A DNA stretch of 54,939 bases from a virus. Positions 1 to 54,939 of this stretch are shown here, one piece after another. A model generated the notes under the pieces. The model did no database searches. It worked only from the letters and a program-made list of their open reading frames with translations, and was not told the origin of the DNA. The stretch is from UHGV virus genome UHGV-0223582. One strand, 5' to 3'. The position numbers and the translations under genes are program-made. How positions within the stretch are numbered: the stretch's first letter is position 1; the number at the start of each line of letters is the position of its first letter.

Positions 1-57
1 CTGCCCAATATAGTTCTTGTAATAGACAGGGCTCAAATTCGCGCGTAGATTTCTCAT
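1..57 (-). CDS. N-terminal 19 codons of head-closure/head-tail joining protein (continues across the circular junction into 54939..54544)
   Basis: ATG at 57 reads MRNLRANLSPVYYKNYIGQ and continues in frame as VEIEDQYGNVTG... from 54939; lies between connector and gp10-like gene. Confidence 0.8.
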   Translation of the reverse strand, partial: MRNLRANLSPVYYKNYIGQ

Positions 58-58
58 A

Positions 59-364
59 TCACCGCACCATTCCTACAACAGGAGTAACCTCCTGCAGCAA
101 TTCCTCTGGTATTCCTTCCGACGCCCATCCACGGTCTACACCATTTTCTTTGTGGCTTGTCTGATAATCCGCCCCAAGCTTGTTATAGGCCGCCAGTGCA
201 ATCCGTACCTGCAGGTCGCTGTAGCGAGGCTCCAATGTTTCCGGGTATTCTCCATAAGGGAACCGACGTGCCAAAATCGCATGTTTAGCGCTCTCCAAAA
301 GCTCTTGAAGCAGCTCTTCATCGGATTCATTGGTGCGCAGTTTCAGCCTTTCCAGATTCTCCAT
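59..364 (-). CDS. head-tail connector protein (SPP1 gp15/HK97 gp6-like)
   Basis: 101 aa helical protein (LERLKLR...LLQELLESAK...YNKLGAD..SHKENGVDR) downstream of capsid. Confidence 0.75.
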   Translation of the reverse strand: MENLERLKLRTNESDEELLQELLESAKHAILARRFPYGEYPETLEPRYSDLQVRIALAAYNKLGADYQTSHKENGVDRGWASEGIPEELLQEVTPVVGMVR

Positions 365-542
365 GATTCACCTTCCTCGGTCTTCCTGCTTTTCTTGGGG
401 CAGCAGGAGTCGGCGAAGGTTCATGGAGTACTGTCCCATGCTTTTGCATTGTATCCGCGTCTTCGTCCCTGATCTGGAACGGAAAACCAGCCTCATAAAA
501 CCGGCCGTTATAGCACACGCGGTAATTTGGAATAAACTTCAT
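327..542 (-). CDS. small hypothetical head-associated protein with basic AT-hook-like tail
   Basis: 71 aa, GGAGG RBS, RKAGRPRK motif; position after capsid. Confidence 0.55.
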   Translation of the reverse strand: MKFIPNYRVCYNGRFYEAGFPFQIRDEDADTMQKHGTVLHEPSPTPAAPRKAGRPRKVNHGESGKAETAHQ

Positions 543-556
543 GCCGCCTCCTGTTT

Positions 557-931
557 TTACTCAAACGAAGCTCCGTCAAAACGGAAGATCACAACGCTCT
601 TCCCATCTACCAGAACTTCAAAAGTATCCGTTTTCGTCACACGGAAAATAATGTCAGGATCAAAGGTAATGTCCTGCTTTGTAGGAGAGCCGTTCTTTTT
701 GAATGTCATCTTGCTTCCAGTCTTTGTCAGGTGGAACGGGAAGTAATAGCCATCCTGTTCATCCGGTTCCGAACTGAACTCTGTGTATCCTGTCACATGA
801 TGGAATGTACCAGAGACTGAACCGTCTGCCTTGACCATCAGATCATTGCCTACCAGGTCGGACACCTGCTTCCCCAATAGGGTCTGACTGCCGGGGAACA
901 GCGTCAGAATGTCAGGCCCGATTATTCCCCC
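557..931 (-). CDS. beta-rich C-terminal extension of major capsid protein, probably made by -1 frameshift
   Basis: ORF is in the -1 frame of the capsid, opens only at GGGGGAA (931-925) and has no good RBS before TTG 877. Confidence 0.7.
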   Translation of the reverse strand, partial: GGIIGPDILTLFPGSQTLLGKQVSDLVGNDLMVKADGSVSGTFHHVTGYTEFSSEPDEQDGYYFPFHLTKTGSKMTFKKNGSPTKQDITFDPDIIFRVTKTDTFEVLVDGKSVVIFRFDGASFE

Positions 932-1992
932 AGGACGTTAAGTACTGCCACTTCGTCCATGCGCTCAAAGGAAGGCAAGACAATTTCGGATGCAAAGGTA
1001 TTGATGTTTACGGGGTGCTCCTGCAGAACGCGGGTAATGGCAACTCCGGTATTTACAATGGAAACCTCTGCACTGGACGCTCCGCGCAGATCCGCCTCTT
1101 CCGGCGTAGTGCCATACCATGTTCCGCCAAGCGTTCCGTCAGGGATCAGGCAGACATAGCCGTTTGGCACAAACGCATGAGCAACCTTGCTCTCGTCCCG
1201 ATACTGCTTATCGTAAATTGCAATCCGCAAACCAGAAGTAGACTCCACAACCGCCTTTACTTCATTTTCAGTCAGATATCCAAGAGACATGCCGTTGGTA
1301 GTCATATAACGGTTCTTTACAGCATCCGCTTTGGACAACAGATTGAAGGTATAGGAGTTCATGATGGCTACAGTCAGCTCAGTGCCGGTTTTTGCACGGA
1401 TTGCATCCTTAACCGCTTTGAACGCCGCAAAGGGATCTGCTGTTGCCGGCTTGTCCCAAGTTGCAGTACTGGTCAGAGCAGTGTAGTTGGTTGTTTTCCA
1501 GGAACCATCCGTATCGTATTTGTAGGTGTAATCCATCCCGTTTGCCTTGATCGCAATGCCAACATCGCCGCCCTCCGGGAAAAGCAGCTGCATAATCATC
1601 CGCTCAGGGACAACATTCGCGCCATCAATCAAATCACGAGTATCGTCAAACACACGGGCGATCACCTCAGCAGCATACGGGTCGGTAGACTCCTGCACTC
1701 GAAGCATCTCCTGCCGATCCTTCTCTTTGATCTTGTAACCCTCGCGGAAGAAGGGCATTTCCGTCTCCAGTTTCTCAAAGCCAATCCGATCCCGGAAGGT
1801 AGCCTTAGCATCAAAAGCGGAAGGCATCAGAGACACAGGCAGGCCACGGGAACCTTTGAGCCAGGACAGATCAAGGCCAGCCTTCTTGCGGGCAGGAAAC
1901 AGGGTAGCGCCCAGATAGGGAATCTGGTTGGAAGCAACCTCCGTCCAGTTCGCCGCAATCGCAGCAGGTGTAAAAACTTCTCTCAAATCCAT
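922..1992 (-). CDS. major capsid protein (lambda gpE family)
   Basis: 356 aa, YLGATLFP...LPVSLMPSAFDA..FRDR...MPFFRE pattern; follows scaffold and decoration genes. Confidence 0.9.
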   Translation of the reverse strand: MDLREVFTPAAIAANWTEVASNQIPYLGATLFPARKKAGLDLSWLKGSRGLPVSLMPSAFDAKATFRDRIGFEKLETEMPFFREGYKIKEKDRQEMLRVQESTDPYAAEVIARVFDDTRDLIDGANVVPERMIMQLLFPEGGDVGIAIKANGMDYTYKYDTDGSWKTTNYTALTSTATWDKPATADPFAAFKAVKDAIRAKTGTELTVAIMNSYTFNLLSKADAVKNRYMTTNGMSLGYLTENEVKAVVESTSGLRIAIYDKQYRDESKVAHAFVPNGYVCLIPDGTLGGTWYGTTPEEADLRGASSAEVSIVNTGVAITRVLQEHPVNINTFASEIVLPSFERMDEVAVLNVLGE

Positions 1993-2005
1993 TATGTTCG
2001 CCTCC

Positions 2006-2338
2006 TTACTCGTTCACGCCGATGTTGTCCCGCAGGATAATCCCGGGCACTGCAAATGTCGTATCCAATGTTACACCAGAATGCTCCTGAGCTTTTGCCT
2101 TGTCTACAACGCCCTGAACCAGCAGCGCTCCGTTCGGATTCTCTGTCGGATCTACATCGTACAGGAGCATACCTGCAGCAGTAGCATAAGACGTGGATGC
2201 AATCTTTTTCCCAGCAGAAGTCATCGGCGTTCCAGCCTTAACAGTCGATGTTTCATCCACTTTAATAGGAATTGCCACAAAATCGTCAGCAGCCAAAATT
2301 TCTACAGTGCCGCCAACAGAAGTCTTGGAAAACTTCAT
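2006..2338 (-). CDS. head decoration protein
   Basis: 110 aa, VKAGTP...GMLLYDVD...GALLVQG motif, between scaffold and capsid. Confidence 0.75.
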   Translation of the reverse strand: MKFSKTSVGGTVEILAADDFVAIPIKVDETSTVKAGTPMTSAGKKIASTSYATAAGMLLYDVDPTENPNGALLVQGVVDKAKAQEHSGVTLDTTFAVPGIILRDNIGVNE

Positions 2339-2356
2339 CTGTTTCTCTCCTTTTCA

Positions 2357-2926
2357 TCAAAAATAGTGTTTCAAACCTTCGTTTGCATTTTTGAGGGCAT
2401 CGGCCCGCTGCTTGCCCAGCTTCTTGGCAAACTCTACGGCCTCATTCTTGCCGACCTCTCCACCACCAGCACCGTCAGGCTTAGGGTCCTGCTTCACCAG
2501 ATCAGCCCGCAGCTTCTTCTCATATGCGGCGTTGGCCTTCTGCTGGTTGGCAAAGACCCGCTCCATATCGCCGTCAAACAACGCCTCTGCTGTCTCGCGG
2601 GCCAGCTTCTCGTCATAGCCCGGCATGGCGATATAGCGGGCGGTGTGCTCGGCAATGGTGGACTTCCGAAGCAGTTCAGTGTACTTGTCCTCCAGCGCCT
2701 TGCGGTCAGCGTCAGCCTGCGCTTTTGCCGCTTCATCATCGGTCATCTTAGACTTGAGCTGTTTGGACAGGTTGGCCGCCTCGGTAGCCTTGGCGTCAAA
2801 AACTTCTTTCTTCACATAGCCGCTCAGGTCAACCTGGTCAGGTACATCAAGCCCCAACAGGGCGGTAACCTTGTCGGCGTCGCTCATTTCCGCGAAGCCC
2901 TGGATGCTGTCAGTGGAAATCTTCAT
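2357..2926 (-). CDS. capsid scaffolding protein (DUF4355-like)
   Basis: 189 aa charged coiled-coil protein ending in a P/G-rich linker; upstream of decoration/capsid. Confidence 0.8.
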   Translation of the reverse strand: MKISTDSIQGFAEMSDADKVTALLGLDVPDQVDLSGYVKKEVFDAKATEAANLSKQLKSKMTDDEAAKAQADADRKALEDKYTELLRKSTIAEHTARYIAMPGYDEKLARETAEALFDGDMERVFANQQKANAAYEKKLRADLVKQDPKPDGAGGGEVGKNEAVEFAKKLGKQRADALKNANEGLKHYF

Positions 2927-2951
2927 GTAAATTCTCCTTTTGGGTTTTGTA

Positions 2952-3029
2952 AGTGTTCTCTCACTATGTTTTTGGGTTATTAAGCGTTCTCTCGCTGTTG
3001 GGAGATTTATACCGCCCCTTCTCTGGGGC
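2952..3029 (-). repeat. three tandem hairpins with identical AGAGAA loops in scaffold 5' leader
   Basis: minus strand GCCCC-AGAGAA-GGGGC, AGCG-AGAGAA-CGCT, AGTG-AGAGAA-CACT at 31-32 nt spacing. Confidence 0.8.
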
Positions 3030-3041
3030 CATATTCAACGG

Positions 3042-3323
3042 TTATTCTCCGTTTGAATTTTCAAATTGGTATTGGGCAAATAAACCTTTGCTATCAAGAA
3101 ATCTGATTTTTCTGGGAGATATTTCATCCATAGACCCATCTTCGTATTCAACAATGCCAAGCGTTATCCAATATTGTCCGCCTGGGTGCCCACCACGCAA
3201 CGGTGAGGCGTCTACTACATCGGCCCGTTGTTCCCATCGATGGAACATCGCCCGTTTCTCATCTACAACGCAAGGACGATATTCTGAATTTGTAATTGTC
3301 AGGGTTCCATCAAGGCTTGCCAT
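3042..3323 (-). CDS. hypothetical phage protein
   Basis: 93 aa ORF with GGAGG RBS. Confidence 0.65.
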   Translation of the reverse strand: MASLDGTLTITNSEYRPCVVDEKRAMFHRWEQRADVVDASPLRGGHPGGQYWITLGIVEYEDGSMDEISPRKIRFLDSKGLFAQYQFENSNGE

Positions 3324-3332
3324 ATTTCCCTC

Positions 3333-3953
3333 CTATTTCACGGCCTCCATCCAGCACCTACATTTTCTATGTGGTTTTGGCGGAATAGAATTTATTGGGT
3401 ATATCTTTCCGTCCCGCTCCCTGCAAGTTTCACATTCTTTCCCATCTAGTACAGTGTGCCACTTCACCCTTCTCACACCGGAATCCTGATAGGCTTTCAG
3501 GGTGGATTCATCGGTCACAATGTCCCCGTATGTAGCTGTCAGATCAGCCCAGTAATGTAGCCCCCGCCGGAACTCTGTTACCTTGCCCGTGCTGGAATTG
3601 ATGCCCTCAGCGGTGTACTGCCTCTTGCGGTCAACATCGTTGTCATAAATGACTTTCGTCACAGCGTTGTACGCCGCCAGTAAAGCCAGCAACCACGCTA
3701 AATCAGGCGGTTCCTCTCCGTGCGGTTCGGCCTCCTGATACCGCTCTTGCGCCAGTTCAAGAAAGACATCTTGGTTGTCCTTGCGCAGTTGGTCATACAG
3801 TGTTCGGGTAACTTCCAGCACATTGAGTTCATCAAACCCGTTCTGCGCCGCTTCATCTTTGGCGTCCTCAAACCGCTTGACCGCCCTCCTGTTCAAAAGG
3901 TCGATAGCTTTGTCGGTAAGGTCATAAGGGTTTTTGTTTTCCAAACAGTTCAT
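3333..3953 (-). CDS. minor capsid/head morphogenesis protein (SPP1 gp7 / Mu gpF-like)
   Basis: C-terminal W..VLDGKECETC..RDG...PPKPHRKCRC motif. Confidence 0.85.
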   Translation of the reverse strand: MNCLENKNPYDLTDKAIDLLNRRAVKRFEDAKDEAAQNGFDELNVLEVTRTLYDQLRKDNQDVFLELAQERYQEAEPHGEEPPDLAWLLALLAAYNAVTKVIYDNDVDRKRQYTAEGINSSTGKVTEFRRGLHYWADLTATYGDIVTDESTLKAYQDSGVRRVKWHTVLDGKECETCRERDGKIYPINSIPPKPHRKCRCWMEAVK

Positions 3954-4293
3954 CCCCTATGCGGTTATATTCATCGAGAATTGCATCAAAAGCGGTATCC
4001 CATTCCGGGCCGTGTCCAGCGTCATATCCAACGGCTACATGTGCAAGTTCGTGTGCAAAAATTTCTGTTGCGTTTTCAATGTCCACATTCGGATCTACTA
4101 AAACTTGAATTTCTCCATCATCGCAGAAATTTGTGAGACCATATGCCTTATCTCCGTCATCTGCTTCCAGATCTGCTTCGAAATAGCATTCACACTTTTT
4201 TCCTGGATAAATGTTTTGAAACGCTTGATATACCATGCTGAAGGGATCATTCAGAAACGGGGTCTTCCGCATCTGCATTGTTTGTTCCTCCAT
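3922..4293 (-). CDS. small HExxH zinc-metallopeptidase-like protein (ImmA/IrrE/SprT-like)
   Basis: IFAHELAHVAVG...HGPEW motif. Confidence 0.65.
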   Translation of the reverse strand: MEEQTMQMRKTPFLNDPFSMVYQAFQNIYPGKKCECYFEADLEADDGDKAYGLTNFCDDGEIQVLVDPNVDIENATEIFAHELAHVAVGYDAGHGPEWDTAFDAILDEYNRIGDELFGKQKPL

Positions 4294-5713
4294 TCCTATC
4301 TGCCATCAGTTCATCCCGCAGGCTCCGCTCCATCTTTTTCTGCTGTTCCTCGGCATATTCTATACTGATCCTGTATGCGTCCTCGGGGTCGCTGAATAGC
4401 CCGCTGTACTGGAACGCCAGCTTCGGATGAATCTTGCTGTTGTTCAGCATTTCCGCCAGCACTTGCGCCTTGGACTGGATGTTGGATAGGTTCTTCCGAG
4501 TGAACTCCGGCTTGATGTCGGACAACTGCAAGCCCAAATCTCCAGTCTCCCGGCAGATATACAACACCAGCCGTAGAAACTCTCTCTCTGACCGCTCCCA
4601 TGTCTTTTCCGTGTCCTTAGCCCGGCTCTCAGCAGCAGACCAGCCGTCCCGGTAAATGACCGCCTGACCGGTGTCGCTTGTAGAGGAACCGCCGTTCCGG
4701 TTCGGCATCCCGCAGATGGTTAGATAGGCGTCTTCCAAATCGTCCACAACAGTCTGCGTGTTGGCCTGATTCAGCTCAGAGGCAATGCGGTAGACTTTGG
4801 CTTCCATACCAGGAACACCCTTAATTTCAATCGCCATGCCTCCAGAAGCAAGGGATCTGTATGCGTTCTTGTCAATTTCGCAATTCTGGAACACATCAAA
4901 AGCGTTCACGAAATCCTGGATACTGTCCAGCCGGTTAGACTCAATCATATTGATGGCGTTCAGGATAGGGATGACCGGCTCAAAGGCCCCCATTCGTGCA
5001 TCGTTGTTCACATACTCCACAATGGGGATGTATGGTATGGTGCGGGTCTCTTGCTTCGTGATCTTACCGTTCTGTACCTCGAAGTACCACTCCGGGGTAT
5101 ATACACAAAAATAAGGCTGACACTCTTCGTCTACTTGTTCTATCACACCCGCTACCTTTTTCTGCCCGATTCCGCTGTGATAGATGCAGAACGCAGCCCT
5201 CGGATCAAGGGTGTAAATGGATACGGGGGAACCATCTCCCTCTCCTGCTTCATCAGGGAGAACCATACGTACCGCCACACCGCAAATGTGCATCCAGTCT
5301 GCCAGTTCCTTATCGAGAGTGTCTTTGCTCTCGGCCCGCATATACTCATTAAGTGTGTTCACACTGGCGGAAATATCATCCTCTCCGCCGTTTGATACAT
5401 AGCGGATCGGGCCGTCCAAGAGGTAAGCGGACTTGAAGACCACGATCTCGTTCGCACGGTTAATCATCACCTTGTTGTTAATCTCCGGGCGGACGATTTT
5501 ATTTTTCAGGCGGATGTCCTGTTTCCCTCTGTAATAGTCATACAGGTAGGCTGTTTCTACCCTATTGATACGATGCACTGCCAGCGCTTTTCCCAGCACA
5601 TCCACCACATTTTCCGGGGTGACTCGCTTTTTCGAGGTGTAGATTTTACGCCGACCCGTCAAACCATTGACCGGCCACTCAGATAAAGCTCGAACAGTAT
5701 CGTTTTCAGTCAC
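4247..5713 (-). CDS. portal protein (SPP1 gp6-like)
   Basis: YLYDYYRGKQDI, NNKV..N.ANEIV, IPIVEYVNN motifs; start re-set to GTG 5713 after GGAGG. Confidence 0.92.
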   Translation of the reverse strand: MTENDTVRALSEWPVNGLTGRRKIYTSKKRVTPENVVDVLGKALAVHRINRVETAYLYDYYRGKQDIRLKNKIVRPEINNKVMINRANEIVVFKSAYLLDGPIRYVSNGGEDDISASVNTLNEYMRAESKDTLDKELADWMHICGVAVRMVLPDEAGEGDGSPVSIYTLDPRAAFCIYHSGIGQKKVAGVIEQVDEECQPYFCVYTPEWYFEVQNGKITKQETRTIPYIPIVEYVNNDARMGAFEPVIPILNAINMIESNRLDSIQDFVNAFDVFQNCEIDKNAYRSLASGGMAIEIKGVPGMEAKVYRIASELNQANTQTVVDDLEDAYLTICGMPNRNGGSSTSDTGQAVIYRDGWSAAESRAKDTEKTWERSEREFLRLVLYICRETGDLGLQLSDIKPEFTRKNLSNIQSKAQVLAEMLNNSKIHPKLAFQYSGLFSDPEDAYRISIEYAEEQQKKMERSLRDELMADRNGGTNNADAEDPVSE

Positions 5714-5779
5714 CTTGCCACCTCCAAACAAACAAAAAAGCGCCAACAAGAATCCGGGAAATGAATCTCGGAAACTCAT

Positions 5780-5829
5780 TGGCACTTGGCACTGTTAGCT
5801 CCATCAGGGGAGAGGCACTTGGCACTGGT
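5780..5829 (-). promoter_or_regulatory. paired AGTGCCAAGTGCC element, copy 1 (portal leader)
   Basis: 49/50 identical to 48431-48480. Confidence 0.75.
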
Positions 5830-5986
5830 TTATTTCAGTTTTCCTCAAAGGAAGAACTATTTTTATGTTTTTATGACATCCTTTGCAATATGGATAAACA
5901 GTTCCATTTGCATCGTCTTCTACTTCCATAAGCTTTCTTCGGATACCGGCGGCGGCACATATTGGGCAAAAAACATTTACCTTCAA
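5804..5986 (-). CDS. small zinc-finger protein (Com-like regulator candidate)
   Basis: 60 aa with CPIC and CKGC; AAAGGTG RBS; 3' end overlaps the AGTGCC element. Confidence 0.65.
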   Translation of the reverse strand: MKVNVFCPICAAAGIRRKLMEVEDDANGTVYPYCKGCHKNIKIVLPLRKTEINQCQVPLP

Positions 5987-6012
5987 TCAACCGCCCACCT
6001 TTCCTGAAAATT

Positions 6013-6086
6013 TGGAGCAGCGCACGGGTCTTGAACCCGTACCATCAGCTTTGAAAGCTGGTATGCGCCAATTACACCAGCGCTGC
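6013..6086 (-). tRNA. tRNA with Gly-type body and UCA anticodon (putative opal suppressor)
   Basis: GCAGCGC/GCGCTGC acceptor, U73, CCA, T-arm ACGGG-TTCAAGA-CCCGT, anticodon loop TT-TCA-AA (anticodon 6054-6052). Confidence 0.8.
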
Positions 6087-6250
6087 AAATAGCCCTCGTA
6101 ACAGGGCTATGTTGTGTGATTATCAGGATTTGCACACCGTCCTATACATGCGCCATTTGTTTTCTCCCACTATACAGCGCAAGATACAATGGGAAAAGTG
6201 TCTCTTCCACAGCCAGCAAACCAGATTGGTTTATTTCCGCTTTTGCGGAT

Positions 6251-6327
6251 TGGTGGCACGGGGTGGGCTTGAACCGCCTTGTGCTCCCATCTGAGAGCCT
6301 ATGCCCATCCATTCGGACATCCGTACC
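6251..6327 (-). ncRNA. tRNA-like RNA/pseudo-tRNA with non-canonical anticodon arm
   Basis: GGTACGG/CCGTGCC acceptor + ACCA, D-stem GTCC/GGGC, T-loop TTCAAGC; anticodon arm lacks a 7-nt loop. Confidence 0.65.
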
Positions 6328-6377
6328 GTATTTGGGCCTCCGGCGATGTACCGTCGGCCCGCTTACTCTCTCCCGAA

Positions 6378-6432
6378 ATACTATATATTGTATTTCTTTT
6401 TTAATTATACCACAATATAATGTGTTTGTAAA
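6378..6432 (-). promoter_or_regulatory. late promoter TTTACA-N17-TATAAT (TGn extended) with two NrdR-box-like sites (6378-6393, 6410-6425)
   Basis: -35 at 6432-6427, -10 at 6409-6404; 16-bp boxes match acaCwAtATaTwGtgt and lie 32 bp apart. Confidence 0.75.
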
Positions 6433-6462
6433 CCAATTTATGAAAAAAACACAAGATACTTT

Positions 6463-8085
6463 TTAAAACGGGCGCCGGAATACCTCCACCTTGTTCCCTT
6501 CTAGTTGCTGGACATATTCAGCAAACATTGCCCAAGCATCAGGAACATCGTCATGTTTATTTTTCCCAGCCATCGTATAGCCGCATAGGAAGTTTAGCAT
6601 CCGGCGATACTCCTTATCTTTCTTTATGATGGAATTGTCCTTAAATAAAACCCGTTCTTTTACCCACGGGGAATTTACTATGATCTTTGTCTCTTTCCCC
6701 TGTGTTGTGTATTTTGTTGTGATTTTTGCGATTCCCCCGGATTCTTTCACTTCTTTTTGAACTTTTTCTGCTATTTTACCACCAGCGCTGTTACTTTCAA
6801 ACTGACCCATCTGAGCCTTGTGTTGAAGAAGCTTTGACACTAGCCTCGCCTCTACGACCTCTGGATTGCTGTTGTCGCATACTACGTCTTCACAATAAAA
6901 GTCATTTCCGTACTGGTAACAAATCGGCATGACGCAGTAATCAGTGCCCTTGTCCTTCGTATCGCACACAAACAGAATTGCATCTGGTTTTCTATCAGGA
7001 AGCTCAAAGTACCGGCGCAGCTCATCTTCATTGTAGAGCTGTCCTTCACGCTCAATGGGCTGAGTCATGTATAGTGCCCTCCAGGAAGCATCGTCCATAA
7101 CATCTCTCTGATTGTGATAGAATGCCGTGGTAAACCCAAGCCCATACGGATAATCAAAATTGCTCTCATCGTTTTCATCCAGAGCAGGTAGGTGGATAAA
7201 CTCTGCCAATGGATCATTGGTATGCGTCAGTTCAAGCCGGTCAATGGGGTCATGCAGCGTCCATGGAGTTTGGACAAGGAGCTGGACGCAATCGCCAATC
7301 ATTCTTTGCATCATATCGGTATAATACTGTTGCCAGAGTTTATCCATCCGTTCTTTGCTCATTGCAGATTCAATATCAGGTACAAGGTCATCTGCTACCA
7401 GAAGATTAGAGGCACGAACTTTGCCCGCGTTACCAGATCCAATGGACGAAAACTCAAAGGTCTCAAACCGCTTTCGTTTTCCAAGATCAATTCGCATGTC
7501 CTGGGCGTTTGTTTTGCAAACTTGAGCAGATGGAAAAATATCTTTCCACAAATACTCCCCTTTGGGGTCTAACATCCGCCCAACTTCTTCATAAGCCCCA
7601 CGTAGGAATGAGTTTGAGTGCGAACCCATCAGAATGCTTAAATCTGGATTCTTTAACCCCTCCATCACCATGAACATCAATTCAATGGTGGTCTTCCCGA
7701 CGCCTGGGGGAGCCATAACACCCAAAATGCGTATCTTCCGTTCAGATAGCCGCTGCATGGCCTTGACAACAGGAAGTAGCTGCTTTCTGCGTGGCATATA
7801 AAACTTCTTTTTCGGCTCTCTATCCCACTCAGCATATCTTATCGCCGCATCAAAATCATACGGTGCATCAAACAGCAGACTTCGCTTATTCAGATCAAAC
7901 ATCTTGAAGCTGTTCTGCTCTTTGGCATATTTGGCCGATAGGCGGCGGACTTCCTTATTAACGCTGTGGGCTTCTTCAAAATTTTCGGATTCATACAATC
8001 TACATACATCAAACAAATCTTGCAACGCAGAGGCATCAGATAGATCTCTCTCTCTTGCTTTCTTAATCAGTTCATCAAGCTTCAC
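6463..8085 (-). CDS. terL: terminase large subunit
   Basis: 540 aa; Walker A APPGVGKT, Walker B LLVADD, nuclease VCDTKDKG.D and KHDDVPDA motifs. Confidence 0.92.
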   Translation of the reverse strand: MKLDELIKKARERDLSDASALQDLFDVCRLYESENFEEAHSVNKEVRRLSAKYAKEQNSFKMFDLNKRSLLFDAPYDFDAAIRYAEWDREPKKKFYMPRRKQLLPVVKAMQRLSERKIRILGVMAPPGVGKTTIELMFMVMEGLKNPDLSILMGSHSNSFLRGAYEEVGRMLDPKGEYLWKDIFPSAQVCKTNAQDMRIDLGKRKRFETFEFSSIGSGNAGKVRASNLLVADDLVPDIESAMSKERMDKLWQQYYTDMMQRMIGDCVQLLVQTPWTLHDPIDRLELTHTNDPLAEFIHLPALDENDESNFDYPYGLGFTTAFYHNQRDVMDDASWRALYMTQPIEREGQLYNEDELRRYFELPDRKPDAILFVCDTKDKGTDYCVMPICYQYGNDFYCEDVVCDNSNPEVVEARLVSKLLQHKAQMGQFESNSAGGKIAEKVQKEVKESGGIAKITTKYTTQGKETKIIVNSPWVKERVLFKDNSIIKKDKEYRRMLNFLCGYTMAGKNKHDDVPDAWAMFAEYVQQLEGNKVEVFRRPF

Positions 8086-8197
8086 TATCTATCAATCCTC
8101 CAAAATATTCTTTCTCTGCGTTTAGTCTTGCATTTTTTGCTTCTTCTAAATTATCGAAGTATCCGAACAATATCACTTTTTTATCTCTTGAAATTTC
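8075..8197 (-). pseudogene. remnant C-terminal AP2 domain of an HNH-AP2 endonuclease
   Basis: reads EISRDKKVILFGYFDNLEEAKNARLNAEKEYFG with no matching N-terminal part. Confidence 0.5.
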
Positions 8198-8243
8198 TCT
8201 CTATCAAAGTGGTCGTGCCCGTAATGTACATATCTGCGCATAT

Positions 8244-8474
8244 TCAATCCTCCGCCGGTTCTGGAATAGGCATCCAGTGAGTAACTATCATCCCTTTAAA
8301 TACGGAATTTATTGGAGTACATTCCTCAAACATTTTATCTTGAAACTGCCAGGCTTCATATTCTTTTAAATATCTGTAATTAGACAAAATCTTTTTCTTA
8401 CCCGCCCATCTTACCGTCACCATCACTGGCTCCATATCTGGTGGCATCCTATCAGTGCATTTGATCCAGTCCAT
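8244..8474 (-). CDS. DUF551-family protein
   Basis: MDWIKCTDRMP...VTHWMPIPEP signature. Confidence 0.8.
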   Translation of the reverse strand: MDWIKCTDRMPPDMEPVMVTVRWAGKKKILSNYRYLKEYEAWQFQDKMFEECTPINSVFKGMIVTHWMPIPEPAED

Positions 8475-8682
8475 TCAATATTGCCCCATCATAGTATCTG
8501 CAATTCTTATCAATCGGAAGCGAAAACTCCTCCGGCATATTCCCCAAAAAGAAACGGCTCATTTTTGTTCTTTTGCACCTTAGTGACCATCCAGCAGGAG
8601 ACTCCATCCCATCAGGCCACTCAATCCTGTCGTGCCACTCTATTTCATTGTATTCACAATTCACACAATTTCTCATAATCAC
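8452..8682 (-). CDS. hypothetical Cys-containing phage protein
   Basis: 76 aa, CVNC, overlaps next gene. Confidence 0.5.
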   Translation of the reverse strand: MIMRNCVNCEYNEIEWHDRIEWPDGMESPAGWSLRCKRTKMSRFFLGNMPEEFSLPIDKNCRYYDGAILNGLDQMH

Positions 8683-8705
8683 CCATCATGCAACACAGCA
8701 TCGCT

Positions 8706-9371
8706 TCAGGCATTATTTTGATCCAGTCCATACTTTTCTAACAACTCCCTCTTTTTCGAATCATACGCGGACTTTGCACTTTCAATAGACAGAAAACCCG
8801 TTTTTACCCAGCGTTCTCCAGAAACCTGAACGGCTACTCTGTATGTCTTGCCATTCTTTTCCAACATAACGCCACGCACACCGGTTTTGCTTCTTATCAT
8901 CGCCTTATCTGACTTCACCGCCGCAATATCCGCACGTTTTGTTCCGCCCGTTTCTACGAACTTGGCCTTAACAGCAAGATCAGAGTATTTCTTCATTTCC
9001 TCGCTTTTGTATTGCTGGCAGCCGCATCCTTTTGGCTTATTCCTTATCGTCTGCGCGGGGAACTCTTTTTCAGATCCGCACATGGAACACTTGCACAGAT
9101 ACAGCGCGTTCCTGTGCTTGTCAATTCCGGTTCGCTTTAATACAGTCAGCGCACCATAGATTTTTCCGGTAAGATCTGCTGTTTTCTCACGCTTCTTGCA
9201 TCCACAGTCTTTCTTTGGCGATTTTTTATCGGTTAACCGTTGGCCCTCCACGACGCACTCATTTCCGCATCTGCGACATATGCACCGCCAAAGCATGGCG
9301 CCTTTGGGCGAGCGCCCAGCGGGTTCTATTACTGTCAGTTCCCCAAACCTTTGGCCGATGAGGTCTTTCAT
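8706..9371 (-). CDS. homing-endonuclease-related protein with Cys-rich repeats and AP2-like DNA-binding domain
   Basis: DLIGQRFGELTV...WRCICRRCG repeats; C-terminal SKTGVRGV...GF.SIESAK.AY. Confidence 0.7.
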   Translation of the reverse strand: MKDLIGQRFGELTVIEPAGRSPKGAMLWRCICRRCGNECVVEGQRLTDKKSPKKDCGCKKREKTADLTGKIYGALTVLKRTGIDKHRNALYLCKCSMCGSEKEFPAQTIRNKPKGCGCQQYKSEEMKKYSDLAVKAKFVETGGTKRADIAAVKSDKAMIRSKTGVRGVMLEKNGKTYRVAVQVSGERWVKTGFLSIESAKSAYDSKKRELLEKYGLDQNNA

Positions 9372-9541
9372 CTTACTCACCAAAACCACCCTCTTTTTGT
9401 TTTGTGCGGCGATTTTTCAATGCGCCTTTTTTTCACGGGATTTTAGAAAGCTCTCCTTTCCAGCACATACCACTGGATCTTACTAATCCCAATCTGCTTA
9501 CAGGCGGCCTCCACTGTGATGGAGCCGTCTTTTTTTATTTT

Positions 9542-10687
9542 TTAGGATATTGTCGTTTTTGGCCTACCAGCGGTAACTTTCGGCGTGGTTAATGCCTCGT
9601 ATGGTGTCATGCCCATTTTCTTAATGCGGTAAGATACAAAAGAAAAGCTCAATCCGTATTGCTCGCACCAATCAATGGCCGACTTCGTTTCTCCATTAAT
9701 CTCCCATTCCAGTTCCCGTTTCCTGCTCCGCTTTTTGGTTGGTCTTGCGGTAAATGTATATTTCGGATGTTGATTGTTTGCTTGCGCCTTTGCATCAGTC
9801 CACCTACAATTATCTGGTGAGTACCCTTTGTCGTTATCAATTCGGTCTATTGATAAATTATCGGCATACCCATGCGACAGAGCCCAATCCCTAAACGCAA
9901 ACACATCCTCTCTCCATTCATCACAAATGTCTATTCCTCGCCCACCGTATGTTTTCCACGCATGGTTTTTGTGGTTATAACACCGCTCTTTCATTCCGCT
10001 CCAAATTCTGTATATCCTATCTTTTGATAATCCATGTGTACTAATAAGGGACTTATGATGAATACAATCTGCTTTTCCACAACTCTTTATTGTCTCATTT
10101 TCAAAAAGCACCGGATTTACTTCAACTGATCTACCGCAATCACATCTGCACACAAACATCTTTTTGCGTTTTCCAACAACGGTTAGATGGTATTTTCGAA
10201 CACCTCTCCATTTTTCTATATCAAACTTTCCTCGGTTTGTTTGGCAAATACAAACCATAGGATTTTCTCTCAACAAAAACTTTGGAGCGTGGTAATTCTC
10301 TGCACCACAAAAGGTACATCTCGTTTTCCAGCCGAATCCCGTTTTATATCCAATTATCTCCCAGCATCCAATTTTCTGCCCAATCCACTTTGGGTTGCTT
10401 GGCAAATTTTCTCTTTTAATCCTTGCGGTTTCCTTTTCCGCTGCTATTCTTTTTCTTGTTTCACACCCACAAATCCCTTGATTCTTCCCTTTCGCATAAT
10501 CTTTCCCGTTATGCGTGACTTTCTTCCTTCCGCACTTCTGACAGGTTAGCTCCCACATCTGTTTATGTGTTTCCCAATCATACCAAACACGGGTAACTTC
10601 AAAATCGCCGTACACTTTCCCGATTCTGTCAGAATAAAACTGATCCTGCATTTCAAGAACCTGTTTCTTGTTTGCCTCGTTAAACAT
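9542..10687 (-). CDS. HNH homing endonuclease-like protein
   Basis: W.GMKERC...YGGRGI.IC.EW...SIDRIDNDKGYSPDNCRW...QANN; start re-set to ATG 10687. Confidence 0.85.
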   Translation of the reverse strand: MFNEANKKQVLEMQDQFYSDRIGKVYGDFEVTRVWYDWETHKQMWELTCQKCGRKKVTHNGKDYAKGKNQGICGCETRKRIAAEKETARIKRENLPSNPKWIGQKIGCWEIIGYKTGFGWKTRCTFCGAENYHAPKFLLRENPMVCICQTNRGKFDIEKWRGVRKYHLTVVGKRKKMFVCRCDCGRSVEVNPVLFENETIKSCGKADCIHHKSLISTHGLSKDRIYRIWSGMKERCYNHKNHAWKTYGGRGIDICDEWREDVFAFRDWALSHGYADNLSIDRIDNDKGYSPDNCRWTDAKAQANNQHPKYTFTARPTKKRSRKRELEWEINGETKSAIDWCEQYGLSFSFVSYRIKKMGMTPYEALTTPKVTAGRPKTTIS

Positions 10688-11333
10688 CCCCCTTTTTGTT
10701 TCGGCTCTCCAGCGGAGGCAACCCGTGTTCCGCCCGATACTTCGCAACTGCCTTATAGTAGGTGTTTGGACGCAACCCCAACTTTTCCATCGCCCACTTG
10801 TTCGTCCTCCCATCAGACAGAACTTCTTTGTAGGCTGCATCGAAAGCCACCTCATCTATTTCAATCGGCTTTCTTCCTTTATATGCGCCTCTGTCCTTAG
10901 CAAGAGCAATCCCTTGGGCCTGCCGCTCATGCGTGTTGATTCTTTCCTTCTCAGCCACATACGAAAGAACTTTCAATACAATATCAGCAATCAGCGTTCC
11001 TGTGAGATCGTTCGTTTTCCTGGTATCCAAAATGGGCATATCCAGCACAACAATATCTGCTCCGATCTCCTTCGTGATATGTTCCCACTGTTTTCCAGTC
11101 TCAGTGTAATTTCTTCCGAGCCGGTCAAGGCTGCACACAAAAACCGTATCACCCTTTCGGATTACAGTCATCATCGCGTTCCATTTGTCCCGGTTGTAGT
11201 CCCGCCCGCTCTCTTTATCAATGAAGATGTACCGCTCCGGCACTCCGGCCTCTTTCAGCATTTTAGTCTGCCGCTCCTCATTTTGGTCTTTCGAGGACAC
11301 CCGCGCATATCCAACACAAATGCTCTCAGCCAT
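10680..11333 (-). CDS. serine recombinase (resolvase/invertase family) with C-terminal HTH
   Basis: GYARVSSKDQNEERQ, SLDRLGRN, ERQAQGIALAK..G.YKGRKP. Confidence 0.92.
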   Translation of the reverse strand: MAESICVGYARVSSKDQNEERQTKMLKEAGVPERYIFIDKESGRDYNRDKWNAMMTVIRKGDTVFVCSLDRLGRNYTETGKQWEHITKEIGADIVVLDMPILDTRKTNDLTGTLIADIVLKVLSYVAEKERINTHERQAQGIALAKDRGAYKGRKPIEIDEVAFDAAYKEVLSDGRTNKWAMEKLGLRPNTYYKAVAKYRAEHGLPPLESRNKKGDV

Positions 11334-11363
11334 CCCATCTCGCCTCCTTTTGTTTGCAAATTC

Positions 11364-11393
11364 ATTATAACAAATAATTTTGTTGTTTGTCAA
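11364..11393 (-). promoter_or_regulatory. sigma-A promoter of resolvase gene with palindrome in spacer
   Basis: TTGACA-N18-TATAAT; AACAAAATTATTTGTT in spacer. Confidence 0.6.
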
Positions 11394-11692
11394 CATGTTT
11401 TTTGCTTTTTTTAATTTTTCTGTGGTAGGGGGGCTCAGGTGGTGGGTGGCCGCCCTGTCCTATCCCCCTGGGGTGCCCGGCGGCCCGTTATCCTTGTAAT
11501 ACCTTGATTATCTGGGGTATACCCATACCAAACAGCCCACATATATATAATAATAATTTGGCACAAATCGCAACTACTCAAAAAATAAATAAAAATATTT
11601 GTAAATTCTGTTGACTACATCAAGCAAATATGTTATCATATAATCACAGCAAGGGAAACCGCGCTGAATCTACCGGGCAGGAGGTACACGAA

Positions 11693-11824
11693 ATGGAGAC
11701 TGATAGCATGACCCAGACCGAGTTAGCATCTTACCTTGAAACCCTGGCGAAACTGGTAGAGGCCACAGCCAAAGACCCGCAGGATGCGGCCCGCATTATC
11801 CGGGAAGCCATTCCAAAGCAGTAA
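11693..11824 (+). CDS. small hypothetical protein
   Basis: AGGAGG RBS; METDSMTQTELASYLETLAKL...; followed by hairpin terminator. Confidence 0.6.
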   Translation: METDSMTQTELASYLETLAKLVEATAKDPQDAARIIREAIPKQ

Positions 11825-11975
11825 AAAAGATAGCCGCCCTACCCTTAACAAGTAAGCGGCTATCTAACAAAGAACACGGGGCGGCATGGCCTGCCACATG
11901 TCGCCCTCAGTGTAACACAACCGGCAGGGAAAGGCAAGAGCCGCAAGGAGACCGAAGAATGGAGGTGACCCCCGC

Positions 11976-12041
11976 TTGATTGTCCTGTTTGTCTTGCTCC
12001 TCCCGCTTATGGTGATCTGGGAGACGGCGAAAAAATCTTGA
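11976..12041 (+). CDS. 21-aa hydrophobic peptide (type I toxin-like)
   Basis: GGAGGTG RBS, TTG start, MIVLFVLLLPLMVIWETAKKS. Confidence 0.4.
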   Translation: MIVLFVLLLPLMVIWETAKKS

Positions 12042-12111
12042 CTGCCCTAAGAGGGCGCGATACAATCAACACAACGGAGCCCGGCAAAGCCTGGGGAAAG
12101 GACGGCATAAT

Positions 12112-12411
12112 ATGACTACTACGTTATATATCACCCGCACCGGCGATATGATCCAGACGGGCAAGCCCGCAGAGGTAACACTTGAGGAGTACCCGGAAAT
12201 TAGCCGGACATGGATCCGGCGCGTTACTGTGGAGCTGCCCGCAGGGTTTGAGGCGGCAGAGGCCGGAGACGGAAGGAAGCGCATTTTTCGCGGCCCTGAT
12301 TGCTACGAGCTGACCGCTAACGTGGACGACGTGCCCTGCATCATCGACCACACCCAGAGAGGTGGTCCGTTTATCCCGCTCCGCGTCCTGTCTGAGGGAT
12401 GGGACATCTAA
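12112..12411 (+). CDS. hypothetical protein
   Basis: 99 aa with upstream TTGACT..TACAAT promoter and downstream GC hairpin + T-run. Confidence 0.65.
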   Translation: MTTTLYITRTGDMIQTGKPAEVTLEEYPEISRTWIRRVTVELPAGFEAAEAGDGRKRIFRGPDCYELTANVDDVPCIIDHTQRGGPFIPLRVLSEGWDI

Positions 12412-12926
12412 CAGCATACACCACCCGCCCCGCTATGGGGCGGGCTTTTTTGCCCTCCAGCCCTCCCAGCATGGGAGGTAACTACCCAACAACTTCCCGC
12501 CGCTTGTGCGGCCTATCATGGCCAGCAGGCGGTATTTTTGCGTCCAATCCTGGAGGGAAACGCAATCCAAAAAACAGAAAATGACAGATCCCACAACATT
12601 CCGTAAGGAGGATGCAGCGAATGAAAAGAGCAAAGAAAAAGACCCGCCCCGCTGGTGGCACAGCGAGACAGGCAACGGAAACGGGGACAACTGGACAGGT
12701 GACCTCCACTTCCACTTATAACGATACCATTACCTGCCGCAGTCAAAGTATAGTCGCTAAGGCAGGCTTAAATAGCCGAGAGTCTTCATATCAGGAACAT
12801 TTTTGTGCAATATGCTGCAGTCAAAAAGTGTTTACCCCGAATTTTAGCGACACCCATATAGTCGAATTGCACAATAAATTCGCGGAATTGTCCTTATTAC
12901 AGAGACATAATCTGTTTTATAGTCGG

Positions 12927-13487
12927 CTATTCTTCTATCACAGATTCGGCGATCCGCTCTTCAAGCTGCTTTTGGTCGGGAGAGTCGCCGAGGGGCGTTC
13001 CAGGCGTTAGGGTGATTTCTTGGCGATCTGCATAACCAAAGTTGTTCTTCCCCAAAAAGATTGCAGAAACCGGGTTTACCTTGCCATTCAGGATGTAATA
13101 CTCCCATAAAACTTCAAGTTTTCTGTACTCTTTTTTTATCAAGTCCCTTGTCGCAGAGCTGCATTCAAGGTTTCTCCCTGCAACATCATGAGTAATTTCC
13201 CATAGTCGCCGCCTATCAAGTCCAAGCACATCAGCCATACCAGATACCTGTGGCTTTGTGTCAAAGTCGATGCAGAGTTGCCAGAACTCGTCAATTCTCT
13301 GCTTTACAGCATCCTCGTCAGAGAGGTCAACTCTATCAAATTTGTTGAGGGCTTGTATGAACATAGTCGCCTTGCTGTTATCTCCCGGCTCCGAAAGTTC
13401 ATACCCAAACTGCTGTAAGTCTGGACGGTTTCTTTTCCGTTTTACGGCCTGATCCATAGTCGTATCATTCTTGCTCAGAGTTGTCAC
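12927..13487 (-). CDS. terS: terminase small subunit (putative)
   Basis: IDEFWQLC...GMADVLGLDRRRLWE...AIFLGKNNFGYADRQE, typical of TerS/DNA-packaging gp3-like proteins. Confidence 0.75.
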   Translation of the reverse strand: MTTLSKNDTTMDQAVKRKRNRPDLQQFGYELSEPGDNSKATMFIQALNKFDRVDLSDEDAVKQRIDEFWQLCIDFDTKPQVSGMADVLGLDRRRLWEITHDVAGRNLECSSATRDLIKKEYRKLEVLWEYYILNGKVNPVSAIFLGKNNFGYADRQEITLTPGTPLGDSPDQKQLEERIAESVIEE

Positions 13488-13683
13488 CTCCGTTATCTTT
13501 TCTCCAAATCCATTTTGCTTTTCTGCGAACAGAAACGACCTTACCGTTTTGACAATAAATTACATCATCATCAGACTTATATCTCTGTCCGTATGCCCAA
13601 TTTTCAATCTGGACTCCAAATGTATGCGGTACTCCGATATGTGAAAGCTGTTTCCTTATGTCTTTTGGCAAGATGAAGCCCAT
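13465..13683 (-). CDS. hypothetical protein
   Basis: 72 aa, AAGGAGG RBS, overlaps terS start. Confidence 0.55.
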   Translation of the reverse strand: MGFILPKDIRKQLSHIGVPHTFGVQIENWAYGQRYKSDDDVIYCQNGKVVSVRRKAKWIWRKDNGGDNSEQE

Positions 13684-13882
13684 AAATTATTCCTCCTTCG
13701 CAAATCCAAACCTCTCTCGAAGTATGGCTCCCAAGTAGGATTGCTATATTTCAATTCCCAAACACCGCCTTCATATAGTCGCTGGTCAAATATAGAGCCC
13801 CTTGATTTGTGATCCCCTGCTTTACCAGTCTGTTGTTCAAAGATTTAGGCACGTCCCCGGACCCTGCGTCTGCGGGACGACC

Positions 13883-14057
13883 TGTTTGAGCGGGTGAGGA
13901 TTTGCACCTCACATAGCCGACATTCCTACAAGCGCCCTCCGGTTTTATGAGCCACTACGGCACCCCGGCAACTATTCGGCCTTATGATATAAGCGTCTAC
14001 TATTGCTTGCAATCGCACAAGCTTTACCACAATTAGTGTCTATTCCGCCACCGCTCA
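13883..14057 (-). ncRNA. tRNA-like RNA with large internal insertions
   Basis: TGAGCGG/CCGCTCA acceptor, Leu/Ser-like GGCGGAATAG...GTAGACGC D-region, T-arm GAGG-TGCAAAT-CCTC, 3' AACA. Confidence 0.6.
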
Positions 14058-14058
14058 A

Positions 14059-14179
14059 TGGTTCCAGACCGGCCAGCATCTTTTCACCAGCCACATGGCA
14101 CATCCGGCTTAAATGGCCGTTGATGTGTGCACAGCTCCATGCGCTTAGCTTCTCGCGCTTGAATGCAGATCTGTCTGGA
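14059..14179 (-). ncRNA. acceptor-stem/ACCA-ended structured RNA
   Basis: perfect TCCAGAC/GTCTGGA 7-bp stem + ACCA, abutting neighbouring units. Confidence 0.55.
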
Positions 14180-14293
14180 TGGTTCCACCGCCCGCCTCAT
14201 GCGAGTGGCATACAAAGCCCAACACGACCCACCCAATTCTCTCCGTGTTGGATAGCAGCCCACATTCCGAAAACAGGTTGCTGCCACAATGGA
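14180..14293 (-). ncRNA. acceptor-stem/ACCA-ended structured RNA
   Basis: TCCATTG/CGGTGGA stem + ACCA, two internal hairpins, T-arm-like CTCGC-ATGAG-GCGGG. Confidence 0.5.
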
Positions 14294-14372
14294 GCCGAGA
14301 GGAGGTATTGAGCCTCCACACGTATACGGCGTTGCCATGGTCGCCGCTTCCGCTTCTGCTACAGCACTCGGC
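14290..14372 (-). ncRNA. tRNA-like RNA
   Basis: GCCGAG/CTCGGC acceptor + TCCA, T-arm GGAGG-CTCAATA-CCTCC, 10-nt loop in place of anticodon loop. Confidence 0.6.
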
Positions 14373-14382
14373 ATATTTTTGA

Positions 14383-14535
14383 CTACCTGATACAAGTACT
14401 CATAAAAATCATAAAAGACAAGTTCCAAACCATTCCAATCAGGTCATCTTTTTCCTTCGCTTTGAAGGCTAAATAAACATATACAATCATAAGGACAAGG
14501 CAGATAAATTCTGCAATGATTCTAAGCACATCCAC
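14383..14535 (-). CDS. 50-aa membrane peptide
   Basis: MDVLRIIAEFICLVLMIVYVYLAFKAKEKDDLIGMVWNLSFMIFMSTCIR, two hydrophobic segments. Confidence 0.4.
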   Translation of the reverse strand: MDVLRIIAEFICLVLMIVYVYLAFKAKEKDDLIGMVWNLSFMIFMSTCIR

Positions 14536-14540
14536 AAACT

Positions 14541-14783
14541 TTACGCCATCCAATCATAAAATCTGTTTTCAGCTATTTTGTCTCTTTTTCTTTTCAACTT
14601 GTGGTTCTCTTTTGATGCTCTTCTGTTAGCCTTGCATTGATTACAATTATTTCTATTTTTGCAGAACCAGCATCCATCCTGTCCCCACCAGTACCAATCT
14701 GGCATAGACGGTCTTGGTTTACGCTTTGCCTTTCCCATCATGCACTCCAAATTTTTTCTGGGCGCTTCCCGCTTAATTGTCAC
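14541..14783 (-). CDS. hypothetical basic Cys-rich protein
   Basis: PDWYWW..DGCWFCKNRNNCNQCK. Confidence 0.55.
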   Translation of the reverse strand: MTIKREAPRKNLECMMGKAKRKPRPSMPDWYWWGQDGCWFCKNRNNCNQCKANRRASKENHKLKRKRDKIAENRFYDWMA

Positions 14784-14907
14784 ACCATCAATCAGTCAGC
14801 TACATGCCATTCGGCGGTTCACTGTCCTACGGCAGTTTTCAGCGAGCATTGTCATTCTCTCTGAGGTGTTGCGCTACGCTCAGATCATCCGGGAGCGACC
14901 CGGCCTC

Positions 14908-15000
14908 TGGTGGAACATTGCGGTCCTGCCCCGCTTTAGCACTTAGAGCAATGTGCCCTTCGCTTGCTGTGACCTCCCCGTTTCGGGGTGCCTATGTTCC
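14908..15000 (-). ncRNA. tRNA-like RNA
   Basis: GGAACAT/ATGTTCC acceptor + ACCA, T-arm-like GCGG-GGCAGGA-CCGC, internal GAAA-tetraloop hairpin. Confidence 0.55.
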
Positions 15001-15073
15001 GCATGCCCCCGTCTTTCCGGAGTGTCAGCTCCGTGGCCTTTGGAGCGCATTGTCTAATGTCCGTGAAGGACCA

Positions 15074-15135
15074 TGCTGCCGCATGGAGGGCGCGACCCTC
15101 CGGCCCGGATGTGTGGGCTGATGCGCTCGTGCGGC
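15074..15135 (-). ncRNA. short tRNA-like RNA
   Basis: GCCGCA/TGCGGC acceptor + AGCA, T-arm GGAGG-GTCGCGC-CCTCC. Confidence 0.45.
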
Positions 15136-15261
15136 GTATTTCGCCGTTATTGCCGCCACGGACGCGGGCGGGTAAGGAGGGGAAAAAGAAGTATGGAATA
15201 CGCCTTTATCCTCGGAAGAATGTGCACGTGTCTGCTGCACATATTCTTTGCTTCCTCTTTT

Positions 15262-15365
15262 ATTATACCACAATATCTTGTGTTTGTAAATCAAATTTCA
15301 GATTTTTATATCAATATATTGTGTTTTCAGGAGTTATCAAACGCCCTCCGCACCATATCTTGTAT
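15262..15365 (-). promoter_or_regulatory. late promoter TTTACA-N17-TATAAT with three NrdR-box-like sites (15268, 15309, 15350)
   Basis: 27/29 identical to promoter at 6404-6432; boxes 41 bp apart. Confidence 0.75.
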
Positions 15366-15536
15366 CTGATCGCTTGTATAAAGGGTTTCTTCTGTTCCTC
15401 CCTTCTTGCACCAAAAGTCTGCATCCGTCATGCATCCAGTGACCTTGCACCGCCCCCATGTTCGGCCGTCTTCTCCTATCACAGGCTCGTTTGACCACCA
15501 CTTACACGCGGCGCAGGGTATCGCTTCCACTGTCAT
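15327..15536 (-). CDS. hypothetical Cys-rich protein
   Basis: CAACKWW...C....TDADFWCKKG. Confidence 0.55.
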   Translation of the reverse strand: MTVEAIPCAACKWWSNEPVIGEDGRTWGRCKVTGCMTDADFWCKKGGTEETLYTSDQIQDMVRRAFDNS

Positions 15537-15810
15537 CTCTTTCCCTCCTGTCCATTTCCATCACCGCCAGAATGGCATAGTTCGCAAGATCCAGCAGCGT
15601 GTCCCGGAGCGATTCGTCCTGTACCTGCTGGTTATCGCCTCGCGTCAGTGACTTGACACGGTTCAGCTTGTCCGAAAGCCGAATACGCACCATCGGCCAG
15701 CCTTCTTCCGCGAAGGTCTGGTGGAAGCTGTCTCCATAGTCGTGGTTTTTGCGTTCAAACAGCGTAGTTAGTTCTCCGCAGATCTTTTTGTGCAGCTCTA
15801 TATCATTCAT
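15502..15810 (-). CDS. DUF1599 / nucleotide-modification-associated domain 1 protein
   Basis: KNHDYGDSF...RLSDKLNR...ESLRDTLLDLANYAIL. Confidence 0.85.
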   Translation of the reverse strand: MNDIELHKKICGELTTLFERKNHDYGDSFHQTFAEEGWPMVRIRLSDKLNRVKSLTRGDNQQVQDESLRDTLLDLANYAILAVMEMDRRERDDSGSDTLRRV

Positions 15811-16273
15811 GTTCGTCCTCCTTCTGGCTGCGCCATGAATTGCAGAAGTGATCACACCCTTCGCAGTCATCTGAATCAATATATCCTGGATGCTCTTGCA
15901 GTGATGGGCAGATACACGGCTCCAAATCCAGGTTCCCACTCTCACAGAACTGTTTCCTTAGAAAGCCTTCGCTATCAATGTACTCACAGAGCCCATCAAA
16001 GTCCCGTTGAACCAGCTCCAGTTCGGCCAGAACTTTCATGTATGCCCGTTCTGCATTTTCATAGAGGTGTCGTCTATCGTCTGCGCTCCTCCTTTGCCGC
16101 TCTACTTCGGCCCGCAGCTTCTCGTTTTCAGCCTGGAGCGTGGAGAGGGAGGTAGCGGCGGCCTGCAACACAAATGCGACCGTGTTTATTTCTGGTGAGC
16201 ACTTCTGTTCTCCCTCTTCTTTAAGGGCATTATGCAAACTCTTCAAACGTTTAATCAACTTATCAATTTCCAT
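15803..16273 (-). CDS. hypothetical coiled-coil protein
   Basis: 156 aa, coupled to neighbours. Confidence 0.6.
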   Translation of the reverse strand: MEIDKLIKRLKSLHNALKEEGEQKCSPEINTVAFVLQAAATSLSTLQAENEKLRAEVERQRRSADDRRHLYENAERAYMKVLAELELVQRDFDGLCEYIDSEGFLRKQFCESGNLDLEPCICPSLQEHPGYIDSDDCEGCDHFCNSWRSQKEDEHE

Positions 16274-16602
16274 CAGGTTTCCTCCTCTCCCTCCGGCGGG
16301 CGGCGGTAGGCTTTGAACCTATACCCCCACTCTTCGCACAAGGTTTCCCAAGTCATCAGCTCCTCAGATCCAAAGAACAGAACCCCGAAAGGCGTTACTT
16401 TCGCCCAGTCATTCAGCGGGGTAAACCAAATATACCGTTCTTTCTTGGCATCCTCCAGCTTCAGCGGCTCGTTCGGCGGAGTGAGGGTGGGCATAGAGCG
16501 GATATCCTCAATAACAACATCTGCCGGAATTGGCTCATCAGTATGTAAATACGGGCTAAACCACTCAATCAGAGCGTTCCCATCAATCGGTCGTACTTCC
16601 AT
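16273..16602 (-). CDS. hypothetical phage protein
   Basis: RPIDGNAL...MPTLTPPNEPL...YRRPPE mosaic early-region protein. Confidence 0.65.
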   Translation of the reverse strand: MEVRPIDGNALIEWFSPYLHTDEPIPADVVIEDIRSMPTLTPPNEPLKLEDAKKERYIWFTPLNDWAKVTPFGVLFFGSEELMTWETLCEEWGYRFKAYRRPPEGEEET

Positions 16603-16765
16603 TTTTCAGTGTCCTCCAATCTCCATTATTATATGGCGCATGATACCGCCGCCCATCGTCCGTACGCACCATAATCTGCATCGCCGAGGCGGTCAGGGTG
16701 TAGATTTTCGTTATCACGCCTTTCACACCGCTTACCATACAGACAACCACGTCACCTATCTCCAT
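16583..16765 (-). CDS. hypothetical protein
   Basis: 60 aa MEIGDVV...; GGAGG RBS. Confidence 0.55.
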   Translation of the reverse strand: MEIGDVVVCMVSGVKGVITKIYTLTASAMQIMVRTDDGRRYHAPYNNGDWRTLKNGSTTD

Positions 16766-17066
16766 ACAGCGCCTCCAATCGCTTAATCTCCATATCCACT
16801 GCCTCGTCCGTCATGGGAGCGCCGCAAGCCTCACAGAACGGTTTATCAAGCCCAATAAACACTCTTTTACAACGCGAACATCTCCGCTTTGGCACATCGT
16901 TGTAAGCCTCTCTCATATCTTCCCACTCACCCTTCCACACTTTCTCCACCCGCTCCCGGATGACGGGACTGAGGGCAGCGAGAGCCATTTCAAGTGCTTC
17001 GTTTAGTCCTCCCCAACTTGCGTATGCATAACTTTTTAATTCTTCAATCGCTTCTTCCCGCGTCAT
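16752..17066 (-). CDS. hypothetical zinc-ribbon protein
   Basis: MTREEAIE...CSRC...FCEACGAPM. Confidence 0.65.
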   Translation of the reverse strand: MTREEAIEELKSYAYASWGGLNEALEMALAALSPVIRERVEKVWKGEWEDMREAYNDVPKRRCSRCKRVFIGLDKPFCEACGAPMTDEAVDMEIKRLEALYGDR

Positions 17067-17494
17067 GGCTGGGCCTCCTTTCCATCCCCAAGCGCCAAGT
17101 ATCCGCCTTGATAGAGCTGGTACAGCGTCCGGCCCTTCCCGTCTGTCAAATAAGGCAAAAACACCTCGTCGATCTGGACTTGCCCGGCCTCGATAATCGC
17201 CATCTGTGCCATAATCCAGTCCCGGACGTTGCGCCAGGCTGTGCGCTCGGCCTGCCCTGGAGTAGATTTAACTTTCTGTCGGGCGAATACCGCCCGAACA
17301 CCCTCCACATTGGCGGGGAGCGCGAACCCCCGTGGCCCGTCCTGTGTCTCAATGCCAAACATAACACAAATGGGATGCCCCGCCGCGTCATAGTCCACCA
17401 TGATCTTCCGTGCCCCATGGCTGGCAAGTGCCCCTTGGATTTCCGCTAAACTTTTACAGACATCAATGGTCGTTGTGTAGTTCTTAATCGCCAT
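17063..17494 (-). CDS. conserved hypothetical phage protein
   Basis: MAIKNYTTTI...QAERTAWRNVRDW...EVFLPY; start re-set to 17494. Confidence 0.7.
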   Translation of the reverse strand: MAIKNYTTTIDVCKSLAEIQGALASHGARKIMVDYDAAGHPICVMFGIETQDGPRGFALPANVEGVRAVFARQKVKSTPGQAERTAWRNVRDWIMAQMAIIEAGQVQIDEVFLPYLTDGKGRTLYQLYQGGYLALGDGKEAQP

Positions 17495-17780
17495 GCTCCA
17501 TCCCCTCCAGCATCTCCATCTCACTTTCGCTCAGAATCGGCGCGCGGGTGTTCCAGGCTCGGATAGCCCTTTTATGCCATCCATTTCCATCTTCAACGCT
17601 TTCGCATACAACGGCATGGCAAGTCATGCATTCGATTGTGGTCCCGTTTTCGTACCCACACGCCCAATCCTCTATGTGGGCTTGTCCACCACATCTCCAA
17701 CACGGCAGCAGCACACCCGCATCCGTCAGCCGCTTCGCCGCCTCTTGGTCACCCAGAAGGGCCTTTGTTTGATCGTCCAT
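17484..17780 (-). CDS. Lar-like restriction alleviation protein
   Basis: LLPCWRCGG...IECMTC...AIRAWNTR signature. Confidence 0.7.
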   Translation of the reverse strand: MDDQTKALLGDQEAAKRLTDAGVLLPCWRCGGQAHIEDWACGYENGTTIECMTCHAVVCESVEDGNGWHKRAIRAWNTRAPILSESEMEMLEGMEHGD

Positions 17781-17796
17781 CTTTCTTATTCTCCTC

Positions 17797-18027
17797 TCAC
17801 CAATACCGCGTCTTGCTCTTGAGGCCGTTCACATACTTCGCTTTTTTCCTGGCTTTGTTGAAATGGTCCGCATAGTACCGCTCATGGCGGGCAAGGGACG
17901 CTTGGATCTGCAGTTCATTCCTTTTCGTCAGCGCATCCCGCTCCAACCGGTATTCCGGGCATGCGCTATGACATCCCACCGAACGTTTTTCACAGCCTTT
18001 GCAGCAGTTGATTTTATCCATACTCAT
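17797..18027 (-). CDS. hypothetical Cys-rich protein
   Basis: CKGCEKRSVGCHSACPEY. Confidence 0.65.
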   Translation of the reverse strand: MSMDKINCCKGCEKRSVGCHSACPEYRLERDALTKRNELQIQASLARHERYYADHFNKARKKAKYVNGLKSKTRYW

Positions 18028-18054
18028 AATTCGATCTCCATCTGCATTTTCTCT

Positions 18055-18501
18055 TCAAACAGCGGAGCAAGCATCTGTTTTACCTATCTCCTGCTTTCCC
18101 GGCTCCGGCCTTGCAATGCAGCCAGACCCCTGGCTCTGCGCTGCCTTTCGTTTGGCTCTGCTGTATCGCAAATCTGCCCTTCTGGCTTCCGGATCCGCCC
18201 AATACCTGGCCTTTTGCCGCGCCTTTTCCTGCTCCCGGTGGGCTTCATAATACCGCCGGTTTTTCTCGGCGCTGCGGGCTGCGTCCCGCTTCCGCTTACG
18301 ATCACCAGCGCGCCCGTCAAACAGGTGCTTATAGCTGGCGGCCTTGCAACGCTCAGAGCAGTAGTAGGAAATCTTCGCGTGCCCATCCGCTTGTACCAGC
18401 CGCATGAAGGGAGAGGATGCCGTTGTAACGATGCCTCTTCCACAGGTAGCACAGGTGCGGTACAGTGTCAGCCGGTTTGGGGTGTCTCTTCTAACGCCCA
18501 T
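18055..18501 (-). CDS. hypothetical zinc-binding basic protein
   Basis: CATCG...YYCSERC, Arg/Lys-rich C-terminus. Confidence 0.55.
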   Translation of the reverse strand: MGVRRDTPNRLTLYRTCATCGRGIVTTASSPFMRLVQADGHAKISYYCSERCKAASYKHLFDGRAGDRKRKRDAARSAEKNRRYYEAHREQEKARQKARYWADPEARRADLRYSRAKRKAAQSQGSGCIARPEPGKQEIGKTDACSAV

Positions 18502-18673
18502 CTGCTCTTGTTCTCTCCTTCCGAACGGTACATTCTTTCCCAGGCGGGCAAAGCAAAGACCTTGCCATCCCGGTTTTTCCAATAAAATCGCAATAAACCA
18601 TGTTGGATTCGTGAATGATTCCGCAGTAAATGCAGCCAAGACACTCTTTATTTTTCAAGATCTTCCACCTCAC
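18491..18673 (-). CDS. hypothetical protein
   Basis: CLGCIYC...CDFIGKTG..R...CPPGKECT. Confidence 0.5.
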   Translation of the reverse strand: MRWKILKNKECLGCIYCGIIHESNMVYCDFIGKTGMARSLLCPPGKECTVRKERTRADGR

Positions 18674-19061
18674 GAATCAAAACATCCACATGAGGGGCAC
18701 CTTCGGTATTGATCTTTTTCACACTCAAAACACTCACCATAGAATCGTCCTTGTAGGCAAAACCATTCAAAGCATCCAGGATTGCCTTTGCGAGATTATC
18801 CGCATCCGGTTTCTTCGTGTGCTTCGTTCTGTCCATTGCAGAGCGCTTTTTCCGGGACAGGCTTCTTGGCAGAGGGAAAAAAGCTGTGATCTCCGCCTGC
18901 AGCGGGATGCCGGCGCCGAATCCTTCCCGGCTTTGTTCTGCCCAGCACAGACGAACTTTTTTCTCATACTCCCGCGTTTTGGATGGCGTGTAGGTTCCGT
19001 TCCTCGTCACCCGCGGCCTGCCCTTCCCTTCCGGGATCCCCGGAACCGTAAATTCAACCAT
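18648..19061 (-). CDS. rusA: RusA-family Holliday junction resolvase
   Basis: GKGRPR, KKPDADNLAKAILDALNG.AYKDD. Confidence 0.92.
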   Translation of the reverse strand: MVEFTVPGIPEGKGRPRVTRNGTYTPSKTREYEKKVRLCWAEQSREGFGAGIPLQAEITAFFPLPRSLSRKKRSAMDRTKHTKKPDADNLAKAILDALNGFAYKDDSMVSVLSVKKINTEGAPHVDVLIREVEDLEK

Positions 19062-19239
19062 TTTCCTTGCCCTCATACGCCGCATAAACCGTTTCTAACG
19101 CCTCGCGGACATCCGCATACTCCGCAGCGTGCCGCTTGGATCCCGTCGATGCACAGATCGTACTCAGAGATTCGTATCTCTTGATTTCCGCGCAGACCAG
19201 TTCTTTTACCCGCTCTCTTGTCATGTCATCATCTCCCAC
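19054..19239 (-). CDS. hypothetical protein
   Basis: 61 aa, coupled between helicase and rusA. Confidence 0.5.
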   Translation of the reverse strand: MGDDDMTRERVKELVCAEIKRYESLSTICASTGSKRHAAEYADVREALETVYAAYEGKENG

Positions 19240-20483
19240 GAATATTGTTTTGCCGGGCTTCTGCCCGCCTGATAAAGCCGCTTGGACGGCTCGTTATATT
19301 CCAGCCCAATCCGAGCCCTTGCACCGAATTCGCGGTTTTTCAAGATCGTCAGCAGGGAGGAATAGCCCGCCTCCCCTACTTTGTCCTCCGGGACGCGCTC
19401 GACCTTGAACACGTTGTCTGCGCGGTTCGTAATATCGCTGGATCCGCCAATATCGTCTGCCTCCAGCGGCTTATCCCCGGTCTTGCGGGGGTGCGCCACC
19501 AGATGCACATGCACGTCAAGGCGTTTTGCAAAGGCCACCAGCCGCCCGGTAAAGGACGATTGCGCCCGCCAGAACCCAAGCTGCGCCTCGTCTTTCAGCT
19601 CTGCGGTCATGATGTTGTCCACAAGGAACACATCGCATCCGTACCGGCGATAAGCGTACTCGAAGATCTTCATGATATTTGCCTCGTCGTGCGCATCTTT
19701 GCGCTGGATATCGGTCAGGAATAATCTCCCGTCCCACCATGCGTTGATCGCAGGGAGCACGGAGGGAGCAATGTCATAAAACACTCTTCCGCTCACAGCG
19801 TCTTCCCGGCGCTTCACATGCAGATATCCGGCCGCCTGCTGCAGCAGACCCATTTTGAAATCCTCTTTCGGGAGCTCTCCGGAATAGGCACATACCTTCC
19901 GCCCCTGATTCACCGCATCCAGCAGGATCTGGCCCAGCAATGTGCTTTTCCCTTCGCCCCGTTTCCCCGTCCAGACCGACAGAGCGCCCCCGCTGAATCC
20001 CCCAATGGCTTTGTCCAGCTCCGGGATCCCGGACACCACGCGCCTGGCGTTTTTCCGTTTCGTTGTATCCACATCGGCAAGGTTCAACAGGCCCTGCACC
20101 GGCAGCTCTTCGGCTTCCATCAGCAGATTGTCCATCGCCTTGAAACGCCCATTGTCCCACAGCTCTTTCAGCGTGGCGCAGCCCCGGAACGCCTTCGGCT
20201 TCGGGACCATAACCGGAGTAAAAAACCGGTTCTGCAGCTCCTCCGCGATCTCCTCCTGCTTCTGCCCAGGAGGGACGGCCAGCAGTATGTACGGGAACTG
20301 TTCCACCCATTCCTTCCACGGCTCCAGATCCGACCATTTTGCCAGAAGGGACAGGCACACCGCGTTCGTCCCAACCGCCTGCGCATCCTCCGCTGTGGCA
20401 CACCACCACAGGCCGGTGGATGCAGAAGGATCCATCATCTCCGGGCGGAATATCAGAGCGCCGTCAGAGTTTCCAGTAATCAT
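19221..20483 (-). CDS. SF4 (DnaB/T7 gp4-like) replicative helicase with degenerate N-terminal TOPRIM-like region
   Basis: SGIPELD, WTGKRGEGKST, FLVDNIM, LVAHPRK, GSSDITNRADNV, KNREFG. Confidence 0.88.
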   Translation of the reverse strand: MITGNSDGALIFRPEMMDPSASTGLWWCATAEDAQAVGTNAVCLSLLAKWSDLEPWKEWVEQFPYILLAVPPGQKQEEIAEELQNRFFTPVMVPKPKAFRGCATLKELWDNGRFKAMDNLLMEAEELPVQGLLNLADVDTTKRKNARRVVSGIPELDKAIGGFSGGALSVWTGKRGEGKSTLLGQILLDAVNQGRKVCAYSGELPKEDFKMGLLQQAAGYLHVKRREDAVSGRVFYDIAPSVLPAINAWWDGRLFLTDIQRKDAHDEANIMKIFEYAYRRYGCDVFLVDNIMTAELKDEAQLGFWRAQSSFTGRLVAFAKRLDVHVHLVAHPRKTGDKPLEADDIGGSSDITNRADNVFKVERVPEDKVGEAGYSSLLTILKNREFGARARIGLEYNEPSKRLYQAGRSPAKQYSWEMMT

Positions 20484-21168
20484 CGTCGCCCATGCCTTTC
20501 ATTTCTCCCTTGATCCGGTCAAAGAACAGCCCCTGATAGTTGCTGGCGATGCAGTCCAGAATGCAGTTCGCTGCTGCCTTATCTCCGTAAGCAGACGCCG
20601 CTTCCCGGATTTTGTTCTGCAGCGCTGCCAGCCCGCGGGGCTTATATTCTTGCTTCCGTTCGTGTTTATAAGCCAGCCATTCCTCAAACGCCGACTGAAG
20701 CACGGCGCTGAATCCGGTTTCTTCCTGCGTCGGGATAGGGGGCGTCTTTCTTTTTACCCCCGTAGGGGGTTTTTCTTTCTGGGGGGTTGTCTTCGTCTTA
20801 GTCTTATTATGGGGTACCATTTGCGACCCGTTTTCGACCCCACATTCGACCCCACATTCGACCCCAAAAACGGACCAGAAACACTGATCTAATTGTATGA
20901 GTTTGAACTGTGACGGGGTGCCTTTTTTCCCTTTGCGGTACTCGATGAAGCCGCCGGACACAAGCGCGTCCCTTGCCCGCCATAATGTATCTTTCTTTGC
21001 GACCTGTACCATGCCCATAAGCCGGAAGTTATCTACTGAGACCCACTCAGGCCACCCGCACACGTTGAATACATCAAGGAGTTTGAAGTACAGCAACTGT
21101 GCGGTGGGGGATAAGTGACCATGTTCGACACGCCGGTTGAACGCGTTCAGGTAGTCAATATAAGTCAA
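20464..21168 (-). CDS. replication initiator / replisome organizer
   Basis: MTYIDYLNAF..LSPTAQLLY wHTH N-terminus, internal GVEC repeats, C-terminal FEEWLAYK...YQGLF. Confidence 0.75.
   Translation of the reverse strand: MTYIDYLNAFNRRVEHGHLSPTAQLLYFKLLDVFNVCGWPEWVSVDNFRLMGMVQVAKKDTLWRARDALVSGGFIEYRKGKKGTPSQFKLIQLDQCFWSVFGVECGVECGVENGSQMVPHNKTKTKTTPQKEKPPTGVKRKTPPIPTQEETGFSAVLQSAFEEWLAYKHERKQEYKPRGLAALQNKIREAASAYGDKAAANCILDCIASNYQGLFFDRIKGEMKGMGDDDYWKL
20823..20870. repeat. 12-bp iteron-like repeats (candidate replication origin)
   Basis: four copies of (t/g)cgaccc at 12-bp period inside the initiator gene. Confidence 0.55.
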
Positions 21169-21191
21169 TTTCGCTCACTCACTTCCCGTTT

Positions 21192-21632
21192 TTAGAACGG
21201 AAGTTCTCCGTCTCCTGAATCATCCATAGGGATGAATCCGCTGCCTGTTTCACTGCCAGATACACTGTCGGAAACACTGCTGTTATGCAATCCGTTTTGG
21301 CCGGATTCTTCTCCGCGGTCGCCAAAATAAACGCTGCTTGCAATGACCTCTGCGGACACTCGTTTGTTTCCTTCCTTGTCCGTCCACTCGCGCATCTGCA
21401 GGCGGCCGTCCACAACTGCCATACGGCCCTTTGCAAAATATCGGCTGACGAACTCTGCCGTCGCGCGCCAGGCCACTACATCGACCCAGTCAATACTCCT
21501 CTGGCCTGTCTGCGTGTCCTTGAAATCCCGCTCCACTGCCAGCCGAAACGACGCCACCGGAACGCCGGCCTGTGTTCTGCGCAGCTCCGGGTCTTTCGCC
21601 AATCGGCCCATGATCGTAATATGATTCAGCAT
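21192..21632 (-). CDS. ssb: single-stranded DNA-binding protein
   Basis: MLNHITIMGRLAKDPELR... acidic tail DGELPF. Confidence 0.95.
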   Translation of the reverse strand: MLNHITIMGRLAKDPELRRTQAGVPVASFRLAVERDFKDTQTGQRSIDWVDVVAWRATAEFVSRYFAKGRMAVVDGRLQMREWTDKEGNKRVSAEVIASSVYFGDRGEESGQNGLHNSSVSDSVSGSETGSGFIPMDDSGDGELPF

Positions 21633-21959
21633 TCAAAGATAACTCCTTCCAAAAATCCGGATAAATTCATCGATATCCCATTTATATTTCTTCATAGCAG
21701 CCATCTGCGCCTCCCGTTGGAGCGGGACACGAAGGCTTGCCCCTTTATGTACTCCGTTCAGGTGACAGCGGTCATGGCATAGCAGAACCCATAACCCATA
21801 GCGCTTGCTTTTCGCCCTGTCAGGGCCGCCGAATACCTCGTGGCGGTCTAACTTATCCATCGATCCGTTGCGACCGCACAGGTGACAGCAGGAGCCTTCC
21901 TGAAGGATAGACTTGGCATAGCCATTGCCGTCCAGCTTCATGTTGTATTCATTGCGCAT
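21633..21959 (-). CDS. HNH-like/Ref-like recombination nuclease
   Basis: CHLCG...HEVFGG..R.KS..YGLWV.LCH..CH...VH. Confidence 0.65.
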   Translation of the reverse strand: MRNEYNMKLDGNGYAKSILQEGSCCHLCGRNGSMDKLDRHEVFGGPDRAKSKRYGLWVLLCHDRCHLNGVHKGASLRVPLQREAQMAAMKKYKWDIDEFIRIFGRSYL

Positions 21960-21960
21960 T

Positions 21961-22497
21961 TCACTTCCCCCATTCTTCTTTCAGCAGCGCGATCTTATCC
22001 GGCGGCATGGTTTCCACACCAACAGCCCTGCAGTCCTGGATGCAATTGTCGATCAGATGCGACATCTGCTGCTTGTCAAAATCGCTGCTTCCATAATAGG
22101 CCAACACTGTAACACAACCGGGGAGTTTGGATGCCCTCGTCTCCACCATGCGCCCAAGATGCCTGCTGCACCAGCGTTCCTTGAAGGATTCAAGCGCTCC
22201 TTTCTGCATACACAGCGTTTCGTAGTTTCCGATATCTTTGATATGGCTTCGGTAAATCGCTTCTGGTTTCTCATGAACAGCCTTTGACAGCTCCCCTACC
22301 AGACTCCAGTAAAGGCCGTTAGCATCCAGACTCCGTTTGTCTTTATGCGCCTTGATCTCCACATCGTAGACGATGCCGGGCTTGTCCTGCGCCATACAGA
22401 ACCGCCGGGCTGCAGCGGGGTCTGTCACTTTCAGGCACAGCCATACCGCGCCGTCCTCGCTGCTGATTTTTTCGTCGGTGACGGTTAGAATCATCAT
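21961..22497 (-). CDS. NinB/Orf-like recombination accessory protein
   Basis: KRSLDANGLYW...SSDFDKQQMSHLID; start re-set to 22497. Confidence 0.65.
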   Translation of the reverse strand: MMILTVTDEKISSEDGAVWLCLKVTDPAAARRFCMAQDKPGIVYDVEIKAHKDKRSLDANGLYWSLVGELSKAVHEKPEAIYRSHIKDIGNYETLCMQKGALESFKERWCSRHLGRMVETRASKLPGCVTVLAYYGSSDFDKQQMSHLIDNCIQDCRAVGVETMPPDKIALLKEEWGK

Positions 22498-23081
22498 TGC
22501 ACGCTCTCCGCTGCAAAAGCTTTCCGCTGGCAATCTGGGCAAAGAGCACGCCCGAAACGCCGCGCAGAGTATGCAGCAATGTCTTTTGCTGCCCACAGAC
22601 TTCCGTCTTTCTTTGCCGCGTTCCGGATCTCCACACCACAATCTTTACAGAGTGTGGGGGATGTCCTTTGCGGTTTCTGTGTAGCAGCGCCGGTGTTCGT
22701 TGCATCGCTGTCCTTCGTGTCATCAATGGCAAACAAGCCGTTGAGGGCATATTTCCGGGCGTAAGAGCTGGCTGCTCCGGACACCTGCGCAGCGTCCATT
22801 CCCTTTTTGCTGTCCTCTTCCCGTGCCTGAGAAGTCACGCTGATCTTCTCCCCGGTTTCCGCATCCATCAGCGTAGCGGTAGCAATGATGTAGTACCGCT
22901 CACCAACCAGCTCCACTCGGTCTGTAATCGTCAGAACAGCCTTAACCTTTCCTGCCAGCGGCTTCACCGCCTCTACGATGTCCTCGCAGCTGCGGTAGCT
23001 GTACTTGCCAAACGCATTGTACTGCCCTTTCGGCGCTTTTAGTTCCTGCTGAATGGACATCAGTTTTTCATAGACCGCCAT
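22494..23081 (-). CDS. erf: ERF-family single-strand annealing protein
   Basis: KAPKGQYN.FGKY.YRSCEDI...GAASSYARKYALNGLF.IDD.KD.D. Confidence 0.9.
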   Translation of the reverse strand: MAVYEKLMSIQQELKAPKGQYNAFGKYSYRSCEDIVEAVKPLAGKVKAVLTITDRVELVGERYYIIATATLMDAETGEKISVTSQAREEDSKKGMDAAQVSGAASSYARKYALNGLFAIDDTKDSDATNTGAATQKPQRTSPTLCKDCGVEIRNAAKKDGSLWAAKDIAAYSARRFGRALCPDCQRKAFAAESVQ

Positions 23082-23304
23082 TGTTTTCTTCCTCTCCGAT
23101 AAAATTCAGCGGGCAATGCTGGCCCACATAGTGTTCCGGGTACGCCACCAGCGCGCCATTGAGCGCACAGACACGGCTTTGCCTGCGTAGATACGGGCAT
23201 TGGGTGCAGCATATAGCTGCGTTCCCCTTATAATCTACCGGGAAAGATACGATGACCGTTGCCGAAGCTTTAATATAGCTGCGCACACCGCTTTCAAATT
23301 CCAT
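23068..23304 (-). CDS. hypothetical protein
   Basis: 78 aa, CTQCPY...C...CP. Confidence 0.6.
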   Translation of the reverse strand: MEFESGVRSYIKASATVIVSFPVDYKGNAAICCTQCPYLRRQSRVCALNGALVAYPEHYVGQHCPLNFIGEEENNGGL

Positions 23305-23306
23305 TG

Positions 23307-23513
23307 TTACACCTCATCAAAATACAGGATTTCCTCAAAGTCCGTATCCCCGCAGCGCGGGCATACCGCCCAGCGCTCACCCGGAGCCGATGCATCGCCG
23401 TGGTATTCTATGTAATATTCCGGGGCGTCAAATTCTTCCCCACACTCATTGCAGCGGAACATTCTGCTCTTCCCCTTCCCTGGACTCGCTGTACTCTGCC
23501 AGGTGCCGATCAC
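23307..23513 (-). CDS. small zinc-ribbon protein
   Basis: CNECGEEF...CPRCG; real start likely at internal MFRC. Confidence 0.55.
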   Translation of the reverse strand: MIGTWQSTASPGKGKSRMFRCNECGEEFDAPEYYIEYHGDASAPGERWAVCPRCGDTDFEEILYFDEV

Positions 23514-23667
23514 TTAACAGAACCTCCAGAATTTCCAGTTTGTCATACGCCGTCAGATGGCCTGCATTGATCACAGAAACTGCCGCTTCCCGATAGATTT
23601 TACTTTTTCGCATGGTTCTCTTCCCCTTTCTCTGAAATGGAATTACTTCTTTGTGAGTTCTTTCCAT
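23446..23667 (-). CDS. hypothetical protein
   Basis: 73 aa, coupled to neighbours. Confidence 0.45.
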   Translation of the reverse strand: MERTHKEVIPFQRKGKRTMRKSKIYREAAVSVINAGHLTAYDKLEILEVLLSDRHLAEYSESREGEEQNVPLQ

Positions 23668-24530
23668 ACGGCTTCATTAAATTCAGGGAGTGCTTTGATA
23701 TAGCCAAGCATATTTGGAGGCATTTTACTCCAAGCTATATCATTATCAACATATTGCAGTTGAGGGAAGCAAAACGCCCACCATTCTTTATTCCCTTTGA
23801 TTCCATACCAGTTTGAAAATTCTGGTATCCAATTAAATTCTCTGATTTTACACAAAACTTCTTCTACGCGATATTTACTTGACTTCTTATTAAAAATATA
23901 GTGAGAAATTCCATCTTTATTTGAACAAAACAAAGAACGAAAAACCCCTCTGCAATTTCGAATTCCATAGCTGCCTCTGACTGCGGCGCTGTCGCTGACT
24001 GCGGCGCTGTCGCTGACTGCGTTGCTGTCGCTGACTGCGTTGCTGTCGCTGACTGCGATGCTGTCGCTGACTGCGATGCTGTGGCTAACTGCGATGCTGT
24101 TGCTGACTGCGGCGCTGCCTCTGACTGCGGTGCTGTCGCTGGCTGCGGTGCTGGAACGATCAAACTGTTTTATCAGATTTATAAATTGCATGAGATCATA
24201 TTCTTCAACAAACTCGATGCATTGTGCAACCGTTTTTAATCCATCCGGCGTATCGACAATATTTTCATATGCTGCAACCTTAAAATAGCGATTATAGCCT
24301 AACGGTTCATAAAAGTTAAAAACGTTAGCAGGATCTTTCGAAAAATGAAGACCCCAACTGCAAGCATTTACATCTCCATCTACACGGAATATTTTACCTT
24401 CAAGTTTTTCCCCTGTTTCTCCATATCGAAACCTCTGCTTCGTTCCGCTGTCCCATTTGACTGCTTTATATCCGTAACACAGCGGTTCTGCGCCGTTCAG
24501 TTCCTTGCGCTGAATCTCAATTGTTTCCAT
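23643..24530 (-). CDS. hexapeptide-repeat-containing phage protein
   Basis: GYKA...C.WGLHF N-domain, ten AVSDSx repeats, C-terminal LPEFNEAVWKELT. Confidence 0.75.
   Translation of the reverse strand: METIEIQRKELNGAEPLCYGYKAVKWDSGTKQRFRYGETGEKLEGKIFRVDGDVNACSWGLHFSKDPANVFNFYEPLGYNRYFKVAAYENIVDTPDGLKTVAQCIEFVEEYDLMQFINLIKQFDRSSTAASDSTAVRGSAAVSNSIAVSHSIAVSDSIAVSDSNAVSDSNAVSDSAAVSDSAAVRGSYGIRNCRGVFRSLFCSNKDGISHYIFNKKSSKYRVEEVLCKIREFNWIPEFSNWYGIKGNKEWWAFCFPQLQYVDNDIAWSKMPPNMLGYIKALPEFNEAVWKELTKK
23970..24149. repeat. 10 x 18-bp tandem repeat (consensus gctgtcgctgactgcgNN)
   Basis: read directly; in frame within 23643..24530. Confidence 0.9.
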
Positions 24531-24744
24531 CTTCCCACTCCTTATAAAGATCTGCCAAAGCCGCGCGCTGCGCGTTTTCCGCTCCGATCTCCTGCAAATA
24601 CTCCTCTGCCGTAGGCTGGGAGCTTTCCGCTGCAGCCTGAACCATCGTAGAGGCTGCAGCCGCTGTTACGATCAGGCAGGCCGCCAGCATGATCCAGAAA
24701 CGCAGCCTTCCCGCGCGCCGGCGTTTTCGTTCTTCCCGTGTCAT
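24517..24744 (-). CDS. small membrane protein
   Basis: MTREERKRRR + one hydrophobic helix. Confidence 0.6.
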   Translation of the reverse strand: MTREERKRRRAGRLRFWIMLAACLIVTAAAASTMVQAAAESSQPTAEEYLQEIGAENAQRAALADLYKEWEDGNN

Positions 24745-24950
24745 GTGAAAGCCGCCTCCTTTTCTGCAATCCATCGATCCAGCTGATTCCGATAGATGTA
24801 ACACCACTTGACTTTCCCGCCAGACATAACACAATCCCCAAAAGGGAATACTCCCTGCTGGATCCCGTCCCGGACAGTTTCCGGGGAAATTCGTAGCCCA
24901 ACATTTCGGAGAATTTCTGTCGCCTCAACTGCATTCAGTGTTTCGATCAT
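24741..24950 (-). CDS. excisionase-like HTH DNA-binding protein
   Basis: LNAVEATEIL...ISPETVRDGIQQG.FPFG...YIYR.QLD.W. Confidence 0.6.
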   Translation of the reverse strand: MIETLNAVEATEILRNVGLRISPETVRDGIQQGVFPFGDCVMSGGKVKWCYIYRNQLDRWIAEKEAAFT

Positions 24951-25107
24951 TGTTCCCGCCATCCTTTCCAAGAGTTTTTACAAGCTCGTCCCATGTCATG
25001 CCGTAGTAGGCCCGGCAAAGGTCGTCCATGACGCGCCGGGCGTTGTTGAAGCGGTTCTCAATCTCCCGCTTCGTGCTGCTCTCGTTGAGCTGCCCATCTT
25101 TGGTCAT
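24925..25107 (-). CDS. hypothetical protein
   Basis: 60 aa, AGGAGG RBS. Confidence 0.6.
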   Translation of the reverse strand: MTKDGQLNESSTKREIENRFNNARRVMDDLCRAYYGMTWDELVKTLGKDGGNNDRNTECS

Positions 25108-25283
25108 AAAAAATCCTCCTTTTCTTGCCAGAGGCCGGAGGATGTGATATACTGTCTCCGATACCTCGTAGCGCGTTTACGTGGTGTCATGGGCCGTTCT
25201 CTGCTGCTATCAGAGGCGGCCCAATTTTTGTTGTGCGCCCCCTCCCGTCGTGGTATACTGGGCGAAAAAAGGAGGCGTTAGAA

Positions 25284-25664
25284 ATGAAACTAAATCCTGA
25301 TTGTATTCGAGATATTCTTTTGGCCGTAGAAGCCATATGCGATACTGGGCACTACTTTGATTCCAGAATAGATTTAGAGAAAATACCCGGAAATCACGAT
25401 ACCGAGGAACTTGCGTACCACGCCCGCCAATGTGATATGGCTGGTATGTTTTACAAATTCAAACGTGGTATTGATGGCGGCTGGGAAGTTGTAGACTTAA
25501 CCCCAAAAGGCCATGAATTCCTTTCCAACATTCGGGAAGATACCATTTGGAACAATGTAAAAACCGTATCATCTAAGGTTGGTTCAAAATCACTGAGCGC
25601 CATTTCTCAAATAGCGTCAGCCATTGTCACGGAAATCATAAAAGCTCAACTTGGACTTCGTTAG
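25284..25664 (+). CDS. DUF2513-family protein
   Basis: MKLNPDCIRDILL...LTPKGHEFLSNIR..TIW. Confidence 0.8.
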   Translation: MKLNPDCIRDILLAVEAICDTGHYFDSRIDLEKIPGNHDTEELAYHARQCDMAGMFYKFKRGIDGGWEVVDLTPKGHEFLSNIREDTIWNNVKTVSSKVGSKSLSAISQIASAIVTEIIKAQLGLR

Positions 25665-25803
25665 TCACCTTCCCGGAGAACTCTAGCGTTATGGGGCCAT
25701 CCTGCGTTTTTTCAATTTTTACGCTGTATAAATTCTGTATTTCCACGCCGTCAATTTCCAGCTTTGTGTTATGCCCATCGTTTCTTAAAACCACTCTTTT
25801 CAT
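25636..25803 (-). CDS. small hypothetical protein
   Basis: 55 aa MKRVVLRNDGHNTKLEIDGVEI..., AAGGGG RBS. Confidence 0.4.
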   Translation of the reverse strand: MKRVVLRNDGHNTKLEIDGVEIQNLYSVKIEKTQDGPITLEFSGKVTNEVQVELL

Positions 25804-26107
25804 CGCTTTCCCCCTTCCCTCCCGCCACGTCAGGGGCGGGTTTCTTTTTCTTCGTTTTTTGTGCCTTTTTGTATCAGCCAGCCGGAAAAGCCGCCGAGCA
25901 AACGCTGTTGGCGATCAGCATTTGTATAGAGGCTTTTGAATTGAGTGTGATGAAGAGTGGAGATATGTTATGTGTTCTCGGCGGCTCTTCTAGCTGGCTG
26001 ATGTTTTCTATGAATTTTTATTCTGTAGCATCTCTTCCAATGGTCGCCTCCTCTGTTTTTTTCCAAAATCTGATATGCTATACTGGCTGGGAAGGGAGGT
26101 GAACATT

Positions 26108-26488
26108 GTGGTAGATAAAAAGACTTACAAAGTTCTAAAGTTGCTTTACAAGAAAAAACGCTGTACGTTCAAGGACATCCAAGAAATCACATCTCTAAAC
26201 GAATCAAAAAGCCCAAGCAAATATATTTCAGAGCTTTACAAGAACCGCTTTATAGAGTATTGGATAAGCGACGAACTTATTGAAATAAATGGTATAAAAG
26301 ACAATAAACAACTTGGTTATTCTATTTCTCTGGCCGGAGAAGCTTATGTAGAGCAAAGAAGACGTGAATCCAGAAACTTTTGGGTTCCTTATGTGATTAC
26401 GACATTCATCGCGGCATTAAGCCTGATTGCATCGCTTGCTGATAACTGGGGCACGATTCTATCTTGGTTTGGCTATACACCGGGGTAA
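26108..26488 (+). CDS. winged-helix protein with C-terminal transmembrane helix
   Basis: YSISLAGEAYVEQ..R...FWVPYVITTFIAALSLI; low-GC moron-like gene. Confidence 0.65.
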   Translation: MVDKKTYKVLKLLYKKKRCTFKDIQEITSLNESKSPSKYISELYKNRFIEYWISDELIEINGIKDNKQLGYSISLAGEAYVEQRRRESRNFWVPYVITTFIAALSLIASLADNWGTILSWFGYTPG

Positions 26489-26726
26489 AGTCCTTGCATT
26501 CAGCGTCTTTGCCACAGCCGAGAAGAGTGTAAATATCTCCGTAGTAACCAGTTGGCTTTAATACCGAATAAGCGCATTGGAAGCAGTACAATCCTTTGCA
26601 TTTGGGAAGAGATGCTTTGCTTATCAATGCACTCTCTCTGGTTTTGCTTCGCTCAACCTTCAATTCGGCTTCCAATTCTGAAATTCTTCGCCTTAATGCT
26701 CTATTGCTTTGAAGCAACCATTTCAC
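26406..26726 (-). CDS. hypothetical protein
   Basis: 106 aa, GAGGTG RBS. Confidence 0.5.
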   Translation of the reverse strand: MKWLLQSNRALRRRISELEAELKVERSKTRESALISKASLPKCKGLYCFQCAYSVLKPTGYYGDIYTLLGCGKDAECKDFTPVYSQTKIESCPSYQQAMQSGLMPR

Positions 26727-26815
26727 CTCTCATTCTAGCTCCCGCCCCCTCAAGGGCGGTCTTCTTTGTCTCATCCAGTGAAGTCCGCAGAGGTCAAAAT
26801 CCAAGAAAGAAAATT

Positions 26816-27031
26816 TTAATCTTTTGACCCGTTTGGGAAACATGCACCTGCTTCAAGGGCCATCTCCGCTGCGGCGAGGATGGCTTTTGAATATGCCACG
26901 CTCCGTTGGTTCCCGATTTGAAGGATAGCGATGATGGCGTTTGCCTTGTCGGCTCCTTCATCGCCAAGACGCTCTCTTACTTCTTTTTCGTAAGAAGGAA
27001 ATGCATCAAATCTTTCTTTTGCTGTGCTCAT
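26816..27031 (-). CDS. hypothetical early protein
   Basis: 71 aa, AGGAGGTG RBS, follows cro. Confidence 0.65.
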   Translation of the reverse strand: MSTAKERFDAFPSYEKEVRERLGDEGADKANAIIAILQIGNQRSVAYSKAILAAAEMALEAGACFPNGSKD

Positions 27032-27049
27032 GTTGTATCACCTCCTACC

Positions 27050-27247
27050 TCACTCGCCCTTCTCCGAAAGAAGCTCGTCTACCGTCACACCGTAAAGTTT
27101 CGCAATTTCAGGAAGCATATTTGCCCTTGGAAGCGACCCGCCCTGTTCTCGTTCCCATAAACAAACAGCGGAATCAGAAATACCAAGTCTATTTCCAACC
27201 TCTCGCTGAGAAAGACCAGCTTTCTCCCGAAACTCCTTAAATTTCAA
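27050..27247 (-). CDS. Cro-like XRE HTH repressor
   Basis: REKAGLSQREVG..LGIS.SAV..WE...IAKLYGVTVDELL; divergent from CI. Confidence 0.88.
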   Translation of the reverse strand: MKFKEFREKAGLSQREVGNRLGISDSAVCLWEREQGGSLPRANMLPEIAKLYGVTVDELLSEKGE

Positions 27248-27275
27248 AAATTCACCCCCAAACGCTTAATATTAC

Positions 27276-27440
27276 TTGACATTTTAGGCTGCACCGCTTA
27301 ATATTGAGTTGTCGGAACAATAGTAAACGATGCAGCCCAGTATTAAGTGGGCCTGATTTTTTGCGGCCTTTCCACTTAACAATGTTAAGTATAAGGTATA
27401 TCCAGCTTAATGTCAAGGCCCTTTTCTTAATTTTATTAAG
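27276..27440. promoter_or_regulatory. lysis/lysogeny switch: face-to-face promoters and palindromic operators
   Basis: + TTGACA(27276)-N17-TAATAT; - TTGACA(27416)-N17-TATACT; ACTTAAC-AAT-GTTAAGT (27374-27390) and CTTAAT-TTT-ATTAAG (27426-27440). Confidence 0.7.
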
Positions 27441-27460
27441 TTCGTTTTTGGAGGAGCCAC

Positions 27461-27802
27461 ATGGATATATTTTTCATGCTTTCCCAAATTGATAAACTAT
27501 GCAGAGAACATCACATGACAAAAGCAGAATTTTATGAAAAGGTCGGCATAACAGCATCCGCGGTGTCTCAATGGAGAAATGGGAAAACAGAACCAGCTGA
27601 AACTACAATTTATAGAATCGCAGATTTGTTCAATGTTGACGCGAATTTTCTGACCAGAGAGCAAAATAATCCCGACCCCCAAACGGGAGCCGGGATGGAC
27701 GATTTGACAAAAGATATTTTGAGTGAACTTGAAGGGATGAGCCACGCAGAAATGCTTCTTGTAAAAGAAAGAATTCAAAAAATCAAGGAGTCCAGAGAAT
27801 GA
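27461..27802 (+). CDS. CI-like XRE HTH repressor without S24 peptidase domain
   Basis: GITASAVSQWRNGKTEP...IADLFNVD; only 113 aa. Confidence 0.85.
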   Translation: MDIFFMLSQIDKLCREHHMTKAEFYEKVGITASAVSQWRNGKTEPAETTIYRIADLFNVDANFLTREQNNPDPQTGAGMDDLTKDILSELEGMSHAEMLLVKERIQKIKESRE

Positions 27803-27981
27803 GAACTGAACGAGTAGTTACAAAAAATCGAGACGAGGAATCGACCTCCAAAATCATCCAGAGTTTTATTAATCTTGGTTGGGCTTATACCGGGATTTCG
27901 GAGCTTGGTAATGGCTATATCCTCAGATTTGATTGGGATAAAGAGACTCCGGCAGTTTATCCAAAAAGTCATTGGGATTGA
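27799..27981 (+). CDS. small hypothetical protein co-transcribed with CI
   Basis: ATGA overlap with CI stop. Confidence 0.5.
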   Translation: MRTERVVTKNRDEESTSKIIQSFINLGWAYTGISELGNGYILRFDWDKETPAVYPKSHWD

Positions 27982-28225
27982 ATGGCTCACTGTTGAACGC
28001 TTTTCGACCAGACTGCTCAATCCCTGACAGCCACTTTTCTGCTTCTTCTCGTGTTCTCTTTTTTGGCTTATCTGGGTAGAAAAGTCCATAGCACCCAGAC
28101 TCATAACCGAACATTTGCGGACAGAGAATACAATTCCATTCTCCGGTCTGAATGCGATCAATCACTTCCTCTCGGTTGTTCGTGAAAATCATATCCGGTT
28201 CAATGTATTGGTAGCTGATATTCAT
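27923..28225 (-). CDS. hypothetical protein (second gene of putative SOS-controlled operon)
   Basis: AAGGAG RBS, ATGA coupling to upstream 53-aa ORF. Confidence 0.6.
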   Translation of the reverse strand: MNISYQYIEPDMIFTNNREEVIDRIQTGEWNCILCPQMFGYESGCYGLFYPDKPKKRTREEAEKWLSGIEQSGRKAFNSEPFNPNDFLDKLPESLYPNQI

Positions 28226-28383
28226 TGAGCTATCTCCTTACTTGATTTCATTTCTTTAATCCAGTACAAAAGAGTTTCTTTTTCTTCCTTTGTAAGATCT
28301 ATTATAGAAGATTTGATAATGATTTTCAATTCTTCTTCAGTTTCATTGAGCAATTCACCGCACGTTACATCTTGTTTATCCAT
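28222..28383 (-). CDS. 53-aa protein, candidate LexA-controlled antirepressor
   Basis: MDKQDVTCGELLNETEEELK..., AAGGAG RBS, SOS box upstream. Confidence 0.55.
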   Translation of the reverse strand: MDKQDVTCGELLNETEEELKIIIKSSIIDLTKEEKETLLYWIKEMKSSKEIAQ

Positions 28384-28412
28384 CTTCCAGTTGCTCCTTC
28401 TACAAAAATATA

Positions 28413-28424
28413 GAACATAAGTTC
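28413..28424. promoter_or_regulatory. Firmicutes-type LexA (SOS) box
   Basis: GAAC-ATAA-GTTC just downstream of minus-strand TGnTATAAT (28442-28437). Confidence 0.6.
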
Positions 28425-28659
28425 CCTTTTGAAATTATTATAGCAGGGCACTTTAGAAATTTCTATTCGCATTTTATCAAGTTTTTGATGTCTCGTTTTG
28501 GTGCCAGTCTATATGTTGTATTGTAAGCAGATAGAATATCCACATACTGGAAAATTTATTTTTGTATTTTGTCCAATAAGAATATAAAAAACGCCCGGTG
28601 CTGGAACACCGAACGGGGTAAAGGGGCGGCAAAATTTGGCGACTCACTATGGAGGGTAA

Positions 28660-29733
28660 ATGTCAATGGAATGTGCAAAATGTAAAGCAACTTTGCCAAA
28701 TGGTGCATTGTATTGTCCTATGTGTGGGAAAAAGCAGATCTCAGAAAAGAGAAAAGCTTTGAAGCGCGCCAACAGGACGGGCACCGTCTATAAGCTGCAG
28801 GGGCGAAGAAAACGCCCCTGGGTGGCCGCGAAGAATAAAGTGATCATTGGATACTACGAGCGAAAAACGGACGCTTTGGAGGCTCTTGAGCACCTATCTG
28901 GGAAAGATCTGAGCGAGCGTTATAATATGACATTTTCAGAAGTTTTTCAGGGATGGCGTGAGGAACATTATAAAACTATTACGAAGAGCGGTATAGCATC
29001 CTATAACATCGCCTTCAAGGTATTTGCACCGCTACACAATAGAAAATTTAGAGACTTACGTACTGCAGATTTCCAAGCAGAAATAGACAAACACATTGGA
29101 AAATCTTACTCTACTTTGTCAAAACACAAACAACTCATTACTCAAATGTATCAATGGGCCATCCGGGAAGAAATATGCACAACAAATTTCGCAAAGTTTG
29201 TCCAACTTCCAGAGAACAAGAAGAAAGAAAAAGAAATTTTTTCAGACGAAGAAATCAAAAAGCTTGAAGAAGACGGAAGCGAAGCAGCAAGGATCGTCCT
29301 CATGCTCTTGGCAACTGGTATGCGCATTGGGGAGCTATTTTCGCTTCCGCTAAAAGACTACCACGGAACATATGTCGTTGGAGGCTCTAAAACCGAAGCC
29401 GGCAGAAACCGGATCATACCAATTCGTCCAGAAGGTAGAGCACATTTCGAGTATTTTTCCCGGCAAGCAGATGGACCACTGCTACTTTCTGGATACACAG
29501 GCCAAAAGGTATATACTAATTATCGAAAGCGGGATTATTACCCACTGTTAGATAAGCTTGGAATTAAGCGCAAAACGCCTCATGCAACCAGGCACACATA
29601 CACATCCAGAGCAGTTAAAGAAGGTATGCCCCCAGAGATCCTTCAAAAAATTCTTGGCCATGCAGACTACTCTACCACGGCAAATGTTTATACCCACATC
29701 GATATTGAAACATTGGTGAAGTCTGTTGAATAA
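28660..29733 (+). CDS. int: tyrosine integrase
   Basis: TGMRIGEL, KTEAGRNR.IP, HATRHT, LGHADYSTT.NVYTH; N-terminal zinc ribbon. Confidence 0.95.
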   Translation: MSMECAKCKATLPNGALYCPMCGKKQISEKRKALKRANRTGTVYKLQGRRKRPWVAAKNKVIIGYYERKTDALEALEHLSGKDLSERYNMTFSEVFQGWREEHYKTITKSGIASYNIAFKVFAPLHNRKFRDLRTADFQAEIDKHIGKSYSTLSKHKQLITQMYQWAIREEICTTNFAKFVQLPENKKKEKEIFSDEEIKKLEEDGSEAARIVLMLLATGMRIGELFSLPLKDYHGTYVVGGSKTEAGRNRIIPIRPEGRAHFEYFSRQADGPLLLSGYTGQKVYTNYRKRDYYPLLDKLGIKRKTPHATRHTYTSRAVKEGMPPEILQKILGHADYSTTANVYTHIDIETLVKSVE

Positions 29734-29739
29734 ATCACG

Positions 29740-29990
29740 GTTACTAACGCGTTACTAACAAATCATTTTCAGAAGAAAAGAAGAAAACCCAGAAACCATT
29801 GCGGTTTCCGGGTTTTTCTGGTGGAGAATACAGGACTCGAACCTGTGACCCCCTGCACGTCAAATATATTCAGCTTATATACAAGGTTGTTCGAAAATGA
29901 TTTTCCTTGATTTATCAATGGTTTTTTGCAATTCAAATCATTATAAATCATCTAAAAACACTTTGGGTTACTAACAAATTACTAACAAAT
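29740..29990. mobile_element. attP: core = 3' half of tRNA-Val(GAC) (29819-29863) with flanking arm-type repeats
   Basis: minus strand TTGACGTGCAGGGGGTCACAGGTTCGAGTCCTGTATTCTCCACCA; (G/A)TTACTAAC pairs at 29740/29751 and 29967/29978. Confidence 0.85.
29785..29818. terminator. bidirectional intrinsic terminator next to att core
   Basis: AAAACCCAGAAACC...GGTTTCCGGGTTTT hairpin. Confidence 0.65.
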
Positions 29991-30010
29991 CGAACTCAGA
30001 GATGAGCTTT

Positions 30011-30709
30011 TTACTCTACAATATTTTCGTAGTATTCTGCCAGTTTGTCCGGTACAGCATCTTTATCTTTCAGCCAAAAAGCAATTGCAGAGTCTACATA
30101 GAAATCGATCGTATTGACTCCATGCTTTTTATTGACAGCGCACCGATCACTGTACTCCGCATTCATCGCAACCCAGAGTTTCAAGGGATCGCAGTCCAGC
30201 CCCTTTTGAGAGATCAGCTGCTTTACCTGGTCAAGAGACCAATGACCTCCGGTGCTTCCATCTTCGTTCTGCATCTCTGATACCCACTCTTCTGCCATTT
30301 TCTTATTAAACGATACAGGCGCACCGGACGCATAACCAGAAGTCATTTTCCCGTAACGGCCATAATCCATTTCCGGGAAATCTTTGTGGTTAGCATCACT
30401 TCGATAGTTCTTTTCAATTTCAGGCCGACTGTAGTTCTCTCCTGCAGAAAAGCCGATCTTATTCATTGGGCGATACCTCCCGTCATTCTCGTGGTGCTCT
30501 CTATAAACGGGCGGCATATATTCATTTCTCATAGGCGCATAACGCCCATTGTCGTAATGCTCACGTCCTCTGTCATCCCGAAACCGGCCTTCGATCCAGG
30601 CGCCCCAATCGTCACGAGGGTAATACTCATGGGAAAATGAATCATAGTCATATCCACGTTCGTTTCTTTTCTCACGGTTCATCATGAGCATTTTCGTTAA
30701 ACCCTTCAT
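30011..30709 (-). CDS. conserved hypothetical cargo protein
   Basis: low-complexity R/D/Y N-terminus; AEEWV..M.NEDGS.G.HW...AMNAEYSD...WL.DKDA..DKL..YY C-domain. Confidence 0.75.
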   Translation of the reverse strand: MKGLTKMLMMNREKRNERGYDYDSFSHEYYPRDDWGAWIEGRFRDDRGREHYDNGRYAPMRNEYMPPVYREHHENDGRYRPMNKIGFSAGENYSRPEIEKNYRSDANHKDFPEMDYGRYGKMTSGYASGAPVSFNKKMAEEWVSEMQNEDGSTGGHWSLDQVKQLISQKGLDCDPLKLWVAMNAEYSDRCAVNKKHGVNTIDFYVDSAIAFWLKDKDAVPDKLAEYYENIVE

Positions 30710-31137
30710 TTAGAAACCTCCCTTACAGCAGCTGTAGGAACAACTGTACTTCCACCATCGATGGAAGTCAGGTTGTTATTGGGAGCGCAGCAAGGACTTC
30801 CAAGCATGCGGAAAGATCCTCCTGTTGGCGTTGTCACAACACATACGGAATACCGCGTGCGGGTACGAATGCCGCAGGCGGTAACCTGTGCACAATTTCG
30901 CTTTGTCAGTGGGTAAAGAGTGGTTCCTGTACCGATAGTAATATACACCGGGGCATTAATAGTTGCAGCATCAGGGATACTCTGTGCAACAACGATACAG
31001 TATTTCTCCCCATTGTTGTAGGAACCGGCGGGCAGATTAATCTCCAAGTTTCCACCGGTAAAAGCGACAGCCTGGGACAACACCAGGTGATTGCAAAGTT
31101 TGCATACAGGTTTGCAAGACATATATTTTACCTCCAA
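30706..31137 (-). CDS. Cys-rich beta-sandwich hypothetical protein
   Basis: CKPVCKLC...LPAGSY.NGEKYCIVVAQ...RTRTRY. Confidence 0.75.
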   Translation of the reverse strand: MEVKYMSCKPVCKLCNHLVLSQAVAFTGGNLEINLPAGSYNNGEKYCIVVAQSIPDAATINAPVYITIGTGTTLYPLTKRNCAQVTACGIRTRTRYSVCVVTTPTGGSFRMLGSPCCAPNNNLTSIDGGSTVVPTAAVREVSK

Positions 31138-31225
31138 AAATCAGGGGCGGCGAACATCAGCTCACCGCCCCGAAATCGTCACGGCAAAGCCGGAATTACC
31201 ATATTGGTAAAGTCAACAAAATTGT

Positions 31226-31984
31226 TCAGCAGCCACAGCCGCAACCGTTGTTATAGGCACCGCAATAGGGGTAGGGTGCAGGAACCTGATAGGCAGGTAC
31301 AGGCATGGGGTTGATCCGGCGAATCAGCTCAGAGGTCTGCGCGTCCAAAGTCGCCGTCAAATAGCTGTTCTGGTTAGCCTGAGAAGCAGCCAACTTGAGA
31401 GACTGATTCTCTGCCTGCAGGCTGGAGATCTTATCCTGAGTCAGGAAATCCAGAATCGCACGGGTGTTGGCATTCTGTCCGTCGATGATATCCCGTGTAG
31501 TGGACTGGATCAGATTGCGGGTATCGCAGGCCTGCGTAGCCATATCATACCGAACGCCCTGAATAGCAGTCTGCGTATCGCAGCAGCACTGTGCCATCTG
31601 TGCACCGAGCGAATTGAAGCCCATCTGCGTCTGATACCCCAGATTGCACACTGCAGTGTCCACACCGTGGAAACCATTGTTAATGCTGTTGTTCAGTGCA
31701 AAGGTGCTGTCACAAATGCCCTGCTGAATACCACGGACGCCATTCTGCAGGTCATTGAAATTGAACTCACTGCACAGATCCGCACGTGTCAATGCACCCT
31801 GACCAGCCGGACTGTTGATGCCGCCGTTACCGCCGAATCCGCCCCAGCCGCCGTTGCCCCAGCCGAAGATCATAGCAAAGAGGATAATGGCCCACCAGCC
31901 ATCTCCGCCCCACATACCATTTCCGTTCCCATTGTTGCTGTCTTGACCAAGCGCATAGCCCAAAGCCATAGAATCATCAGCCAT
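31226..31984 (-). CDS. Gly-rich membrane-anchored coiled-coil protein with CCC motif
   Basis: GGDGWWAIILFAMIFGWG TM segment, AQCCCD, C-terminal P.PVPAY...GCGC. Confidence 0.8.
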   Translation of the reverse strand: MADDSMALGYALGQDSNNGNGNGMWGGDGWWAIILFAMIFGWGNGGWGGFGGNGGINSPAGQGALTRADLCSEFNFNDLQNGVRGIQQGICDSTFALNNSINNGFHGVDTAVCNLGYQTQMGFNSLGAQMAQCCCDTQTAIQGVRYDMATQACDTRNLIQSTTRDIIDGQNANTRAILDFLTQDKISSLQAENQSLKLAASQANQNSYLTATLDAQTSELIRRINPMPVPAYQVPAPYPYCGAYNNGCGCGC

Positions 31985-32098
31985 AATTTTATCTCCTTTT
32001 CCGTTATATCACATCGGCCTGCGCACTGCCGAATGTGTCAAAATCACACTCGGTTTTTATCAAGGCCGAAAACTGAAAAGTGAGAATGCTTAAGTCTG

Positions 32099-32350
32099 TT
32101 ATCTCTTCCCGCCTCTTGGGAATGTGTTCTGCATCTGCTTTATAAACTGGTCAAGATCAATCCCGCGTTCTTTGGCAATGTTTTCTGCCATACTGCAAAG
32201 TTGATTTGAATTTTTTCCACGGATCATCTGATTAAATTGCTGCACTTGCGGATTGTTTCTTCCCATTTGATCAAAAAATGACATTGGGTTTCCACCGCCC
32301 TGCATCATCTGCATAAGCATTTGCATGGGATTATTCGGCATCGGCATCAT
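32099..32350 (-). CDS. Met/Gln/Asn-rich hypothetical protein
   Basis: NPMQMLMQMM...NIAKERGID. Confidence 0.7.
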   Translation of the reverse strand: MMPMPNNPMQMLMQMMQGGGNPMSFFDQMGRNNPQVQQFNQMIRGKNSNQLCSMAENIAKERGIDLDQFIKQMQNTFPRGGKR

Positions 32351-32768
32351 TTCCCTTTACCACCTTTCCACGCTTTTTCAATTTTTCAATTTCCGATTGG
32401 AGTCCAGAAATCTTTTCCTGCAATTCCTGGATATCCTTAGACGAAGCGTAATCAGGGGCAGCCTGTTCCTGTTCAGCGCGGAACGTAAAAATATCTGAAG
32501 CACCAGTTTGATTGTTAAAACGCTTCAAATAAATTTCACCTTTGGCCAGATTCGGCATTAACGTACCCTGATTAAAAAAATCGATTTGGCTTGCAATCGC
32601 TTCCTCACGGCTTGTAACAGGCCTTACATTGAAGGTAGGTAAATTCACCTGCGGTTGAGTAGATGGCTGCTGCTGAGCCTGCTGCGTCATCTGCGGTGCA
32701 TATTGAGGCTGAATCGAGGGAGGAATTTGAGCGTAATTTGGATATCCTCCATAATTATAAAAATTCAT
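32331..32768 (-). CDS. Gln/Pro-rich hypothetical protein
   Basis: RPVTSREEA...IYLKRFN..TG; C-terminal coiled coil. Confidence 0.75.
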   Translation of the reverse strand: MNFYNYGGYPNYAQIPPSIQPQYAPQMTQQAQQQPSTQPQVNLPTFNVRPVTSREEAIASQIDFFNQGTLMPNLAKGEIYLKRFNNQTGASDIFTFRAEQEQAAPDYASSKDIQELQEKISGLQSEIEKLKKRGKVVKGNDADAE

Positions 32769-32929
32769 AACTCCACTCCTGCGTCATGATAAGTTTCTGC
32801 AGATTGAATAAATGATTCCAGCGCAGCCCAATCTTCAACTGAGGCATATTTCTGACAAATATCCGTCGCATTTGATTCTGTAAAACCACATCGCACTAAA
32901 CGGCTAATTAATTCTCTTCCATTTTCCAT
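32765..32929 (-). CDS. small hypothetical protein
   Basis: 54 aa MENGRELISRLVRCGF..., ATGA coupling to next gene. Confidence 0.55.
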   Translation of the reverse strand: MENGRELISRLVRCGFTESNATDICQKYASVEDWAALESFIQSAETYHDAGVEL

Positions 32930-33075
32930 TTGAACACGTCCTTATGTAAAAAATAAGGAGGATCGTGAGGAGGGTGGCGACGTGTACCAACCCTAAATCC
33001 CCACGTCCTCCATGCCTATATTGTCGCAGAAAAATACCCCGGCTGGGGTTGATCCCAGTCGGGGTTATGTATGAT

Positions 33076-33327
33076 TTATGTTTGATTTGTGTAGAGACTT
33101 TTGGCTACGTCAGCAACTCTTTGGAATACATATTTTTCGTGGGTACTCACAGCGCCACGATACCAGCCCAGCTCCGCTGCTACATCAATCTGATCCCATT
33201 TATCAATAATTCTTCGCTTGGCAATCAGTTCGTCATCCTTGTGCAAAGCCGATTCGTAGATTGCCTTTTCGAGCTGAGAGCGCAAAAGCTTTCCCAGCGG
33301 TTCCGGTAATTTTACTCTTGCGCTCAT
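33076..33327 (-). CDS. small HTH regulator (sigma-70 region 4-like)
   Basis: IAKRRIIDKWDQIDVAAELGWYRGAVS HTH; precedes cargo cassette. Confidence 0.6.
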   Translation of the reverse strand: MSARVKLPEPLGKLLRSQLEKAIYESALHKDDELIAKRRIIDKWDQIDVAAELGWYRGAVSTHEKYVFQRVADVAKSLYTNQT

Positions 33328-33342
33328 AATCCACGTCCTTTC

Positions 33343-34032
33343 TTATCTCATCGCCTTTGCCAACTTTACCATCAGATCTTCCCCGTACTTGTAAGCACCG
33401 AGGAACTGAATCGTATACGCATCCAGCCCCGCCTTGTCCATAATAATTTTCTTTGCCTCGTCCGTAGTCATGGTTTGCACCTCCCCTTTATATGCAATGC
33501 CCAGCGTTTTCAAAATACCTTTGGAATATGCCGCAGCGAACGTTCTGCGCTTTTCCTCCGTATTGATCTTCTGCGCGTCCGCACTGTCAATGAACGCGCA
33601 TTCCAGAATCACCGCAGGGCACTTTGTCTGACGGATAAAGCCGAAATAATCCTTGCCCGCACTGTTCGCTCTGGTTTTCAATCCCCGGCTTTTCTGCCCG
33701 ATCTTGATGACTTCTGCTTCGATGTTCTGCGCCATTACCTTGCCTTGGCCGCCGCTCAGGGTGTGATAGGCCTCAAAGCCTTCCCCGCCGCCGGCGTTGG
33801 TGTGGATGTCCACCGCATACTCCGGCGCGAATGCGTTGCACTCTTTCACCTCTTCGCTGGTGGGATCGTCCTCATCCACTGTTCGACTGATTCCAACTGT
33901 CACACCGTGGCGCTGCAATTCTTCCCGCAAATGCAGCGCAATGGAGAGATTGACCTCTTTTTCTTTCAGGCCGTTGCCCACAGCGCCGGCATCGCTTCCG
34001 CCATGCCCCACGCCAATAAATACCTTGCTCAC
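33343..34032 (-). CDS. endolysin, N-acetylmuramoyl-L-alanine amidase (Amidase_3)
   Basis: VFIGVGHGG.D.GA...EKEVNL, DIHTNAGGG.GFE, PAVILECAFID. Confidence 0.92.
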   Translation of the reverse strand: MSKVFIGVGHGGSDAGAVGNGLKEKEVNLSIALHLREELQRHGVTVGISRTVDEDDPTSEEVKECNAFAPEYAVDIHTNAGGGEGFEAYHTLSGGQGKVMAQNIEAEVIKIGQKSRGLKTRANSAGKDYFGFIRQTKCPAVILECAFIDSADAQKINTEEKRRTFAAAYSKGILKTLGIAYKGEVQTMTTDEAKKIIMDKAGLDAYTIQFLGAYKYGEDLMVKLAKAMR

Positions 34033-34077
34033 GTATCGCTCCTTTCCGGGCAGCAAAAAACCGCCCTGTCAAATGAG

Positions 34078-34208
34078 TTGACAAAAGCGGCTCTCTGCGA
34101 TAGAATAAAGCCAGTAAGAATGGCTGCCATTGCAGTGGCGGTCGTCCCTGTGCAAGTTTGTAGCTTGAAGGAAACGCCGCTCACCGCCTGGTGGGCGGTT
34201 ATTTCTTG
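34078..34208 (+). ncRNA. putative type I antitoxin RNA with its promoter
   Basis: TTGACA(34078)-N17-TAGAAT, ends at ACCGCC..GGCGGT hairpin convergent with toxin 3' end. Confidence 0.55.
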
Positions 34209-34288
34209 CGCATTGTGATCGTAACGATCAGAGTGGCAAGCGCGATCAACACAAGCGTGTATGTAAACATATCAGCAAATGTTACCAT
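34199..34288 (-). CDS. holin-like type I toxin peptide
   Basis: MVTFADMFTYTLVLIALATLIVTITMRKK, AGGAGGTG RBS, own TTGACA promoter at 34374. Confidence 0.7.
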   Translation of the reverse strand: MVTFADMFTYTLVLIALATLIVTITMRKK

Positions 34289-34402
34289 CGCCGCACCTCC
34301 TGTTGAGAAAGTGGACAACCTCGCCGCTCTTACTGGCTTTGCCTATCTTATCATATGTTTCCGCTTTTTGTCAATTTCTGCCGCCCTCATGGGGCGGCTT
34401 TT

Positions 34403-34669
34403 TCAATCGCTCTTTTTGGGGCAGGTATAGCGCAGCGCCTGCGCGCTGTCGCTGACTCCTGCGGTGGTCGGATCGATAAAGACCGCCAGTACCGCCAGCA
34501 CCACCGTCACAAGCTGCACCGGGTTTTTCAGCACGTCCACAATGTACCCGCCCAGGCTGTCCCAGCTCACAAACTGCTGTGGATCCACGCCGAGCGCCGT
34601 AATGATAATGGACACTACGCCTACCCAGAACCACGGGTTTTTCAGGCGAACCGGAACATTAACCTTCAT
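34403..34669 (-). CDS. holin (phiLC3 family)
   Basis: VNVPVRLKNPWFW...FIDPTTAGVSDS.QAL.Y..PK. Confidence 0.88.
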   Translation of the reverse strand: MKVNVPVRLKNPWFWVGVVSIIITALGVDPQQFVSWDSLGGYIVDVLKNPVQLVTVVLAVLAVFIDPTTAGVSDSAQALRYTCPKKSD

Positions 34670-35015
34670 TGTGTACCTCGATATGATCCCCCACCACAGC
34701 AAAGGTATAGCCTGCGATGTACAGCGTGGCCTTCGGCGCATTACCTTTCACATCAAAGCCCGTATCATAGTCCAGCTTGCCCGCTGTGACGTGCATCTTC
34801 TCCGGAGTGCCAATTCCATGATCCATGAAGCCGTATCCGCTCGTGCCCGCCGGCGTGCCGTCCGAGTGCGTCTGCGCCATCTCCGCGCCGGTGATCGCGT
34901 TCTTCATCGGATCTAGCCGCAGACCCACCGTGCACTCCGCCAGTCTCTTGTTGGCCTCTTCCACCGTGATCTCACCTTTGCTGTAGCTCAAAATAATTTC
35001 AGTTGCTTTTCCCAT
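34659..35015 (-). CDS. hypothetical protein
   Basis: MGKATEII..., AAGGAG RBS. Confidence 0.6.
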   Translation of the reverse strand: MGKATEIILSYSKGEITVEEANKRLAECTVGLRLDPMKNAITGAEMAQTHSDGTPAGTSGYGFMDHGIGTPEKMHVTAGKLDYDTGFDVKGNAPKATLYIAGYTFAVVGDHIEVHNEG

Positions 35016-35067
35016 TGTTTCGTTCTCCTTTGTAATATATTTTACGGGCAATGCCCGCAATAAACTT

Positions 35068-35343
35068 TTAATGACGCCTCTCCAAATTGCGGATGCGTCC
35101 TTCGTGTTCCGTCAGTTTCTTTTCATGCTCATTGATTTGCTTGTCCTGTTCGTCGTTATGGCTCCAAATCCGTTTGTGGCTCTCCCGGCTGTGCTCTTCC
35201 TGTTCCTTGACATCCGCCCGGAGCTGCTCCACTACCGCCGTCAGCGTTGTAATCGTGCTGGTCAATGTAATGATCGGGCGGACAACCGCAATACCAAAGG
35301 TGCCGAGCGTAATCAGCACCACTACTACACCCCATTCCGTCAA
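35068..35343 (-). CDS. membrane-anchored coiled-coil lysis-module protein (XhlA/holin-like)
   Basis: N-terminal TM helix, HE.RI..LE C-terminus. Confidence 0.65.
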   Translation of the reverse strand: MTEWGVVVVLITLGTFGIAVVRPIITLTSTITTLTAVVEQLRADVKEQEEHSRESHKRIWSHNDEQDKQINEHEKKLTEHEGRIRNLERRH

Positions 35344-35355
35344 GTGCGTCCCCCC

Positions 35356-35823
35356 TTATCTGGTAACTTCACCCAGATCTTCCCAGCCGCTGGGATACTC
35401 GTTCGGGTTCCATGTGTTGTTGTCCATTTTCGAGCGCCACACATGGCCGCCTTCCGTGCAGCAATCGCCGGTAGCATATGGGCTGGTGGCCAGAGCGATA
35501 AACCGCAGCGCCTTTTCCGGATCCGTTGACCAGACAAAGCCCCACTGCGCAGGCAGTTCCTCCGGCTCCTGTGGATACACGGAACTGTCATAGGGCTGCA
35601 GCAGCCGCACTACACGCCCGGCGGAAGATTTGCAGACAAATCCAACCGCCCGTTCCAGCATGTTCTTCCGCTCCGATGCCGCTTTGAACTCCGGTATGTA
35701 TCCATCTTCTGCATAAAGCTGTGTGCCAGTCATATCCTGCGCCGCTGTCTGGATCTTTTCCGCCGCCGATTTCCCTGCGCGCCGCAGGGTTTCCAGAACA
35801 TACTTCTTATCAGTCAATTTCAT
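35356..35823 (-). CDS. tail-associated protein with CBM5/12-like C-terminus
   Basis: Y.TGDCC.EGG.VWRS..DNN.W.P.EYP.GWE. Confidence 0.65.
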   Translation of the reverse strand: MKLTDKKYVLETLRRAGKSAAEKIQTAAQDMTGTQLYAEDGYIPEFKAASERKNMLERAVGFVCKSSAGRVVRLLQPYDSSVYPQEPEELPAQWGFVWSTDPEKALRFIALATSPYATGDCCTEGGHVWRSKMDNNTWNPNEYPSGWEDLGEVTR

Positions 35824-36127
35824 TCACTCCTTTCCGGATCGCCGCAGCCATCGAAGCCCATGTCACAGGCTGTTCCGGTTCCGGTTCTTCCGGCTGTTCC
35901 GCCTGCGCCGCCCTCCACGCTTCCCACGCTTCCATGTTCGGCTCCACAAGCGTTCCGATCTCGCCCGTTTCCTCGTTCTCAATCCGCTGGATGGTCACAA
36001 AGCCATTGTAAGCAAGAAAGGTTTTCGCTTGTTCTTCCGTAAGTTCGATGGCTCCGCGAAACGACGTGCTCTGAAAATTGGAATACCCTCCATTTTCATT
36101 TTTTTGCGGGTTTAAGTAGTAATTCAT
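35810..36127 (-). CDS. hypothetical tail-fibre accessory protein
   Basis: 105 aa, P/E linker, follows fibre genes. Confidence 0.6.
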   Translation of the reverse strand: MNYYLNPQKNENGGYSNFQSTSFRGAIELTEEQAKTFLAYNGFVTIQRIENEETGEIGTLVEPNMEAWEAWRAAQAEQPEEPEPEQPVTWASMAAAIRKGVNEID

Positions 36128-36321
36128 TTGGATTCCCCCATTGCTATTTGTTTGAAATGGTGGTATAGTACCGGTGGACAGTATCGGTGTCTTGAAAGAT
36201 TCCTTTCTCTTTTAACGATCTGATAGAGATACACCGAGAATAAGTCCTTTCTTATACCGCTCCCCAACAGGGGGGCGGTTTTTTCATTTTTCGAAGGCAT
36301 CCGCTGGCCGGAAATTATCTG

Positions 36322-37851
36322 TCATCGATCTTTTGCTTTCACATAAGTATAATGTGTAGAGTCGCTTATAGTAGGTAATACAGGAGATTCCAGATCGCCT
36401 GTCGGATTTTGCACAATAACATTTTTACAGGACAGCAACCCACTCATTGACGGATCAGACTTCCAGAATTGTATAATGTTAGTGTCGCCAGGTATAGTCG
36501 CAATTGTCTGCGTAGTCACCGTTGTATCCGTCAAAGATGTTGCATAGACGAGTTGCAAATTATTTCCAGACAATTGATATCTGTAATACAGGCCGCTTTC
36601 TTCATCATAATCAAAATCCAAGTTATTAAACGCTTTAACCATTGGGCAGTACTTATATGTTCCGTTATAGGTATCGCAGTACCCATAAGCATGGCGCTGA
36701 CTGTCGCTCCCATATTTGGAAAACATAAAGAAGTACTTTCCAATTTTTCTGAATGTAACGCCATTGTTTACATTGACAGTGGTTCCAGTATCCCGCGTGT
36801 ATTCAGCACTATCGAAGTAATGTGGTTTAAGAGCAGCGTCAATTAAGGTATGCGGGCACCACGTGTTGTTATCGCTCCACACCATTTCTACAATTGCCTG
36901 ACCATATTGTTCAGTTCTTTCATACCACTCGTTGGCATTTGGTAATGGGCTCCAACTATTTGTAATTGTCGTCTTCGTAGCTTGGTATGTTGAAACATTG
37001 ATAAATTCTTCAATAGTAGGAGCATGGAATACTCTACACTCATACCCATTGCTCCATCTGTAGATTGCTTCTCCAACAAATTCACCATTGTATGCAATTA
37101 AGTAATCAAAGGTCCAATACTGGTAGTCCGAAGCCAGGCCATTGCCAAACGTCTCAGCTTTGAAATTGTAGCCGTCTGTGCTCCATAAAATCAGAGGTGC
37201 TTTGTTGTTATCAAGCGGATGCATTGAAGCAAATTGCCCATTGTTGTATGCTATAAAGGCATAGTCAAGGTAGAAACTATAGTCTTCACTCAAAATTTTT
37301 ACTTCGTGACCCTCTGCGGCACCCGTTGCAGCATCAACAATAGTCAATCGGAAGTAGTTCCACTGATAATCTCCATCATATTTGTTACTTGAGTATACGT
37401 ACCACTTTCCTTTTTCTTTGACGTAAATGATTTGAAAAATGCGAGCATAGCCTGGATGAGTTTCTTCGACAATCTTACCGAGATCGTAGAGTGTCTGATA
37501 CTTCGTCAGCTCTTTGTTGCACAACTTAGCCAGCTCTGGGTAATCGTCTGTGCGGAACTGTTCGCCATTGCACAAAAGCCACGGATCTCCTATGTCTGCC
37601 CGTAAACTTTGTTTTAGATCTCCAATGTGCTCCGGGGAGTCACACAGAAGATTAAACACATCATTCGGGACTGCCGTGTTATCCAAACCATATTTCTCTG
37701 CTGTAACATCCTGCAGCATATTCGCTTTATTGAAATAATCCCCCTCTTCTTCGACCTCGCCAGGAGCAGGTTCAATATCATAAATATCATCCGTTCCTGC
37801 TACTTTCGTGAATTTGTAGCGGTTCGGAAATTGGACGTTGCGATCTTTGAT
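36322..37851 (-). CDS. tail fibre / receptor-binding protein (start at ATC 37851 or via UGA readthrough from ATG 37878)
   Basis: frame extends 44 codons upstream of ATG 37719 (IKDRNVQFPNRY...NKANML); collar-like IGDLKQS...WLLCNG..F....YPELA. Confidence 0.75.
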   Translation of the reverse strand: MKDRNVQFPNRYKFTKVAGTDDIYDIEPAPGEVEEEGDYFNKANMLQDVTAEKYGLDNTAVPNDVFNLLCDSPEHIGDLKQSLRADIGDPWLLCNGEQFRTDDYPELAKLCNKELTKYQTLYDLGKIVEETHPGYARIFQIIYVKEKGKWYVYSSNKYDGDYQWNYFRLTIVDAATGAAEGHEVKILSEDYSFYLDYAFIAYNNGQFASMHPLDNNKAPLILWSTDGYNFKAETFGNGLASDYQYWTFDYLIAYNGEFVGEAIYRWSNGYECRVFHAPTIEEFINVSTYQATKTTITNSWSPLPNANEWYERTEQYGQAIVEMVWSDNNTWCPHTLIDAALKPHYFDSAEYTRDTGTTVNVNNGVTFRKIGKYFFMFSKYGSDSQRHAYGYCDTYNGTYKYCPMVKAFNNLDFDYDEESGLYYRYQLSGNNLQLVYATSLTDTTVTTQTIATIPGDTNIIQFWKSDPSMSGLLSCKNVIVQNPTGDLESPVLPTISDSTHYTYVKAKDR

Positions 37852-37877
37852 AGGTCATTCCTCCTTTGAATGCTTCA

Positions 37878-38891
37878 TTATCCAAGTGCCAAATAGTGAT
37901 ACGTTATGCCAGATCCATTGTATTGACCAATATCCCCTGATTGCACATTACCTGCTGGAATTCCATCGCTAACAACATACCAAGATACGTTGTCATCATT
38001 AAAATCCATCTTGATAAGTAGTGGTTTTTCAGGGTCTAGACGTCTGCAATTACTGACAAAATATGCTGTACTACCTGGAGGGCTTATAAACCATATAATC
38101 TCGCTACCATAAGAAAAAACTGGACTCAAATACTTAGTATTGTAGGGGGAAATGCTTCCAGCGCTGTCGCGCTCTTGAAAAATCATTAGCATGCGCACTT
38201 TGAATCCTGTAACTATCCTATTTGGGTTTGATTTTCCATACTTCCCAGTTCCGATATAGCTACCAATAGAGATTTTGGTGCTCTCCCTCGCGTTCTCAAA
38301 CGGAACACCGAGGTATTGATATTCGTATCCATCTTTTTCTCCAAAATCAGGATAAGCATTTCGACTATCAGAGAATACATATTCCCAATCAGATATTTCT
38401 GTGCTAACAGATACTTTTTGTGCCTTTACAGAAACGCCGTCTACTTGTAAGGACACATTACTTGTTTGGTACGATATTGTTTGAAGCGGAAGATCGAATT
38501 CTTTTCCATAGGTTGCTCCGTTCGGAAGGTAATATATATTGCCAGGGTCACCAGTTAAACCTCGCAGATAGCATGGAGCAAAAGATGCAAGCGTCTCTGC
38601 CGCTTCCTGCGCTCCGTCGGATGATATCCAAGTGGTTTTATATTCAATTGGGTCAACAATCTCCGCAGATCCATCTGATTTAATTTTTAGATCTGTACCA
38701 TACGCAATCGATACGCCTGCAGATTTGTCCCCAATGATAACAGGAGCAGTAATGTCACTTTTTCTGATGGATCCATTTACACCTATCCGCTTCCACCAAT
38801 ACCGATACAGCTCATTCAGCACCGAAAACCGCGCATTAAATGCTGCACGATTCACAAGCCCTTTCGGATCCTGGAACGTTAAATCAGTCAT
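37878..38891 (-). CDS. tail fibre-like structural protein
   Basis: GSYIGTG.YG.SNPN...YNGSG.TYHYLALG C-terminus; start re-set to 38891. Confidence 0.7.
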   Translation of the reverse strand: MTDLTFQDPKGLVNRAAFNARFSVLNELYRYWWKRIGVNGSIRKSDITAPVIIGDKSAGVSIAYGTDLKIKSDGSAEIVDPIEYKTTWISSDGAQEAAETLASFAPCYLRGLTGDPGNIYYLPNGATYGKEFDLPLQTISYQTSNVSLQVDGVSVKAQKVSVSTEISDWEYVFSDSRNAYPDFGEKDGYEYQYLGVPFENARESTKISIGSYIGTGKYGKSNPNRIVTGFKVRMLMIFQERDSAGSISPYNTKYLSPVFSYGSEIIWFISPPGSTAYFVSNCRRLDPEKPLLIKMDFNDDNVSWYVVSDGIPAGNVQSGDIGQYNGSGITYHYLALG

Positions 38892-40138
38892 TTTGTCACC
38901 CCCAAATTTCCATAGGCCAAAAGATACCAGTCTGCGTTTTCCAAATCGTTCCACTCTCGTTCCATTTTGTCTAATTCCTCCCATGTACGACCGAAATCAC
39001 TGTCTGCGCATGGAAGCCCCAACGTTCCGCTCCAAAACGCAAACTGACCGCTCCGACGAAACCCTGAAACAACCCGGTTCATGATTTCTTCCACGATTAC
39101 AAGGATCTGCTCTATATCGTTGGCTTCTTCATATGTCAACGCTTCCATATCTTCCGGAGTATTCGGTGTCCCGTCAGGCATATCTAAAACAGAGCGGATC
39201 GCTGCTACATTTGCGAGGTATTGATCCATTTGAGAAACAGTTGGAATATCGGATTCATACCAGGTGTAAGGATCCAATTCTGAATCCCGAAACAAAACCG
39301 GTTGGACTTCGCCTCCGCCAATAAATGATCCGCTCCCGTTATTGGGATACATCTGCTTTCCCACAAGATCATATAGCCCCAAGATATTGCTATCACTCCT
39401 GCACGGGACAAAATCTCGGATCATCTGTCCGTTGTCGTAAATTTTACAGGAATATAGCCGCATAACCGCACCGCGCAAATTTGCCGTTGCTCCGCTATGA
39501 CTGCCAAATAGATACAGCGATAAAGCAAGTTGTCCTGTATTCGTTTTATTAGTCACCGTCTTATCGTCAAATGTGCACACATTCTTGTTTTTGTTAATAA
39601 CAATGCGTCTGCCAACTAAGCTATATGTTGCAGATAGGTTATCGCCAAAGTAATCGCTTCGAATCGATGCTCCATTCCCCGTAGACCATGCAATAAATGA
39701 CTGTTGAGCACTTGAAGCATCCTCATTTCTTGCTCCAAAAAACGCAGCCGCACTGGTGGTGTTTGACAGCAGTGTGCAATCCATAACCACTTGTGTATCT
39801 TGATTCGCATTGAACCCCGTATCAATGTACTGTGTTCCGCTGCTTTCAAGATACTCTAATTCGGTATATCCCTTTGGCAGTCTCCCACTCGGCTCTTGTT
39901 CACGGGAAATTTCGATTGATTTGTAACCAGACGTATAACCATACCCAGAAAGCCGGTCGTTAATGTACTCCATTGCCTCTGTAACACGGTTTAGGTCAGT
40001 GTAGTTATACGCTCCGCGAAGCCCTGCCAAATAAGCAGCCCATTCTTCCGTAGTCATGTCCTGCCCTTTGGCGGCCAGTTCTGCAGCGTAAGAAGCATCT
40101 TCCTGTGTTCTGTTTGTGATAAGATCATCTATAATCAT
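38888..40138 (-). CDS. minor tail protein with inserted LamG/ConA-like domain
   Basis: GAYNYTDLNRV...LPKGYTELEYLESSGTQYIDTG...RDFVPC...GLYDLV...ANDIEQIL. Confidence 0.75.
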   Translation of the reverse strand: MIIDDLITNRTQEDASYAAELAAKGQDMTTEEWAAYLAGLRGAYNYTDLNRVTEAMEYINDRLSGYGYTSGYKSIEISREQEPSGRLPKGYTELEYLESSGTQYIDTGFNANQDTQVVMDCTLLSNTTSAAAFFGARNEDASSAQQSFIAWSTGNGASIRSDYFGDNLSATYSLVGRRIVINKNKNVCTFDDKTVTNKTNTGQLALSLYLFGSHSGATANLRGAVMRLYSCKIYDNGQMIRDFVPCRSDSNILGLYDLVGKQMYPNNGSGSFIGGGEVQPVLFRDSELDPYTWYESDIPTVSQMDQYLANVAAIRSVLDMPDGTPNTPEDMEALTYEEANDIEQILVIVEEIMNRVVSGFRRSGQFAFWSGTLGLPCADSDFGRTWEELDKMEREWNDLENADWYLLAYGNLGVTK

Positions 40139-40410
40139 GTCAGCACCATCTCCACTGTAACCGAAACTTGAAGCGTAGCCCCACAGTCCACCGGATTGGG
40201 CGATAGGCTGACCGCTGTAATCTCAAGATGCCCAGCAGACCCATAGCCCCACAAATACCAGTCCCAATCCAGCGCATCAATTTGTTCCCAAGTTAGACCT
40301 AACTGATCCTGTTCCTCCCAATTTCGCGGTCGCAAACTCGGGCCACCTGGTAAAATTTCGCTTCCGGACCATGCTGAAAACTGACCGGAACGGATCTGTT
40401 TTTCTGCCAT
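40135..40410 (-). CDS. small tail protein combining motifs of its neighbours
   Basis: N-half resembles C-terminus of 38888..40138; C-half resembles C-terminus of 41063..41968. Confidence 0.65.
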   Translation of the reverse strand: MAEKQIRSGQFSAWSGSEILPGGPSLRPRNWEEQDQLGLTWEQIDALDWDWYLWGYGSAGHLEITAVSLSPNPVDCGATLQVSVTVEMVLT

Positions 40411-40411
40411 A

Positions 40412-40696
40412 TCAAATCACCCGAATCCGAATTGCTTTTTTCACAATTTCCGATCCAACCTGAAAGGTAAAGGTAAGGTTGTATACCGTGCGCCGTTTAG
40501 GCTGTATTTCGCAGCGCAAGTTCCAATAAGATCCGTCCTGCTCTGGGAGAATCGTCCCCTGGGCCTCTTTGGAATCCGTATAGCTCAAATCCCATTCGCA
40601 ATTCTGCGGTGTAAATGCTGCATTGTCTTTCAGCCAGATTTTAAGCGTGATCGCTCTGCGCTCTCCAAGCTGTAAAACTTTCTCTTCCATTTTCAC
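40412..40696 (-). CDS. tail structural protein (Ig-like)
   Basis: 94 aa, beta-rich, in tail operon. Confidence 0.6.
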   Translation of the reverse strand: MKMEEKVLQLGERRAITLKIWLKDNAAFTPQNCEWDLSYTDSKEAQGTILPEQDGSYWNLRCEIQPKRRTVYNLTFTFQVGSEIVKKAIRIRVI

Positions 40697-41061
40697 CCTC
40701 CAACCACTTCATATTGTGTGAGTTCTGCTCTATACTCATCCATCCAAAAGGAACTGCAATAATCTCTTATGCACGCCTTACTTTTGAAGCGTGACGCACC
40801 AAACAGTTCCAAAACCTCTTCCATTGTGAATCCCGCGCCAACTTCCAACACGGAAAAACGAAATTGAAGCAAATCAAGATCCACTGTGACCTTGACAGCT
40901 GCAAAATAGGTTCGGTTCCCTGCTTCATCCTCTGCCCACAATTCAAAAATATAAGTATTATCTTCCGATGCCGGGACGGTGGTTTCCCACCGCCCCGTAT
41001 ACTCATTCAGGGTAAACACAATCTCAACGTTATCGCATTTCCCATATACCCGTTTGACCAT
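40693..41061 (-). CDS. tail structural protein (Ig-like)
   Basis: WETTVP...Y.FELWAEDEAGNRTY. Confidence 0.65.
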   Translation of the reverse strand: MVKRVYGKCDNVEIVFTLNEYTGRWETTVPASEDNTYIFELWAEDEAGNRTYFAAVKVTVDLDLLQFRFSVLEVGAGFTMEEVLELFGASRFKSKACIRDYCSSFWMDEYRAELTQYEVVGG

Positions 41062-41062
41062 G

Positions 41063-41968
41063 TCAGGAATCTGTCACAGTAACAGATACGATATACGTTG
41101 CGCCGGCATCTACAGGATTAGGTGTCAACGTAATAGCCGTAATCACCGGAGCACCCGTATCGAGTACAACCGACCGCTCTACCGTGGTGCTCTTGCCAGC
41201 ACTGTCAGTTGCAACAACCCGGATGGTATTGCTGCCCTCTGCCAGCGTAACATTAATCGAGAACGCTCCATCCGGTGCGACCTCTGCCGACTGTGCGATT
41301 CCTCCATTCACCTGTACCTTAACGGTGACCGGCGAAGAGGTTGCGTCGTTGGTGTTTCCGGAAACCAGAATGCTGCTCTGATTGGTGACCAGACCATCAG
41401 CCGGAGACGTAATAACCAGCGTGGGCGGAATCGTATCCACAGTAAATGTGACGCTGGCCTGTGTTGCAGTGTTCCCGTCGTGATCGCTTACATTGAAATA
41501 TACGGTATGTGAACCCTCTCCAAGCGCTTCCGAAGGCGTATATGTACAGGCATATCCATTGGAAATGGAAGACGTTTCAATCCCGCTTGTTACAGCAGTA
41601 TTCCCATCGATCTTGATTGAAATGCTGCTTGTATCAATCCCGCTTCCGGTATCCGTCACATTCCACTTGAACACTGGGGCTGCACTGGTGATATAAGCGC
41701 CTGCGGTCGGATATGTTACCGCAATGACAGGTTTCTCCTTTTCAAGGACACGTAGCTTTAATTCCTCAAACTCATCCTTTGTCGCTGTGACCCGGTTCCC
41801 TGCATCGTCCTCTGCGGTAACTGTCCCGTAAAACTTGTGTTCTTCATTTTCGTTGTAGCTGGTCGTGGACGGAGCAGTAATAGTAGCTTTGTACTGCTGG
41901 CTTCCCGCATCATAGGTCAGATCATAGGTCTGCCCATTGATAGAAAACTGAACTTTTTTGACTGACAT
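41063..41968 (-). CDS. multi-Ig-domain tail protein
   Basis: D.AGN, DTIPPTL.ITSP, LAEGSNTI.VVATD.AG repeats. Confidence 0.8.
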   Translation of the reverse strand: MSVKKVQFSINGQTYDLTYDAGSQQYKATITAPSTTSYNENEEHKFYGTVTAEDDAGNRVTATKDEFEELKLRVLEKEKPVIAVTYPTAGAYITSAAPVFKWNVTDTGSGIDTSSISIKIDGNTAVTSGIETSSISNGYACTYTPSEALGEGSHTVYFNVSDHDGNTATQASVTFTVDTIPPTLVITSPADGLVTNQSSILVSGNTNDATSSPVTVKVQVNGGIAQSAEVAPDGAFSINVTLAEGSNTIRVVATDSAGKSTTVERSVVLDTGAPVITAITLTPNPVDAGATYIVSVTVTDS

Positions 41969-41979
41969 AAGTTCCTCCT

Positions 41980-43524
41980 TTATGCTTCCGCCCGGCCTTC
42001 ATAAGTCCCGCGGAATGCTCCATTATAGGTGTATTTAATGGATGTAACCAGAACCGTGCTCTGTGCGAACTGATTTTCATTGCTCACCCTATCCAAAGCG
42101 TCCAATCTCGGATCTGCCCGGAATTCCCCGCTCAGAATGCGTCGGTTCTTCAAGTAGTTTCCGATCCATGTAGCAACCGTTTCAGCCCGTTCAGCCGATA
42201 CCAGAGGATTGTTCACATCCTGCGTTTCTCCTGCGCTCCCAAAAGAAACCACCGCGGCTCCATCATTGATCGAAACGGCTTTCAATTGCTTGCTGAGGCT
42301 GATTTCAGAATTTTCATAGCTTCGGAACTGGTTTATTTCATAATCGGTAACTCCACTGGGCAGCGGTTCAATATGGTAAATACCTCCCCTGTCCTGATAG
42401 AACACACAACAGGCCGCGTTCGCTACATACTGCAGCACCTCGGCAATTGTATTTCCGTCCAGGCTTGCCCCCTCAGGAGCATGGATTGTTTCAAGTGACA
42501 CATCAACGATCCACCGGTTGCTCCCGTCTTTCTGCTTTGGCAATGCAGCCTGTTCAAATGCAGCTGTCGCAATCTCAAGAAGCGTTCCCTCAACCGGTCC
42601 GGAATAGGTATCCGTCATAAGTTCCTGCATATCGCGCGCCTTAAAGCTGGCTGTAATACCGTTTTGCGGCGTGTCCCATTCGCTCATGTAAAATGTTCCA
42701 GCCGGGATCCATTCAATAGCGCCGTCGATGAGATACCCATAACGTGCCGTTATCTCCTGCCGCTCCATTAAATATTTCTCAGCGCCTTGCGGATTATCCG
42801 GGTTATACTGCCCGTTCAGATTGGAGATCGAAAACTCGATTTCAATGGTTGGCAGCGCAGCAGAAACGGGATCAACCTCTATGGTGTGGCTGTAGTTCAT
42901 CAGTTCGGTTTTGGAATATGTCTGTTTAATGCCAACCAGAATATTGGAAATCCTCGCTCTATGGTGGGGAAGGCACCATCTTGTAATCTGTATGACGATC
43001 TTGTCGTATTCCTCTATATCCAGATTTACAACAGAAGAAACGTTCCGGTTTCCCGTGACAGTGGTCGAAGCAGATACAGCTTCCCCACTGTATGCCGTCA
43101 CAATAAAACTGTCTGCATACTCTCCATATGCCGTTCCCCAATCAATGGTTATGCCTGGAATTACACTGGTGAACAACTTTGAAAACGAAATCGTAATGGT
43201 GGGAATACTCGAAAAGGAGCCATCGTCACCGCTGAGAACGTCCCCGATGTATCCGGTATCCCCATATGGCGGCGCATCCGGAAGAATGATCCGGTTGCTG
43301 CTCAGGAGCCAGCTGTTAAGCTCCAACGAAGCATATGGAAGCACGTTTTTATCTGTACCGTCCACAATCTGCGGCGTATTGGAAATTTCATCTGATCCGT
43401 TGTCACTGACCGATGCATCCTCCTGTGATTCCGGATCGCCTACATTCAAGATAACCTCAACATAGCTTTCCCCCACAAGATATTGCTCTTGGTTGTCTTT
43501 CCACTTCTGCGATACATTCTGCAT
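41980..43524 (-). CDS. tail hub/Tal-like baseplate protein
   Basis: 514 aa after Dit; EWIPAGTFYM.EW, FRADPRLDALD. Confidence 0.7.
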   Translation of the reverse strand: MQNVSQKWKDNQEQYLVGESYVEVILNVGDPESQEDASVSDNGSDEISNTPQIVDGTDKNVLPYASLELNSWLLSSNRIILPDAPPYGDTGYIGDVLSGDDGSFSSIPTITISFSKLFTSVIPGITIDWGTAYGEYADSFIVTAYSGEAVSASTTVTGNRNVSSVVNLDIEEYDKIVIQITRWCLPHHRARISNILVGIKQTYSKTELMNYSHTIEVDPVSAALPTIEIEFSISNLNGQYNPDNPQGAEKYLMERQEITARYGYLIDGAIEWIPAGTFYMSEWDTPQNGITASFKARDMQELMTDTYSGPVEGTLLEIATAAFEQAALPKQKDGSNRWIVDVSLETIHAPEGASLDGNTIAEVLQYVANAACCVFYQDRGGIYHIEPLPSGVTDYEINQFRSYENSEISLSKQLKAVSINDGAAVVSFGSAGETQDVNNPLVSAERAETVATWIGNYLKNRRILSGEFRADPRLDALDRVSNENQFAQSTVLVTSIKYTYNGAFRGTYEGRAEA

Positions 43525-43527
43525 AGC

Positions 43528-43893
43528 TTATACCTCGATCAGTGAAAGCTTCGCCCCTGTGTACCCTTTGATACTCCCATCCGGATTGCGAAGAAATACG
43601 CTGGCGGTTCTATCTCCAACATACATCGTCCGTGTTTCCCACTTGTTGGAATCTTGGCAAAAGAACGTTACACTGTTGAAAAAACTTTTGTTAAATAGAG
43701 ACATCACATTCGCCCAATCCTGAGCAGATATAAAATTCCAGCTCAGTTCCACCTTTGCAATTCCACTGCGGATGACACTTGCGATGACATAACCCTTCAC
43801 GTTTCTTCCGCTGTCCACCACTGTGCTGGTTGTGGCACTGTATGTTGACGGTTCGGGGAGTGCCGTCCCTGCTACCGTTACCATTGAGCGCAT
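43528..43893 (-). CDS. distal tail (Dit)-like protein
   Basis: LPEPS.Y...DSGRN..G...TRTMYVGDR...LIEV directly after TMP. Confidence 0.75.
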   Translation of the reverse strand: MRSMVTVAGTALPEPSTYSATTSTVVDSGRNVKGYVIASVIRSGIAKVELSWNFISAQDWANVMSLFNKSFFNSVTFFCQDSNKWETRTMYVGDRTASVFLRNPDGSIKGYTGAKLSLIEV

Positions 43894-46800
43894 TACACGA
43901 CACCCCCGATCAAAATATTCGCTCCGCTGCTGCGGCTGGCCTTGTCTACAGATTTCTTGAGCTGCTTCCCGTCCAAGTACACCCCAGACTTATTTAGGAT
44001 GGCGCGCAGCAGCTCATTCTGCTCCTGCAAAAGAGCGTTTTGCTCTGCATTTGCATCGGCCACACCGTAGCGGATGCCTTCCACGATCTGCGCGTTGTTG
44101 GCAACCGCAGTTCGCTTCCCGATTTGTCCCACCAACTCAGGGCCAGCTTCCCGCGCCAAAAACAGTTCCCCTGTATCTGGGAATCCGCCGGAAGCATATC
44201 CCTTTGTGCTCCCAGATCCGCCCGAAACGTTTCGGGTCACAATCGTATGTACGGTTGTAATGTTGCGAGGAATTGCATTAAGAGCACTGATAATGGACTG
44301 AATTTGCGCGTTGCTCTGTTTCGCCATTGTGCGGAAGTTATTTGTTGTCTGTGTGATAAAAGTCTTCAGTGCTGTGTCTACCGTCTCGATGGAGGCAAGG
44401 ACATCCGTTTTAATGCTTTCCGTAGAAGTCTTTGTCTGGATGACAAATTCGGAATAATCGGTATTCATTGCATCTGTCTGCACGCTGAACTGATCTGCCA
44501 CCTGCTGGAACTGATCCGTGACACCAGTGAAATCAAAGGTCTTTTCCCAGTTGAGTCCTTCGCCATCGATTTTCGCATTGCGGATGGTTTCCAGCCGCGC
44601 AGCCTCTTCAAAGTCTCCGGATTCTTTCGCCGCGTTAATCAGTGCCATGTAGTTTGTACCGGGGTCATAGGAAATTCCATTGAACACCTTTTGCACGCTG
44701 TCCGCGATCCCCTGCGCCGCCGCTGTGATGGCGGGTGTGCTCTGAGAAATACCCTTTGCAATATCAGAACCCAAACTAACTCCAATGCCTTTAGCATCTC
44801 CAAAACCAATAATGTATCCTTGACGGGAATCAAGTCCTGATTCTTCAAATGCTTTAGAAGGCGAATGCGAATCAATTCCTTCTTTGCTCCTAAATCCGGC
44901 AAGTAACAGTTGCGCAAAATCTTTACCTGTATCCCATAAAGAACCGAGTCCCTTTACAAGGCCATCAATAGCATCTTGACCAAGCTGCTTCCACGTTTCG
45001 AGAGAAAAAAGAGGTTTCACTTTTTCATTGTACCAGTTCGAAATATTGGTTGTGATTTCGTTAAACTTCTTTGCAGCAAATTGGGGCAGCCAATCGCAAA
45101 ATTCTTCCCAAGCATTCCCAATAAAATCCATTGCATTGTTAAAATTGGTTCGTACACTCTCAAGCCCTTCGCTTGTTAAAGTCTTTACATTCTCCCAAAT
45201 AGGCGCCCAATCTTCTACAACTCCTTCGCAAAACAGATCCCAATGGGATTTCATCTCTCCGGTTTCCAAATCAATATATTTGGACATCTCACCAAGTTCA
45301 GTTTGCGCAGTAATTTTAGTCGCTTCAAATGTTTCTTCTGCTTTTGACTTCGCTGCTTCCAGATTACTTTCTGCCGCTCTCCTCATATCACCATATGCTG
45401 CATCTGTAATCAACCCGGCATCTTTTAGCTTTTGCAACTGAAAAATTGTGTCATTATATAGGGATTCAGCTGCAGCAACAGATTCATCTCTTGCAGAAGC
45501 AGCATTCTTTATAATCTCAGCTGCTTGCAACGCTGTTAGATCAGCAGCATTATCTTTCATGTTCTGCAAAATAACATTTGCTTCTGTTTGGGTATCAGAT
45601 AAATATTGAATTCCCGTATCCTTCATAGACGCTTGAATACTGGAAATTTGCGCTGCTTCTTCTGCAGTTAAAGCCCTATTCTCAGCAGCTGCCGCAGCAA
45701 TAATTTTGTTAATTTCTGCTTCGCCATCTGTAACTGCCTTGATTTGCTCATCATATCCCCTGGCAACATTTGCACTGTATTCAGCGAATTTATCAGCCCC
45801 CAAAGCATTCCTCAACGGCTCCAAGTTTTTAAGCGCTTCGTTTTTATCAGCACTTAGAGAATTTACAATCGTGTCCGTGATACTGCTAAGCTGTGATTGA
45901 ATATTAGAAACATCTGAGTCTGTGATAACTATATTTCCCCATTCAAGCGTTTTAATGGAGGAATCAAGTGTATCCATTGCATCGATAAATGGTTCAACGT
46001 TATCTCTTGTCGCCGCGCTTATACTGTCTCCAAATAAGTCTACTGGCTGGATAATGTCCTCTGTCGCTTTTCCTATGGCTTTGATTCCGAGGACAATCCC
46101 CTCAATTGCCAGTCCAGCAGGGCCAAACAGAAGAAGCCCTCCCAGCGTAATAGCCAGATCGCTTACTCGAATAAATCCACCTGTTGCATTCTCTAACGCT
46201 TCATTGATCCCTTTCCAGCCAAATTCAAAATCTGGGAAAACAGACGACACCAGATTTACAATTGGTTTCGTAAAATCACCTATAATTTCAATAATCCCCG
46301 CAATACCATGCTGAAACAGTTTACTTTTCGTTACCGTATCCAGAAGTCCAGCACCTAAAAGTGCAATTCCAGAAACTGTAGCAGCTATCGCTGCAATGCA
46401 CGATGCAAGGCTTGCTCCGCCAGCCCCCATAATAGCTGCGCCGAGTCCGTTCTTGAAAACACCAGAAGTAAGAAGTTTAGCCAATTTCTCAATAGGTGCA
46501 TAAACCGCCGGTACGAAGCCAACTAATGCAGGAAGTTTACTGCTCTTGTTTGCTCCTATCAATGCATTTTTTAACATCAATGCATTGACATATGCCTTTT
46601 TCAGTCCAGATGCTAATAGGCCCAAATTACCCAAAAGGGATGGCCCCAGTTTCCACGCAAGAAACCCAGCAGATACCAGACCTATAATAGGGAGAATATC
46701 TTTGACCTTCTCTTTCAGCTCGTCCACTTGTCTGGTAATGTTTTTAAGCACAGATTCATCCCAAACACTATCCAGATCCCAGTCTTTTTCCCATCCAGCG

Positions 46801-48401
46801 CCGCCCGCTGCACCACTGCCGCCGGAAGCGCCTGCCCCTGTATCGGGCTTAATAATATTTAATTCGTCAATCCCAAGCGTATAATCTTTCAGCTTCTTTG
46901 CCGCCGCTGCCGCATCGGACATGCCGTCTGCCATGTCATCTGCCGCCCCAGCGCCAAAATCAATCGCATTGCCCATGCCTTCCCAATCAGAGTAAGACCA
47001 GTCTGTCATCTTGAAGCCAAACAGCTTTGCCAGCGCCTGTGCGAATTCAGTCAAAACTTCTACGACCGCCTGCACAACTGGAATGATCTTCACCAAAGCA
47101 GGAATAAAAATACTTCCGATGGCGCGGGACAGCGACTTAAATTCCATATGTAGAATACGAAGTGCATTTGCTGGGGACTCCAGTGTTTTTGCCATATCTC
47201 CAATGACGCCCATGCGGGCAGACTGCTCCACAATCGCTGTATAGCGAATGATGGCTTTCTGCGCCTGTGTCATCGTGCGGATCGACTGGTTTACACCGTG
47301 GTCATATGCTACCTGCTGAAGTGTTGCTTCATCCAGCGCATATCCGAGCCTGCGAAGCGGTTCCAATTCACCTGAAATACCGGACTGGACTTTCGCAAAC
47401 GCACCGTCACCAACCGCATCCAGACTGATATTGAAGAACGAAGAAATATCGTAAGAAAGTTCAGTCAGCCCTTTGGACAGGTTATATGCCTGATCGTTTG
47501 CAAGGCCAAAGCCCTTTGCCATTGACATAAAAATGCCCTGGTTTCTCGTCCATTCAGAAATATCAATGCCGAGTTTGCTTTGCACCAGCTCTGCATATTC
47601 CATCGCTTCGCTGTAATATTCGCCCATAGAAACGGAAAACAGATTCATATTTTCCACATAGGCGTTGATATTTGTAATAAACCCGCTTAGTACATCGGCA
47701 ACAGCATTAATCCCAAATCCAAACAAAGTAAGGTTGGCAATGCTTTTCAAACTGAATTTTCCGACGCTGTTAAAACTGTCTGCCGCCTTTTTATTGGATG
47801 CCGTCAAACCGGAATTGCTTTGAATGATCTTCTGAATGCGGATTGGAAATGCTGCAAATCCCTTCGACACTTTTTCCATTTCCGTAGCCAACGGAGAAAG
47901 CGCCGCAGCAGCTTTCTTGATGGACTGAGCAAATTTGTCCATGTCCATTGGAGCAAGCTTGCTCGAAATATCCGGAAGTTTTCCCAGTGCATTGAGCGTC
48001 GAATTTAACCCACTGGCTTTTTGTACACTTGAAAGCGCATTTAATCCTTTTGCAATTTTAGAGAGTTTTTTATCAGCCCCATCCATATTTGGTGTAAGAA
48101 TATTAGGAAGCTTAGCCATCGCATTAAGCGTAGAGCTAAGTCCGCTCGACTTTTGAACTTCAGAAAGAGCTTTGAGTCCCTTTGCAATTTTAGATAGCTT
48201 TGTTCCGGAATTGTCCGCTCCAGACAGGGCGGTTTTCAGCCCTTCCAGCTGTTTCTTGATCGTGCTTAACCCACGGACACCACCGCTGGTGCTCGTTTTC
48301 AGTTCCTTCAGTGCCTCGGACAGCTTTTTGATATTTTCAGCCGCAGCATCGGACGATGCGCTGATCTCAATTTTGATGCTGTCAATTGTAGCCTCTGCCA
48401 T
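43893..48401 (-). CDS. tail tape measure protein
   Basis: about 1500 aa, helical Ala-rich, SGISGELEPLRRLG, YASGGFP..GELFLAREAGPELVG; start re-set to ATG 48401. Confidence 0.93.
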   Translation of the reverse strand: MAEATIDSIKIEISASSDAAAENIKKLSEALKELKTSTSGGVRGLSTIKKQLEGLKTALSGADNSGTKLSKIAKGLKALSEVQKSSGLSSTLNAMAKLPNILTPNMDGADKKLSKIAKGLNALSSVQKASGLNSTLNALGKLPDISSKLAPMDMDKFAQSIKKAAAALSPLATEMEKVSKGFAAFPIRIQKIIQSNSGLTASNKKAADSFNSVGKFSLKSIANLTLFGFGINAVADVLSGFITNINAYVENMNLFSVSMGEYYSEAMEYAELVQSKLGIDISEWTRNQGIFMSMAKGFGLANDQAYNLSKGLTELSYDISSFFNISLDAVGDGAFAKVQSGISGELEPLRRLGYALDEATLQQVAYDHGVNQSIRTMTQAQKAIIRYTAIVEQSARMGVIGDMAKTLESPANALRILHMEFKSLSRAIGSIFIPALVKIIPVVQAVVEVLTEFAQALAKLFGFKMTDWSYSDWEGMGNAIDFGAGAADDMADGMSDAAAAAKKLKDYTLGIDELNIIKPDTGAGASGGSGAAGGAGWEKDWDLDSVWDESVLKNITRQVDELKEKVKDILPIIGLVSAGFLAWKLGPSLLGNLGLLASGLKKAYVNALMLKNALIGANKSSKLPALVGFVPAVYAPIEKLAKLLTSGVFKNGLGAAIMGAGGASLASCIAAIAATVSGIALLGAGLLDTVTKSKLFQHGIAGIIEIIGDFTKPIVNLVSSVFPDFEFGWKGINEALENATGGFIRVSDLAITLGGLLLFGPAGLAIEGIVLGIKAIGKATEDIIQPVDLFGDSISAATRDNVEPFIDAMDTLDSSIKTLEWGNIVITDSDVSNIQSQLSSITDTIVNSLSADKNEALKNLEPLRNALGADKFAEYSANVARGYDEQIKAVTDGEAEINKIIAAAAAENRALTAEEAAQISSIQASMKDTGIQYLSDTQTEANVILQNMKDNAADLTALQAAEIIKNAASARDESVAAAESLYNDTIFQLQKLKDAGLITDAAYGDMRRAAESNLEAAKSKAEETFEATKITAQTELGEMSKYIDLETGEMKSHWDLFCEGVVEDWAPIWENVKTLTSEGLESVRTNFNNAMDFIGNAWEEFCDWLPQFAAKKFNEITTNISNWYNEKVKPLFSLETWKQLGQDAIDGLVKGLGSLWDTGKDFAQLLLAGFRSKEGIDSHSPSKAFEESGLDSRQGYIIGFGDAKGIGVSLGSDIAKGISQSTPAITAAAQGIADSVQKVFNGISYDPGTNYMALINAAKESGDFEEAARLETIRNAKIDGEGLNWEKTFDFTGVTDQFQQVADQFSVQTDAMNTDYSEFVIQTKTSTESIKTDVLASIETVDTALKTFITQTTNNFRTMAKQSNAQIQSIISALNAIPRNITTVHTIVTRNVSGGSGSTKGYASGGFPDTGELFLAREAGPELVGQIGKRTAVANNAQIVEGIRYGVADANAEQNALLQEQNELLRAILNKSGVYLDGKQLKKSVDKASRSSGANILIGGVV

Positions 48402-48430
48402 GTGCCAATTCCCCCTTTCGGTAAAATAAA

Positions 48431-48480
48431 TGGCACTTGGCACTGTTAGCTCCATCAAGGGAGAGGCACTTGGCACTGGT
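48431..48480 (-). promoter_or_regulatory. paired AGTGCCAAGTGCC element, copy 2 (TMP leader)
   Basis: 49/50 identical to 5780-5829; ends 30 nt before TMP ATG. Confidence 0.75.
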
Positions 48481-48538
48481 GTATCTATTGCTCCTACTTT
48501 TCTCTTGTGCTAAAATCACGTGGAATAGGAGTGATATA

Positions 48539-48919
48539 ATGACTATACAATCACTATTTTTATTACATCTTTTGAAAAAAGCCCAAATATACGAGGATAA
48601 TAATGTTTCTATTTTCTTAAAAGAAATGGTCGTAAAAACAAATCCAATCAATAATAAGGATACAAAAGAAGTTGATATATCAAAATTTAAACATTCTTTA
48701 ACCTCTGCTCTCAATGATTTGTTAGATGATGACTATATATCCTACGACAATAAATCAACTTTTTCATCGTTCCAGGTGCATGTTCGTCATAAAGGATGGC
48801 ATACTACGCAATCCATATTATTGCGTTCTGCGTCATTCCTGTTTAAATCTGTGGCTGTTCCTATTACTGTTTCTATATTCACCGCGATAATCACAATGTT
48901 TATTGCGTTAAATGTTTAA
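48539..48919 (+). CDS. low-GC moron protein with C-terminal TM helix
   Basis: AGGAG RBS before ATG 48539; hydrophobic C-terminus; opposite strand to tail operon. Confidence 0.6.
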   Translation: MTIQSLFLLHLLKKAQIYEDNNVSIFLKEMVVKTNPINNKDTKEVDISKFKHSLTSALNDLLDDDYISYDNKSTFSSFQVHVRHKGWHTTQSILLRSASFLFKSVAVPITVSIFTAIITMFIALNV

Positions 48920-49260
48920 AGGTGTTGTGTTGAGAAATACCACTCTGCCCATTCTTTATCTGTCCTTCCGAGAGTAAATTTCCACCAACATCTGCTGACT
49001 TCTGCTTCACCTATTGCTTTCTCAATTGCCCGTACTGCCGGCGTGATATAATATGATTTGGAATGTTGGCCTTTTAAGAATCTTATAATCGGGTTTTTGC
49101 TCGAATACGCGCATTTATCAAAATCTTTTGGCTTCTCTCCAATAAAGTCATCCCATTCCCAGCAATTAAGCCTGCAATACGCCAAGCCAAGCCTTTCCGT
49201 TTGCGTTAATTCTTTTTCCTTACCAGCCCAATATTCAGACCAATCTTCCCTCACATCCAT
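48916..49260 (-). CDS. hypothetical protein
   Basis: 114 aa, Trp-rich. Confidence 0.6.
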   Translation of the reverse strand: MDVREDWSEYWAGKEKELTQTERLGLAYCRLNCWEWDDFIGEKPKDFDKCAYSSKNPIIRFLKGQHSKSYYITPAVRAIEKAIGEAEVSRCWWKFTLGRTDKEWAEWYFSTQHL

Positions 49261-49281
49261 GCGCCTTCTTTCTAAAACTAT

Positions 49282-49318
49282 AAAATCCCCGCCATCCGAA
49301 TATATGGATAGCGGGGAT
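49282..49318 (-). terminator. intrinsic terminator after BRO gene (13-bp arms, 8-nt loop)
   Basis: AUCCCCGCUAUCC-AUAUAUUC-GGAUGGCGGGGAU followed by a U-rich tract. Confidence 0.65.
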
Positions 49319-49334
49319 CTCGATTATTAAATTG

Positions 49335-49880
49335 TTATTCCGCTAAAAGAGGCGGCTGCTGAAATGCTGTTAAGCAGATCTGTCCGGGGCACTGCATTTC
49401 AAGAGACGCAGGAATCGGAACGTTCCAAGTGGAAAACATATCCTTAACCATATAGCCTACTTGCTGCGGTGTGCTTCCCATATCCAGCATTACCCTTCTT
49501 GTGATGCGAACCAGATTAGCAAGGCCGTTCAACGAAACGTCGGGGCTTTTGCTTTTGGCTGTATAGCTCCCATTCCTTCTGAGCGCCGGAAGAATTTCCT
49601 CTGTTACCCAATCTGTAAACGCTTCTGCCTCTGGCTTTTTGCTTTGGAAAATTGCACGGTAAAGATTTCCCTCATTTATGATAAGCATATTCTGTGTTCC
49701 GCTTTTAGTGGGGAGGGCGATTGTATCGACACCCCCTTGTTTCAAACGAAGTTTACAGTCTTTTGCCCTAATACCAAGCGGTTTACACACATCCGCAAGA
49801 CAAAACCACGGTTCGCCGTTGATTTCCTTCGTTCGGATCTGCCCGAATTTCTCATTCATAAAAATCTGCATCTCTTCCAT
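49335..49880 (-). CDS. BRO-N domain antirepressor-like protein
   Basis: FGQIRT..INGEPWFCLADVC...INEGNLYRAIFQS.KPEA..F.DWVT.EILP.LR. Confidence 0.88.
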   Translation of the reverse strand: MEEMQIFMNEKFGQIRTKEINGEPWFCLADVCKPLGIRAKDCKLRLKQGGVDTIALPTKSGTQNMLIINEGNLYRAIFQSKKPEAEAFTDWVTEEILPALRRNGSYTAKSKSPDVSLNGLANLVRITRRVMLDMGSTPQQVGYMVKDMFSTWNVPIPASLEMQCPGQICLTAFQQPPLLAE

Positions 49881-49882
49881 AA

Positions 49883-50239
49883 TTACGCCTCCATTTCACA
49901 GAGGAATGCATAGTTTGCAACCTCGTCCCGCAGATCGCTGATGTTCTCATTCAGCATTTGCAAGGCTTCCCGCCATGTTGGATAACTGGCGCACAGAGCT
50001 GCAGCTTTTTCAAGTTCTTCCCTTGTTCCTTCTTTCAATTCAATCGTGTCAAAACTGAAAATGTTTTCCAAAATAATTTGGAACATTGCATTGATCTGAG
50101 TGAGTTTATTTTCCGTCGCCTCATATCTTGCGACGTTCTCCATGCGAGAAATGTTTCCACTCTTCATGTGGTTACCTCCTAATAAGTCAATCTTCATCAC
50201 ATGCTTGACCTTAAACTGAGGGTGCTCCGATGTCGCCAA
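49883..50239 (-). CDS. hypothetical protein
   Basis: helical; likely start at internal MKSG after AGGAGG. Confidence 0.55.
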   Translation of the reverse strand: MATSEHPQFKVKHVMKIDLLGGNHMKSGNISRMENVARYEATENKLTQINAMFQIILENIFSFDTIELKEGTREELEKAAALCASYPTWREALQMLNENISDLRDEVANYAFLCEMEA

Positions 50240-50308
50240 ACATCTTTGTGGAGCACCTCTCTTTTTAATCGTCAGCTGCAGAATTGCGCAGCGAAATGAT
50301 TTCTTCCC

Positions 50309-50449
50309 TTAATCTTCGCTGCCCTCCTTCACCGTGATAACCACTTGATCCGGCCTCACACCCAAATAGGCGGCGGCAATGCGCTTGACCCAATGTTCAC
50401 TGTTCGCCAACTGATTGAGCAATTCTTGAATACTGTTTCTTTCGTTCAT
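50309..50449 (-). CDS. 46-aa hypothetical protein
   Basis: AAGGAGG RBS; MNERNSIQELLNQLAN... Confidence 0.5.
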   Translation of the reverse strand: MNERNSIQELLNQLANSEHWVKRIAAAYLGVRPDQVVITVKEGSED

Positions 50450-50557
50450 GGGAAACCTCCTTGATTTTCACCAGGAGGCGGGGTATAATGGATTTACCAA
50501 ACCTCCGGGTGTGGTGAATAGGGTTCCGGTGTGTCTTTGATAGGGTCGCCGGAACCC

Positions 50558-50749
50558 TTACTTTTCGTCCAATCCTTTTTTCACAAGTTGGATTCCACGA
50601 TTTACAACATCTGTTCGACTCTCTTCAAGCCTTTTAGCACATTCATCAAGGAGATTTAATTCTTCTTGACTCATGCGAAGTTGCAAACTTTTATCTCTTT
50701 TACTTGTTCCTTTGATTGGGCGTCCAGGCTTTGGCGACACGTTTATCAC
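50558..50749 (-). CDS. ribbon-helix-helix (CopG-like) regulator
   Basis: GRP.KG...LQLRMSQEE...LDECA....SRTDVV..GI; promoter TTGACT-N17-TATAAT inside a TTTTGCCAT..ATGGCAAAA palindrome. Confidence 0.7.
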   Translation of the reverse strand: MINVSPKPGRPIKGTSKRDKSLQLRMSQEELNLLDECAKRLEESRTDVVNRGIQLVKKGLDEK

Positions 50750-50853
50750 CTCTCTTTTGCCATGGCATAATTATAAATTAAGCAATGGCAAAAGTCAAGG
50801 GGGTTTCCAAAAAATACCCTCCGCCTATTTCTAAGCGGAGGGTGTTATAATTT

Positions 50854-51465
50854 TTAGGAGTTTGCAGTAAAAACAATGTCCTTTCCAGCCCAGAAATTCG
50901 GAGTGTAGTGTACTTCAAGCGTCTCCCAATCCGCTGGTGCTTCAAAGGATACGACGCCGTTAAACTTCTTTCCTGCTGCGACAGTCCCATCAAGCTGCGA
51001 TTTGTCAGACATTGTAAGCCCGCCAAGAGAAAAGTTGATCGCATAATCGTCTGCATACGCTTCAAAACTAAGAGCAGAACTGACCACAATTTCAGAATCA
51101 GAGTTGTTCTCAATTTCAAATTCGCAAATAACAAATACGTTTCCATCGGACGGAGCCATATACTCTGTACCGGAAGATGATTCTACTCCAACAAGGGTTA
51201 CTGCGATATCATCCAATTCAACTTTGTCTCCAACTTCAAACGTTGTGTTTTCCGAATTATTTACAGAAGATCCATCGCCATTTACTTTTTGAGGGGTTGA
51301 ATTTCCACTTCCGCCAATTGCTGCAATAACAATCAAAAGAACAATAACAATTACAATAATCAGCGGTATTTTAGAACCACCGTTCTTTGCCCCACAGTGT
51401 GGGCAAATCTTCGCAGATTTCGCAATATCTGCTCCACATGCTTTACATTTCTTCATCTTCTCCAT
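50854..51465 (-). CDS. zinc-ribbon membrane protein with DUF4352-like extracellular domain (possible superinfection exclusion)
   Basis: CKACG..I...AK.CPHCG, TM helix, FEIENNS...LDG.VAAGKK..G.VSFEAP. Confidence 0.75.
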   Translation of the reverse strand: MEKMKKCKACGADIAKSAKICPHCGAKNGGSKIPLIIVIVIVLLIVIAAIGGSGNSTPQKVNGDGSSVNNSENTTFEVGDKVELDDIAVTLVGVESSSGTEYMAPSDGNVFVICEFEIENNSDSEIVVSSALSFEAYADDYAINFSLGGLTMSDKSQLDGTVAAGKKFNGVVSFEAPADWETLEVHYTPNFWAGKDIVFTANS

Positions 51466-51548
51466 GTTCGTTCTTCCTCTCTTTCCAATTTAGGGAAAAT
51501 CCCTGAATCGACTATAGCACAAGAGGAATACAGAATCAATCAAAACAT

Positions 51549-52193
51549 TTAAAGTTCCATCAGCGGATAAACCTTCTCCCAAACGTTCATGTGGTAAACG
51601 TTAATGGTCCCATAGTTAGCGTCGAAAATCTTTTTTACCCCATAGCCCTGGCGTTGGCTTTCAATCTTGAGCTTCCTCCAATCGAATGCCTTGTGAGATA
51701 CGCCGTTCATATGTGCTACTCGTTTGATGGAATACCATTCTTTGCTGCGATCCAGCTCGGCTTCCAAAGACTTCCGTTTGTCCTGCTCGTCTTTTAGCGC
51801 AGTAAGCAGTTTGATGCCAAACTCAGGAGAGTTTATCATCTTGTCGATCGTGTCGGAAGTCATATAAGCCCCGTGCCTGCGGATGGAGGGGATTACCTCG
51901 TCGGCAATCTTTGCCTGAAATTTCTCCGCTGTTTCATTCTTGGCTTTCATAGCGAGACGATAGAAGACATTTTCGGGAATATAACCGTCTTTCGCCCACT
52001 TGTGGTCGAAACCAATTTCATCCAAAAATCCAAATACACGCTCCCAACGAACCGTGTTGTACTCTACACCGTTCTTAATTTCTGTTTTTGTAAAACCAAG
52101 TCCACGGGCCACGGTTTCCAATTTCAGATAAGCAGTTCCGTCCTTTTCAAAGCACTCAATACCGCTGATATTCAAAATCATCAGGTCATTCAA
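51549..52193 (-). CDS. antirepressor-like protein (BRO-related N-terminus)
   Basis: LETVARGLGF...IPENVFYRLAMKAKNE.AEKFQ..IADEVIPSIRRHGAYMT. Confidence 0.8.
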   Translation of the reverse strand: MNDLMILNISGIECFEKDGTAYLKLETVARGLGFTKTEIKNGVEYNTVRWERVFGFLDEIGFDHKWAKDGYIPENVFYRLAMKAKNETAEKFQAKIADEVIPSIRRHGAYMTSDTIDKMINSPEFGIKLLTALKDEQDKRKSLEAELDRSKEWYSIKRVAHMNGVSHKAFDWRKLKIESQRQGYGVKKIFDANYGTINVYHMNVWEKVYPLMEL

Positions 52194-52431
52194 GTATATA
52201 CCGCCTTTCTAAATTCTTGTTTTCACCTTATATGTTGACCCAGGGCAGGGGAGTAAGGTGGCACCTCCCTTTTCGGCCCGTCGACCTATCCCTGGCGTTC
52301 AACCAATGTTGTGAGAGACAGCGGGGGCATATCCCGCCATGCGTAACCTCTCAAATGGTAGATTCTAAATCAAAATCTCCGCTATCCATATATTCGGTTG
52401 TCAAGGTGCAATTTATTGGAATGGATGGAAA

Positions 52432-52827
52432 TTATCCGATCTTCCGGTTTGCTCTGGCCCAGTTCTCAAAGAAAAGGCTCGCCTTCAAGCGCTCATTTTC
52501 AATCTGCGTCTCGTCCGGCTCTTTTCCTTTTCGGAACGAATAAGGCTTATCGCTGTATGGATTCGGCTTCGTCCCTTTTTTGGCAAATGCATGAAGCACC
52601 GGCGCTGCATCCAGAACCGCTTCATAAATGTACATGCCCTGCAGCCATGCATCCTGATTGATACGTTCCTGCCTTATGCGTTCCGCCGCAAGGTATTGTT
52701 CAATGATCCAGACATCGCCGTTCCAGTATTGATCCCAAGTCATTCCAATGGAAAGATAATAGGGACATTCCCGTTCAAACAGTTCCGACAACGAAATTAC
52801 ATTTCCACTGTCACATTGGAGTTTTTT
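52432..52827 (-). CDS. tail assembly chaperone, -1 frameshifted part (gpT-like)
   Basis: CPYYLSIGMTWDQYWNGD...WLQG.YIYEA; in -1 frame from A AAA AAC at 52827-52821. Confidence 0.8.
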   Translation of the reverse strand, partial: KKLQCDSGNVISLSELFERECPYYLSIGMTWDQYWNGDVWIIEQYLAAERIRQERINQDAWLQGMYIYEAVLDAAPVLHAFAKKGTKPNPYSDKPYSFRKGKEPDETQIENERLKASLFFENWARANRKIG

Positions 52828-53153
52828 GCCAATTCCTCGTCTGTGATAACGCGATGGGCATATGCAGTCTGGTTATAGAGCTGCATCAGGCGTTCCATCA
52901 TGGCAACAGTCATGCCGCCGATGGACTCCAGAAGCTTGTCGCTTTGTGTCCGGGCAATGAATTTGTGATTCTTGCGCAGCGCATAGAAAAACAGCTCCGG
53001 AACTTTTGTGTTCGGGAATGCGATTACATCTTCCGCCTTAAAGCCGCGCTGCTCTGCAAAGGCAACACTTTCCCTGGAAAAGTCCAGCTCATAAACAGTC
53101 CCGTCCACGGTGATCCGGATCGGGTTTACGCGTTCTTCATTCATTTTGCTCAT
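52797..53153 (-). CDS. tail assembly chaperone (gpG-like)
   Basis: follows major tail gene; slippery heptamer near 3' end. Confidence 0.8.
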   Translation of the reverse strand: MSKMNEERVNPIRITVDGTVYELDFSRESVAFAEQRGFKAEDVIAFPNTKVPELFFYALRKNHKFIARTQSDKLLESIGGMTVAMMERLMQLYNQTAYAHRVITDEELAKNSNVTVEM

Positions 53154-53179
53154 GGCTCAAAACTCCTTTTCACGATGTA

Positions 53180-53650
53180 TTAGACCTCTGAAAGCTTTGC
53201 GTCCCAAACAGGGGCATTGGTCGGCGTAATATAGGCCGTCGCTTCCAGCACATTGTTGACCTCCATACCGGGAAGTCCAAGCGGCGTAGGCTGGCCTGTA
53301 AAGAACAGATCCTTCGCAAGACCGGGCACATCAATACAGAACCACATTGCCTTCCCCTCTCCGGCCGCTTCGTCATACGCCTCAACCATAGTGCTCCATG
53401 CGGCCAGACTGTCTTTTGTCAAGTTGATTGTGAAGCCCAGCGCGCCGCCAAGATCTTTTAGGCCAGCAATGTAGGTTTTGTATTCCGTTTCTTTCAGGTT
53501 GGTTGTTTCCAGCGTATCCGGTTCAGGGTTCATTTCTGGGATTGCTTTCAGTTCCGGGACCTCAGTATAGCCTGTCGTAGGACGGGTGCCAGAGGTCGCT
53601 TCCACGGCGTACTTCATAGTTACGCCGGCAGTGCTCAGTTGAATGCTCAT
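53180..53650 (-). CDS. major tail (tube) protein
   Basis: IPEMNPEPDTLETT.L...YIAGLKD.GG.L.FT.N; start ATG 53650 after AAGGAGG. Confidence 0.85.
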   Translation of the reverse strand: MSIQLSTAGVTMKYAVEATSGTRPTTGYTEVPELKAIPEMNPEPDTLETTNLKETEYKTYIAGLKDLGGALGFTINLTKDSLAAWSTMVEAYDEAAGEGKAMWFCIDVPGLAKDLFFTGQPTPLGLPGMEVNNVLEATAYITPTNAPVWDAKLSEV

Positions 53651-53678
53651 TTTAATTTCCTCCTTTAGATGGTTGGGA

Positions 53679-53712
53679 GGCACTTGGCACTATGGCACTT
53701 GGCACTGTCAGC
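53679..53712 (-). promoter_or_regulatory. paired AGTGCCAAGTGCC element, copy 3 (major tail leader)
   Basis: GCTGAC-AGTGCCAAGTGCC-AT-AGTGCCAAGTGCC just upstream of the RBS. Confidence 0.75.
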
Positions 53713-53716
53713 CCAC

Positions 53717-54121
53717 TCAATTTGTATAGATTCTATACTCTTTATCGACAACGGCTTGATACCGTGCGACAATACGGTAAATGGTGGCATCATTCAAATT
53801 TGCCACCGGGTTCATCAAAATACGTGTAAAGTTCAGTTTGGAAAACTCTTCATCCACAGTTTGCAGCAGCTCTTTCGCTTCCATTTTTCCATACCCGACT
53901 TTGTTGCTGTAAATATTTACTTCATACAGAACCGTTGCTGCATTCTCGATGTTTCTGGTACGCATTTTCTGCAGCACAGTATTGGAAGCCTCTGCAATGG
54001 TCACAGATGGGAACTTCGCCGGTGAGTCCGTATACTCTCCTGTGACATACGCACCGTAGCGCTCTCGAAGGACCGTGGCGATTCTTGAAAAGATAAAGCT
54101 CTCAATATCAATCGTCGTCAA
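53717..54121 (-). CDS. tail terminator/completion protein
   Basis: PAKFPSVTI.E..N...YEVNIYSNK...IYRIVARY. Confidence 0.75.
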   Translation of the reverse strand: MTTIDIESFIFSRIATVLRERYGAYVTGEYTDSPAKFPSVTIAEASNTVLQKMRTRNIENAATVLYEVNIYSNKVGYGKMEAKELLQTVDEEFSKLNFTRILMNPVANLNDATIYRIVARYQAVVDKEYRIYTN

Positions 54122-54596
54122 TCACCTCTTTTGCAACATACGGTATGCTCTCCCGTAGAATTTGCGCAGTGTCATACATATATGGGCGGCTTGGCATGCC
54201 CTTTGTCCAATGCCATTCTCCGTCATCCCCAAGATACCACCAACCGGATTCCCCGTGGTTGTTGACATCGTACTTCCACCCAGCAAGGCCGGGATTCGGA
54301 TGCTGGCTTCCCTTTCCCATGACTCCAGTTCCAAATTCTACGAAAGCGCTGTGCGGAGCCGTAGCGGCAATTTCGCCGGTCTTTCCAAATGTTCTCCCTA
54401 CAATCCCATTGACCAGCGCACCGGAATCATAGGCATTCATGTACATAGCAAATTCCTTCGCCTGCTCTGTACCGGATTCTGTCAGAGTTTGCACAATCGT
54501 TTCATCCGCATCGGAAACCTTTTTCCGATATCCCTCTAACCGGTCAAGAGCTTTGGACAGGGAATCCGCGCTTAGATCGATCTTGATTTGCAACAA
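54108..54596 (-). CDS. HK97 gp10-like tail component
   Basis: AFVEFGTG...WHWTKGMPSRPYMY. Confidence 0.8.
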   Translation of the reverse strand: MLQIKIDLSADSLSKALDRLEGYRKKVSDADETIVQTLTESGTEQAKEFAMYMNAYDSGALVNGIVGRTFGKTGEIAATAPHSAFVEFGTGVMGKGSQHPNPGLAGWKYDVNNHGESGWWYLGDDGEWHWTKGMPSRPYMYDTAQILRESIPYVAKEVIDDD

Positions 54597-54939
54597 AACT
54601 CACCGCTTTCATTGCCTGCTGCTGCTCTTTTTCATAGGTGCTGACGTCAACTTCCTGTATGGCAAATTGAAGGGAGTTTTTCCACGCAGCTCGTTTCTTG
54701 ACGCGGTAGTTATACGCACCTTCCGGATCTGCTCCGTCTATCCACAAGACCGAGTTTTCATTGATCTCGCACCCTGTGTCCGCAGTAGTCATCGTTCGGT
54801 CATAATCTGTTTGCGTGCCAAACTGGTTTACTTCGGAACTCCCTTTATTGGGAGAAACACAAAGGTAAGCTTTCTTTTGTGAAGTATAAAGCGGGACAAA
54901 ATTTCCTGTTACATTCCCGTACTGATCCTCAATCTCTAC
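54544..54939 (-). CDS. head-closure protein, C-terminal part (N-terminus at 57..1)
   Basis: frame open from 54939; FGTQTDYDRTM...CEINENSVLWID...YNYRVKK. Confidence 0.8.
   Translation of the reverse strand, partial: VEIEDQYGNVTGNFVPLYTSQKKAYLCVSPNKGSSEVNQFGTQTDYDRTMTTADTGCEINENSVLWIDGADPEGAYNYRVKKRAAWKNSLQFAIQEVDVSTYEKEQQQAMKAVSFVANQDRSKRGFPVQSS

What the first reader, a model, noticed from the sequence alone, without database searches (positions are those of the whole stretch)
13883..14372. Head-to-tail array of four tRNA-shaped, NCCA-ended RNAs with unrelated interiors
Seen on the minus strand: units at 14372-14290, 14293-14180, 14179-14059 and 14057-13883. Each is closed by a 6-7 bp acceptor-like stem with a hairpin in the T-arm position and a TCCA/ACCA/ACCA/AACA tail. 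They abut with 0-1 nt gaps, and the TCCA tail of unit 1 is also the 5' end of unit 2, so those two would be mutually exclusive products. The interiors (83-175 nt units) are different multi-hairpin structures with no valid anticodon loop. Established: RNase P, 3' trimming and CCA-dependent enzymes recognise acceptor stem plus T-arm, as in tmRNA and bacterial Y RNAs. Inference: a polycistronic cassette that uses tRNA mimicry to excise stable functional small RNAs, for example decoys for anticodon nucleases or tRNA-sensing defences, or scaffolds. I do not recognise it as a described family.
Basis: partly seen in the sequence, partly recalled or inferred. Interest (0 to 1): 0.85.

Follow-up and report, generated by a model that had tools for sequence, protein, structure and literature searches.

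The report
Phage tRNA frames carrying swappable RNAs
A gut-bacterial phage carries a row of tRNA-shaped genes that lack a codon-reading loop; one belongs to a large family, unannotated in the databases searched, whose conserved tRNA frame holds interchangeable folded inserts, and the row is likely cut into separate stable RNAs by the host's tRNA-processing enzymes.

Summary
The four units and their spacing are real. They end a promoter-led noncoding operon just upstream of the packaging genes of a temperate phage whose host is probably Oscillospiraceae. They are separate modules, shuffled among related phages together with canonical tRNAs.

- Unit 4 is a tRNA-Leu-derived frame (7-bp acceptor, 6-bp T stem, no anticodon arm, CCA not encoded). 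It belongs to a large family: about 1,600 IMG/VR stretches share its D arm; 75 of 116 sampled have the full frame, with 69 different interiors. Its own insert is conserved with compensatory changes.
- Unit 3 has a covarying closing stem but folds by consensus as a three-way junction, not a cloverleaf.
- Unit 1 is a conserved CCA-ended pseudo-cloverleaf.
- Unit 2 is weak: near-identical phages only, with a 3' end derived from a stand-alone minihelix, so 'mutually exclusive products' is unproven.
- A fifth unit lies upstream.

There is no Rfam match. These are not decaying tRNAs or introns, and anticodon decoys are unlikely. Best reading: natural tRNA scaffolds displaying exchangeable RNA cargo. 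Expression and function are untested. This scan earlier noted similar designs in other phages.

The parts
15262..15290 (-). Sigma-70-type promoter (TTTACA-17-TATAAT, extended -10), predicted start of the noncoding operon
   Evidence: 11 of 12 matches; region conserved in L004, L036, L062
15078..15135 (-). Small closed module with a T-arm-like hairpin; likely another processed unit
   Evidence: fold; homologues in L001, L086, L097, L123; not studied further
14908..15000 (-).
   Evidence: (z -3.6), 112: 38 distinct copies, covarying stem, ACCA in 31, ATAT leader in 21; a canonical tRNA-Thr sits in this slot in L062
14760..14907 (-). Recurring structured element with a conserved internal loop (TGAAAACT / GACAAT(C)TAAG) and a variable insert of 18-93 nt
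   Evidence: no Rfam match
14383..14783 (-). Two small ORFs (80 aa, 56 aa) interrupting the RNA array
   Evidence: no PHROG family and no Pfam match above cut-off
14290..14372 (-). Unit 1: pseudo-cloverleaf. 6-bp acceptor + U.U + 5-bp T stem, irregular D region, 8-11-nt loop at the anticodon position, UCCA end, ATAT leader
   Evidence: 98.6% of cells paired, 2 of 16 pairs with two-sided change; 31 distinct copies, leader ATAT in 30, homology ends at CCA
14180..14293 (-). Unit 2 (doubtful as one closed RNA): two hairpins plus a shortened copy of a stand-alone CCA-ended minihelix (about 14214-14180)
   Evidence: 8 near-identical contigs; minihelix 30 distinct copies
14059..14179 (-). Unit 3: 7-bp closing stem extended by a second helix into a three-way junction with a variable arm; ACCA here
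   Evidence: 15 of 24 pairs with two-sided change; 42 of 46 copies start directly after a CCA
13887..14057 (-). Unit 4: tRNA-Leu-derived frame. 7-bp acceptor (14057-14051/13893-13887), Leu-type D arm, 6-bp T stem (13912-13894) with UGCAAAU loop, CCA not encoded
14001..14039 (-). 39-nt insert in unit 4's D loop; an optional, exchangeable slot
   Evidence: 59 of 83 distinct frames lack it; 8 insert classes
13913..13992 (-). 80-nt cargo replacing unit 4's anticodon and variable arms; conserved in distant phages
   Evidence: 15 of 15 metagenome hits lie inside a frame; 9 of 15 cargo pairs with two-sided change
13845..13882 (-). GC-rich hairpin module after unit 4
12927..13487 (-). Probable terminase small subunit (context only)
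   Evidence: Pfam GP3_package E 5e-5, below cut-off; terminase large subunit at 6463-8085

Best explanation
The array is the 3' part of a modular phage noncoding operon whose tRNA-derived frames are likely cut out by host tRNA-processing enzymes as stable non-decoding RNAs, with unit 4's frame carrying an exchangeable folded insert that probably acts by binding a host protein.

Shown: conserved closing stems, modules shuffled as units at CCA boundaries, a shared ATAT leader, loss of the anticodon arm, and a near-constant tRNA-Leu core around many unrelated inserts, some of them conserved with covariation.

Inferred: transcription from the 15290 promoter; 5' cleavage by RNase P and 3' maturation by RNase Z or exonucleases plus the CCA-adding enzyme (about 0.75); exclusion from translation; and a role as ligands or decoys for host factors, most plausibly defence proteins that act on tRNA acceptor ends or the elbow (about 0.35-0.4).
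For: Covariation. u3: 15 of 24 pairs, including 7 of 7 closing pairs, against a shuffled mean of 8.7 and 3-6 when slid. u4 family in GTDB: 18 of 27 distinct strand pairs form 6 of 6 pairs, against 2.3 shuffled, max 9.

Independent anchors. The T-arm-only scan found a D-arm-like anchor upstream in 38 of 43 matches. The D-arm-only scan gave 75 full frames, 15 imperfect, 12 apparent T-loop-insert forms and 7 tRNA-Leu among 116.

Core retained. U48 opposite A15 in 75 of 75; C56 in 73 of 75; A58 in 75 of 75.

Exchange. 15 unrelated interiors and 5 D-loop inserts occur in one near-identical frame and assort independently. 151 distinct interiors fall into 99 classes.

Cargo under selection. The window's cargo recurs in L479, found without using it, and covaries at 9 of 15 pairs.

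Processing grammar. ATAT leader in u1 30 of 31, minihelix 21 of 30, u0 21 of 38, canonical tRNAs of these loci 13 of 46; u3 starts right after a CCA in 42 of 46.

Precedent. An engineered scaffold of acceptor, D and T arms stabilises inserted RNAs (PMC3753655, passages). RNase P and CCA addition act on M. smegmatis YrlA (PMC4201824, passages).
Against: No expression or end-mapping data were obtained. In the whole-cassette fold u1 and u2 mispair with each other, and their own stems and u4's D stem have probability 0.0. u1's covariation is thin: 2 of 16 pairs, reached by 17 of 500 shuffles. Interiors are only weakly more stable than shuffles (median z -0.69; 10 of 67 below -2), and one frame has an 8-nt interior (L533), so cargo is not required. 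Most cargo classes are singletons, so selection on them is not shown. The invariance of the cargo's 3' loop is built in by the search pattern. By eye, 3 of the 15 cargo-bearing frames keep four or fewer acceptor pairs. The 13-bp acceptor/T branch is not RNase P's usual 12 bp (recalled). No partner protein recurs beside the frame, and nothing here identifies a target.
Confidence: 0.55

Rival explanations
1. The frame itself is the working part: an uncharged elbow or acceptor-end mimic that titrates a host tRNA-binding factor. The inserts only need to fold out of the way and drift or recombine freely.
For: Interiors run from 8 to 199 nt, with 69 classes among 75 and weak folding z-scores. The T loop is UGCAAAU in 64 of 75 (partly favoured by my scoring). 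A bare CCA-ended minihelix is a common module.
Against: Several cargo classes recur in diverged phages with conserved unpaired motifs and compensated helices. Position 73 is not conserved (A 38, U 18, C 10, G 9).
Confidence: 0.22
2. The units are trans-acting antisense RNAs matured by RNase P, like C4 of P1/P7 or CI of P4 (recalled).
For: A temperate phage, RNase P-type leaders and exposed loops.
Against: The longest perfect matches elsewhere in the window are 10-13 nt, against shuffled means of 11-11.7. Host targets and short seed pairings were not tested.
Confidence: 0.08
3. They are decaying or recombination-scrambled tRNA genes with no present function.
For: u2 looks like a recent chimera with a deleted minihelix. 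Broken and fused modules occur (L221, L376, L409).
Against: Two-sided compensation in u0, u3, u4 and the cargo. A fixed 7/6 geometry across Bacillota phages, cultured ones included.
Confidence: 0.06
4. The inserts are introns, and splicing restores a decoding tRNA-Leu.
For: The frame has the D arm of tRNA-Leu. Introns in phage tRNAs have been reported for Lak phages (10.1101/356790, passages).
Against: A single deletion restores an anticodon arm in 1 of 67 interiors, against 0.68 in shuffles, and not in the window's unit. The 6-bp T stem and G55 would remain.
Confidence: 0.03
5. They are decoys for anticodon nucleases (one of the first reader's examples).
For: They sit among phage tRNAs. 4 of 75 interiors hold an anticodon-like hairpin somewhere.
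Against: A canonical anticodon arm in 1 of 75 frames. u1's loop is 8-11 nt and variable.
Confidence: 0.05

Closest known systems
Bacterial and phage tRNA-Leu (class II; Rfam RF00005)
   Same: Unit 4's family shares the D arm with 7 tRNA-Leu (TAA/TAG) genes from the same scan, plus A15/U48, C56 and A58.
   Different: No anticodon arm, a 6-bp T stem, G at position 55, variable position 73, inserts in up to three places; missed by ARAGORN and below Rfam's cut-off.
Engineered tRNA scaffold (Ponchon and Dardel; PMC3753655, passages read)
   Same: Acceptor, D and T arms kept; a foreign RNA replaces the anticodon stem-loop.
   Different: Artificial. Here the design is natural, has a 7/6 branch, a second slot in the D loop, and many exchanged cargos.
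T4 RNAC and RNAD (PMC3014915, PMC9697503, passages read)
   Same: Small RNAs of unknown role encoded in a phage tRNA region; RNAC expression was validated by Northern blot in T4.
   Different: No sequence or structure comparison was made; the passages describe no cargo exchange.
Bacterial Y RNA YrlA (RF02553; PMC4201824, passages read)
   Same: A tRNA-like domain with D and T arms and a Levitt pair; found in phages; one member is cut by RNase P and receives CCA.
   Different: In YrlA the acceptor stem is an internal hairpin and the gene lies beside Ro60. Here the acceptor stem closes the molecule; no Rfam match.
Allo-tRNAs and polycistrons of irregular tRNAs (Mukai et al., PMC5389517, passages read)
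   Same: Polycistrons of non-canonical tRNA-like RNAs, some charged but apparently not used in translation.
   Different: Those have 12-bp branches (8/4, 9/3, 7/5) and anticodons; these have no anticodon, and unit 4 has 7/6.
tmRNA (RF00023)
   Same: Acceptor stem plus T arm around a non-tRNA interior.
   Different: No tag frame, no G3.U70, much shorter; unit 4 keeps a D stem.
ROOL and GOLLD (PMC5737381; 10.1101/2024.12.08.627333; passages read)
   Same: Structured RNAs of unknown function in phage tRNA islands; a ROOL gene lies directly upstream of a frame in L545.
   Different: Much larger and not tRNA-shaped; no Rfam match to these units.

Membership tests
Canonical tRNA (RF00005) | 5-bp anticodon stem with a 7-nt loop, U33, purine 37 | tested here: not met
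   1 of 75 frames against 7 of 7 tRNA-Leu controls; u1 loop 8-11 nt
Canonical tRNA (RF00005) | 7/5 acceptor/T geometry | tested here: not met
   u4 family is 7/6; u1 is 6 + U.U + 5; u3 has no consensus T arm
Canonical tRNA (RF00005) | Core nucleotides U8, A14, G18/G19, 15:48, C56, A58 | tested here: met
   u4 family only: U48 75 of 75, C56 73 of 75, A58 75 of 75; the D-arm positions were fixed by the query; G18/G19 are split by the D-loop insert in the window's copy
Canonical tRNA (RF00005) | Score above the Rfam cut-off or an ARAGORN call | tested here: not met
   best 26 bits against a cut-off of 29, for the 23-nt-interior copy L472
Canonical tRNA (RF00005) | Aminoacylation and EF-Tu delivery | not testable with these tools
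   position 73 is variable in the u4 family, which argues against one synthetase identity
tmRNA | Ala identity G3.U70, tag frame, model match | tested here: not met
   third pair is C-G (u1-u3) or A-U (u4) in the sequence; no tmRNA call at the locus
YrlA Y RNA | Acceptor stem as an internal hairpin between T and D arms; RF02553 match | tested here: not met
   closing stems are terminal; no match
YrlA Y RNA | Adjacent Ro60/TROVE gene | tested here: inconclusive
   none among 12 window proteins (PHROGs) and 6 (Pfam); the other ORFs were not scanned
Intron-containing tRNA | Removing one segment restores an anticodon arm | tested here: not met
   1 of 67 against 0.68 shuffled
C4/CI-type antisense RNA (recalled) | Loops complementary to sites in the phage's own transcripts | tested here: inconclusive
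   no long perfect match above chance; short bipartite seeds not tested
Allo-tRNA / irregular tRNA polycistrons | 12-bp branch with 8/4 or 9/3 split and an anticodon | tested here: not met
   7/6 branch, no anticodon (definition)
T4 RNAC/RNAD-type stable RNAs | Discrete stable RNA from a phage tRNA region | not testable with these tools
   the location fits; no RNA data
RNase P substrate | Cleavage 5' of the acceptor stem | not testable with these tools
   inferred from the shared ATAT leader and 0-nt spacing

The most novel reading that the evidence does not exclude
Phages run a natural RNA display system: one tRNA-Leu-derived frame, present in over a thousand phage contigs, serves as a standard processing and stability cassette into which dozens of unrelated RNA aptamers are swapped. 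Each aptamer neutralises a different host defence or regulatory protein, making this an RNA counterpart of anti-defence protein hotspots.
Probability: 0.28. Interest if true: 0.92.

Novelty: new variant of a known kind. Interest (0 to 1): 0.72.

Why it matters
It points to a large phage RNA family that Rfam and GenBank annotation miss. An estimated 1,600 IMG/VR stretches carry its D-arm 20-mer, and about 88% of a 116-sequence sample were frames rather than tRNA-Leu. Copies sit unannotated in cultured phages that can be handled in laboratory hosts (Bacillus phages phi3T and Grass, Leuconostoc phage LN34). The role of tRNA-like RNAs in phage tRNA regions, open since T4 RNAC and RNAD, can therefore be tested by deletion and cargo swap. 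The frame also supplies a ready list of about 100 candidate structured RNAs, and it shows a natural version of the engineered tRNA scaffold.

Tried and rejected
Rfam. Nothing over the units in the window, in 22 array loci, 20 GTDB loci or 40 further loci.

Ribozyme and T-box resemblances of unit 3 and of the 14907-14760 element were considered from recall only; no model matched, so they were dropped.

Deeper homologues of u2. None: 7 of 15 pattern hits were chance, and 1 of 401 genomes matched only the 24-nt 3' end.

Covariance models. The u3 model found 0 of 151 genomes (no positive control among them) and one new copy in 97 loci plus the window. The u1 model found 3 of 151 genomes, two of them known beforehand. 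The units look accessory rather than core host genes.

Intron, antisense and anticodon-decoy readings were tested and not supported.

Shared protein partner. None: 66 of 109 candidate ORFs from 35 GTDB loci were scanned, 26 loci had a phage-family hit, and the most repeated was a transcriptional activator in 4 loci.

Lack of encoded CCA as evidence against a CCA end. Rejected as weak, because canonical tRNAs in the D-arm loci encode CCA in only 16 of 57 (35 of 46 in the array loci).

Searches used a range of L449 that held only the T arm and are uninformative.

Literature. Ten full-text searches showed no description of this family. Motif and contig look-ups in the readable supplements of PMC8040213 and PMC10690425 were empty, but their alignment archives and the supplement of PMC5737381 could not be read, so parts may be among their unnamed candidates.

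No RNA sequencing data were examined.

Full report
Setting. The window is a temperate phage or prophage. It has a primase/helicase, a RusA-like resolvase, a probable terminase small subunit (12927-13487; Pfam E 5e-5, below cut-off) and a terminase large subunit. No host genome is held. Unit 1 matches Flavonifractor phage Castelnaud, and a F. plautii contig carries unit 4's frame, so an Oscillospiraceae host is inferred. A near-consensus sigma-70 promoter at 15290-15262 heads about 1.4 kb of mostly noncoding sequence that ends with the four units.

Observation. Coordinates, closing stems and spacing are as reported. ARAGORN and Rfam see nothing there. The sequence alone does not carry the claim: a loose stem/T-hairpin/CCA scan gave 59 rows in the window, and fold z-scores are -1.3, 0.0, -2.1 and -2.2. 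In the whole-cassette fold u3 and u4 close (p 0.75-1.0), whereas u1 and u2 mispair with each other. Homologues decide the matter, and they treat the four units differently.

The operon is modular. Loci fetched through the terminase gene and unit patterns show the same parts in different orders, mixed with canonical tRNAs. A tRNA-Thr occupies the slot of a fifth unit, u0 (15000-14908), in L062. u0 has 38 distinct copies, a covarying 7-bp stem, and ACCA in 31. Homology of u1 stops at its CCA. An ATAT leader precedes u1 in 30 of 31 distinct copies, a stand-alone minihelix in 21 of 30, u0 in 21 of 38 and canonical tRNAs of these loci in 13 of 46. u3 begins directly after a CCA in 42 of 46. This fits RNase P maturation (U at -1 and an A-rich leader; recalled) but does not show it.

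Unit 1. Across 13 chosen homologues 98.6% of cells pair, but only 2 of 16 pairs change on both sides. The loop at the anticodon position is 8-11 nt. One copy (L172) has a near-canonical T loop, which suggests tRNA ancestry. A model found it in 3 of 151 genomes of the family, two already known.

Unit 2. Eight of 15 pattern hits were real and all near-identical; 401 genomes gave only a 24-nt match to the 3' end. That 3' end is the minihelix with about 5 nt deleted and its leader largely kept. In L062 it folds as its own 9-bp hairpin. The minihelix already contains TGG, which pairs with any upstream CCA, and the rest of the stem is rich in G-U pairs. In favour of the stem, one base differs from the minihelix in the way that pairs with u1's discriminator, and one one-sided change in L062 improves it. 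I put u2 as a closed unit at about even odds. The 'mutually exclusive' idea is unproven, and u2 follows u1 in only 3 of 31 contexts.

Unit 3. The scan gave 98 stretches. Among 46 distinct copies, 38 have 7 of 7 closing pairs over very different sequences. On 12 diverse homologues 15 of 24 pairs change on both sides, against 8.7 shuffled and 3-6 when slid (the structure was derived from the same alignment). The consensus is a long interrupted stem leading to a three-way junction with an invariant short hairpin and a variable arm. The tail is NCCA in 8 of 46 and NCC in 40.

Unit 4. In IMG/VR one near-identical frame carries 15 unrelated interiors and 5 optional D-loop inserts, which assort independently. 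A GTDB scan using only the T arm gave 43 matches at 42 loci, and 38 had a D-arm-like anchor upstream. Of 27 distinct acceptor strand pairs, 18 pair fully at 6 positions, against 2.3 shuffled; three anchors were mis-picked and count as misses. Record titles span Clostridia, Bacilli and a few bins of other phyla. Of 35 loci scanned, 26 had phage-family genes nearby, with no common partner (66 of 109 ORFs given).

A scan using only the D arm gave an estimated 1,600 stretches; 120 were fetched and 116 were distinct. These were 7 tRNA-Leu, 75 full frames, 15 imperfect frames, 12 apparent T-loop-insert forms, 3 other and 4 unresolved. A paired 6-bp T stem and at least 5 acceptor pairs were my class criteria. 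Not imposed were: pairing at acceptor positions 6, 7 and 8 from the inside (72, 69 and 41 of 75), U48 (75 of 75), variable position 73 and CCA (3 of 75). The T loop is UGCAAAU in 64, partly favoured by my scoring. A canonical anticodon arm occurs in 1 of 75 against 7 of 7 controls, and the interiors fall into 69 classes; all 151 distinct interiors give 99 classes. Frames lie unannotated in phi3T, Grass (inside its tRNA cluster), LN34, B054 and API480.

The cargo. The window's 80-nt interior has a diverged relative in L479, found without using it. A metagenome scan with a cargo 20-mer gave 15 hits, several redundant, all inside a frame. By eye, three keep four or fewer acceptor pairs. In 12 aligned copies, 9 of 15 cargo pairs and 4 of 6 T-stem pairs change on both sides. 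The invariant 3' loop is imposed by the pattern, but invariant positions in the 5' half are not. Against a general role for cargo: interiors are only mildly stable (median z -0.69), most classes are singletons, and one frame has 8 nt.

Mechanism. Shown: structure, conservation, modularity, loss of decoding. Inferred: one transcript, cut by RNase P and matured at the 3' side by RNase Z or exonucleases with CCA addition, giving stable RNAs outside translation. The frame works like the engineered tRNA scaffold. I commit to cargo and junctions acting as protein ligands or decoys. The reasons are rapid exchange of individually conserved inserts and free acceptor ends of the kind that tRNA-end-modifying toxins attack (recalled). 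This last step is at about 0.35-0.4, and the frame-only rival is at 0.22. Intron, long antisense and anticodon-decoy readings found no support.

Comparison and novelty. The units are not members of tRNA, tmRNA, YrlA or allo-tRNA by the features tested. The kind 'tRNA-like RNA of unknown role in a phage tRNA region' is known: T4 RNAC and RNAD, YrlA and polycistrons of irregular tRNAs. All papers were seen as passages only. Ten searches and the readable supplements of two candidate-RNA surveys showed no description of this 7/6 frame family. Their alignment archives and the supplement of PMC5737381 were unreadable and may hold parts of it. Earlier notes of this scan describe similar cargo-bearing tRNA shells in other phages. 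They supplied literature leads, are not independent support, and were not shown to be the same family; the search with the window's own sequence returned nothing.

Verdict. The feature is real and is a new variant of a known kind. The main value is unit 4's large, testable family. Expression and function remain untested. Interest 0.72.

Noticed in passing
window 6013-6086 (-): A 74-nt tRNA with anticodon UCA and U73, called tRNA-SeC by ARAGORN but without a long variable arm, so possibly an opal suppressor. The 91-base stretch is 99-100% identical in 5 of 5 handles searched, two of which are the same record.
   Followed up: partly
window 14760-14907 (-): A recurring internal-loop element with a variable insert, present once or twice in most arrays; no Rfam family.
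   Followed up: partly
L004 about 1875-1925: A sequence with the hammerhead core motifs (recalled consensus) inside a related array; not matched by Rfam at the gathering score.
   Followed up: no
L228, L152, L086 and others: A stand-alone 36-nt minihelix ending in ACCA with an ATAT leader: 30 distinct flanked copies.
   Followed up: partly
L002 3191-3283: A tRNA with canonical acceptor, D and T arms but a replaced anticodon arm, abutting tRNA-Trp: a second, 7/5-type frame.
   Followed up: no
L147 about 2007-2110: A cargo related to unit 4's class-4 interior, closed by an acceptor-like stem but without D and T arms; a possible pseudoknot covaries.
   Followed up: no
L545 1-482: A ROOL RNA ends about 12 nt upstream of a frame.
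   Followed up: no
L533 493-560: A frame with only 8 nt between the D and T arms: a natural tRNA lacking both anticodon and variable arms.
   Followed up: partly
L467, L499, L522, L576 and others: 12 of 116 D-arm loci appear to carry an insert in the T loop, a third slot; not verified.
   Followed up: no
window 14317-14305 with 14229-14218 (-): u1's T arm can pair with u2's second hairpin strand (12 bp, several G-U), which dominates the predicted fold of the precursor. It could be a switch or chance.
   Followed up: no
window 32957-33011 and 52226-52296 (-): RAGATH-31 and int-alpA Rfam matches.
   Followed up: no
L223 1050-1113; L588 2866-2931: DUF3800-VIII RNA near a unit-3 homologue, and near the frame in phi3T.
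   Followed up: no
window 8706-11396 (-): Two HNH endonuclease-like genes and a DNA invertase between the two terminase subunit genes.
   Followed up: no
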